This document shows, one piece after another, positions 1-64,000 of a stretch of DNA of 64,000 bases. The stretch lies in NCBI GenBank assembly GCA_016748015.1, contig JAAOMT010000258.1, positions 436,173 to 500,172 of the forward strand, written 5' to 3'. The notes under the pieces are model-generated. The model was not told the origin of the DNA and searched no databases. It worked only from the letters and a program-made list of their open reading frames with translations. Numbering within the stretch: position 1 is the stretch's first letter; the number at the start of each line of letters is the position of its first letter. The position numbers were made by a program, and so were the translations under genes. Source of the stretch: Geosiphon pyriformis uo1. Its lineage: Eukaryota > Fungi > Glomeromycota.

Positions 1-2200
1 TCAGTTTTTAATTAGTTTACATGTATATTTCACTCTATTCTAAATGGTAATTTTGTTAAAAAAAAGATGTTTACATTTAATATTGTATATATAAATAAAG
101 TACATATAATGTATATTATTATAAAATTATTTGTTTTAGTTTAAAAAATGTATATTTGTATATTTATTAATAATTTAGTTAAAAATATTGGTTTATTAAA
201 TGTTGTAAATAGTATTTTGGCCTATTTTTAAACTTAAATTTGAATATAAAGTAAAAATTTATGGTTTATTGTTATTTATATTGGGTAAATTGCAAACTAT
301 AACTTTAATATTCAAGTATATATTAGTTTTAAGCAAAAAATTGTTAAATTAATTATTATAAAATGTTTATTAAGCTAAGTTGTAATTAACTATATTTAAT
401 TTTTGTAACTATTATTAAATAAAACATTATCATATAAGCAATATTTTTTTTTTAAAAAAAGTTTTTGTTATATAATTTAAGATTAAACAAATTTTTATTT
501 TTAATTAATATCAACGAAAATTTTTTTAATAATTAATAATAAAATATATTTAGTAATACTTAATATTTGTCAAATTAAATAGAAAATTAAACTTAATATT
601 AAAATGATTAATTTTTTATTAATATAAAATATTAATTAATATTGTATTATCTTGGTTTAATATTCTAATTTTTTCATAATTTTTGAATTTATAGTAGAAT
701 TACAATTAGTTTGTATATATATATAATAAAATTATTACATAAAAAATAATTTATAACAGTAAAAATAACTTTATTTTGCAAATTATTGTGTATTTAATAT
801 AATAAAATAGAATTTGGCTGTTTATTAAAAATTATTAAATAAGTATTTTTTATTTTTGCAATTAATAATTGATGTAAGTTTAAGTATTTTTTTGGTATTT
901 TTAGTTTTTAAAATATGTGTCAACAATAATAATTTATATATAATAATAGTATTAAAATTAATTAATTTTGTTTATATATTAGTAATAAAATATAATAAAT
1001 ATATTTGCTTAAAATTACATTGGAAAAAAAACAGTTTACTACATAATAATAGTTTTGTATTTGTTAATATTTATAATATTTTTATTATTTTGTTAATTAA
1101 TATAATACAAATGCTTAATATTATGAAAAATTATATTGTAAGTTTTGGTTTAAAAGTGTATTATTTGTTCTTTTTTTGATTGAAAAAAAATATTTTATTT
1201 AAAATAATTACATAATTAATCTAAGTAACTAGTTATATGTAGTAAATATATAGTTTATATTTAATTTAAAATATTTGATTGTTATATTATTCAGATAGTA
1301 ATTAGATCTTGTTTATTAACTAAATAAAAAATTAAATTAAATTTTCAATTAATATATAAAATATTTTGCTATATAAATAAGAATTCGATTGGTTTAAGAA
1401 TATATATAATAAAGATATTTTACAATAGGCTATTTATTATTAAAAGAAAAAAAATTTAAAATCATAATTACTCAAATACTTTGTATATAAAATGTGAAAA
1501 GATAAAAAATTTTAACTATGTATTTAAGTATAATTACAATCATAAATTCAGAATTAAAATTCTAAATAATTGTTGAAAAATGTAATATGCTATGAATATT
1601 AAGTTGGTTTAATTGATAATTGTTTGAAACATTAACATAATAAAAGACTGTGAATTCAAAAATGATTTTGTAAATTGCTTGGTCTTATATAAAACATTGG
1701 CTAAAGAAATAATGCCAATAAGCTGGTTTGCTAAAACAAAATATTTGTTTGCTAACATTAAGATCATGAAGTATTAAGTGGTAAATTTGATAAAAAATGT
1801 GTTTACTGAACACAAAAACAAAGTCTGATTGTCTATAATGACTCTAAGATCTTTTTTTAAAGTCTGAGAATTAATTAAAGATTTGGATCAAGAACTAATG
1901 GTTAAATAAAATGATAAAACCCAAGTAAATTTGGAATTTTGGTCTTTTGTACAATTACAAGTATATAATTGAAATAAGATTTATCCATAAGTTAATCAAT
2001 ACAAATATAGTAAATACATAGAATATAATAAGGTTTAGATTTATTCATAGTATGTGACAAGTTGGTTTTGTGTAGTCTAGATTGGCCAGAGTGGTTAATT
2101 GTATTTAGATAATGCGTAATTTACATGTACTTTGAGCATATAAATGTTTCATCTTGGTAAATTGTGATTGGGCTACCCTTGCATAAGCATAAAAAAAAAT
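1..2200 (+). mobile_element. Heavily decayed LINE 3' relic (ORF2 C-terminus, 3' tail, A-tail)
   Basis: Manual translation gives NSIGLRIYIIKIFYNRLFIIKRKKI*NHNYSNTLYIKCEKIKNFNYVF (~1380-1530), matching SSAGLHLYIIKAVHKRLPVTVKKNLYDKLYPSVLYFYCGEVVFPDHVF of the 14648 LINE ORF. LYKTLAKEIMPISWFAKTKYLF (~1685) matches LYSVMCKEFVLKDWCAEAVGIF (~54020). The shared 3' motif is at ~2070-2180, followed by an A-run. The 5' boundary is uncertain. Confidence 0.75.
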
Positions 2201-2785
2201 ACATAAATATATTTTTAAGAATTTATTAAATTAGGCGAAAATAAATTGCAAAACAAAATATAGATCTTGATATATGCTAAAAAAAACAATATATATATAT
2301 ATTTCATTCAGGTAAAAAATTTTTCACAAAAAAAGAGATTAAAAACATTCATTCAAAAATGATGACATATAAATTTTTTAATAAATATTTATTTTGTAAT
2401 ATATTAATCAATCAAATAATTATTTTTATTGCATTTGTTTAACTTCAAAGGTATCATCAATAAAATTGAATACAATTTATCTTAGGTTTCGAATGTGTAT
2501 ATCATTAAAGATAGCTTGACTTCGTTTTCATAGAAAAATAAGTTGAAAATTCTTTCTAGTTCTCTCTCTCTCTCTCTCTCTCTTGATATAAACAAGAACT
2601 TGAAAGCTTTTTAATTTTCTGTACTTAACAAGTCAAAAGCGTTACTGAGATCGCGAATACCATACATCAAAGCTAAATAAAGAAAAAACTGACGAATAAG
2701 ATAAATAACTACAGAGTACTAAGCAAACTTACAAACTAATACATATTATTACCTTGAAGAGCCCAAATCATTTTTGGTAGGTACC

Positions 2786-3711
2786 AATATCTTTCTTTAT
2801 CCCGTCCTAAACTGGGGGAACGATTTTACCAATCTTGCCTTTGTCATGAGGGTGGTTGCTTTGGAAAAAAAATTCGCCTTGTTTTGGTCTATAAGATAAA
2901 AGTATGGATGGTGGGACAAAAAAGTGAGACTTGGATGCACGCGCGGAATAAAACAAATGAACTCTTACCAGATTTAGTCCCCCCATTTGTGATTGTTCTG
3001 ACTATTAAACCAAATACTATTGTTCAACTTTTACATTTGACTGGGTAGTGGTGGTGGTGGTGGTGGTGGTGGTGGTGGTAGTGGTGTTGGTGAGTATACA
3101 GGAGTAAATATAGCGAATAAAAAACATTGAAATTTTCATAAATGAAATTAATATAAATTTAACTGATGTTCTGGAGCTTTTCTAGGAAATTTAGCCTTTG
3201 GCTCATTGAACTTCTAAAGATTGATAACACTTTGAATTACCCACATTTTACAAAAAATACCCCAGAGCGAAGAATGTTTTTGGAAGCTTCATTGTTGTTG
3301 AAAGCAGAAAGTATAGAGCTGATTCTCCTGTCGAAACTTTCAGCTGACAGGTGAATGCAAGAAAATGTCAATCCCCTAGTCTTTTGACATTTTGGAAACG
3401 TGAGAAATTTATCTATTATAATGGGGCATTGGTTCGATTACGCTAAATTCTATTTTAATAAAAATTTTTCTCAACAGATTATTCTTTGAATAGTGACAGA
3501 CTGTAAACGCTTGACTTTTATAAATGACTTTTGGTGTTTTTAAAATTAATATATAAAAGTTTTTATATAGTCTTTTTTGACGCGAGATATTAAAAAATAA
3601 TTTAATTTTTTCTACCTCGAAGGTTGGTAAAAGTTTATCAATCACAACCAACGTCACCACATCCTTCCCGGAAAAATCTGGTTCAATATTGAACCGGATT
3701 CTTATTTGCAT
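2786..3711 (-). CDS. Possible spliced hypothetical gene or pseudogene (exon chain unresolved)
   Basis: Exon-like MQIRIRFNIEPDFSGKDVVTLVVIDKLLPTFE ends at a GAG|GTAGA donor (3616). Further GT-AG signals lie at ~2968 (GTAAGA) and ~2889 (TTATAG), and GC is higher than in the flanks. No single clean frame could be assembled by eye. Confidence 0.3.
3048..3085. repeat. (GGT)n microsatellite
   Basis: Direct reading. Confidence 0.9.
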
Positions 3712-4349
3712 GCATGTAATTTTTTTTTTGGTTGTTGACTTTCTTTCACAAAATATTTTGACCGTTGTTTTTCTATGTATAGATTTTTTTTAATAGAATA
3801 GTTAATCATTTAAACTAGCAACAATTTTATTTTTATATTCTTTAAGAAAAGCCCATATTTAAAAAAAAAAAAAAAATTAAATTATGAATTTCATAATTTT
3901 TGTTTTTAAAATGAACTAAATTGTTTTGAGCATTTATTTTTCATAAATGAATGAATTAAAAATTTCATTCTTTTGGTTCAAAATTTAAAGAATAATTGTA
4001 TATAATAATCAGTAGTAGAAGCTAATATTTAAATTATTAAAAGTGAAAAAAAAAGATGCAGACTTATTAACTTCAAGTGTGATTAAAATGTTCCTTTAGA
4101 AATCTTCCGATGAATCAACATGTTTGACAATGATATTAAGTAAAAATTCTAAATTAGCGTAACACTAAATTAATAATAAAAAGGAGGGACATTTAAATTT
4201 CTGACTAATATTTATTATCAAAGACAAATAAATTAAACATCGCCATTTATCGCGTTCAAAACCCCTTAAGTGAAAGTTTTTTTATTTGTATTATAAATAT
4301 ATAATTGACTCTTATTTCTATTTTATTAGATAATTAATACTGAGGAAAA

Positions 4350-4411
<62 letters not shown>

Positions 4412-5434
4412 ATAATTTTTTTTTTATTGTAATCTCTTTGATAATATCAATTCATTGTTATTTTAGTCACCGCTTTTTTATCCGAGTACATGTATAAAGA
4501 ATCTTCCATGCTAAGCTGACTTCCGTAAAAACTCAAATATTTTTAAAAAAATTCAGATTACTGTTTTGATCCAAATAATGCCAATGGTCGATATGAACAT
4601 ATTCTAACTTTCTTTGATAATAAGGATCCTAGACTAGAGTCGAGACCTGTATGAAGATTATTCCTATTGTAATTACAATTTAAAGATATTGCCGTTTCGA
4701 AAAATACTCTTAGATCACATCGAGTTATCTATATAATAAAATGACTAAAAAAGAAGAAATTAAAAGTAGCCAAAGACTTTAAAATTTTCTTTAAATAAAA
4801 GTTAATTTATTTATTGTTTTAAAATTTTTTAATATTTACATACTGAAAAACGTATTTTCCCAAGGCCATAGTCAATTAGAATTACAGTTGCAGTTTAAAA
4901 AAACACACATGATGATCTTATCCTTTTTAATTTTTCTTGTTTTAATGTAAAGCAGTTTGATATGATGTATCGAAAAAAGAAAAGATTGATTTGTCTTCAT
5001 CGACTTTCCCCCCATGTATTTATTTATATGTGTGTTATTAATCCATTACGTGACGAGATATAAGTATTTGTGGTCTTTTAGTAAGCAAATGTTAATCTAG
5101 AAAGCCGAGCAAAAAAATCATCATTAAAAGTCCAAGGATGCTTTTTTGAATCGGGCTTTCTATAAATAATATCGGAGAAAGTAATTTTCCTAAAAAAAAA
5201 AACAGTATAAAAAGAAATTCTGAGTATCAAACATAAAATTGTCAAAAGTTTATAATATATCCCGTATATACATTCAAAATATGCGGTCATCGGAGCTGGC
5301 CAACAAAAGTAGTCAAAGATTTTTTTTTTTCTGTAAAAGAAAAGGTGAGATTCGAAAAATACAAAGGGAAATTTTTAATATTTACAATCCGATACTTTTT
5401 ATTAATGAACAAACATACTGCGTTTCTTAGTCTC

Positions 5435-5435
<1 letters not shown>

Positions 5436-5507
<72 letters not shown>
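5436..5507. repeat. (AAT)n microsatellite; similar arrays at ~6172-6260, 9528-9583, 42702-42739, 47354-47398
   Basis: Direct reading. Confidence 0.95.
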
Positions 5508-6189
5508 GTTAATAGTTAATTTATGTAATTGAATTTATTTTAAAAAACAATTTAATTAAAATGTTTGTACACATGAATTCAGAATTTTTATTGACTATTG
5601 ACTATTGACTATTATCTATGTCATTGATTACTATATATAATCGCAAACCAAAAACGTATCTTGTAAAAAAAAAATATACTTGCATAAATTTTTATATGTT
5701 GGATATAAAAATATTTGCCAAACGTGGGAGACCAAATTTTTCAGAGCGTCTCTAACCACTTATGGATGCTAATGAATTGATATTTTAATTAAACAATGAA
5801 AAAAACAAATAATGTGTTTGATTTAATTTAAAATGTTTTCTATTCATATATAGAAATGTGTAATGAAATCTTTTTAGGCTTAAATTCCAATTAGACGATT
5901 CAAAAAGTCATTTGAACAGGAATTTCTGTTATCAACTAGGATATCTCACAAAATCTCTGTAAACTATCTATCATTATCTGTCGATCGATCTGAATTAAAA
6001 TAGGCTTTTTTGACATCATTCATTACGGGATTTATTATTATTATTATTATGTGCGATCGATTGTTTTCAAAGTATTTGATTTTCAAGAATGGGTTTTGAA
6101 ATTAAATATCTTTTTCCCCCATTTTTCAGTCGTTCTTATTCAATCTCATTTGAGTCTAGAATCCCCCATACAATAATAATAATAATAAT

Positions 6190-6237
<48 letters not shown>

Positions 6238-7526
6238 TAATAAATAATAATAATAATAATAAAAATTCATTTAAAATAAAATTAATAAAAAAGTTCTTTT
6301 AATATTCAAGATGCAAAAATTTTTAAATTAAAAAATGGATATTGAATATCACAGTTTTTAGCTAAAACTTTCCTTTTTGAAATAAGAAATTCGGAAAATT
6401 TAAAAGAACCAATATAAGGTAAATCAATCGACAAACATAAAAAATTTGAATGATTTGAAAGAAAAGTTAAATTAACAATTCATTAAAATTTTAGGTTTTT
6501 TTCTTAATATAGAATTATAAAAAAAATATTATTGAAATATGAAAACAAACATTTATTATTTTGATTTATTAATAGAATTAGATTATATATAATTTAATTT
6601 GTGTAAATTAATTTTTATTTACTTATCAAAAATTTATAATAATGACAATCATATATATATAATAAAACCCAAAACATTTATCTTTTTATATTTTTTATTA
6701 AAAAAAAATTTATTGGTTTTTTTTTAATAAATTATTTAAAAGAAAATAAAAACTATTTGTTTATGATACAAATTTGATTTTAATAATCATTTTTTAATTA
6801 TAATATTAAATCAAACTGTAAAAGTAAAAAAAAAAATTATTATATTTTTATTGCATTAATAAAAAAAAATCTTAATATGGGATTTTATTCATTTTAAACT
6901 AATAAAAAAAATATTATTAGTTCTTTTATAAAAATTATTTACCTTTTTGACTCCGCTTGTTTTTAAAACTTTTTTTACTTTTATTTTTTTTAAAAGGTCA
7001 AAATTATGTAGATCTATTTGTAAATAAACCTATTCTGTATTCGGTCATTAAAAAGTTATGCATGTATAAAATAAAATTGCTAAATAATAAACTGCCATTT
7101 CCGAATAAAAAATATTACGTCTCAATGCGTTGAGTCAAGAGGCCAGCTATTATTAGAATAACTTTAATTCAATTCAATTCAATTCAATTCAATTCAACTT
7201 AATTTAATTCAATTTAATTCAATCAAAAGAACAGGTTTTCTCATTGAAAAAATTACATTGCTTTTTTAGGGAGTCTAAAAGTTTCGGACCCTTTTCTTTT
7301 AAATCTATCAAGTAAGGTGAAGATGGTCTGCAAAACAAAACTTTTATTTGCAGGCTAAATAAGAAATTTATTTTCAAAAAAATTTATTAATTTTCAAGTA
7401 ATTTAAAATCTTTATTAAAACATATCCACTTATTTGATTAAATATTAATTATACAAGTTTATTAAAATGAAGCCACGTGCTTTCTAACTAATTAAGTAAA
7501 AAATAAGCCAAAGAATATTTTTTAAA

Positions 7527-7561
<35 letters not shown>

Positions 7562-7603
7562 TATTTTCCCAATGCTCTACCATTTTGAAGATTTGTTTTC
7601 CTA

Positions 7604-8659
7604 TTAAACGGGCAAAGTTTCTATGGGTCTACTAGGGAGAAGTAGGAATTGTTTTTGCAATTCATCAAGCAAATTGCCTGAATGTGATGCGAGTTGCAGA
7701 ATTTGGTTTCCCAGAGAACGATTGTTATAAATGTATTCTTCTAAATTCTGGGATTCCGAGTAACTGATTGGAATAGCGTAATTTGGATATTCTTCCCATA
7801 TTGGATGATAATTAAGGTGTGCTGCCTCTGAGGGAAAGAGAATTGAGTTTCCCGGCAAATTTTGTTGAGCTAGTAGTTGATTCTCCACGAGTTCAAACGA
7901 TGAAAAATTTTGTATAGCAAGCATTGGAGTTGTAAGCATCAACGCCTCACATTCAATCGGAAACTCGTTGGACGCAACGGAAGGATAGTTATGTTGACTT
8001 GAATTACAATGATTAGATGGTGAGGAAATTGGATAAATGTGATTACTTGATATCGGAACACGAAGATTACTTTTTTGAAAAAGAGTTTCTTCATTTGTAG
8101 TCGACACTTCCGTCTTACAATATTTATCAGAAAGAGGACCAAATGAATCTTCAGCACATATATCAACCGTTTGCTGTGATAAATCATCGAGAGACACAGG
8201 AGCTTGAAACGCAGCACTCCAAACGTGATGAAATTGATCATATGAAGCAAAGTTTGAATCTTTCTTGATCGCTGACTTTCGATTCTTCAATTTGTCATGC
8301 TCCTCGGCTTGTAGTTGTAAAGTCTCAACGCAAATTTTTTCAAACTGACGTCTAGCCTCCAACATTAGGTCGTAGTATTTTGCTTTAACATAAGCTGGCT
8401 CTTTGATCCAAAGTTTTCCTGCTAGTCGAGAAAGTTCACGCATTTTGTACCTCTCCTTTAAGGTTGGACTAAATTCACGATATACTGCCATTCGGTAGGC
8501 AAAAAAAGCATTTGGAGTTTTTGAAAGTTTTTTGTTCTTTTGAAGTTTCTTTAAGGCATTTGACATTAAATCTTGTACCGTAAGTTTTGGCGGAAAAGAA
8601 GGTTTAATAATATCTAAGGGTAACTGAGTTACAGATAATTTCTCAAAAATTGGTTGCAT
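7604..8659 (-). CDS. MATA-type HMG-box transcription factor (intronless, 351 aa)
   Basis: HMG box KTPNAFFAYRMAVYREF...MRELSRLAGKLWIKEPAYVKAKYYDLMLEARRQF fits the (RP)PNAF..YR / S...G..W..E...K..Y pattern; low-complexity C-terminus. Confidence 0.9.
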   Translation of the reverse strand: MQPIFEKLSVTQLPLDIIKPSFPPKLTVQDLMSNALKKLQKNKKLSKTPNAFFAYRMAVYREFSPTLKERYKMRELSRLAGKLWIKEPAYVKAKYYDLMLEARRQFEKICVETLQLQAEEHDKLKNRKSAIKKDSNFASYDQFHHVWSAAFQAPVSLDDLSQQTVDICAEDSFGPLSDKYCKTEVSTTNEETLFQKSNLRVPISSNHIYPISSPSNHCNSSQHNYPSVASNEFPIECEALMLTTPMLAIQNFSSFELVENQLLAQQNLPGNSILFPSEAAHLNYHPIWEEYPNYAIPISYSESQNLEEYIYNNRSLGNQILQLASHSGNLLDELQKQFLLLPSRPIETLPV

Positions 8660-8860
8660 TCCTAAATTATAAAAAAAATGAATTGTGATATCTTAAATTT
8701 TCAAAATATGGCTTGTCGGTATAAACAAAGAATTTTTTTGAACTTTCAAGTTGATGTCGCTTATATAGCCAAAGTTAAAATCGTTACAAGTGCAAACTTG
8801 ATATGTTTTTCAAGGAGGAGGAGGAGGAGATGAAGAAGAAGAAGAAGAAGAAGAATAATA

Positions 8861-8891
<31 letters not shown>

Positions 8892-9525
8892 GAAAAATAA
8901 GTTAAAGTATATTTTAATATCAGTGAGAGGAGTACTCTTTGGAAAAACTCTAGCCTCTTAAGACCTATTAAATAGAGACGAAGGTAATTTTTACCAATTT
9001 CTTCTCAACGAGAAAATACTTGTAAAAGTAAAGTGTCACACAATCATCATAAAATTATTGATCTTTTTGTTTGATTGTGATGGGTAGACCTGAGGCACAG
9101 ACACCTCAAAATCATTTTCTCTTCTTGCCTTAGTGTGCACATGCCTTTAATATCATTGGGTATTTAATTATTCTAAAGTACTCGGTCCAACCTTTAATAT
9201 AATTCGCTTACTAAGTGATTTTTAAGCCAGCTTCATCTGGTTAGACAATCTTATTTTTGGAAAGTTATTCTATATATGAATTTGAAAAATTTCTCGATGA
9301 TACTCGGGAATTTTTCATGGTACCTTACATTTGATTCCGGAAAATCCAACTTTTCCGAGTAATAGGGTATAAAATTATTCCTATTGAACTTGCATAACTT
9401 CAACTGACAGCTCTTGATTTTATTGGCAAATCAAATAATTGAATGATCTTTAATATTGTAGGTCGACCTGCGATTCATACATTAACGGTTTTACCTAGTA
9501 CACTTCTAAACTTGGGCTCTAAAGT

Positions 9526-9585
<60 letters not shown>

Positions 9586-12064
9586 TGTTCATGCATCTCA
9601 CCCCTGAAACAGTGAGACTTGAGCTAATTAAGTTTGATTTCGGAAAAATGAAAGAATTCACTCATAACTAAAGGTATTTATATTATAAAATTACATAGAC
9701 CAAAGAATTATTGTAGACAATTACTAAACCGGGCCATTGATGCCTGACTTTTATGCTTAACCCCAAACCGAAAATTATATTTTTGCAAGATTACTCAGCG
9801 GGAATTTTTTTAATTATGTAATATATTGATTAGGTCGGAAATTGAAGTCCGACAGATCAAAAATTATGCGAATTTTCACTTTTGGTTGGTTACGTATTCA
9901 ATTATACAGGTATTATTTATTTATAATATCATTATCCAATCAATCAGTTCGAAAGTCTGAGGAGTCTCACGTTTCGACTACTTTTAAGCGATCAAAGCAT
10001 GTGAATTTTTAGACAACCCGTTTTTTCAACAATTCTTAAAGCGTTGAAACTTTTTTTTTGGGGGAGGGGTTGGGATTTAAGATACTGTTTTAAAACTATA
10101 TGTCTTGTATGAATGGATCGCATAAATGAGCTAATTGAAAATTTATATGAATATTTTATAATTTTTTATGAAAGAGTTAGAATAAAAAGATTAAAAAAAA
10201 CAAAAAACAAAAAAAAACAAAAAAAAAAGATCAAAAACCGGGATGACCATGCAGCCCATTCAAGCGTGCATTTTTCAATGTCACCATCTTTGTCTAAATT
10301 AAGATAGAATATAGGATCGTCGCCCAAATTTGATTAAAATCTCAAGAAAGGCAAGATTATCCAGAATACAAATTCATTATCAAATGTGATAATCAAAGAT
10401 AATGAATCGATTAAAGATGATAAACCCACTGAAAAGGGAAAAAATGATTTAGTATAACATCTTATATAGACTAAATATATTATGAGTTTTTTTTTCAAAG
10501 CTTTTATTTATTTGTAGCTCTTTTTTTTTTTTAACAAAACGCCTTAAAATTTTCTTTGAAAGATTCAATGTTTTAATTGATCACAATTAAAGCGTTGGTT
10601 TCACAAATTTTACTTTTTCTTACAAAACTAACATAAAACAAATACTAGTCTCATAGGAATCCAAATTTCTTGTGCACTAATTTAAGATATTACTAATACA
10701 TTAATATAAAGTTCCTTTAATTTTCTAATCGAGTCAAACAGCCCCGGTAACTTTATCTTGACCTTAGGTATCAATATAACTTCAGAATTTGAATTAGGGA
10801 TCATTTCGATACTAAAGAGACTGTTGGGTATGGATCATTGTCACTTATCCCGATTAGGTAATACCTTGATGATTTTTCTCAGGAGTAGAATTTTTCAGCC
10901 ATTCAATCTTCGAATAAGTAAAGATTTTTAGGTTTCCCAAAATTCTTATCGGCCAGTTATCAAACATTCATAGATAGCAACGAGATTAGCGAAAATAACT
11001 TTTAACTATCTGCCCAGTTAGAATGTAACAAGTTTAGCTAGGATTTTCAATTGACATGTATTTTTGGAAGGTCTCAAATTGGAATTACATCGTGGAAAGA
11101 TAATGTGATCAAATATTTATCCAGCCTAAATTGATTTTTTTCCCGTACTTAAGAATAAAAATGCTATATATTAAAAAGAATAATTCATTTTTTAAGTACA
11201 ACATTATCTTTTTACAATGGCAAGATTTTCTATTACTTTATCAAAATATTGTATTTTTGGGAAAAATATATTACATTATTATATGAAGATATTTCCAAAC
11301 TTGTGTTAATATTAAAAAATAGGGTTTCTCTGAAGAACTAATATCATGGCTTTACAAATATATGCAATTTTTTACACTAAACAATTACAAAATTTATTGT
11401 GACAATTAAATTGTTTAAATCTACCTAATTTTAAGTTTACTATTAATAAAGAAAAAATATAGCCCTTTTTTTTATATTTAAAAGAAGAAAATTATTGAGT
11501 CAACTTTATTAGTTATTTTTAAAAATTACCAATCATACTATTTAATAATTATAAAAATATTTTCTTTTTCTTTTCATGATACTTTCTGAATTAAAAACTA
11601 AAATTAATTATTTAATTATTATTGTGCAAACTTAAATATATTTGTTTAATATATTTATAATTACATAAATGATTAAAAATTTTACTAAAGTTTTATTTTT
11701 TTTCATTTAAAAAATTAAAAAAAGTTTTTTGCATAAAAAATACCAAAACAACATCATGTAAAAAATACTTAAAAATTTTAAATATAATTTTTAAATGATA
11801 ATAAATCTTGTATTTTGTAATGCTGTTTACCAAGTTACTCTTACATATATTTGTATAATAAACTAAATTCAATTTCAAGATTTATTTAAAGACTTTGATT
11901 TTTATTTTTTATGAAAATGGAAAAGATCATTTTTATTAATTCAAAAAACATTCTTTTTCTAAAGATATTTAAATTATTAATATATTAACTTAAGACCAAG
12001 TTTTATTTAAAGCATGAAAATATGATTGATTTAAAAACTGAAACTATTAAAAAAAAACTTAAAA

Positions 12065-12780
12065 CCATATTCTTCGGATTCAATACACAGAAAAATCTGA
12101 CGATAGAACGTCTACAATCAAATTCAATCCCAATCATACTTAGTGGTATATAATCTATGTTCGTACTACAGAAGAATCTTTCGATATTTAAATATTTTGT
12201 ACAAATTCCCAACTGCCTAAATGAGGTTGGTTTGAGTGTAATACTGCAAGATGACATTCAAACAAAAGTTGAATGAAAAATGCTCTCAACATACTCAAAA
12301 GCTACAATCTCGTCCACGTTTTAGTTTTCTTTTTCAACAAAATAAGCATCTTCATTGTTCCTTTAGCTTCATTATTTCGAGTTGACCAATATTACTCATT
12401 ATAAACGGTAGATTCTTTTCTCACTATTGGAATTAATATAGAATCTCTTGCAGCAACTGATAAATAGTTTAATGCAAATTTGTTTATCTCAAAAACTTAC
12501 CAGCGCCCAACCAAGTTGTTTTGACCAAACAATACTAATTACATTTTTCACTATTTATATTCGTATTCTATCTGTAACCATCCTTTTTCTTTGGGTTTAT
12601 AACTACCAATACGATTGATAACGTGAATATACTTGGCAAGCTCTAGGTTCTTTACAAGTAAAAGTAATTTATTCGATAAAATATATTTATTGAACTTAAT
12701 TTTTCGGCTGCCATAGAGTTCTCTTACAAATAAATATTTACTATTATAAACAGTAATCAAAATATATATTTCTATATCAT
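12065..12780 (-). pseudogene. Deleted pseudogene paralogue of the lipase-3-like gene at 49445-50851
   Basis: Collinear DNA similarity: 12368 ttcattatttcgagttgaccaatattactcatta vs 50236 ttcattatttcgatttgaccagtattgctcatta; 12197 ttgtacaaattcccaactgcctaaat vs 49856 ttgtacaaattcgaaattgcctaaat; LELAKYIHV vs IELVKYIHI. It has stops and internal deletions but retains a GTAAGT donor at ~12500. Confidence 0.85.
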
Positions 12781-14534
12781 TTGTTAATCTAATTAGTGAT
12801 TACATCGCTTATTTAATTTACAATCAATAATACTGCCATTTATTATTTACAATCAAATTGGAATTATTTAATTGTAAATAAAAAAATATTTGGAAATCAT
12901 CCAATTACCATGAATCATAAATGGTGAAAGTCTTAATGATCAATTTTCAACCCCTTTTCAAATTTGTAGATGAATTTCTTTGACAAATCTAATCTCGATA
13001 GCGTTGAGTAAACTGCTATTCTCATTTAAGTAATTTGTGAAAGAAAGTAACCTTCCATTTGAGGTTCATAAAGGCCGAAATTATTTATCAATAAAGTCCA
13101 TCAAAGATAATGGTTAAATTTTCCCAATTTAACTTTAAGCAGCTATTTCAGGTTGTAAACCAACTTTTCTATATACCATCTTGAATCAAGAAAAATGAAA
13201 TTAAAAGATATGCTCAACATTTTAATTTAATAATAATAATAATAATAAAGTTAATTATCTAAAATTAACCAAATTTTGCGTACTACGAGTTTTTGATTTG
13301 GATTATTATTGTTAGTTTAATCAGGGCTTGCAAATGACATATTTTAATATGTAATTATTTAAAGAATTTGCAAAATGACAAAAATTATAGCTTTAGAAAT
13401 TTCTATTCTGAATTTATATATTAATAATTTAATTTTTCTCAAAATAATACATTAATTCATATGCTTTTGTTTTATTTATTGTATTACAAAAATATTTATT
13501 TCATATAAAGCTGATAATATAGTACATATGTAAATCACTAACCATATAATTGCCGAATTATCAAAAATTGAAGCAAGCTAAATATGCCATAAAAATTTTA
13601 TTTAACTCAAATAATTTTTATTGGTTTATTTAAAATAATTTTTTTTTAAAAAAAAATAATACAATTTTTTATAAATTTAGAGCTTTTAATTTTTTTTTAC
13701 AAAAAAACCATTTTAAATTAAAATACTAATCCAATATGTAAGTAACGAATGTTAAATATTAATGAAATAATATAATAAAAACTATTTTTTATTTTTTTAT
13801 TTTTAAAGCATATGTATAATAATTATTCATATTAATGTACTTTTTTGAAATAAAAAATTTTAAGCCTATTTATTATAATTGTAAAAAATAAAATAAAATT
13901 TTATAATATTAACTTAATTAAGTTTTTTAAATTGTTATGCAATTGATAACCAAAAAATTACTATTTAAATATTGAATTATTATAAAATATTAAACATAAC
14001 TATGTTTATAATTAATTTAATTGAAAATTAAAAAAATATTTTTAAGAATTTTATTTTAGCTCAAAATTTAATTTTTGATTAAAGATTAAAGTTTTTTTAC
14101 TAAAAATTTATATCTTGTCTTTTTTTGTTCTGTTATAAAGCCATATATGTAATATTTTAATTATGTAAATAAATAAATCTGTTAAATTTCTGTTTGTATA
14201 TTTTATACTTATTTAATTATTTTATTTAAATTAAAATATATTATAAATTTTTTTGTAGTTATTTTATTTAATTAAATAAATTATGTACATATTTTTAATA
14301 TTTTATAAAATAAATTTTATTTTATTTTATTATTATTATTATTGGATTATTTTCTTTTGATTTTTTTAAAAGTTTAATATTTTACTTGTCAGCTGATTTA
14401 TTTTTTGTTATCAAAAATGTATATATATATTTTTATTTTGATTATACAATATTTGCTCTATTCAAAAATAAGTCTTAAAAGTTTAATCTAAAATATTTTA
14501 CTTGTTTTTATATATGTTTATAAATACGTAAAGA

Positions 14535-15507
14535 CTGGTGGGATGACAGTTTCTGGTGATATTAGGCATTTTGTTTGCAAAATATTCAATGCAATTAGCC
14601 GTGTTTAATGGGAAGTCGGTCCTGAAACTAATTTTATAAATGGTGACATGATCAGAGATATAGATTGGGTGCGTACCTTCCTGGTTTGGCACCCAAATTC
14701 GCATATGGCTGCAGGGTACACAAGCAAGTCCTCAGCTGGCCTGCATTTATACATCATAAAAGCTGTTCACAAGAGGCTACCGGTTACTGTTAAGAAAAAT
14801 TTGTATGATAAATTATATCCCAGTGTTCTGTATTTTTATTGTGGAGAGGTAGTATTTCCTGATCATGTGTTTGTGTACAGTGTGAATACGGATGTTCATG
14901 AGTCTTTTTTAACTGTCCATACAGCTCGTTGGATTGCTTTGACTGGTGCGTACATCTCATCTTCTCTGGTACTTCAAACACTATGTTCTAGCAAAATGGA
15001 TGTTAGTTTGCACATGGCTCTGTGCAAGAGTTTTGTCCTAAGAGAATGGTTTTATGGAGCCTTTGCAGTTTTTGACTGGCCTAAGAATGTGGTTTCTAAG
15101 CTGGTCACTTTTGTGCACGATCTGGTAATTAAGCATTATAATAAGATTTGATTGTATAGGTCTAAATATAGGGCTAATATATATAAGTCTGGTTTGGTTT
15201 GTGATGACAGTTCACCACCTCTTGCAATTTGTGGTTTGCCAACTGCCTTATTGGATAGTGTAATCAGGCTTTTGGGTATAGCTGAAGCTTTTGGTATAAG
15301 TTTTGAAATACGCATGCATTGTTTATTTTATTCAGGTATTAGCGATAATATCACTGTTATGATAGGTTTGTAATGTTGTTTTGACCGTCCCAAATGGCTG
15401 GTCATGTGTAGAAAGTGTGTGAGTTGCATCTAGTTTGGAACACTTTGTTGTTGTATTGTACTAGGTAGCAATTGGGCCTCACTCATTAAAATAAAATTAA
15501 AAAAAAT
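14535..15507 (+). mobile_element. LINE 3' fragment (ORF2 C-terminal zinc-binding region, 3' tail, A-rich end)
   Basis: ORFs 14648-15151 and 15152-15373 form one frame broken by a stop. They contain a degenerate CCHC/zf-RVT-like motif (LYFYCGEVVFPDHVF) and are homologous to 53975-54530. Confidence 0.88.
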
Positions 15508-18500
15508 ATGTCTATTGTAAATTTATGTTTTTAAATTGCAAAAAAGTATAGTTATTACTAATCAAATAATTCAGATCTACTTTTTTTAAAATTATTTGTA
15601 TATTATTATTTTTGTTAACAAAAAATTATTTATGTTTTTTTATTATAATATGTATCTAAGCTTTTTATTAGCTGTGAATTTTTTCAATTTTTTGTTTTAT
15701 ATGTTTTTCATGTTATTTAACTTAATTTGTATGTTTTTTTAAAACAGTAGCAAAATTTGTAACTAAAATCTGCTATTCGACAAAATTTTTATAATTTTGA
15801 TTTTATTTATTAAGTATTATCTTAAATGTTTTAATTTTAACTTATTTAATTTTTTTATATTGTTTTACAATATAACCAAATAATAAATAGGCAAATAAAC
15901 AATTATATCTTATCAGATTATTATAATAACCAAAAAAAAAATTAATTTTAAAAAAATTAAAATACAAAATATGCTAATTAAAATTATCAAATTATAAATT
16001 AGCAAGATTGCCAAATAATTAATTACTTAATAATAAAAATAGCATTTTGAAGTTAATATGACTTCAAATTCAAAAGTAATATAATTAAAATATTTTGCCT
16101 TTTTGATAATATTTGTTGTATAACATTAAAATCGAATAATATATAAAAAAAATATTACAACTAGAATAATTAATAGTTTAAGAGCTTTAATACTTAAATA
16201 AAATACAATTTATCAAAATAAGTTTTTTGATCCAAATATAATTAATAAAAACCAAAATTAATTAAAGTTTATTACTTTATAAAACAATATTTTAAAATTT
16301 ATTAACTATTAATTCAATAATATTTGATATTAATTAAATTTTTTTCGATTTAAATTTTTTTTTCAAATATGTATATCTTAATAATTAATTTATAAAATTG
16401 AACATAATATTGTTACAATTAAATAAAAAAATCTAAATTAAACAACTTAGAAATAATTTAAAATTAAAATTTCAGATAATTTACTGTTAAATACTGTCTA
16501 AAAAAACAAAAATTGCAAAAAACAATCAAAACAAATGGAATAAAGATTCTTATTAACAATATTTGAAAATTAGAAACAAAATTAACTTTTTTAATTATTA
16601 ATAAACTGTGTAATTTTATAAAAATTAAATATATATGTTAATATTAAAAATTTATTATACAAATTCTATTTATTTTGAAGCTTCTACTTTATTTAATTCA
16701 AATATATTAATTGTGTAATTAAAATATGTTTTTTAATTAGCTTTCAATTATTATTTTTAAGAAAATCTGAATATTGATAAAATAGTTTATAACTGTTAAT
16801 AAAAGATAATACAGCTTGTATAATTTTATGTCTTAATCAGCATATTCAGAATCCAATAACAGATATTTTTTGTTTTTTTAATATTTATTTATTTAAGAAA
16901 ACTTTTATTAAAGCTAAAAATAATACAAAAAGAAAAAAACCGCTAATCAACCGCCAAATAAGTTTGACTTAATTTAGAATATTTAATTGTTACTTTTTGC
17001 CAAAATTTAAATAAGCTGTATTTTGATTAACTCAATTTTTCTAAATTAAAAACGTACATTTTCACAGTTTTACACAATATTTTTATTAAAATTTTTTAAT
17101 TATTACTTTTTAATATGTATGTGCATAAATTTTTACATAATCTTTATTATATTATTTTTTGTAATAATAATTACATCTAATTTAAATTAATATATAATTA
17201 TTCAAAATTAAATTTAATTAAATAATATAGTTGTATATTAATAGAGAGAATTTTTAAGACAATTTATTTGTATTTAAATTTGGGCAACAAAAGAAATATT
17301 TGGCAGATAATTATATCATTTGATAAATAAATATTGTTAAACATTATATTTTACAATAAACACTGATTTTAAAACACAATTAATAATATTTGATAGCTAA
17401 CAGTTATAAATTCTTTTTGAAGTAATATATTTTCTATCGTTGTTGTATATATATATTTTTGGGAAATTCATTTTAAAAATCAAAAACTTTTAAATGAAAA
17501 AATTCTGTGAAGCAAATTTTAGTCATACATTAATTTTATATCTTTAAAGTTTTAATTAAGGCGAATAAACTAGCCTTTATATTAAAATAAAATATATTAA
17601 ATCATTTATACAAAAACTAAAAACAATTTTTGAAACATTATTAATATTCACATAATTTAAAAACCAAGTTTTGGACTCAATTCAACATGTGTTTTATTTT
17701 TGGTTTAAAACTTAATCTTTCAATTTGTAATTTTGTTATTAAAATTTTTCATCAAAATTTGAAATACTTTTATATTGGAAGCTTCTTTTAAACAAAGATA
17801 ATTTTTTTCAGATTTGTTTCCATTCATCAGTTTCGCGATATGAAAAAATTAAGAATTGTTTAATTTGTTCAAAACCGAAGATTTTCAAAATATTTATTTC
17901 CTTAATTAAAACTCAAGATAGATAGAAATAGATTATAAATCTTGGCAATTGAGATTTTCATTTTGTTAACTTTAAAATACAAGCTCACTTCAATCAATAT
18001 GTAGTATCTTCCATGTGCTAAAAAAGAGCTTTTAAGTGACAAATTTTCTTGTGATAGACTTAAGAGTAAAATTCTGGTTTTGGAATGTATCTGTAATTTA
18101 AATTGTTTAATATTTGAATTTGAGTTATCAGCTTCAATTAAATTTTAGAAAATTGTTTCCCTTGAAGTTTTCAAAAAGAATTTTCTATCAGAGAGACGGA
18201 GGGAAAAATGATACGAAATGCTATTTGTTTCAGTCAATGTGTGTTATAGTAAGATCGAATATTCCAATTCTAAAGTTTAAGTTTCTACCTCGTATACAAA
18301 AAACCGATTTCGCTAAACGGGATGACATTTAAATATCCTGACGGGGTTTTGGCAAGCTACATTGTCTAATCCTGGAACTTTTTGAATTACAAATTTCACT
18401 TGATCTACATAAACAGCCTATATTTATTAATAAAAACATCCGGAATTTTTATCAAGAAATCTTATTCTATTTGCTTTCCTAATTAATAATTTGTAAGTGA

Positions 18501-21500
18501 AACGGAAAATTTTGATTGGAAAGAGTAACTTAAATTTTTATCAGCGTCTTTATCATTTTCCTCAATGGGTCAGAGCAATTGGATGATCGACCCGGTTTAT
18601 TATATAATATTTCTCATCGGGAGTAAATATATTTGTTTGAAAGTTTTCCTTTTTTAAATCTAGCGTCAAAAACCGTTTTTTCTTTCAGCCATTACCAATT
18701 CAAGATTTTTCAGTTGCAAAAATCACATTCTCATAGTTTCTTCTTTCGAGTATCGATAAATAAATTGCAGGTTAACCTGATTAAAAAGATTTCAAAATTT
18801 TTAATAAGGGATTCAAATCACTACATTCTCCTATACAAATTCTGAAAGTTGCTTCTCTAGTGATATGAAAAAGAATAACAACAGTCACACTAATCTAAAA
18901 TTGACAAGTATCTTCGCTGAATCTGGATGATCTATTATTACATAATAAATGTATTACCACAAATCTTAACATCTTTGGTGTATCTTAGATTAAGTTGCAG
19001 CTCATCAGAAAAAAAAATGAATTTCATGATGGACAACGTTTCTTTTTTATTAAATAATGGCATATTTACGGACAATATTTGATAAGTCTCCAACCTAGTC
19101 GAGTTTCAACAGTATTTAAAAATTAGTTTAAGATGAGGGACCAACTGTTTTAACAATAAGCGTTTATTAGCCAAGTAACTTTTCAAAACATGTGATATTT
19201 TAGATTATTTTATTTTATAATTAGCTAAAGACTTTATGCAATTATTATGGTAGAAAACCTTAATATTTCATAATAAAACTTCAACAAATATATATTGGGC
19301 TTAATCATTTGCAAAATTTACTAGACATAAAAAGAAGTCCACAAAATAATTAAAAATATATATATATAGCTAAAGTTATTTAAATAACAGAAATAATTTA
19401 AATTAAGTATAATATTAAGTTTATTCATAAAAATAAAATAATAGATTTTATTTGTTAACTTGAAATTTTTTTAAATTTACTACAAATGTTTGCAAGCTAA
19501 ATTTTGTTAATAAAAATATTTAATATATGCAATATACAATTTTTTTTGATCATAATTACAAATTAATCTAAAATATTAGATTAAATAAAAATAAATACAA
19601 ATTTTAACATCATTAATTTAATTATAGATTCAATTATTAACTGATGGATGACTTATTGTCGATTCAATTATTAACGTATTTTATTAAAAATATAGGTAAT
19701 GTTGTAAAAAAAATTTTTTGTTTTTTATGTATTTCTTTTAATAATATTATATTAATTAACTAATAATAAAATTAACTAAAAAGTTATTAAATGTTCTTTT
19801 GATAATTTATTTAAAAAAATAAAATTAATAAATAATTTAATTCAAAGATTTATTATATTTTGTTATTTAAATTCTATAATCTTTTTGACTCAATTTTCTT
19901 AAGACTGGTATTTTATTAATTAATTCAAATTATTTTTATGACTTAATACAATTATTCTCATTTTATAATTAAATTGTTTGTATTTATTCTGAACATGGAA
20001 TTATTAGAAATATTTTCTATTCATTTACATTAATAAATGAGATATATATAACGAAGAATATTTTAATTAAAAAAATTTTTTTTAAAAAATCTTTATTGTA
20101 AAATTAATACTTATGTATCATTTATACAAGAATTGTCTAATTATTCTCTTTTAAAATAAATAAATCTGTGGTAAATTTTTCTTATTTGAATTTAGTTTTT
20201 TTTGTTCTATAAAAAAATATTTCAAATTATTAGCTATAACACTAATGCTTGTTTGTTTTTCAAATTTTTTAGAAAGTAGAATTTTAAATTTTTATCTTCA
20301 TATTTTAATTGTTTTGCCAATAGAGTTTCAACAATTTCAATCATTTTTAATAAATATTAATATCATATTCATTTTTCTAAAATTTTGTATTTGTTACATA
20401 ATTAATTATACATATTTTATTGAAATTTTTTTTGAATTTTACATTGTATTTTATGTCAAATATTTTGTTGTGTTATTTATTGTACATATCTTGACCAATT
20501 TTCTTTTTGAATCTTTAATTTTTATTAATTAAATTTTAAGAATTAAAAATGTCATCTTTTGGATTATAATGACTTGGTACATTGTCAATTAAAAATAATA
20601 TTTGAGAATTTTCAAGACAAATTTTATGGTAAAAACTTTTTCATTATTTTCCAAATATTTTATTTTGCATCTATGCTTTTGAATTAACAAAATATATAAA
20701 CTGTGAAAAATATTTTGAATTTTTATTATTTAAATATAATTAAATTTTTTAAGCAGCATTAACAATAGTGTTTTTTAAATTATTATTAATTTTAGTAAAT
20801 AATTTTTTGTTGAAAATTGATTAGAAAAGTGAAAATAAAATGTATCTTATTTCATATAATCAAATTTTACATTCTAAATTTTTATAAATTATTGAATAGA
20901 TTATTTGGATATTTGAAAAAATTATTCTAGATTTTACTGAAAACGTATTATATATGTAAGTTAACAAAATCTTTATGTTACCAAATAAAGGCTTTTAATA
21001 TGACCTATGATTTTTTAGGTGAATTTAATTTTCTTTGATTTTTCTGTGTACTAGATTTTTGCCAAATTGAAGAATAATTCAGATTTAAGAAAATTAATAA
21101 TGAAACCCAAAAATTTTACATTTAATACCAATCAGCGCCTTTTTTTTAATTTATATTATTTTGTATAAAATATGAAAAATTACAATATCAATTAGAAATA
21201 AATCTTTTTCATAAAATGTAGAAATTTAGAATGTCATATAATTTTTAGCCAGATGTTACTTTTTAATTTTAAAAGAATAGTTAACATCTTATTCATGTTA
21301 ATTAATTTTGGAATTGAGGAAAATGAACGCTGAGATAAATTTAATTTTTAATAAATAAAAAGTTTTATTAAAGAATTATTTCATAATATTTTTGAACAAC
21401 TTTTAATGGTGAAAAGTGAGTTAAAGATTTTGATACAACGAAATAAAATGGTTATTTAAAAGGAAAATATTTGAATGTTTTATAAATAATATAAAAATTA

Positions 21501-24500
21501 TTTATAGTGTAATAGAAAAAAATCTTTTTTATTAATGAATGTCAGTTTTAAATTAAAAAAAGTATATAATAAAACATGACTTAATTATTTGTAAATGAGA
21601 AAAAATTGATGGTTTAAAACTCATAGTATCATAAAATATAATATATAATTTTGAGTAATAAATTATTGTTAAAGCTGAACTTTTTATTGAATATTATAAA
21701 AATAAAATCAATCCAATTTATTTTGAATTTACATATTTTTGTTACTGAACTACATGCTCATTTAAGCTTTTAAAAAACTATTGTAAACAACATAAGTTCA
21801 AAATTTTCGATTTATTTTGAAAGCAAACTTTTAAATGAAAAGAAGCTCTCAAATCTTTTGAGATTTGCAATTTTATATATATATAAGAAAAGTGGTGGTA
21901 TACTGTTTTAAAAAAAGAGTCCACAAAATCTTTCTTTTGTAATCAAATGGTTGTTAGGTTAAAAAATTAAATATATTAAAAAAAATCAAGCCATTTTATT
22001 TTTCTCCAATTTATTATAGAAATAATGACTTTTGAGATTTCTTGGTTCCCCTTGATTATTTTTGTCTGATTAAAAGATTTTGAAATGCAATATTTTACAA
22101 TTCGGGTGATTTTTCAGTTTGCTGAAAATTTTACACTCTTGAATTCAAAAGTTATTGTAGCTCACTTTTTGAAAGTGCAATGGAAATGAGATAGTCACAC
22201 CCAAACGATAAAAACTTTTATTTTGATTATTTGATAAGATTGTAAATTTATCAAGTCCCTTAAAATTTTGATGAAAAAACCTGTTACAACATCAATGTAA
22301 TTTCTGCAAAAAAACCCACAAACATTTATTGCTTCTTGTACAAGCCACGAACGAATCTTTTTATGTTTCTTTTCTGATATATGTTATAGTGACACGAGAA
22401 TGATTTGTGCCAAAACTTTCAATAATTTCAAAAAAGAGCGATTTTCATGTGAAAAAAGCTTTAATGTTATGTATTTTTAAAAAAGTGTTATATTTATCGT
22501 ACTACAAAAACCAGAGTCTTGGTATAAGAGATTATTTGAGAAAATTCTTTTTTTGTTGAAACAAAAATTTTCTTTATCTTCATATCTTTGAGAAGCTTAT
22601 TTAATAGATATATGAGAATTTTTGATTGGAATGGAAAAATATCAATTCTATAGTCAATATGACACAACATCTTATTATAAACAAGTTATTTTTTCCAAAG
22701 CAGCAAGCATCGCTGATCCTTTGTACATCTAAACTATAAATTTCCATTTCTGGAAAAAACGGGTAGTCTGTTTTAATTTATTTAGGGAAAACAACAGGTA
22801 TTGTATTATTAATTTTTTTTTACTGTGGCTGCTAACAGTTCTGGATTCCCAAAAATCTTTGAAACTCCTTAATAATTTCTTGGCTGAAACAAGTTTTTGC
22901 TCGTTAGCAACATTGGAAAAGTAAAATTTTTTAAATTTGAATTACCAAGTATTATCAGTAGTTACTTTAACTTGTAAGTCATTTGTTAAGTTTAATTTCG
23001 TAGGGATTCATTGGTGTGCGTGATTAATTAGGGGATGCTATTTATTTATTTATGCCTAATTTATTTTTTCAAGGGACCAAGAAATGAGTACGTACAAAGT
23101 TGAATACTGTGGACATTTAAAGTTTTCATAGAAACCACTGTTATGATACCTTGTATTATTTGATTGAGATTTCTTTAGTTCTTGAGAATAGTAATAAGCT
23201 TTTTCCAATTTAACGTACGGTGCCTGAAATGGCTTGCCATTTTCCCAAAATATTTTATCAATTTTCTTTTTAACTATTAATTGGAAGTAGTTCTTTGTCT
23301 GACCTCATTAACGTAAAATAGTTTCACTAAAAAATTAGGTTTCATAACAAGAACTAGATTTTTATCAAAGAGTAACACTAACTAAAATTGTTTCATTTTC
23401 TGGAACCAATTGGTTTTTTCAGAAAAAAATTTGAATTTTTCTGAACTTTAAAGATATCAAAAATGATTTCAGGCATACAACAAGTCTCTCAAAGTTTTAT
23501 TTTTTGCTCCACAAGAATTAGAAAATCGAACTTGGTTTATCCTATCGGAAAAATGACTTGTAATATCTGGAAATGAGTTTCACTGACTTAAAAAAAAAAT
23601 AAAAATAAAAATAAAAATAAAAGAAAAATTTAATTTCAAATAGATTTACATAGGGATTCTTTTGGAGTTTTTAAAGTATCTAAACCGAAACTCTTTTTTT
23701 TAATTGCGAAAAAGCTGGGATGATCATATGGTCAAGTTATTGTCATCAAACGTTATATGAAAATCTTGATGAAATTTTTTAATATTTTAAGGAATAAAAC
23801 TCTAAATTTGTGAAAGTTCAAAATAAATATGGTATATTTTATTCATTGTTTCAAACAATACATTTCTACTTCATTTTATATTGAGAATTAATAAAGATAA
23901 AAAGTGTAACATATTCTTTTCGTATATGAGTTAATAATTTTTTATTAATTTCAATTTAGATTTAATGAATGACTGGTTTATAATTCATGAAAACTTTTTT
24001 GTAGAAATTTTTTGACATATCAATTTTAAGTTTGTTTTCTTTTTTAATATTTCTTAATTAAAACAAAAAAATATTTCTCTCTTCTATTATCTTTCAATAT
24101 ATTCTAATTAATTGGAAAAACTTTTTTACTTAAAAATTTTGGTTTTTCAATTTTCATTAAAATGTTGTCTTGTACAATTTATCAAAACTTTTAATAAATT
24201 ATAATATGAAATTTTTTTTTGAAATATTTAAATCAATTAATTGACCTGTAATACAACAATATTATGTAGAACAGATTAGATTTTTGTTCAAGAGAACAGT
24301 ATTTTTCTAATTATATAATCTAATATTTTTTGAAGTAATTTGTAAATTATCATTGAATTTTACACTCCTTCCTAATCATGATCTACTGTGATATTGTCAT
24401 GAAGCTTTTATGATTGGTATATGTTTCGAAGAATCGTTCAATGATAAAGAAATTCAAAAATCATTTAAAGGTTCTGTTAGGTCACCATTTATTTTAAAAT

Positions 24501-24756
24501 TAAATAACATTAGCATTATATAATTTTATTTGAGTTCATCTACAAAAAAAATTTTTATACGTATTAGCGGGAGAATAAATTTTATTACATATTTGAATAA
24601 GAACTTTTGATGGTGACTATTTACAAGAATATGATGTGAAAATTCATTTTCAAGATGAACCCATCAAAAGGTTACAAATTTCATGATCTTCATCAAGAGA
24701 TTTAAGATTAGAGATTTTTGTTGCTTTCATTGCTTTGACGAGTAGAACCTGCGCTG

Positions 24757-26286
24757 TCATTTCTTTGACGCGTAGAATCTGCAGTCGTATAGTTTGGAAT
24801 TTTAATTTAGAAAAAAAATTAAAAAATTACACAGAAAATTAAAGAACGAGTATGAATTTACCTGTTAATTTTTATACAAGTTGAGTATTCTTTAATTTCA
24901 GTCGTGAATATAATTGAAACTAATTGATCGTATAAATCTGTAGTAAGATTCAATAAAGGTGCCAGATATGGGCCCATGGAATGCCATAATTCACGCTCAT
25001 TGTCAGCGACCTATATCAGAAGTTTAAACTCATTAATTTTATTATAAAAATTTTGACAAGATCCAATCTAATCATATAATTTCACTTACAATTTTACCGA
25101 GTTTATTTGCGGTTTTTCCTATTGGTACACTCCTGGATTCTTTGTGAATACCTTTCAATTTACCAGTTTCTTCTAATTGATTAATTGCTTGCCTAAATAT
25201 GCAATTAAAGCCTTTTTCTTGCAAGAATTTCGAGACTGTGAGATGGAATGAAAATGATTAATAAATTGAAATATTTAGGTCAAAAAACCTTCGAGAAATA
25301 ATACTAACGTGCACTTGTCAGAGCATCCAATAATGGACCAGGGTTCTTGTATTCAATTTCAGTTTCAACTAATTCAATAAATCCTCCTGATTTTGTTATT
25401 CTTAAAAGTTCTGGGATCATATGATTTATGAATTGATTTTCTGTTAAAGTACGTAAAATGGAACGCTGATGTACGAGATCAAAATGATTTTTTTGAAATC
25501 TGGAAAATCAAAGAAAATGAAGTGAGCTAACAATTTCATTCAGTTTTACTAGCAAAAAGTGGTAATCAATATACTTACGGTAAGCGTTCTAAAAAATTTA
25601 CATTAATAAATGTCGCATTGTAAGGTTTAATTTCGTGAGGTTGACAAGGAGCAATGTCGAGCCCAATAAAGTTGGATCCAACATAAGTACTAGCCATTTC
25701 AAGTATCCATGCACCGGAACCACATCTAAGACCGAAAGACTTCTTAATAAAAAATTTCTAGGATAATAGATAGATAAAAAAATAAAATAAAAAAGATCTC
25801 CTACCCAATATCCAAAACACGGGCTTCATTTTTGGCGAGTTCCAAGTGGATTGGAGCCATGAAATTTGTTCCCCAAAGTTCTTTCCATAAAAAGTGTTCA
25901 ATATTTTGTCGGTCATTTTCTTGATCATCACAGGGCTGAGTTTTCAAGAAAAGGAAATTCTATGATTTCTATCGATAGTAAACATGATCTTTGTAGTTCT
26001 TAAAGTAGTTTTGACTTACCAGATAATAATTCATATTTAAATCATCAAAATACTTTCTTCCATGAAGATCATAAAATGTACTAGATCCAGAAAGGCATAT
26101 CTCACCACGTGGTCGCATATATGACTTTCTAATCGGGCAAAACGTGGGACAATAGTGATGGGTAATGTCGTCATTCTTATCTAAGAGGAGAGGCGATTCG
26201 TTGATGGGAGACTGAATTGATAAAGTTGAAGGGGACTTTTTAACTTTATTGTTGAATTTCTCGGTGGTTGAAAGACAAATCCCCAT
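24757..26286 (-). CDS. Class I SAM-dependent methyltransferase (LaeA-like/Methyltransf_25-type), 7 exons, paralogue A
   Basis: Exons 26020-26286, 25805-25935, 25579-25725, 25309-25499, 25090-25235, 24862-25010, 24757-24778, all GT-AG and in frame. Motifs YYLPCDDQENDRQ, VLDIGCGSGAW, FIGLDI, FDLVHQR, ELLRITKSGGFIELVE. Confidence 0.93.
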
Positions 26287-28009
26287 TTGGACAAATGAAT
26301 TTTATGGATGGCTTTGAATCAAAAGTGAATGAAGGAAATTTTTTTTATAAATGATTGTGAATGTAATTAAATTGGGATTCAAGCCTTTTTTTGATTTATT
26401 AATTTGATAATCCCCAAAACCTAAAAAAAACCTCAGGCTTTTTATTTTTCAAAAATCTCGGCAAAAGAAATACCATAACCCCGACTTTTTCAATTCTTTA
26501 AATCCAAATATGGTGAGTTCTCACATTGTTGTTCCAGTATTTTGGTTCCGACTGAACTTTATTTTCTTGTGCTAAAAAAAAAAGTTTTTAATCAATTTAT
26601 AAAAGATTATTGAAACGAAAAAACAAATTCAACTCAAATAGGTGCAATGGATGGTTAGCAATGATATGTTAAACTTTAACGCTAGAAATAAATTTGTGGA
26701 AATTATATGTGATGAACTAAATTCATATTCATGTCTAAATGAAAAAAGTTTTGACCAATTCATGCGGTGGAGCACTGGCCATTGCGTTAAGTAAGCTGAA
26801 ATAAGGTGATAAAGTACAAAGGTATCTTTAAATTTAAATCTTTATAGTTTATATCTTTTGATGTTAAACTTTTAGATAGTTTTTTTTTTTAAGGATATTT
26901 AATTTCCCATTTTTATGGCTGTGATATCTTATCATTCATCTAATCGGTAGATTTTTTCAATGACAATAAACTTTTCTCTTTTTAGTAGTCAAACTTCAGA
27001 GAGTTAAAGAACACACAAATTTACATGAAATAATTCTTAAACCTTATTCGACAATCATACAAATCTGCTCAAATTGATAATGAAATTTCCAAAAAAAATA
27101 GAACAAGAACAATTACGTTTAAATATCATCAGATGAACGAACCAAATAATTTTCCCTTGTTTTCTTGTCTTATTTTTGAAATTTTCCTGTTGTGTTTGGT
27201 TAGATGAACTTTAAAAGTGAATGAGCTCATTTGATGAGAGTATTTGTTGTTCTGTGGGAAATCTCGGTGCTCATGTTTTGACTTCATTAAATTTTGTAGA
27301 CAATGCCGCACAGACCAAATAAGATTGAAAACAAAAAAGCAATCAAAATATACACATCATCATTATCATTGAAAAATAAACGCTCATTACATAAACAACA
27401 TAATATTCTCACCTTCTAAACAGAAGTAATACTTTTGGTTTAAGTCCTTACCGAGGTGTCGAGACCAATTTGACAGAATGGTAGCACATGAAAAATGAAT
27501 AATTTATACTTTGTTGGACATTAATTTATGAAAATATTCAATAATCGCATGATTATCAACAAAACAGATGTAGGGGCGCATCACCTTTTCATGTAATTGA
27601 AATCTTATTTTGGTTTTTACTTTAAAATCCTGGAAACCTATATATCACTAATGGATATTTTTCCGTTTCTTCTCATTTTGGCAAAAAACCAGAATCAGGT
27701 TGCCCCGTTTATTCAAGTTCTTTTGGGCTTGGTCCTCAAAATGAGTCGATGCAAGTTCGAAAAAATTTAACAATTGAAAAATAACGAAACTTCAAATATT
27801 CCCCAGCATTGATCATTCATGAATTAATTCCTAATTTGAGGGAAAATATCTTCTTGAAAAAGATCCTCAGTTTTCAATTGATCGAATATACATCTCGCAT
27901 AACAAATTTGGCCCAACCCGAAAAATCATTTAAGACACCAGACAAAAACGAAATGCTTGAAATTGGATTAACCAACATTATATTTACTATTCTCTTTCAT
28001 TCTTTGACA

Positions 28010-29547
28010 ATGGGCAATCGTGCATCCAAAATCAATGGAACAAAAGGCAAACGCTTGAACAAATTTGGTCTCGTCAATAAACGTAAACGTGACGACGACG
28101 TAGAAAGTTGCCTAACTACCGTCACTTCTGATTCTCACCTATTTGATGAAAATTTCAGCAGTGTTAGTACCGTTGCAGAGTCATTCCATGAATTTGATGG
28201 AAGGACATATCACGATTGCCCCAATGTTCTTTATCATTTGGTAGGTTAAGAGAAGTTTACTTTCAGATTTCAATTTTTTTTTTTTTAATGAATTTAATCA
28301 CAATTTGCTTCCCATTTCTCAATTTGTAGCCTTGTGACCTTGAAGAAATGGATCGGCTTGCAGCTGAGCATTTTCTTTGGAAAAATCTTTGGGGCGACAA
28401 TTTTTCGGCCCCAATAGAACTACTATTATCACAAAAGCGTTCCAAAGTTTTGGATATCGGGTAAAACATTCGAAAATTTAAAATTTTTCTTTGGCTTCTT
28501 GAAAGCATTCCATTAAACTTTTAGTTTTATTTACTAGTTGTGGACCCGGAACTTGGATTTTGGAAATGTCATGCACTTATCCGATTGCTTCATTTACCGG
28601 AATTGATTTGTGTGCGTTACAACCAATATCTATCAAGCCACAAAACGCCAATTTTGTCAACTCGAACATTTTAAATGGACTGCCGTATGTATAACAGAGA
28701 GAGATTTCCAAAAAATCTTCATCTTAGCTGTGACGTTAGACTTAAAAGGAGCTTTAATAAAATCTATGTAGTTTTGAAGCACAATATTTCGATTATCTTC
28801 ATCAACGTTTCATGCTAAGAACCATGTCAGAAAAACAACTTTTACAAGAAGTCATACCTGAACTTCTTCGAGTCACTCGTTTTCAAGGGGTTCTCGAGTT
28901 TGTAGATTCTGATGTGCACTACGTAGACGCTGGGCCGCTGCTTCGAAAGATGACAAGTGAATGTAACGTATTTACTTGTAATTGAAAATTGAAAATTGAA
29001 AATGAGCATAATTTCTTTACTGATCTGAAATTCCTCTCTTCCAAAAGATATCAAATATTTGAAATCCAAAGATATTAATTGCACATTCAATCGGCTTATC
29101 TGTTTTTTGTTAAAGACTGAAGCAGTCAATGACACACATTATGAACAAAAATTATTTCCTATGGCGACAGATTCTAATAAACTGAGTGAATTGGTAGGAT
29201 AATAATGACATATTTTGGATTATACGTTATTCAATATTTTATCTTAATAATTCATTCATATGAAATGACTTTAGGTGGCAGAAAACGAGCATCAAATTTG
29301 GCTTGCATTACGACCCATCCTTGCACCTCAGATGAACATAACAAATACAGGTTACGAACAACTTTTAGAATTTATCTTCAAATACGAAATCTATGAATAT
29401 AAAACCCACATTCGAATGCATAGGTAAATTTAATTCCATTCCAATTGGTTGCGAAATTTTTATTTAAAATCCTTCTAATTCTTAGACGAATCAAAATTGC
29501 AAACCATTTTTAGATTTTATGCGACTCGTGTCAGAAAAATTGATTGA
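28010..29547 (+). CDS. Class I SAM-dependent methyltransferase, 7 exons, paralogue B
   Basis: Exons 28010-28240, 28330-28460, 28538-28684, 28772-28962, 29048-29193, 29275-29423, 29514-29547. Motifs YHLPCDLEEMDRL, VLDIGCGPGTW, FTGIDL, FDYLHQRF, ELLRVTRFQGVLEFVD. Confidence 0.93.
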
Positions 29548-32500
29548 TCAGTCAACACACTTTTCCAATAACTGAGGTATTTAAACGGCATTAATTGAAT
29601 GCCATTTTGTATTATACTTCAAATTTGTAAATATTCATTCCCATTTCCTAAGATCTGTTTCTAAAATTAGTTTGTTAAAATTTCGTAATTCGTTAAGCAT
29701 TTACCAATTATGCTAAAAATGCAATTAAACATTGCAAATAATTGACTTCAAAGAACGAATTCAAATAGTCAGCTCTCTTTGAAAGCATTTCAGTTATTCT
29801 ATAGCAAAGTATCGCTGAGCATGCACATTAGTCTATGGTGTCTATTTTATTTTAGAAAATAAAAGGAATTCATGAGTAGAAAATTTGGAAATATAGAATA
29901 AAACTTGAGGTTTTTAGTTTAGACATTCCCTTCTAATCTACATATTACAATAGTAGTGTTCGAGCAAAACTATAATAAACAAAAGAGCTGTTGGAAATAT
30001 TATCTGTTGATCAGAGATTAACTAAATGAATTGTGTTACCAGAATAAACAAGTTTTTGACATATGGGTTTTTGTTTGTATCTGCACGAGAAAAACATATT
30101 CAATTGCTCATTTAGCGCTACACCAAATATTAAATTTGTCAGATCGCAGAAAACCTTACAAAAAAGACTTTAGTGAAAATTTTAAAGAAAAATTTGCCTA
30201 GGAAAAAATTTCAACAATGTTTTTTTAGCATTTATTTTCTCCAATCAGGATGATTCTCTTATATCAAACTTGGGTTAGGTCACACTTCGTCAAGCAATAA
30301 AATAATAATAATAATCAAACTTTTTTTATTTGTTTCAAATAGTAAAATATAATTAAAATAAATTTTTAGATTTTCAAGCTTTAAATTTTTGATTAAATAT
30401 TTTAAATATTAAAAGATGATTTAGGGCTTTGGAATTTTTTTGGTAATTTAAAAATGACAATAAACGTGTGAAAATTGTTGCAGCTCTTTTAAAATCTTGA
30501 ATAAAAAACAAAAATCATAAATATTACACATTAAAAATGGTAATTATTTATTAGTATATTATTAACTAAAAAATTAATATATAAAAAATTTATCGTATTG
30601 TTTTTATTTATTAAAAAATATTAAGCAAGAATGGTATTCAATTTATTATATTAGCAATTTAGTTTAAAGTAACATTTACATTTTCAAAAATTGCAATATT
30701 TTGAGAAATATTTTGATATCATAAATTTATAATTAAGATTTTTTTAAAAAAAACTTACTATTAATATTTATTAGTTTTTTAATGTAAAGAAAAAATTATA
30801 AAATGTTTTGAACTTAAAATATAAAATATTATATTATATTTCAAAGTAACTTATTTTATATTAATTAATCAAATAGTTCATCTTTAATTAAACAGAAATA
30901 AATATCCACAATGTTACTTGGAATGAAAAAATTAATAATATGATTTTTTTTTGTGTTTTGGAATATTTATGTTTTTTAGTTGAAGAATTATTTTAAAATT
31001 TTAAAAATAGTTATTTCTTTGGTCTAGAGCAAAAAAAAAATTGACAAAAAATTGTTTAGAATTAAATATAAAGTATTGTATCCCAATGTTACCAATATTT
31101 TTTATAAAATTATTAATTATGTCGTTTCATAAAATTTGAATATAAAAAGTTTGAAAATTTTCCAAATTTTAAAATTTTATTAGTAATCTAATATTTAATA
31201 GCATGTATATGATTGATTGTTTTATTCTTAAATAAATTTTCGAAATTTTTAAAATACTTTTGTATTATAGTAATTTCTGGCTTTATGAATTAGATTTTGC
31301 AAAACTTGAAAGGGTTTTCAAGTTTTATTTTATGAAAATTGAAATTTTAAAATAATTAATTTGGTAATAAAAATTTTGCTTGAGATTTTTGTTTGTAAAA
31401 AATACTTGGTATTGAAAATAATTTAAAAATACTAGAGAAACTTTGAACTAAATTCACGTTTTTGAAAGAAAAATATTGAAAGGCTGCTACTACTATAATG
31501 TGAAAATTTTTCTATTAAATGAGGGTGCTTAAAAAATTGCATTATAAAGTTTTGATAAAAGTTCTTAAAAATAATGATATCAATAAATTTTATTTTTAAA
31601 TCTGGTTTAATTTTTTAAATTGCTTAAATATTTTAATGGCAAATTGTGACTTGTTTTCTAAGAATTAAAGAAACTAAAGTAATTCTTTTTGAAAATTTAT
31701 CATCTAATTGATTAGATTAAAAGTAGTTTTATAACTTATATTTTCACTTTTTTTATGAAAGCTTAAAAAGATCTTAGTAGTTTTTTACAATTTTAAATTT
31801 GTATTGTGAAATTTAGTGAATTTGGTTTTATAAATAGATTGATAAAATAATAATAATTTTTTTTAAAAAAAAAGTATAGTAGAATTTCTTAATCACATAT
31901 TTTTAAATGAATATTTAATTGTTTAAATAAGATTATTAAAAATGCGGTTTGGCTATTTTTACTAATTTTAAAGGTTTTATCATCAATAAAGCATATATCT
32001 TAAATTTTTATACAGTAAAAAACATTTTTTAATTGAGTTTAAAAATTGAATAAAAAAAATGGTTGAATAGTGTATCGCATTATAGAGAGTAAAAAAAACT
32101 GTCTTAGAATTCAGTTCCTCATTTGGGCCACAACTTCATTCCATTTTACCTGTTTAGCTTTATCGCGGCTACAAATTTTATTTTAATTAAATGTGTTTAA
32201 ATTATTTTTTTAAATTATTGAGTCTTCCAATCAGAAAAAAACTGTAACAATAAAAAATTTCAAATATATCAAAGCTCTTTAAAAAAAATTTTTTTATTGT
32301 ATAAATTTTAGAAACTTGATAAAAAATATTTGATGATTTTGAATATTTTGCAAATTTTGGTGAAAAATTTTTTTTTTTATATCATTCTTATTTATTATAA
32401 AAACAAAAATTTATTAAGTATTTGATTCCAAATTATTTTATCTTTAAAAGCTTCGGAATAAAAATCTTATACACTTTGTTTTTTAAACCAATTTCAAGTT

Positions 32501-35500
32501 TGATTTTTGATTTTTTAAATTTCAAATTTAAATTAAAAAAAAAATATATGTGTCAAAATATTTAATTCTTATTTACAGAAAAAGGAATCCTTATTTGTAA
32601 AATTTCAAATTTTGTGATATTTTAACTTTTTATTAATAGGTATCCAATAATACTTTGGATGGTTTAACAATGTACAAATAAAACTTTTCAAATAAACTGA
32701 AAGTATTTTATTGAATATTTCAAGTCAATTTTATCATTTAAAATGAAAAAAAAAATTTGTTTTGAAAAAAATGATATGAATAATATTTTGGAAGCTGTCT
32801 GGCCAAATTTTAAAAGCAAGACTAGATTTCTTAATATTCTTTGAAATAGTGCTTATTATCATAGCCATTATAAAAATTGAAATTTATCAAAAACACAAAA
32901 ATCTTGAGGTTATTGGAAAAAGCAATGTCAAAACCAAAAATAAAAATTGACATTTGACATTTAAGGGTAAAAAAGGTTTATTTTCTTATCCACAAAATTT
33001 AATGTTGCCATTAAAAATCTAACTTGAAAGATTTGTAAAGGAAATGCAAAGTTGATGAGTCCATAAACAATATGCCAAAACTATTGATGAAATATTATTT
33101 TGTTCCAATTCTTTCCGAAACTTTGTACCAATCTTAATAAAGTTTTGTTTGTTTGGAAATTTAAAAGAGTAAAAAGAAATTGAGAATAAATATTTTTTTA
33201 AGCTATTTTCTAAATTTTATTCTTATAAAACTGTTAAAAAGATATTTAAGCAAAGATGTTTTTCTCTTTTCAAGTTCCCTTTTTTTAAGCATTGAAATAT
33301 GCCATCTAGTCGACCTAAAAAGAAAGAAACGTATTTCTATCAGTATTTTCATCACTTATAAAATGAAATTTAAATATCATGAATTTTTACATGCATTTTC
33401 CTTTTTCAAAAAAAGTTACTTTTTGTTATTGTTGCTGAATTGAATCTTTGAATAAATTGTTATTTTTTCAATAAATTCATTTTTAATATTTTGAATCATT
33501 ACCAAAAGGATACACATTTATGATATTTATTGTTTGTAAAATGTTAAATTAATAATTGACTCTGCATTAGAGAATTTCAAACAAGAGTTTCGCACGTAAT
33601 AACGTTTACATTTTCTTAATAGTATAAAAGCTGAAAAAATACTATTTTAATTCATGCTCCACATAACCCAGGCCTGCTTATAAACTAGCTTGAGCTTTCT
33701 ATCAAAGCGATTTTTGAGTGGCTTAAAGCTTATCAAGCTAGCTCAAATAAGATCGAGCTGATATTGCAGTTCCCTTGTAAAGCTCAATTAATTTTATTTA
33801 TTATTAAATTCTATCCTATGTTTGAAAAGTGTTACACACAAAATTTCTAACTTTGATATCGAGAACATCATTAACAATTTCTTTACCAAGTAAAAATAGT
33901 CTTCCGCTTATTCGTATTATATCTTGAAATTAATCAAGCTATTTTGAGTTAAGCCAAGCTAACAGTTATTAATCTTGACTCGACTCAAGGCAACACTTTT
34001 TATTATCATGGCTTGGCTCAAGCCAAATTAATTAGCATTGAAAAAAAGTAAAAAATAGGAAAAACTGGTTCAAATTTGACATTTTTTTTACATCTTTCAA
34101 AAACTTATAAGTAATATATACAATCATATTTATTTACACAAAAATCTTTAATATTAAATAACTAAGAATTTGGAAATATATATATATATATATATACCAA
34201 AATTAATAGCTTTTTTAAATCAAAAACTTTTCCAGAATAATTTACTTGATTTTGTTTTCTATATCATTTCAATTTTATTGAGTTCTTAAAGCAACTTTAT
34301 TTATATTTATTAAAAAGAAAAATTCAAAAATATTTTTTAAAAACATAAAAATATGAAAAACAAATAAAATTATTCAAAATTAAAATAAAACATATCTTTC
34401 TTCTTTAGAACAGTTGACTTTGAAGTAGTTGATTTTAAAATCTTCTTAAATAAAGTAAAGTTATACTCTATTTTAATATTATATTGATGCACACATTAAA
34501 TTGAAATAATTAAATATCTTAATATGATTATATTTAAGAACTGGTCATCTTTCATTATATATCAGGATTAAATTACTTATTGGAAGGCTATACTCGAAAA
34601 AGATTCTTGTGAATGACGAGTAGCTTAAAAGACTTGCAATTTTGCAATTATAACTTTGTCATGATAAAAGATGTTTGCGACCATTTTTTCGAATCATGGC
34701 CATATTTCAAATTTGAGATCCAACTACCCATATATCCCTTTTCTTATAGGTTATGAGAAGTTTCATAAGCAAACTAGAATCTTCCTAAATATTTTTATTC
34801 TAATAGATAAGGAGTGGATTTTCTTTTTTAACTGTTAAAAAGGTTCAAATTTGTGTAGGTTTGGGTGAAATTTAGTGATAGTATTTATTACAACAGAATT
34901 TGAAATAGAGATTAGTTTGAGTAACATCATTAATACAATTTGACGTTGATACCTTATTTTTTTTTTAGATTAGAGTTGTAACTCCCAAAAATATAATTTT
35001 AACTTTTTTGACTGCAACTTCCTTGCTAATCCACGATATTCATGTCAAAATTTTTGCTTTCAAAAAAAAATTTTAAAGATAATGCAGGAACTAGGAGAAT
35101 AGTCAATCGAGTTTGTACGCTTCCAATTTCGATTGGCAATACGTCTTCCGATAAGGAATGCAAAATAAAAAAAGGAAAATCTTTGATAATGATCAGTACC
35201 CTCAGATAATCCTTTTGGGGAAGTAAATGAAGAACAACTTCAATTGCTACCTTTAAATGATCTCAAATGGAATTCTATTTGTTTGGTGATCATCGCGATT
35301 TGCCAATATCTCATCTGAAACCTTCGGGACTCTATTCGTTTTACAAGAATACCGTTTAAAAATGGAGTATTCTCGAATTTGATCGTTCAAACATAAATTT
35401 CCAAGAAAAGAATATTCTTAAAACTCAAAAAATTCATAAAATTTCAAGTTAGAAAATAAGAATTATCAATTTGTAATTTGTAATAGCTTTCCAAAACATT

Positions 35501-37206
35501 TAAATTTGTACAAATGCTTGGACGACATTCTTCTTTCCCTTTTAATATGAACAAGATTCCTAATTTCTCCAGATATATTGTGAAAAAAAAAATTGTTCAA
35601 GAAATTTTCAAACTTGGAACAATAATCCAGCATTGGGATATAAATGTATTGAATATTTTTGATCTTTTATGTATTTAAATGAACCCTGAAATTAGCGTTA
35701 CAAGGAACCATTTTATCTTTACTCAACAATTTTGCCTCATCTAAAATAATTTATTCAGAAAAATAATTTTTCATTTTAATCTAACACATCAGAGAGCATT
35801 TTGATTCCGATGTTTAAAAATGAATTTCTAAGAATAATTTATTAAAATAAGTATTTCAATAAATAAGAGTTCTCAAAACGTGGGGTTTCTTTAAACCTGT
35901 AATTCCAGTCTCCTTTACCTGTTCAAGAAATTTTTATCTTGGGTTTTTGATTTTAAGAAAAAAAATTAGATAAACCACTAATATTTCCTTCAGGAACATT
36001 GTTTAGTAATGATCTCCTTGAAATGCTCCGCTGCTAGTAAACTTCAGATCCCTTTTCCGAGTTCGCTCCATAAAAAGTTAACATTATCAAAAATTGGGGG
36101 GGGGGGGGTATACATGTATTATGTTTGATGTTTCAAATGAAACTCCTCATCTATTTTTTCAACCAGTAAAAATTTGAAAGTCTCCCACTAGCTAATCCAC
36201 ATCGAGAAATATAATAATTAAATTTGCCCTTCGACATTGGTACGATAACTTCTTTTGATCCTGAATATGGGATCAATTTTATTTTAAGGTTTTTTTTTAT
36301 CAGAAAAATATTTACTTTATGACACAATGAATCAAATATGGTTAATAAAATAAATATTTGGAAAACAAATTATCGAAAAACAAGTTCCAAGTTCGCACAT
36401 GCATTCGATCAATATCTTGATAATTCGACAGTTTTTCATTTCGTTTTTTTTTTCAGTGTTAACTCATTTCACTTTCAAACTTTCTATTTGGTAAAATAAT
36501 AGTTGGCTGCTGTAAAAAGTTAAAAGTTTGACAAGCTTTCACGTTTCCAAATCATTTTATGAATAATTATTTTTTCTTGTGATAATTTATCCATGAAAAT
36601 TTGAACCTCATGAGAAACTAACTAAATAATTTTCCATACAATCTTTCGAGATTTCTGAGCCGGAATATTCTTTATAAAAATTTCGATATTTCTTGTCCTT
36701 GAACTCATTTCTGTTTGGAATTCTGTATGAACCCCCTTTTTTGAATTTTTTTAAATGTTTTCAAAAGACGAGAAAATAAAAATAAAATTTTAATCAATTA
36801 GTTCTTCAGTCTTTTTGTAATCAGAAATTTAAATATTGTCATGTTTTGAAAGAGAAAATTTTTTTCATAATTGAGTTTATTCAATACTTTGGATCTCTTT
36901 GACACACTTTTCTGTATCTTTATAGCTTTCATGACAAAGTCATTTCTACCTGAGAAATCTTTCTGACTCGATTAGGTGAATCAGTTAATTCATTCAAAAG
37001 CCTCATTAGGAATATTTCAATTTTCTTTTGATTTAATTTAAATCAAATTTCATGGAATCAATTATAATCTCATTTTTCATTTAAGTGATCGAAAGAAAGA
37101 TTAAATTAAAAAAAAATTCATATTAAATTGTCTGATCCCAATATTTACATTTTTATATATCTACAGAGATCACAATTTATTTACAAAATAAATTGCGAGC
37201 TTTTAG

Positions 37207-38163
37207 CTATACAGTAATTTTCTGACACTTTGCTTTACAGCACACAAACCAACTAGCTCTAACCCCTTGACATTGAGAGAATATAAGTTCACGCATTTCA
37301 GGGAACAGGCCAAAATAATCTGGTGCCACAGTTCTAGGAAACACGCTATTAGTGAATAAAATTGTTTGAAGAGAGTTTGAATGTTTTCTTAATGCCATCA
37401 AAATTTTCGTCATCTCTTCTCCACCAGAGCATTCGACCCAAAAATCCCTCAAATCTCTCTGGGATTTTATGAGCGTTATTAAAGAGTCGATATTTACAGC
37501 CGTCCTACCGGCTATTAATTGGGGCTTCGTTTTAAAAAGTAGAGAAATGGACTTAATGTTCATCCTTCTTTTCAGAATTATTTGAATTATGTCGTCCAGT
37601 GTATTACCAAAAATTGCAGCATTTTTCGTCAAAAGAGTCTCGAAACCAAGCCTCTGAATGTTATTTGACCTCGTCAGAAACATTTTCAAAAATATTTTAA
37701 ATGTCTGTATTTCTTCTCGGCCGGTAGATACACCTCGCCTGTGGGATTTTTCAAAGGACCACTGAATAAAATTAAACAGAGAAGTATCATTCAACGTTTC
37801 TAAATATCGTTCATAATGAAATGTGGGCCGACGTTGAAATGGGTTCGTTGAATTTCGCAAGATAGGGTGTTCTTGAAAAGGTTTTAAAAGTTTATACACG
37901 GCTAATTTTTCTTGAGAATCTAAGCAAGCTGTATAGGTTCTTAATAGATTTTCTTTTCGATGGGCAGCGGATATTGTTGGTCGATTTGTCATTTCAGAAT
38001 TGTTGGCGATTAATGCTAATGGATTTCGCCATAAGATTGGAGTTGCAGTTCGACACCAAAGTCTGTTTACCATTAAACAGTTGTACAAGGAAGCTCGGTC
38101 ATTCGCCAAAGGTTCTAGAAAATGAGATAACAAGTCGGCAGGAAGTGATTTGAAAAAAGTCAT
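37207..38163 (-). CDS. F-box-like protein with probable LRR-like C-terminus (intronless)
   Basis: N-terminal LPADLLSHFLEPLANDRASLYNCLMVNRLWCRTATPILWRNP fits the Glomeromycotina F-box pattern. The first ATG is at 38163 (the track's start is upstream of it). Confidence 0.88.
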   Translation of the reverse strand: MTFFKSLPADLLSHFLEPLANDRASLYNCLMVNRLWCRTATPILWRNPLALIANNSEMTNRPTISAAHRKENLLRTYTACLDSQEKLAVYKLLKPFQEHPILRNSTNPFQRRPTFHYERYLETLNDTSLFNFIQWSFEKSHRRGVSTGREEIQTFKIFLKMFLTRSNNIQRLGFETLLTKNAAIFGNTLDDIIQIILKRRMNIKSISLLFKTKPQLIAGRTAVNIDSLITLIKSQRDLRDFWVECSGGEEMTKILMALRKHSNSLQTILFTNSVFPRTVAPDYFGLFPEMRELIFSQCQGVRASWFVCCKAKCQKITV

Positions 38164-38519
38164 AGAGATTTTGTCGGTTGATATGTTCAAAATTTCGACA
38201 GGAAACCAAAAAAGATAAAAAGTGAATAGTCAAGTGTTTAGTAAATTGTAACGAACCTCGATGTTTGATCTTACCCACTTTAATCCTGTGAGATCCAATA
38301 GCAGCTGATATTGACCTCAATTTAAATATCGTAGATCTCTTCGGCTCGACCGTTATTGAGTGGATAATGCGAGGCGCGCTATTATTTGTTTTTTTTTTTC
38401 GATGGCGAGAGCCCTATCTAGTATATTTTTAGATAGTCGAACAGATAAACGACCCCTTTTTTTGGAAAATATATTAGCGATTAATGTGGTGCAATCAATC
38501 ATTTTTAATCAACATGCTG

Positions 38520-38568
38520 ATGGATGGATGGATGGATGGATGAATGAATGAATGAATGAATGAATGAA
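38520..38568. repeat. Compound (TGGA)n(TGAA)n tetranucleotide repeat
   Basis: Direct reading. Confidence 0.9.
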
Positions 38569-39637
38569 TATCGTTGCTGTAAGAACCGCCGAAACTCATG
38601 TGTCGTACAATAGTCAAACACAGAGCCTAATTCCCGACGACAAGCTTTTTGTTTTCCTTTTGTCGTGTCTGGATAATGTTTCTTGAAATTACACATGTTG
38701 TTTGAAAATTCTGGATTTAGCAATTCTGATGTTATGCGGAACAATAGGAAACTGATTTGGCCAAAAAGTTCTGAGAATGGATGATGATGATCAATTGAAG
38801 AAGAAGAAGAAGAAGAAAGTATACGGGATTGAATCTATGCTTTGTGTAACTTTTCCTTTTTATCGGTACAAAGGAAATTAAAAATTGGTCATGGCGCTAT
38901 ATGGTTACGCAGAAGGTTTGAACTATTTTGGGGCGATGTTTTTTAGTTTTTGCACAAAGGGAAATGATGAACCATTGTTAAATTTTTTTATGCTGGCGCA
39001 TAAACTGGAGCATATTGTCATCATTCTTTGGATAAGTATATAATGGAGACTATTGTCGCTGAAATGTCAGTCTTTTTGATTTTCAAAAGTATATTGTTGC
39101 GGAGAAAAAGTTTTTTCTTTGATATCAACAATCAGAAAAATTTTTTAGATTTGAATTGAGAACTTGCATAAATAAAATTCAATCATTATAACCATCTGGA
39201 AAAAAACTCGGACAAGTAAAAATATTGTTTCAAAGATTCGATTATCACAGAAAATCAATAGATTTATATATATTATTTTTTTTGTTGCATTTCTCAATGG
39301 GGTATTTTTAAGGAATAATTAATTCTTCAACAATTGATTGATGCATTTGAAAGCAATTTTTGCATCGATTTGATATATTTAGAATAAGGTAAATTTTTTG
39401 CCTTTGTTCAAATTTTAATCACCTTGAACATTTTTTAATTTCAGAATAATAATCGTCTCATGTTCAATCTTTGGGCTCTGAAAAAAAGATTTCGAAATCT
39501 ATGAATTCTTAAGGTTTCAGGTAAAAGTGAAATTATCCCTTGTTTTGAAATATTTGTAAAATTTGATTTGGTTGTAACAACAAAAAATCAAGCTTGGTGA
39601 AAATTTGAAACAAGAGGTTCTTATTTTTTTGTTTGAC

Positions 39638-39668
<31 letters not shown>

Positions 39669-40512
39669 CAAAACACACATTTTTTTTTGGAAATTTTCAT
39701 GGTGTTTATTTCAAAATTTTTAATAAGACAAAATTTAAAAAAATATCAAATCCATTAAATCCATTTTTTTCTATGGGAAATTGTTAAATTTCAAAAAAAA
39801 GGTGAAAGAAATCTCTAAATTCTCTATTTTTGAGATATAGGCAGCAGAAAAAGTTTTTTTTTTTAAAAAAAAGATTTGATATTTAAATTTTTTTTAAATA
39901 ATCAAAAAATAAAAACTCCTGGTATTTATTATATTGTTCAAGTCATCTTTTAAATAATATTTTTACCTTTTTTCTATATTAGAGTTTTAAATTTTTTTGC
40001 TTTTGCTTTTTCACCAATCATAACAAAGATTTATGTATATCTTTTATGTGAAATGTTTTTTATTAATTTATTCTGAAATTTTTCCAAAAGAGGAATTGAG
40101 ATTACATTGAAGTATATTTTTTTAAACTGACTTGAAAACAGTCTTTTAATCTCCCATATTTTTACTTTACTATCACAAAATTTTAGTGAACTAATGAAAT
40201 GAATTAATTTTCTATTAAGTTGTTAATTCATTTTTGATGATTTCATTTTCCAGTATGACTAGATGGGTGAAAATTAAAATTACGATTTATTCAAGAATTC
40301 TATATTTAATTGTGATAAAAGTTTGTCACATTTCTAAAAAGTCATTCTCTCTTTAGGATTATTTACCTTTCACTATTTTTTAATTCAAATAACTTTTATG
40401 TTGTAACCCCTCTTTTATGTGGAATGATTTCATTGGATTATGAGATAAAAACCGGATTTATTAAAATATATAAAAGATACTAAATTTGTATAACAACTTC
40501 CCCGGGAATTTT

Positions 40513-40555
<43 letters not shown>

Positions 40556-40695
40556 TAAAAATTATGTCACTGCTGCTTATTTAATGATCATGTTGCTCTC
40601 TTGAAATTCTATCATCCCCGCATTGTGTGAATAAATTTGTAAGACGAACTAGCGCATATCCGTTTTTGATCGACACTTTGATACAATAAGTTGAG

Positions 40696-40745
<50 letters not shown>

Positions 40746-42023
40746 CTTTGATAGAAAGTTTAAACGTACGCACGGTGAAAATAAGCACGTGGGAAAATAA
40801 TTGAAAAATTTTTATTTAAATTTTGTTTAAATTTTAAAATCGTTTACAGATAATCTTTTTTTTCAATTTCATCTTTTGAAAAAGATTGGATTTTTTGATT
40901 TTTCATAATTTTTTTTTTCAATTAATTCTTTTTGTATTTATGTTAAAATCCAATTTAATTTGATTTGATTTGATCTAATCTAATCTAATTTAATTTAATT
41001 TAATTTAATTTAATCTTAAATTTTAAAGTTTACTATTCATGATTTGTTTGGGAAACTTTTTTTTTAATTTTGAATTGAAAAAAAAAACTGAATTTTTCTA
41101 AATTTTATTAAATTAATTAATTAATTTATTTTATTTTTATATATATTAATTTTTAAAATAATAAGAATTTTAATAATAACTCATTTAAACATATATACAC
41201 AATAAAATTTTTTTTTAAAATTTAAAACGTATTTTTAACTAATAAATATATATAAAATATATATTTTATAATAAATTCTTCATCAAAAATATTTGATTTC
41301 AAAACATATTTAATTAATTTACCGAAAACATATATAGATACATATATATATATATATATATATGTTGTAATAAAAAAAAAGGTATTGATTGATTAAAAAT
41401 TTCTTTGAATTGTAAATTATTATTATTATTATTATTTTTTAATGAAAATTGTATTTTAAAATTAAATTTTAAAAAATATTATAAATAAAACATTATTTTA
41501 AATATTTAATTAAATTATTAAATATTTTTTGCTTTAAATTTATTTTTTTGACTTGATTAATGATTCGATTATTGATCCAATCATTAATTATCTATATATA
41601 TATATATATAGATAGATAAAGCCTTTCAAAATTTTAAAAAAAATATATATATATTTTCTATTGTTTTATTTTCAAGTTTTTTCTTTATTGATCAAAGTTT
41701 TTTCCTGCCAAAATAAAAAATTATATTTATTGTGTCATATTTATAAATTATTTTTTTAATTTGAGATTATATCCAAGATTAATTCCTTCGATTAAGTGAT
41801 TCATCTTTCTGTATCATATTACTTCATTATTTTTATCCAATCTGTAATCTTATTAATTTTTGTTTTGATTTAAATCAAGTTTCGACTCACTTTGAGATTA
41901 AACTTATAATTTGGAAAATTTATGTTATTTTTGAAAATATTTTTATTTTTTTGCATATAATGTAAACTCTTAATTCCTGGAATCCGCTTATCCTTTCAAA
42001 AATTAGTTCCAAAAGTCACTTTC

Positions 42024-42699
42024 TTAATCCAATTTGAAATCACCATAATTTTCACCAAACAAAAGGGAAATAACATCTTGTTGCAATTGGCTCAATTTAT
42101 CCCTTTTCACATGCCTACTAACCAACGACCCAATCTTTTGCTGTTCGACTTTAAAGACTTGAACAGAATATTTCTCGGAATCGACAAAACAAATTGAGTC
42201 CAATAATAATTCAGAAAAATATTCGTAACCGTGATCAGAGCAAGTGAGTAAATTCTGCCCGTATACAAACTGGTAAAGCCAGGCTAAGGTATCAATTTGT
42301 ACTTGTGTTCCATCAGGAAGAAGACCACGAAGTCTCCACAAATATTTTTCGGCTTTTTTGCCATCTGAAGAAGAGGATGAGGCTGAGGGTGATGAAGAAG
42401 AGGATGAGGATGAGGATGAGGATGAGGACGATGACAAACAACTTTTGGTTTCTTCGAAATTGTATTTTCTGAGCAAAGCTTGCTTTGAGGTAAGCCAATT
42501 AGATTGATCGTAATAGCAATGGATAATTTCAAAACTTCTCTCATCATCTGAAATATTCCTTATAAAGCTATCAAGATTGGTTATAAAATTGTCGTTAAAA
42601 TCTGTTAAATCTTCCCAGTTCATTGGATCGTTGTAAACTTCTGCAAAAAGTCGTTCAAGATGGGATAATTTGATGAAAATGCAATCTTTAACTATGACT

Positions 42700-42740
<41 letters not shown>

Positions 42741-43006
42741 TGAGCAATAAATCAAAGTAAAAACCCAAAATTAAGTTGATTTTTTAAATACTTACATAAC
42801 TTTTCCAAATTTGCTTTTAACTCCACAATCCTTGTTGTACGATTGCAACTTTCCAAATTCTCTGATGCTGCTGCAACTGAGTTTGTTTCAAACTTTAGAC
42901 CAAATTCATCGCAACTATTATCATCGTCATCATCATCATCTGACAACAATAGTTCAACTTGTTGAAATCGACCTGGGCCAATTTCGAAATGGCCAGGTTC
43001 TGGCAT
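42024..43006 (-). CDS. Hypothetical protein, 2 exons, with poly-Asp and poly-Ser tracts
   Basis: ATG at 43006 (MPEPGHFEIG...). The exon 1 donor T|GTAAGT at 42796 joins in frame to ORF 42024-42755 through an acceptor at ~42685-42697. Confidence 0.8.
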
Positions 43007-43404
43007 TTTCTTAATGAGGGTTAAGAAAGCAGTTAACGTAATTTTTATCAGAACTTGAGAAAGAGAGAAAATTGTCTTCTTGTTAATTAGAAGATGTGGG
43101 AAAGAGACTTGTGAAAGAATAAACAAAAACTAAAACCAATTTATACAAAATTTATTTTCTATCTTGAGCTTTATTAATGATTTTTCAATTTACGTCATAT
43201 CATAATTAGATTTTACCATGTATTTGATTGTGACATGGCACCAGTTTAAGGTCATCACAATAAAAATTTAATCTAGCTATTTTGAGTCATCATTTTTATA
43301 GATTTTTCAAAAATTTGAATACTTAAAAAAATTTCGAATTGAATCCAATTATTATAAACGGCATAACAATATTTTAGAAAGTGTTTGAAGACAACTAGTG
43401 TTTT

Positions 43405-43441
<37 letters not shown>

Positions 43442-44042
43442 CATTCAATTAAAGCCAATATTTTATTCAAATTTGATTAGATTAATGTCATTCATCATGC
43501 TTAAATTACTCTTTTATTATTTATCGAATATAAAATTGTATTTCCATAAATTCATTTGCTTATAAAAAGGCTGGATTAAAGGGCCAAGTATTGTGTTTTG
43601 GTATAATAGTAATTTTTTTATAATTTGAAATTTGAGAGGATACCACAAAGCAAGTCAGCAAGGGCTTTTCACATTTAAAAAATTCATCAAAAAAATCAAC
43701 TCGGGGAAATTATTATTTTTTTCTTCAATCGAGATCTCAATCTGTTTTTGAAAGATAATCATTCCAATATATAAATCCGCTTGAAATTTTTTATATTTAG
43801 CCAATAGTTAAATCATTTTTTAGACGATGATTTATTCAAATCATTTGACGAAACTTTTTCAAAATAATATAAAATATATTACAACAAGTTCTCAGATATA
43901 CACTCGATTTCTAGTAAATGATTGGATGTCTTTTTAGGCGTCAGAAATTTGTAAATTCTATTGCAGATTTCCGTATTACAAGTTTTTTCCTAAGTCACTT
44001 AAAAAACTCGTTTCACATTTTAATTTTGGAATTCTTTGACTG

Positions 44043-44788
44043 ATGGCGGACAAAAAAACAATGATTGCTAGACGTCACACAATCCCGGGATCAAGAGTTG
44101 CCGAAATAATCCAAAAACTTGAGACAAAAGGATTTTTAGAGTCAAAAAAACAAGACCATCCTGAAGATGACACATTTTTAATAAATAATCAAGATTTTAA
44201 AGACGGTCTTTTGACTTCAGGGCAGAATGGTGGTGGTGATGGTGGTAGTGGCGATGTAGTGAGCTTAAAAAAAGAAAATTTGAACTCGATTTCCGATTCT
44301 AAGCCACCTTTCATCGAGTCTGAACAAATTTTTATCACATCATTGGCAAGTGATTTGAGGTTATATATTGAAGAGCCGTATATTGACAAAAAATTGGAAT
44401 ATGATGAGAAAAATTTTTCAAGAGGTTTCAAAGATGATAATGAACGGGACTTGGGAAGTGAGTACATGAAAAAATAATTCGATTCACAATTTAAAAGAGT
44501 TGATTTATTCGTTATATTTTGAAAAGATGCAAATTTTATATTAATTTTGAACCCTTTTCAAAAGTGTTGGTTCACAATGATGGTTTAAAATTTGACGAGA
44601 ATTTTTTTAGGGCAGAAAATTTATCGGTCAATAATGAATTGGAAGGAAATGGAAATGGAAATGGAAATGAAAATGGAAATGAAAATGAAAATGAAATTGA
44701 AATTGAATGGATTGATGTTTCAACATCTGCTGATATAACAACCAATGATATTGACGAAGAGTGGTACGAAATTGATGAGGTTTCTTAG
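44043..44788 (+). CDS. Hypothetical acidic/disordered protein, 2 exons (44043-44457, 44565-44788)
   Basis: An A|GTGAGT donor at 44458 and an AAAG acceptor at 44564 join the two ORFs in frame. The C-terminus carries EWIDV and DEEWYEI. Confidence 0.8.
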
Positions 44789-47352
44789 GAATGAATTTGA
44801 CATCATACGGATACGTTTGATTTGGCGGTGGAATATATATTTCAGAAATCTCGAAATAAATAATGAAACTTGGTTTACAATAAAAAACTTTGTGAAAAAA
44901 ATTAATTTTTCGAAACGAAAGGCTGATGAATATTTTTCTTAAAGATTTTGGCATTGAAGAAAAAGGTCGTTGTTAGGAAACTTATTACTGTCTAAGATGA
45001 TTTCTAGATAGTTTAAATAATTCTTTTGACACAGGGTTAATTCATTTAAAATCCAAATTATTAATTAAAACACTTGAAAACATATAATATACAGTAAAAA
45101 GATTTCAATTAAACTTTTCATAATGTTTTAATTTTTTGAAAACAATTTAAACATTAAAAAATCGAAAAAATTTTTTAAACTTTTAAAAATTAGCAACAAA
45201 TCTTTATGTCATAAAATTTATGGGCAATTTATTTGGTTTAATAATGTTAGAAATTTCAAAAAGGAAAAAAAAAAATGCAATCATAAATTCGAACAAACAA
45301 GAAGAATCTAGCCTATTTACCTATATAATAATCTATATCTAATGCAATTATAAAAAATATTTTTTCAATTTAAATATATATATATATATATATATATTTT
45401 TTTTACATGAAATATAAAACCCTATAATTTAATTTTATAAAAAAAAAGTTTTTCCCATTAAATCTAAAAATTTATAAAATTATTAATGTAATAATCTGAG
45501 GATAACTTCAACTCCATAAGTTGTATTCACTAAAACTATTATTTCAAATAAATTTTATGGTCGACAGCATATTAATGTGAAATATATAGTAAATGATAAA
45601 AATGGTATATATAGAAATTTTTTGGCTTTAAAAATTTAAAAATAAGAAATGGACACATAAAAAATTTTCAATGAATTTAGAAAAAGTCATTGAGAAACGG
45701 AGATTTTCAACATAACAGCTGTAAATTACATCATAAACTCTCTTAATGAGAATTTTTTTGATGGGAAAAGAAAAAGACTTGGATGGGGGGCTGATTTGGT
45801 TTGAAAAAATTGGTCTCGAAAAAATTTTGAGGAGCCGTTTTTCATCGTGAAAAAATGAGGTAGAGTTTTCCCAAGACAGAGTTGTCAGGTTTTTAGATAA
45901 TAATAATATTTTGAATCATTATCTTGGATCATTATATGAAATGATATCAAGTGAATTAATCAGTCGGATTTTTAACGAACCAATACCAAAAATGAGGTAA
46001 TCATGAATTTATTTATAAGAAAAGAAATGAAATGAAATGAAATGAAAAGAAAAGAAAAGAGTAAAAGGAATGTAGTGGATTTTTTGATTGTTTAAATTGA
46101 TAAAATCAATTTGATGATCCCATTTTTAGTCGTCTTATATATACAAACTTTAGGAGAAAAAATAAAGTTTACAACTGTGATTTCTTGTAATTTAAATCCC
46201 TTTTTTGTTTTTTACTTATTTACCCTCCTGATTGTTTTTGATTTCATCATTCCGCATGATTATTTAGCTAACGATTGAGAAAGGTGCCTTGTTTCACGAC
46301 TAAATTGAAATTTATCTAGGTAATTTCAAAATTAACTAGCCCGTAAAAAAGAACAATTTCAAACTAAAAGGATAAAAGTTTTATATATACATCTTTCCAA
46401 GTTTAGGCTTTAATTGAAATAATGCATGCATGCATGCAACCTCAGTCCAAAGATTAAAAATTAAAAAAAGCTTGGGGTTTGCCAGACTCATCAAATTAAA
46501 CATTCTTTTTTTGGCCCTTAACGAGTTTTTTATGGTGAAATCACAAATGGACGAGTAAATTTGTGAAATTCTTTAATAAGAAGGTTTTTTTGTTTTTTTT
46601 AATAAAGTAATACAAGTTAAGCTTTTTCATTTATAATTGTTCAAAAGGATCTAAATTTGATTGATTTTTAATTGTTTTACAATAATTACAATTTCAAATT
46701 AGGGAAATTTCAGAGAAGTTTTTGTGAACTCAGCGATAGATACTGTTGCATGTTATGATGAACCCTGCAAGTAACTCAGCTGATGAATCTATTGAATTTA
46801 ATATTACATCATTTTAAGATACAATATTAACACAAAAAAACATGAAAATTGAAAAATTATTCATTTTTAACAAAAAAAACATATTTGAATTTAAGTACTT
46901 TATTTGCTTTTGAAAAATAAATAAATTAACCCACTAATTTAGTTGAATTCTTTTTTTTAAGACAATTAGTGAATTAAATATTAATATTATGTTTAACAAG
47001 AAAATTTTGTCAATTAAATCAAACTTCCAAAGTCCATTAAATGTATTTAAAATCCTTTAAATTTGGTAATGTGGTTTTTTTCGTGTATAGGGGTAATTTG
47101 GATCTAAATAAACCAATAAATATGTTATACAGTTACAGAATAGTTTAAATTTAAATTTTGAACTCATAAATAACCATTTCAAAAAAATTCTTATACATTT
47201 CAACGTGACAAGAAAAGGAAATTGCTTCAATCAAAGTGACATTAACTCGGCTTAAAGATTTCCCTTTTAAATATTTTCATGTATTTATTATTTTCTCCCT
47301 GTGTAGTAGTTGTTTTCGCAATAAAAAATAAGATTTCAATTTTCCCGATGTA

Positions 47353-47403
<51 letters not shown>

Positions 47404-48629
47404 GGAAATTTGAACACAAAAAATACTATCTGTATATATTCAAATTATTTTTATTTGAGAATCGTACACGGGTATTACTTAATTGTCTAAATTTATTAAT
47501 ATTAGTCCTCATATCAATTACTTAAATAAATCGTAATTTTCTCTGAACAAAATACCTTCGGATTATATTTTAAAAAATTAAAGATTTAACTCGAAAAATG
47601 GTTTCATATATATATGCCCTTATATGAAGGGTATTCAACTAGAGAAAGTTGCTACATGAACATATCTTTTATAATATAAATACTTAAAAATTAAGATACC
47701 GAAAGCTTTTAATAATAAAACTAATTACAATTTATTTCGTTATAAATGACACTTTATTCAATCATTTCAAGCTGTAAAATATTTATATCTAACGGGAGGC
47801 AATATTTTTGGAAAAGTTTGTTACATCTTTTGGGTGTGACAAAAAAATGTGCTTGAGGTTTTTTAACACCCTGAAGGTATTGGAAAATTTTAGAAAGTAA
47901 TGGAAAAAAAAAATTTTGAAGATAATTTTTAAATGGTACCAATCTAATTGAAAATAATAAATACTCGTTTTTAAAAACCATATTTGATTAATCATCACAG
48001 TCTCAGAACTTGAATATAAAAAAATGATTTGTAAGAAAATATGCAAATAATAGAAAATATTATTGAAATTAATTTTTATACTTAACTCATAATCCACCCA
48101 AAAAAAAAATGGTGTAATAAAAGCTAAGAGGAATATATATAAGACAGTAAATAAGGTTAAACATATATATATTATAAGAATTTTCATAGTCGACATTATT
48201 TTACTAATGGAAAAAACTTGTTTTCAAATTTTTTTTTGTAAAAAAATGGCTTAAAAATTTAAATTTTAAAGTCTTGAATTTCTTCTGTGATTCACCATTA
48301 AAACTTTCAATAGATTTCCAAATGTGACAATTTTTTGAACACACTGCTCTGATAAGAAAATGAATCATTTGTTTAATTCGAGAAAAAATTCAGTTTTAAT
48401 CCCATTAAAGTTAATGGAACAACGAAATACATGAAATATGTGTAACAATTTTTAAAAAAAAAATTTTATTGGTAACGAAAATTAGGTTATGAAAAAACTA
48501 TTTTATTATTTTTTAACACTCTTACAAAAAAAAATTTGGTTAAAAACTTGTTAAAGTCTTATAACCTATTTTTTAAAAAAAAAACATTTTTTGATTTTAA
48601 TCGGGGGGGGGGGGGGGGGTTTTTTTTTT

Positions 48630-48649
48630 NNNNNNNNNNNNNNNNNNNN
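48630..48649. other. Assembly gap (N run) beside G/T homopolymers
   Basis: N characters. Confidence 1.
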
Positions 48650-48974
48650 TTTTTTATTAGTTTGATTTAAATCTTATTATATTTTTCAAGTAAAATGTTA
48701 ATCAAAATAAATTGAAATCTTTGAAAAGTTAATTTTGTTAATTTTATTTTCTTTATGTAAAATCTTAATCACCTACATACATTTTATAATAATTAAATTT
48801 TAAAAGATGACATAATTAAAATTTTATTATAATTTCTAAAATTATTAATATAATCAAACCATATTAAAAAATAAAATGTATTTTTGCATGGTCAAAAAAA
48901 TTAATGGCAATATTTATTAAAACAAATATATTTTACATATATATATACATAAGCCTTAAGTTTTAATAAAATTA

Positions 48975-49240
48975 CTTGTTTATTTTATTTTATTTTATTT
49001 AAATGCTTTAACTAAGTGTGGTCCAATTAATATCTATACATACAAAACATACGCACTTTCTACATGTGACCAGCCACTCGAGCGAGCAAAGACTACACTA
49101 ATCAGCAAAACCTTTGAACAGCACTAAAACCAACCTCGCACAACCGAACTCCAAAATTGAATCCACCCTTCACAATTGATTTATCCAATACAACTTCAGT
49201 AATTCCACCATAACAAGGCGATACCCCAGATGGCCATATA
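48975..49240 (-). mobile_element. Short 5'-truncated LINE 3' end
   Basis: The reverse complement reads tagtgtagtctttgctcgctcgagtggctggtcacatgtagaaagtgcg...attggaccacact followed by (TAAAA)n, matching the tails at ~15372 and ~54382. Confidence 0.8.
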
Positions 49241-49444
49241 CTTGTTAATTAACAGAAAGTTATATATATCAGAATTGAAATCTTTAGCTTTTGTTCATAA
49301 AATTCTTCTTTTACTCGATTATTAGAGAATATATGATTGTATTTATTTGCCGCCCAAAAGAGTTTTCATTGTTTTTTCACTGAAGTTTTAAAAAGTTATT
49401 GAAAAATTCCAAGAAACTTGAAAAGAACCAGATCCTTAAACAAG

Positions 49445-50851
49445 CTAAGAAATACTCCAAGGGGGTGGGACATCGAGACATTTTCCCATAATATATCCAA
49501 AATAAGGGCCATTATGTGATAAAAAGTTTTTGTTTTTAAATTGGGCATTACATTCCTACAGCGTTTAAAAATTGTGATTTGAGTTATTTTTTGCAGCCTC
49601 CAGAATAAAATTAATCATAAACTACCAACCTGGCTTTCTGACTCAACGTAAATATTTTCATGGGATATTATTGGCCCAGTGCACATGAAGGCATCATCTT
49701 CAGAACATTCACAATCAGATCCAATCCAAATTTCTAAGCTAGTGTGCTTGTAAAAACTATGAAACGTATTCAGTGGAAGCTTTGGTACATAATCATCTAT
49801 GTTCGTAATTCGTTCTATAAAAACTTCTTGAAACATGTCCAGCGTGGCAATATATTGTACAAATTCGAAATTGCCTAAATACGGTTGACCAAAAGTATAC
49901 ACTGCCCGAAGTATATTCAGGTGAGTCATTTCTAGCATTTGTAACACTGCATAGACTAAAAGAAATAATAAGCATCATTTCAAGTTTCTTTTTGTTGAGA
50001 ATTTTACTGTTCGATTAAGTTTATATGATAACAAAGATGATATTCAAATAAAAGTTGATAACTTACTACCACCAGAACCATGCCCAACAGCGACAATTTC
50101 GTTGACATTGCGGTTTTCCATTTTCGAAAAAATAAGTTTCTTCATTGCTCCTTTGGTTTTCTTAAAATTTTCGTAAAAAACTTTATCAACTTTAGCTCCA
50201 ACAGCATTTTGATTTGTTGTAATGTAGTTGACAAGTTCATTATTTCGATTTGACCAGTATTGCTCATTACCAACGCTAGAATCTCCTCTCACCATTAGAA
50301 TTAATTTAGAATCCCTTATTTCAACTGCGGCTAAGAGATTATGAATAGTTTAAATATTTGATATCTTTTTCCTCAAATAAATTACATTTTACTTGTTCTT
50401 TATTTCAAAAATTTACCATAAATCCCTGCCCCAACCATATTTTCAACTTTATTGAGACAATAAGATCTCATTGCCCACCATGCATACTCGTCAAAGTGGT
50501 TACGTTTTACATCAGCCTGTAACAATCTTTTTTTTTCACCATCATACAAATTGGATGACCTTTTAATTTTTTTGATTTCATGACTACGAGTGTCATTGTG
50601 AATATGGATATATTTGACGAGTTCTATTTCCTTGATTTTTTTTTCATATAAAGTTAATTTGTTGGATAAAAAGCCTTCCATTAATTTCGTGAAAAAATTA
50701 AAAAAAAAATTAATTTTTCAGGAACTAGAGTTTTAACTTGAAATTATAGTTCAAAGATTTTACCATATGAAATAAATATACCACAAATTAAAAAAAAGAT
50801 GGTAAATAAAGATTTTAAAAATAAAATTCTGTTGCTGCTTTTGATTACCAT
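49445..50851 (-). CDS. Secreted lipase class 3-fold protein (5 exons) with nucleophile Ser replaced by Gly
   Basis: Signal-peptide-like exon 50764-50851 (MVIKSSNRILFLKSLFTIFFLICGIFISY). Motifs VAVGHGSGGIYAVL, VYTFGQPYLGN, RITNIDDYVPKLP, YKHTSLEIWI, SHNGPYFG. Stop TAG at 49445. Confidence 0.88.
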
Positions 50852-51551
50852 TTTCGAAGAGAAGTATAAATACCCAATTTTTATTCCAAAAAGAAATATA
50901 AGTCTTTACCTTTATATTTGAGCTCTATAAGAAAAGTTTTCATAAAGATAAAAGATTAGCTTATGCATTTAATTCAAAACCTTCCCCAGTCAACAAATGT
51001 TTTGTAACAGAAAACCAGCAATACGACTCTCCTCTTATCATTTTTTACCTGCTAAAACTTTAAAAATCACTATACTGAACAATATTCAGGTTTCTTCAAC
51101 CAAATATCTTTAACTTGCAAATCAATCATAATTTGTCATTTTGATCCGTGTTATTTTGATAAATATTTTTATTGATAACATTTAAAATGACTTTAATTTC
51201 AAACTTAGTTGCTTAAATAATGGTCGGAGTACAATGATAAGCCCTCAGTAAATAATACTTTTCTGACCTATAAAAATGTTATCAGAAGTCAGTTTAGAGG
51301 TTTATCTTTACAATGATGAGGCATCAACAAACACATAGTGATCTTGAGCTTTAAATTATTTCAAAAAATTGAATAAATGTCTAGTTTTGATCACAATTTT
51401 TATTAACATCAAGTTATTCTATTACTGAAATGAGAGTCGAAATCATCACTTCAAATAAGCCTGTTATATTACATATAACAACTCAGGATTTTTTTCTTTC
51501 TTATTCCCTCACATCTAGTCTATTTAAGAAAAAGAGCCTCCTTTTTTCTAA

Positions 51552-53565
51552 TTACTTTCTCTTAAGTTTTTTCCCTTTCTTTATTCCGCCTCCAGTTATT
51601 GCATTAATATTTTGTTTATCTTCTTCCCCTTCTTCATGCTCACCTTTATCATGTTGTACACGCCAATCAGTTCCAGCTTTACGTAATTGACCAATGGGAT
51701 ATAATTCCGGAAGAGAGTCAACTTGAACATGAAATTCGAGAAAGTTGAGGATTTGATCAAAATAATTTTACATTTATTAGATCTTTACTATACTCACCTG
51801 ACATGGAACCACATCGGTTAATGTTCACTACCAGAGGATGATCATTAGCAATCTTGAGATACTATTGAAAATTAATATTTTAAAATATCAGTGTTTTGTC
51901 CCTAAAATAATTGATCGAAAAAACTTGTGAAGCCTTGGAAAATTACCTCATGATTTTTGTTTATCTTGAATAGTGTCACAAAATTCGGATGATTCCCAGA
52001 GAATTCTGTGAATGTACTTGAAACCCATAAATTACCGCTAAGATCGTAAACAGCATCAAGAGGATTATGATCTAAGGACAGCGTTGCGTGGTATAAAAAG
52101 TGACGTTCACTTTTGTTCCATGTCAGAATTAATATCCCAGGGAAACTTTGCTTGTATCAAATATAAAATTTTCAAAATTCAAGTTGAAACTAGCATCAAC
52201 CAATTGAAATGAATTGCTTAATTCAACACAAGAATACTCACTTTTCTATAACCAATGCGACATGACGTAATAATGAATTAATGGCCATACCCATTATAGA
52301 GATTTGTCCTTCGGTTTCCTCGTCAGACTTTGATTTTATCATTGATAAGTCTAGGATCAATAAAAAAAACTCTTGCCTTATTAGTAATAAAAATTATGGG
52401 CTCACCTGTAGATAAGTAACGTATTGTTTTATATCCAATGTCTGTAATAATTTCCCAAGTATAAAGTCCCACAATGCAATGAAATCATCACCACCACCCG
52501 ACAATAAAAGATCCGTTGCCCATGGTAATACATGTATTTTTGACAAGAAACTAAAATATAAAAAATAATGGGTCTTGAATGATATCAAAAATATCTATTT
52601 AAAATTTCCAACGAAATTATATGCTCAACTGTGTATGGCCTAAACAGTAAGATTCGATGTTATAGGCGTTTGGAAAATGACTGACGCGTATATGTTCATC
52701 GCGATCAGCGGTAATTAGGTATTTATTGTCGGATGTGATTGTCTAAAGATATGGATAGCGGGAAAACTTGGATGAGAATAAAACATGCATAAAATATGCG
52801 ATATGAAAAAAATCAAATTCTTTCATAAGAGACCATATCTGTCACCATCGAAACATGGCCCATTAATAACTGTGGAGAGTTATCGACATCTATAGAAGGA
52901 TGTAGAGTAAAGCTTTGAAAAAGTTGCAAAATTAGTAACCGATCAATTGGACTTGTATATGAAATAAATTGGCAATCTCGTTTTTAGAAGTGTGACAAGA
53001 AACCTGTACACATCCCCAAATTTGTCTGCTGTAAGAATTTGCGAGCCATCTTTGGTAAACGCGAGAGCGACCACTCGTTTCGGAACTGGCCTTTGAAAAA
53101 GGATCAACATTAGAAATTTTGATTTCTATCTATAAAATTCTTGATAAAATAAACTTGATCTTGGAATATTTATATTGCTGAGAAATGATTTACCTGGAAC
53201 TGTTGAGTTTCCACTCCTCCAGATCCCAAACCTTTAAAACTTTGTCTTCACCTGTTGATGCCATGAGGCTGCCTTCTGGGCTAAAGGCAACGCTACGAAT
53301 AACCCCGCCGTGAGCGGCATTTGAATTGATATATTTTATCTGGGAATTTGTTGGAGCTATATATTCCAAGTTCTCAAACGTGCTGGCTATCAATAAACCA
53401 GTGCTTTGGGTGAAAGGTAAACATTAGTTCGATTTTGCGTGAAATTATTTTTGCAAAAGATACAAACCTAGTGTTAACAGCGTGAAAATAACAACCAAAA
53501 CAAAGGATCAAAAGGTTTTTGGTTGGGTGATGGGCGAGATTGGTAAAGGGGAGGCAAATAGACAT
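51552..53565 (-). CDS. TRM82: tRNA (guanine-N7)-methyltransferase non-catalytic WD40 subunit, about 10 exons
   Basis: Hallmark motifs VPKR...[54 protein letters not shown] across GT-AG exons; the last exon ends KKLKRK*. Confidence 0.93.
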
Positions 53566-53639
53566 ATTTCAGTAAGTTTATTTCTCTAGGTGGAGAGAAA
53601 ATTTTCGATAAAAAAGTTTATTTATAAGATAGTCTATTT

Positions 53640-53711
53640 AGGGGACTACCGGGATTGAACCGGTGACCTATTGATCTGCAGTCAATTGCTCTACCACTGA
53701 GCTAAATCCCC
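53640..53711 (-). tRNA. tRNA-Cys (GCA)
   Basis: GGGGATTTAGCTCAGTGGTAGAGCAATTGACTGCAGATCAATAGGTCACCGGTTCAATCCCGGTAGTCCCCT folds as a cloverleaf with anticodon GCA; T6 terminator at 53610-53615. Confidence 0.97.
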
Positions 53712-53974
53712 GGGGCGATAATATGAAAAGCTTATTTTTAGATTAGAAACGCTAATTTTGACCATTAAATGTCTTAAAAATACCTAAAATCATTATTTTG
53801 ATGTAATATTATTAATAAAAAAATTAGAGATTAATAATTTTAAATAAAAGTTTTATAATTATGTTTAAAAAACTTATTATTAAATAAATAGCATTAATTA
53901 AATTAATAAATTATTTAATAAATATTCTACAAATATATTATATTACAATTTTATAATGTTAAAAAAAATAAATT

Positions 53975-54530
53975 CCTTTGTCTTGAGGACTCTTAATCTC
54001 TACTGGTCAGATGTTGGCTTGTATTCAGTCATGTGTAAAGAATTTGTGCTTAAGGATTGGTGTGCAGAGGCTGTTGGTATTTTTGAGGATGTTAAGTGTG
54101 CTTCTGGTGTGATTGTTGACTTTGTAAGGTATTTGGTTAAGTTATATTGATCTAAGATGTGGTTGGCTAGATCTAAGTTTAGGGTGGACATGGAGAAAAC
54201 AGGTTTGGTTGGTGATGATGGTTTGGTGTTAAGACTGTCGCATTGCATGACTTCTATGCTTTCGGATAAAGTGATCAGATTGTTTGGCATTATGGAGTTT
54301 TTTGCTGTAAGTTTTGGCTGTTGCAGGCTTTGTCCTTTTTTTTCCAGTTTGGATGATAATTTGTGTGTTAGTTTAAGTGTATAGTGTTGCCTTGTCTGGT
54401 TCAAGTGGCTAGCTACATGTAAAAAGTGCATGAATCATGTTTAGTTTGAGCCACTTAGTTTGGTTCTATATACTAGATAGTGGTTGGGCTTCACTCATTA
54501 AATAAATAAATAAAAATAAAATAAAAAAAA
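53975..54530 (+). mobile_element. LINE 3' fragment with conserved tail and A-rich end
   Basis: ORFs 53956 and 54157 are homologous to 14648-15373 (LCKSFVLREW vs MCKEFVLKDW; GLVCDD vs GLVGDD). The tail ends ttgggcttcactcattaaataaataaa. Confidence 0.88.
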
Positions 54531-56099
54531 TAAAAACAAATAAAATTTTTATTATCAAAATAAGATCAAATTATAAAAAATAATAAATAAAAATATTTTT
54601 TTTTATTTTTTTTGTTATTATTAATTTGATTTTATTTATATTAATATAATAAAACAATTGTTTTTATTTATAAATAAATTATTTTTGTTTATTTAAATAA
54701 TAATTTATATAAATAAATACAAATAAATTTATTTTATGTTAAATTAAAATTCAAAAAATTATTAATTTATATTATTTTAAAAGTTTTTTTATTAAAAAAA
54801 CCAAATAATATTTTATAAAAATACTTTTTGTTAATTAATATAAATATTAAGTAGTTTTAGTATAATTGTTTTTAATTACAAATTAATAATTAAATTATTT
54901 TTGGTTATTATTATTTAAATAATTAAAATAATTAAATGAAAAAATTTTTTAAATTGTTAAAAATAATATTCTTAAAGTATTTTTTAAACTAAAATCTGTT
55001 TTTTATTAAAAATAAAATAATGACTTTTTTAATTTTTTTAATATTTATATTAATTTAATAATATAAATATTAATTATAATACTTGATTTATTTTAATTAT
55101 AAACAAATAATTGCTTTTTATTTTAAATAATATATATATTATTATTTTTTATTAAATTTAATATATAGTTCAACTATTATTTAATATAATATATTAAATT
55201 AAATAACTTAAATTAAATACAATTTATATATTTTTATTTATAATAATAACTAATATATTATTATTTTTAATTAAATTACTTAATTATTCAACAATTTTAT
55301 TTATATTAATCTTAATACTATTAGACTAATATTTTTAAAAAATAATTAATTTAGTATAAAAATTAATATTAAATAAATTAATATTACATTTATCTATTTA
55401 TATTATCAAAATTATATTCGGTTTTAATTATTATTATATTTAAGAAAAATTAATTTATAATTTTATTAACAACAAATATTTTATTTTAAACAATAAAAAC
55501 CAAATTTTAATTTTTATATACAAGATAAAAAGAGTATTTAAAAAAATAATAATTAAAATAATCAAAAAACTGATTAGTTTAATAATAAATTTTATCAAAA
55601 CAAACAAATTTGTAATTTAAAAATTCAAAAAATTTAATCTAAACTTAATAACAAAATCAATAGTAAAAGCAGTTAAAAAGACAATAAAAAAAACCAAAAA
55701 AACAGAAATTTTAATATAAAACTTTTTATTAATAAAAGATAACACAAAAAATCTAAAACCAATAACAAATTTAACAAACAGCTTAAAAAAAAATAATAAT
55801 ATTATACAATCAGCTAATAAATAATCTAAACTTTAATATTTATAGCAATAATAATATTTAAATATTTTCTATTAGATATAATATTTGCATAAAGTATTAA
55901 TTTTTACAATAACCAAATTCAAAGATTTATAAAATTTAAATATTATAACAGCAAAATATTAATAACAATAAGAATTAAAAAATAAAAAAATATGGTTATT
56001 AACCTAAAAAATCAAATTACTAATTTTAAAAACTGTATAATTAAAAGAAAAATTAATTAATTTGGTCTTAAAAGTATTTTTTAAAATAATAAAATAATT

Positions 56100-58197
56100 A
56101 AAAAACTTTTTTCTCTCTTACCTCCAAAAAACCCCAGCAAGTACTTTTTCTGAGAAAAGAAGTTTTTTGTTTTTATTTTGTTAATAATATATCAACATTT
56201 TTTTAACTGATAATCCTTTTGTCATGGATTTGGAGACTGCCTTTAGTAGCAGCATGTCTAGTAAGAAGGCTACTAAAAGCGTGTTTCACAGTCCTGCTGG
56301 TGGTTTTTTTTCACAAAGAAAGAAAGCTTTTCTTGAAAATGTTAAACATTCTAGTGATGAAAAGGATATTTCTTTGAAGTCTGGTTTTGGTACTAGTGTA
56401 TATTCTGATGTAGAGAGCCTATCTGGTGATGAAGATGTTAGTATATCTGGTGATTTTGATGGTTCTCTCTTGGATTTGGCTGTTAACACTCCCAAGGCTA
56501 AATGGGTGAATACTGGTGCGAATTTCGGTTCTCTTATTAGTTCTCCTGACTTTGAAATGGATGAAAAGGTGAAGCCCCTCCCACCCCCCCTTAAGAAAAA
56601 AGTTCTTTTAAATAAGATTTGGATTGATCCTAAGATTATCAAAACTTCTATAGAGGTGTCGGTCAAGAAATTATTTGCTTTAGACATCAATTTTTTGGCT
56701 GTGGAAGAGAAATTGACTATGACAAAGACTCAGTTTGTCAAAAAAATTTTTTCAAAAATCAATGGTTTTGGGGAGGCTACTACTCTCTCAAAATTTGAAG
56801 GAATCATCAGATCAACATTTACTTGAAAGGAAAGCATGAAAAAGGCTGTTTTATTGGCTGGTGAAAATGGGATCACTGTAAACAGCAATCTTAAGAAACA
56901 AAAATTTTGTTCAGATCGGACTGTAGTAATTAAAGAAATTCTCATGGACATGCTTAAAGATATGATTGTCACCACAGTCGCCAAGTTTGGTGAGATTAGG
57001 TCGATCAAAATTCAACTGATTGGCATGTAACAGAAAGCAGTGGTAAAATTTGCCAATTTAGATCAGGCTGATTAGTTGGCTCTTAGATGGTCATTCTTAA
57101 TCGGAAAAGATTCTGTGTGCATGACTAAAACCATAAAAAATTGTGATATCTGGGCATCAAAGAATTAATTTAGGGCACTTTTGTTTATGTTGCCAATAGG
57201 GACAACAGCACATAATCTTGGCTCACTTTTGGAAGCTATTAGTGGAAAAACTTGCATCATCAACCAGTCATTGGAAATGGGTAATAGATTTTGCTGTGCG
57301 GTGGTTGGTTTTGGCTTTGACGCAGATTTGGAATCTGCTTTTTGTACTGAGCCTATTCTTGGTGATATTTGACTCTTATGGGCTAGATTGGATTTGGTTA
57401 GGTGTGAAAAATGTGGGCATCTTGGTCATTCAGCTCTTGAGTGTGATACATTGAATGTGTCATCTCCTGAACTCTTGCTTTCATATAAAAAACCTTTCTT
57501 TGGTGCAAATTGTCTTCAGTTGGCTCAATTATATGCCAAAAAAAATGTTCCTGTTTTCCAGCCAGCAGCTTTTAGTGGCAAATCTTGGGCTCAAATAGTT
57601 TCTCTTGCTTTTTCTGCTGGCCATTAGTATTTTGTTTCTAGTTCCAGTTCTGGTTTTCTCTTCTCGGATAATTCTGATTTGAGTGTTAACAGACTTATCC
57701 CTCCTGTTAACATTTCTTTTTTAAGTTCTCATTTGGCAGTGTTGAAGCACTCTATGGAGCTTTTAGCAGATCAGATTTCCAGCTTGGTGTGTAAACTTGA
57801 CAATTTGAACTTAGTGCCTTTAGACTCTTCTCCATCGTCTAGTATTGTGGCTCCTTCTTCAGTTTCAGGTTTGGATTTTGGTACAGGTATGGTTTTGAAT
57901 GATCCTGTAGAGATCCCTTCATCTTCTTCTAATAGCTTGAATTTGGGTCTTAATAGTTCAAAGGTTTTGACTTCCAAGGTGGGCTTTTTGGAATCCAAGT
58001 TGGTAGTTCTGGAGGTCTCTATTGGTTTGGTTTTGGCAAAGTTAGATCTGTTGTATGCTGGTTTAGGGTCTCATATTCAGTTTTCTTCCCAATGAGCGAT
58101 TTGATCTGGAAGTTTGCTATATACAACGTTCATGGCATCAATGTGCTGGCTAAGCAAAAAGATGTGGTGTGTTGGCATATGGAATCTGAGAATATGG
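56100..58197 (+). mobile_element. LINE 5' portion: degenerate ORF1 (56224-58095, CCHC knuckle) and start of ORF2 (APE endonuclease), cut by a Gypsy LTR
   Basis: Zinc knuckle CEKCGHLGHSALEC and multiple in-frame stops. ORF2 starts at 58092 with MSDLIWKFAIYNVHGIN (APE N-V-x-G motif) and overlaps the ORF1 stop (ATGA). Confidence 0.88.
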
Positions 58198-59176
58198 TGT
58201 TACTGAAAGTTTTTGGGTCTTTTTTCTTAAATGTTGTTAATGCTTGTTTGCTGTGAATTCACGTTTTCTAGATGTAGTTGAACCTCCAATAACTGAATTT
58301 TATCTTCAAATTATCTCCTATAATTTGAACTGCTGAGCTTATAAGTAGAATGGCCAATTCCATGCCAGTTACTTTGTATAGTTATGTTGTAGTAAATGTT
58401 AACTCTTTCTCAGGAATTGCTTGTCTGGAAGCTCACTAAAAATGTGTAGTTACTTTGCTGTGAAAGTCAACTCTTCTACAGGAATCTCATCTGTAGGCTA
58501 CTCTAATGATTGTAATAAGAAAATAAAAAAAAAATAAAAGAAATGTAAAAGAAATAGAATTCTGTCAAGGGAAACGTTTTCTATCCAGGCCTGGAGTCAT
58601 TAACAGTTTATTGAAATTGGTAGCTAATCAATTTCAAAATGTTAATTGGGTTTTAGGGATTTTCCAAGTACAATAATTAAAGAATTTGGTTTTTCAAATT
58701 ATTTGATATTTATTTCTTTTTGTGTATATAGAAATGGTTTTAAGAGATAAATCTAAAGTAAGATACATTTTCTTGAAGAGAAAAGCCCTTCTTTTATACA
58801 ACTTGTCATAACACTATTCTATGAACTTGAACTTTGCTATTTTCTACAATTTCGCTGAACTAAAGATACATTTCGGCGAACTACAAGTTATTTCTGTGAA
58901 CTATTAGATATTTTGGTGAACTATCAATTATTTCAGCAAATTTTTACAAATTTTGGCAAACTTTTGAATGTTACATAGTTTGGAGTATTGCATGATTGAT
59001 CATTGCAATTAGGTTACATTTGTGTTGTGTACAAATTGGGTTATTAATTAATTGATAATTTCGGACATTTTTGCTAATATAATAAGTGATAATTTGAAAT
59101 AATAATATGCTAATTAATAATAGGAATTATAAGATAATTTCATGCTAAATAATATCTCTAATTTTGTCTGGTAACA
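58198..59176 (-). repeat. 3' LTR of Gypsy copy A (979 bp)
   Basis: TGTTAC...GTAACA termini; adjacent PPT (minus strand TGAAGAGAAGGTTA); near-identical to 60215-61193. Confidence 0.93.
58850..58961 (-). promoter_or_regulatory. Six-copy 20-bp-period motif array (consensus TTTCGGCGAAC) in LTR U3, upstream of TATAAAA (58792-58798); also in LTR B at 60864-60975
   Basis: Units start at 58850, 58871, 58891, 58911, 58931, 58951 and at 60864, 60885, 60905, 60925, 60945, 60965. The regulatory role is inferred from position. Confidence 0.7.
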
Positions 59177-59864
59177 TAACCTTCTCTTCAAGACTGAGCT
59201 CCATCGAAGTCCAAGTACTGTCTGTCATTTTCAGATAATAATCCAAAATTATTGAAGAAATTTGGTCTGAAAATTGTTAAAATTTCAGTTCTGTGAGCTT
59301 TCCAATGTATTGAATCTTCAAAGATTGAAAAATTGAGTTTTGTAGTATATTTTCACAGGTGTAGAATAGGTCATAAAGTCTAAAAGCAGCTCTGAGCCTG
59401 TAGTAACTGTTTGTTGATCCAGTTGTTGTCTTGAATTCATTGTGAAGTTGTTTCTGAATAGCTTTTTTTGTGAGATTTGCTGTTGTAAGTTCCAGTTTCT
59501 ATTCGTAAAGTGTTTTTCCAATGTGAAAATATTTATAGATTAGAGAATATTCAGTGTTTTCCTCATTGAGACACAGTTGAAATCTTTGTTGAATTGTAGC
59601 ATTTAGTGGAATACTAATCAGAGTGAGCATTAGGTTTTCTCTTAAAGCAAGCTTTAAAAGTTCTGGCAGGTGAATTCCAGAATAACTTCTTGTGTTCTTC
59701 TTATATGGGTGATATTTTCATAAATTTGGGGCTAAATTTGTAACTACTTCTGTTTGGGTATAATTAATGTGGTTTCTAGTAACAGTAATGGATAATTCGG
59801 GTATTGTTTTTAAAGCTAACATTAGTTTTTGAAATAATTGTTGAATGTTTTGAGAAATAGTCAT
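59145..59864 (-). pseudogene. Accessory ORF3 of the Gypsy family (~239 aa, three premature stops, no frameshift)
   Basis: One frame from ATG 59864 to TAG 59145. Stops TGA 59718, TAG 59499 and TAA 59277 each fit a single C>T change, and copy B has CAA at the third. The same frame is present in copy B (61162-61505, gapped). Confidence 0.82.
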
Positions 59865-60214
59865 TATAAGAGATTTGAAATAAAAGAAAATTATTTTTGG
59901 TGTATGGGTTTTTATGTTATTTTTGTTTTGATTGTTTTTAAATTATAAGGGAATAACTAGTAAAATTAATTTAAGTGTTCAGGTTGGAAGGTTGTTCAAT
60001 AACAACTATTGGTTCTAAGTTTCAGAGAATATCTTCGGGATTGACTAAAGGGGAATGTATACCAATTTGTGGAATTAATGATTTAGGCTTGTTTTTGGAA
60101 TGATAGTGTTTCAGACAATCTCCATGTGCAACTTTTGCTAGAATTTTGTCATTGAGTCTTAGCTTGTATGATCCGTTGCCTAAGACTTTATGGATAAAAA
60201 ATGGTCCATCCCAT

Positions 60215-61193
60215 TGTTACTGGAGGTTTTTGGTCTCTTTTCTGTAATGTTGTTGATACTTATTTGCTGTGAATTCACGTTTTCTGGATGTGGTTGAACC
60301 TCCAGTAACTGAATTTATCTTCAAATTATCTCCTGTAATTTGAACTTGCTGGGCTTATGAGTGGAATGGCCAATTCTATGCCAGTTGCTTTATGTAGTTA
60401 CGTTGTAGTAAACGTCAACTCTTTCCCAGGAATTGCTTGTCTGGAAGCTCACTAAAAATGTGTAGTTACTTTGCTGTGAAAGTCAACTCTTCTACAGGAA
60501 ACTTGTCTGTAGGCTACCCTAATGATTGTAATCAGAAAAGAAAGAAAAATAAAAAAAGTGTAAAAGAAATAGGATCTTATTAAGGGAACGTTTTCTATCC
60601 AGGCCTGAAGTCACTAACAGTTTACTGAAATTGGTAGCTAATCAATTTCGAAATGTTAGTTGGGTTTTGGGGATTTTCTAAGTACAATAATTAAAGAATT
60701 TGGTTTTTCGAATTATTTGATATTTATTTCTTTTTGTATGTATAAGAATGGTTTTAAGAAATAAATCTAAAGTAAGATACATTTTCTCGAAGAGAGAAGC
60801 TCTTTTTTTATACAACTTGTCATAACACTATTCTATGAACTTGAACTTTGCTATTTTCTAAAATTTTACTGAACTAAAGATACATTTTGGCAAACTATAA
60901 GTTATTTCGGCGAACTATTAGATATTTCGGTGAACTATCAATTATTTTGGCGAATTTCTACAAATTTCGGCGAACTTTTTGAATGTTACATAGTTTGGGG
61001 TATTGCATAATTGATCATCGCAATTAGGTTACATTGGTGTTGTGTACAATTTGGGTTATTAATTAAATGATAATTTCGGACATTTTTGCTAATATAATAA
61101 GTGATCATTTAAAACAATAATATATGCTAATTAATGATAGGAATTATAAGATAATTTCATGCTAAATAATATCTCTAATTTTGTCTGGTAACA
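60215..61193 (-). repeat. 3' LTR of Gypsy copy B (979 bp)
   Basis: TGTTAC...GTAACA termini; adjacent PPT TGAGGAGGAGGTTA. Confidence 0.93.
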
Positions 61194-61299
61194 TAACCTC
61201 CTCCTCAAGACTGAGCTCCATCGAAATCCAAGTACTGTCTGTTTTTTCCAGATAATAATCCAAAATTATTGAAGAAATTTGGTCTGAAAATTGTTGAAA

Positions 61300-61413
61300 N
61301 NNNNNNNNNNNNNNNNNNNNNNNNNNNNNNNNNNNNNNNNNNNNNNNNNNNNNNNNNNNNNNNNNNNNNNNNNNNNNNNNNNNNNNNNNNNNNNNNNNNN
61401 NNNNNNNNNNNNN
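61300..61413. other. Assembly gap inside ORF3 of copy B (114 N; the equivalent segment in copy A is 490 nt)
   Basis: N run; the flanks align to 59282 and 59773. Confidence 0.95.
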
Positions 61414-64000
61414 TTTCCAGTAACAGTAATAGATAATTCAGATATTGTTTTTAAAGCTAACATTAGTTTTTGGGATAATTGTTGAATGTTTTGAGGAATA
61501 GTCATTATAAGCAATTGAAAAAATAAAAATTATTTTTGGTGTATGGGTTTTTATGTTATTTTTGTTTTTGTTTTTGTGAGATTGTTTCTAAATTATAAGA
61601 GAATGACTAGTAAAATTAAATTAAGTGTTCAGGTTGGAAGGTTGTTCAATGACAACTATTGGTTCTAAGTTTCAGGGAATATCTTTGGGACTGACCAAAG
61701 GAGAATGTGTACCAATTTGTGGAATTAATGGTTCAGGATTGTTTCTGGAATAATAGTGTTTCAAATGATTTCCATGTGCAACTTTTGCTAGGATTTTGTC
61801 ATCAAGTCTTAGCTTGTATGATCCATTGCCTAGAACTTCATGGATAAAGAATGGTCCATCCCATTTATTTTCAAATTTTCTACTCCATTGTTTTTCAGTT
61901 TTAGTTCTGTGTAAGAGAACTTTGTTTCTAATTTTGAATTTATTGGTGACTGAAGGCAATTTGTCATCATGCCGTTCTTTTTGTTGAACTTGGGAGTGTT
62001 CAATATGGATGGCTGCTATTCATTGTTTTCCTTCTAATGTACTAAGCAGAGTATAGGCTCTTCGCTGAAGTGTTTCTTGGAAATTGTTTTTATCGATCAG
62101 TTGTGCTGGGTATGTTTCCACTGTGAAACTAATTGGTAATGTTGCCATCCTTCCATAAGTTAAATCAAATGGTGTGTTTTTCGTAGTATCTTGTTTTAAT
62201 GTCCTTTATGCTAGTAACACTGATGGAATAAAGAGATCCCATTCTTGCTTAAAATTGGTTGAGACTTTGGCTAATGACTCACACAATGTTCTGTTAAAAT
62301 GTTTCACAAGTCCGTTTGTTTGTGGATGGTAGGGCGAAGACAGAAGTCTTTTGACATTGAATTGTTCACAAATTTCTTGTATCAGGTTGTTCACAAAGTG
62401 TGTTTCCTGATCGGATAAAAGTTCAATTGGACATCCATGTTTACAAATGATGTCTTTGTAGATAAAATTTGCTACTGATTTTGCATCTGCTCATTGAATG
62501 GCTCTGGCTTTGGGCCATTTAGTAAGATAGTCTACAGCTACTGCAATATAATGGTTTCCTTGAGTGGTAATAGATAGTGGTCCGACTAAATCAATACCAA
62601 CTCTGTCAAAAGGCTGTCCAACTTTGATTGAATTTAAAGGTTCTGTAGGGCGAGTTCCTCTTCTTCTTTGACAACTATCACAAGATTCAACATATTCGTG
62701 AATGTCTTTTCTCATTCGAGGCCAAAAGTAGTATTCTAGTGTTCTTTGGGTGATGTTATCTTTTCCGAAGTGTGCTGATAAAGAATCCGAGTGCATGTTG
62801 TATAAAATGGTCTCTTTTTCTTGTTCTTGTATTAATCTGAGTGGTTTGGTTGGGTTTTTGAAATTTTGATGATAGATAATGTTGTTGTGTAGAAAATATT
62901 GTTTGGCTTGTTGTTGTAACCAATGTTTTTTGTCTGGGGACCAATCTGTTGGGATTGTTAATGTCTCCAAATATTGTTTGAGATTGTTGTAGTTTTCGGG
63001 GTTTATTGTTTGTTGTTTTAATGCTGTTAATTCAATTGGGTGTTGGTTTTGTTTCTAATCTTGCCTCATCCTTGAGAGACAATCAACATTGGTGTGGAGT
63101 TTTCCTGGTTTGTGGTGTACAATGTATTGGTAATTAGCTAAAAATCCTGTCCATCGGGTTTGTTTTGTGTTCAGCTGGGTGTTTTTGTTTTAAAGCCATT
63201 TAAGTCCAATATTATCAGTGATAATATCAAATTTTTTGGGTCTGAGGTAAAGGTTGAAGTGATATAGGGCCCAGATTACTGCTGCAGTTTCTAATTCTGT
63301 TGCGGAGTAGTTCTTTTCGGCTGGCTTTAATGTTCTACTAGCATAAGCAATTACTCACTCATTTCTATTGTCATCTAACTGTGATAGGATGGCACCAAAG
63401 GCAGTATAAGAAGCATCAGTTGCTAATCGGAATTGGTTGCTGAAGTCTGGGTAGGCAAGGATTGGGGCTGTTGTGAGTTTTTTCTTGAGTATCTTGAAGG
63501 CATTTTGGTGTTTTTTTGTCTATTTGTATTCGACATTTTTCGTAGTGAGCTGGTTGAAGGGTTTTGCAATTTCTGAGAATCCTTTGATGAATTTTCAGTA
63601 ATAGGATGCTAATCCAATAAATCCTCTTAATTCTGTGGTATTTCGTGGAGTCTTGAAGTTTTTGACAGTACTGATTTTTCCAGGGTCTGGTTTAATTCTA
63701 TCTTTGCTAACAATGTGACCAAGAAAAGCTAAACTTGTTTTTCCGAAGTAGCATTTTCAATGTTCAATTTCAATTCTGCTTTCCATAATCATTGAAAAAC
63801 TTTTTGCAGGTGAATTAAATATAGCTCGAAAGATGGTGAATAAACATCAGTGTCATTAAGATAAACTACTACTGATTTCCAAAGGAGACCTTTGTAAACA
63901 ACATCCATAAGTCTTTGGAATGTTGCTGGTGCATTGCATAATCCGAAAGACATTACATTGAACTTGTAATTTCCTCCTTGAGTGGTAAATGCTGTTTTGG

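Follow-up and report, generated by a model that had tools for sequence, protein, structure and literature searches.

A decayed third gene between integrase and the 3' LTR in a Ty3/Gypsy family of Geosiphon pyriformis

What lies between the integrase and the 3' LTR of a decayed Ty3/Gypsy element is the question raised by a 64,000-nucleotide stretch of the Geosiphon pyriformis uo1 genome (contig JAAOMT010000258.1 of assembly GCA_016748015.1, positions 436,173 to 500,172; here called the window), in which a first-pass annotation made from the sequence alone had marked a 240-codon sense frame with no frameshift and only three stops. Our translation of this minus-strand frame, ORF3 (59864->59145, 240 codons including the terminator), is identical to the earlier one letter for letter. 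The stops fall at codon 49 (TGA, 59720-59718), codon 122 (TAG, 59501-59499) and codon 196 (TAA, 59279-59277). Three or fewer stops occurred in 0 of 20000 base shuffles of the frame (shuffle mean 17.8), and the other five reading frames across ORF3 of this copy contain 13-23 stops each. Among 120 listed relatives, those aligned at codon 49 carry Q (60), R (42) or L (1), those aligned at codon 122 carry Q (56), R (42) or W (21), and those aligned at codon 196 carry Q (101). Because relatives have sense residues at all three positions, the stops reflect decay of this one copy, in a pattern compatible with C>T changes, as the first-pass annotation had proposed. Elements of this Ty3/Gypsy family have a genuine third gene, and the frame is a dead copy of it.

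Table 1. Features of the two Gypsy copies, in positions of the window
Feature	Coordinates	Strand	Remarks
3' LTR, copy A	58198..59176	minus	979 bp, TGTTAC...GTAACA; last 10 ORF3 codons and stop inside
PPT, copy A	59177..59189	minus	in ORF3 frame, reads EEKV
ORF3, copy A	59145..59864	minus	239 codons and stop, 0 frameshifts, three decay stops
Helical core, predicted HTH-like	59220..59552	minus	about codons 105-215; Y.Y..IG..L ... K ... (K)TN...R..A..RLY..F
Basic linker, predicted disordered	59685..59723	minus	conserved (P)Y; pLDDT <50 at P0148 residues 40-51
Spacer, probable ancestral integrase stop to ORF3 ATG, copy A	59865..59970	minus	106 nt, G-poor
Integrase C-terminal remnant, copy A	59971..60214	minus	truncated at 60214 by copy B LTR; probable decay stop 60024-60022
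3' LTR, copy B	60215..61193	minus	979 bp
PPT, copy B	61194-61206	minus	in ORF3 frame, EEEV
ORF3, copy B	61162..61505	minus	both ends open; middle missing in assembly gap 61300-61413
pol remnant, copy B (RT end, RNase H, integrase)	61621..64000	minus	domain matches and translation

The window contains two related Gypsy copies, A and B (Table 1), in which we found the Ty3/Gypsy pol order RT-RNase H-integrase and a 3' LTR bounded by TG...CA with a PPT before it. The pol remnant of copy B is interrupted by 12 stops across 728 codons (61675-63858) and matches Integrase_H2C2 (E 9.6e-19) and SH3_Tf2-1 (E 1.3e-5) in Pfam; in the integrase tail Pfam matched SH3_Tf2-1 but no chromodomain. The two LTRs are 92% identical, 68 of their 79 differences being transitions, and that of copy A has a TATA-like box at position 58798. 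Both ends of ORF3 are kept in copy B, as had been noticed earlier: they are open on either side of a 114-N gap (61505-61414 and 61299-61162), and the copy B PPT is read as LEEEV. At 60214/60215 the copy B LTR adjoins the cut integrase of copy A. Copy B is probably nested in copy A, a family inserted into itself, with the 5' end of B beyond the window. Copy A for its part sits inside a decayed LINE-like element (56188-58197, plus strand; junction 58197/58198), made up of ORF1-like pieces followed by an ORF2 start, MSDLIWKFAIYNVHGIN at 58092, which we take to be the endonuclease motif; the LINE remainder is expected beyond the window. A further ~1.6 kb of the window (54500-56150) is almost pure A+T and is flanked by two decayed mobile elements.

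Relatives of ORF3 are abundant in the same fungus. Using the ORF3 protein with X-bridged stops as query, we recovered 201 relatives from 419 candidates; the 120 listed are without exception hypothetical proteins of G. pyriformis at 60-89% identity, and 29 of these 120 are intact and full length (235-245 aa). They form at least two close subfamilies, with identities of about 85% and 64%. Geosiphon copies also dominated the best 120 of the 276 matches obtained from 7022 candidates in a second homologue search. The homologue searches covered limited ranges of protein length, from which fused or split forms could escape. An integrase piece is joined to ORF3 on its upstream side in 12 of 169 protein models and on its downstream side in 1 of 169. 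At least 120 G. pyriformis 'hypothetical proteins' are thus one retrotransposon gene or its chimeras, which matters for annotation. In three gene models (P0120, P0127, P0132) ORF3 is joined to dUTPase-like sequence, recognised as PF00692 in P0120 and P0132 and by eye in P0127. The sequences suggest that neighbouring Geosiphon Gypsy elements may carry a dUTPase upstream of RT.

Outside the close subfamilies the family thins out quickly. When 1.84 billion representatives were searched with a profile, 35 matched. The 8 of these that we identified comprise six Geosiphon models and two metagenomic proteins (P0146, P0148); no cellular homologue was seen, and each relative examined is a copy or chimera of the ORF3 element family. 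The metagenomic proteins match over their full length at 28-30% identity, while divergent Geosiphon paralogues (P0149-P0152) show 21-24%. By scanning metagenomes for the PPT/LTR junction motif we obtained five loci, L001-L005. L001, the sole non-Geosiphon ORF3 element read at the DNA level, runs in the order RT-RH, integrase, spacer (319 nt), ORF3 (230 codons, intact, encoding P0148), PPT and LTR; just as in the window, its ORF3 reads through the PPT into the LTR. Its pol and the Gag-Pol of L005 align over 670 aa (E 4e-80). L005 itself, an ordinary element, lacks ORF3, and L003 has no ORF before its PPT. The linkage of integrase, ORF3 and PPT that had been anticipated is thus borne out in both window copies, in L001 and in those 12 gene models of the 169 that have an integrase piece ahead of it, and the position and sense orientation of ORF3 are kept across copies and lineages. 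Neither a relative of ORF3 nor a match to the PPT motif was detected in viral contigs, and there was no match in genome contigs or, by tblastn, in phages.

Two of the metagenomic loci hold something shorter in the same place. L002 and L004 have ORFs of ~135 codons that end just before the PPT, in L004 directly after the integrase. These do not match the ORF3 family HMM (A2), and the L002 ORF as query gave 1 match among 12 candidates in a third search. Against the ORF3 core profile they score 17.0, a value reached by 0 of 60 shuffles, and hhalign of A2 against A3, which bears on this kinship, gave E 0.087. Such scores suggest that the short ORFs may be distant kin of ORF3. L002 also has a 199-codon antisense ORF upstream of its pre-PPT ORF, and L003 an ORF at 1644-2030 (+), both with coiled-coil and basic RRT(R)KR(K/N) sequence and no similarity to pol; they are possibly gag-like genes, or the mark of non-autonomous elements.

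ORF3 is under purifying selection between subfamilies. Comparison of copy A with a contig of the second subfamily, outside the PPT/LTR overlap, gave a dN/dS of 0.16 over 69 codons (p 1.2e-5), with 13, 4 and 24 differences at codon positions 1, 2 and 3, and so the frame behaved in the dN/dS comparison as the first-pass annotation had expected of a gene; this value comes from a single contig, possibly from the window's own sample, uses 42 of 48 differences and was obtained by simple counting with transitions and transversions treated alike. The other two sense frames over the same codons gave dN/dS of 0.69 and 1.26; the mirror antisense frame gave 0.22, but contains 7-9 stops. Against L001 the dN/dS of ORF3 is about 0.44, with dS saturated. 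Amino-acid identity between the window and L001 is 32% for ORF3, with synonymous sites saturated, and 62% for integrase, and therefore ORF3 is selected as a protein, yet evolves faster than pol.

The 3' end of the gene is shared with elements of the LTR itself. The LTR starts within the M230 codon at 59176, and the ORF3 stop lies 32 nt inside it in copy A, in agreement with the ~30 nt first given for copy B. Five lineages read EL(S/N)LEEEx-ML across the PPT. Past the PPT-encoded ML the LTR-encoded tails are 4, 8, 13 or 14 residues long and mutually unlike, and paralogues P0151 and P0152 end before the PPT, in another frame. Lentiviral nef and other U3-overlapping retroviral genes likewise run through the PPT and end in U3, and the layout of the frame had been described as nef-like. 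That description goes too far: of its 240 codons a mere 10 or so fall within the LTR (U3), the tail varies in sequence and is of low confidence in structure prediction, the overlap is missing in P0151 and P0152, and ORF3 has no sequence or fold relation to nef. We read the overlap as coding sequence packed compactly over a cis-element, in preference to a functional U3 gene. A motif just upstream of the PPT, GGAGCTCA (59202-59195 in copy A, 61219-61212 in copy B), is a conserved cis-element. It is found ~10-12 nt before the PPT in very different fungal Gypsy elements, L001-L005 among them and hence also in L005 with its lack of ORF3; one ORF3 clade translates it as ELS, others as GAQ.

At the 5' end, ORF3 had been placed ~160 nt after the integrase stop. 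A TGA does occur there in both copies (60024-60022 in copy A, 160 nt before the ORF3 ATG), but since gene models P0048 and P0154 continue through its position (EDIPQNLEP), this TGA is itself probably a decay stop. The ancestral integrase stop was probably the TAA at 59973-59971, 17 codons downstream and 106 nt before the ATG. The corresponding spacers measure 106 nt in copy A, 115 nt in copy B and 319 nt in L001, and because none of these is a multiple of three we rejected translational read-through from integrase into ORF3. A splice acceptor proposed upstream of ORF3 is indeed kept in both copies, as TTTTACTAG at 59957 and 61607; in copy A its ACTAG (AG 59958-59957) lies 14 nt past the probable ancestral integrase stop. 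Between integrase stop and ATG, ACTAG is the sole YAG in copy A and in L001, and copy B has two. It is a plausible candidate for the 3' splice site of an ORF3 RNA. Similarity between spacers is not significant, that between window and L001 included (121/1000 and 809/1000 shuffles score as high), and the L001 spacer has an ATG upstream of ORF3, past its acceptor.

The encoded protein is predicted to be largely helical. AlphaFold2 run on P0148 with 19 sequences gave a mean pLDDT of 75.8 (about 85-94 in the core), with an N-terminal helix and hairpin (57-69), a poorly predicted linker (Table 1), a helical core at ~80-200 and a long C-terminal helix (185-220) followed by a low-confidence tail. Positions conserved across six lineages (Y102, Y104, I107-G108, L111, K131, T144-N145, A152, R155-L156-Y157 and F160 in P0148 numbering) centre on two predicted helices with a GKTN turn between them. 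Core identity is 23-40% among the six lineages and 74% between the two close subfamilies. We take the basic linker to be a candidate nuclear localisation signal; P0146, P0148 and P0068 as whole proteins are not basic (pI 5.4-5.9). Neither a hydrophobic segment of transmembrane level nor a hydrophobic signal peptide was seen in the hydropathy profiles of 8 of 8 ORF3 proteins (maximum 19-residue Kyte-Doolittle mean 0.71-1.33, and 1.29-1.33 for the window frame), and the earlier judgement that the product is not env-like holds. A first model had 31 close sequences as input and came out poorly (pLDDT 44.6); the folds it matched, with a best Z of 5.9, were set aside.

No convincing family or fold emerged from Pfam, PHROGs, NCBIfam, PDB sequence, Foldseek or VIA searches. 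The Foldseek comparison came out negative, with nothing in PDB or BFVD at E <= 0.001 for the P0148-type model (best PDB E 0.14, best BFVD E 0.039), and the VIA fold search gave no match (best Z 4.5). Weak matches pointed to FtsQ (12 of 19 members, E 6.7e-5) and to phrog_23683 (10 of 19); FtsQ, at E 0.27-0.5 in the PDB sequence search and absent from the listed fold matches, was discarded as chance. Three ParB-type DNA-binding domains stand in the top 30 of 48161 chains, the predicted core aligning with the HTH of ParB/Spo0J/KorB over 59-93 residues (1vz0, Z 4.2, rmsd 5.3, 93 aligned; 1r71, Z 3.4, rmsd 4.5, 89 aligned; 6s6h, Z 3.3, rmsd 3.0, 59 aligned), but these Z values are under the tool's meaningful level, unrelated helical bundles do equally well (best Z 4.4) and ORF3 has no ParB family match.

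The first-pass annotation had seen in the core a pattern like that of YhcG N-terminal/DUF1016 domains. The YhcG N-domain is described as helical, of ~200 aa and of a structure then unknown (PMC1189080). The helical part of the claim agrees with the predicted core, and a profile-profile alignment of ORF3 with YhcG N-domains falls in the register first suggested, Y..IG..(I/L)...G.(tN/gFs)...R.(L/F)Y..F; its score is low (15.3, E 0.11, equalled by 19 of 60 block shuffles, with both profiles shallow at 10 sequences each). Membership in DUF1016_N (PF17761) is another matter: this is the commonest weak Pfam match (3 of 31 copies, E 0.037-1), but the P0002 match reaches 14.1 bits (E 0.05) against a gathering cut-off of 32.8, and P0146, P0148 and P0001 do not match DUF1016_N in Pfam. 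YhcG-N is absent from the fold matches listed, Pfam found no PD-(D/E)XK nuclease domain, ORF3 ending ~25 residues past the core, and the context is a eukaryotic retroelement. ORF3 may work like a YhcG-N-type domain; it cannot be classed as one. It is a previously undescribed protein family with no clear fold match.

For its function we tentatively favour, at a probability of about 0.4, a soluble, predicted-helical nuclear protein of ~230 residues that is translated from a subgenomic RNA and controls expression of the element by binding to its DNA. ORF3 would be translated from its own ATG, and because an in-frame integrase stop and then a spacer of variable length precede this ATG, a subgenomic RNA would be needed as its message, most likely one spliced to the ACTAG acceptor. 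The basic linker may serve as nuclear signal, the core is predicted to form a helix-turn(GKTN)-helix with conserved K, R and Y, and the protein, presumably by binding DNA, would work in trans on the LTR, either activating it or countering its silencing. That the frame continues through the PPT would be a by-product of compact coding. Points in favour of a DNA binder are the ParB-type domains in the fold list, the rank of DUF1016_N among the weak Pfam matches and the lack of a hydrophobic segment. TE methylation and Gypsy small RNAs described in Rhizophagus (10.1101/2021.03.30.436303) offer a motive for an anti-silencing factor.

The small RNAs made by Rhizophagus Gypsy loci (10.1101/2021.03.30.436303), together with fast divergence under purifying selection, which fits host conflict, would also suit a counter-defence or export factor that binds RNA or protein and not DNA, such as an RNAi suppressor or a Rev-like protein. 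Influenza NS1 RNA-binding domains were among the tied matches of the low-confidence first model (Z 5.0-5.1), but they are absent from the best 50 matches of the better model and no RNA-binding family was matched in Pfam, and we consider this reading somewhat unlikely. Adjacency points elsewhere: in every context read ORF3 stands directly behind integrase, whose tail has SH3_Tf2-1 with no chromodomain match, and its basic linker would fit a cofactor of the pre-integration complex that binds integrase or cDNA and aids entry into the nucleus or the choice of target, standing in for the seemingly absent chromodomain, much as retroviral accessory proteins can supply nuclear import (according to PMC7264820). 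Such adjacency is also expected from genome layout alone, however, and ORF3 diverges far faster than the integrase it would partner, so that we hold a cofactor role to be unlikely.

The lack of any known fold or family, with a long C-terminal helix and a separate N-terminal helix-hairpin, is what one might see in a structural or host-beneficial passenger (a particle scaffold or a captured gene) with no regulatory role; given that the profile search saw no cellular homologue and that the relatives examined are element copies or chimeras, this seems decidedly unlikely. Highly improbable, and largely refuted, is a frame that codes for nothing and is open through DNA constraint or youth, or that is an env-like gene. 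The last ~15 codons do share their DNA with the GGAGCTC motif, the PPT and the end of the LTR, where conservation would be DNA-driven, but the low dN/dS was measured outside this overlap, homology extends over the full length at ~30% identity with synonymous sites saturated, and hydropathy of transmembrane level is missing. Returning to the regulatory reading, a wider version of it would make the Gypsy elements of the AM lineage 'complex' retrotransposons with an ancient HTH third gene related to YhcG-N/ParB-type domains, expressed from a spliced RNA and activating or unsilencing the LTR, with L002 and L004 as distant members; this could help to explain the 41% LTR cover in Geosiphon, and we offer it as a quite unlikely speculation. 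Were ORF3 a trans-acting regulator, these fungal elements would resemble complex retroviruses and would provide a small, soluble, testable protein for transposon expansion in fungal genomes defended by methylation and small RNAs. It is also a target for structure determination, because its fold has no clear match.

The captured ORF3s of bdelloid rotifers are enzymes. Bdelloid LTR retrotransposons resemble the present family in having a third ORF besides gag and pol, but theirs is described as captured and shared with other retroelement types (PMC5408684), whereas Geosiphon ORF3 has no recognisable catalytic family. Closer in layout are the sense aORF-3S between pol and 3' LTR, a known kind of gene represented by Athila and Bagy2 (PMC7264820), which share with ORF3 the orientation, the position and conservation across family copies. 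Bagy2 is reported to make a spliced subgenomic RNA (PMC7264820), and one would be expected for ORF3. The sense aORFs so described are env-like, some with transmembrane domains (PMC7264820), whereas ORF3 is predicted to be soluble, resembles no known family and overlaps the PPT. Extra non-env ORFs had been called unusual in fungal Ty3/Gypsy elements, which is too strong: brtn of Boty (Botrytis, Sclerotinia) is one, though antisense (PMC7264820), and maps of Gypsy elements from other fungi show an 'add. ORF' of unknown function (PMC2864245). We set ORF3 beside these two by their descriptions alone. The accessible text of PMC3248453 has nothing on extra ORFs. What is new here is the ORF3 protein family, of which we found no published description, while supplements and TE libraries (Repbase, Dfam, the PMC11952901 library) may already draw the ORF; extra ORFs in LTR elements, fungal ones included, were already known. 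For G. pyriformis, a genome cover by LTR elements of 41.2% is given (PMC11952901).

Nine records place YhcG homologues on plasmids of Mycetohabitans, which are endosymbionts of Rhizopus, and it is conceivable that such plasmids were a route of the YhcG domain into early-diverging fungi. Elsewhere in the window, a 362-codon open frame at 7607-8692 (minus strand) has a start that we take to be HMG-box-like, presumably of a family expanded in these fungi, and a 340-codon open frame at 37210-38229 (minus strand) shows by eye an F-box-like start followed by leucine-rich repeats. The segments 12368-12459 and 50236-50327 are paralogous (82% identity) and lie in lipase-like genes, with GHGSGG recognised by eye near 50047-50349.
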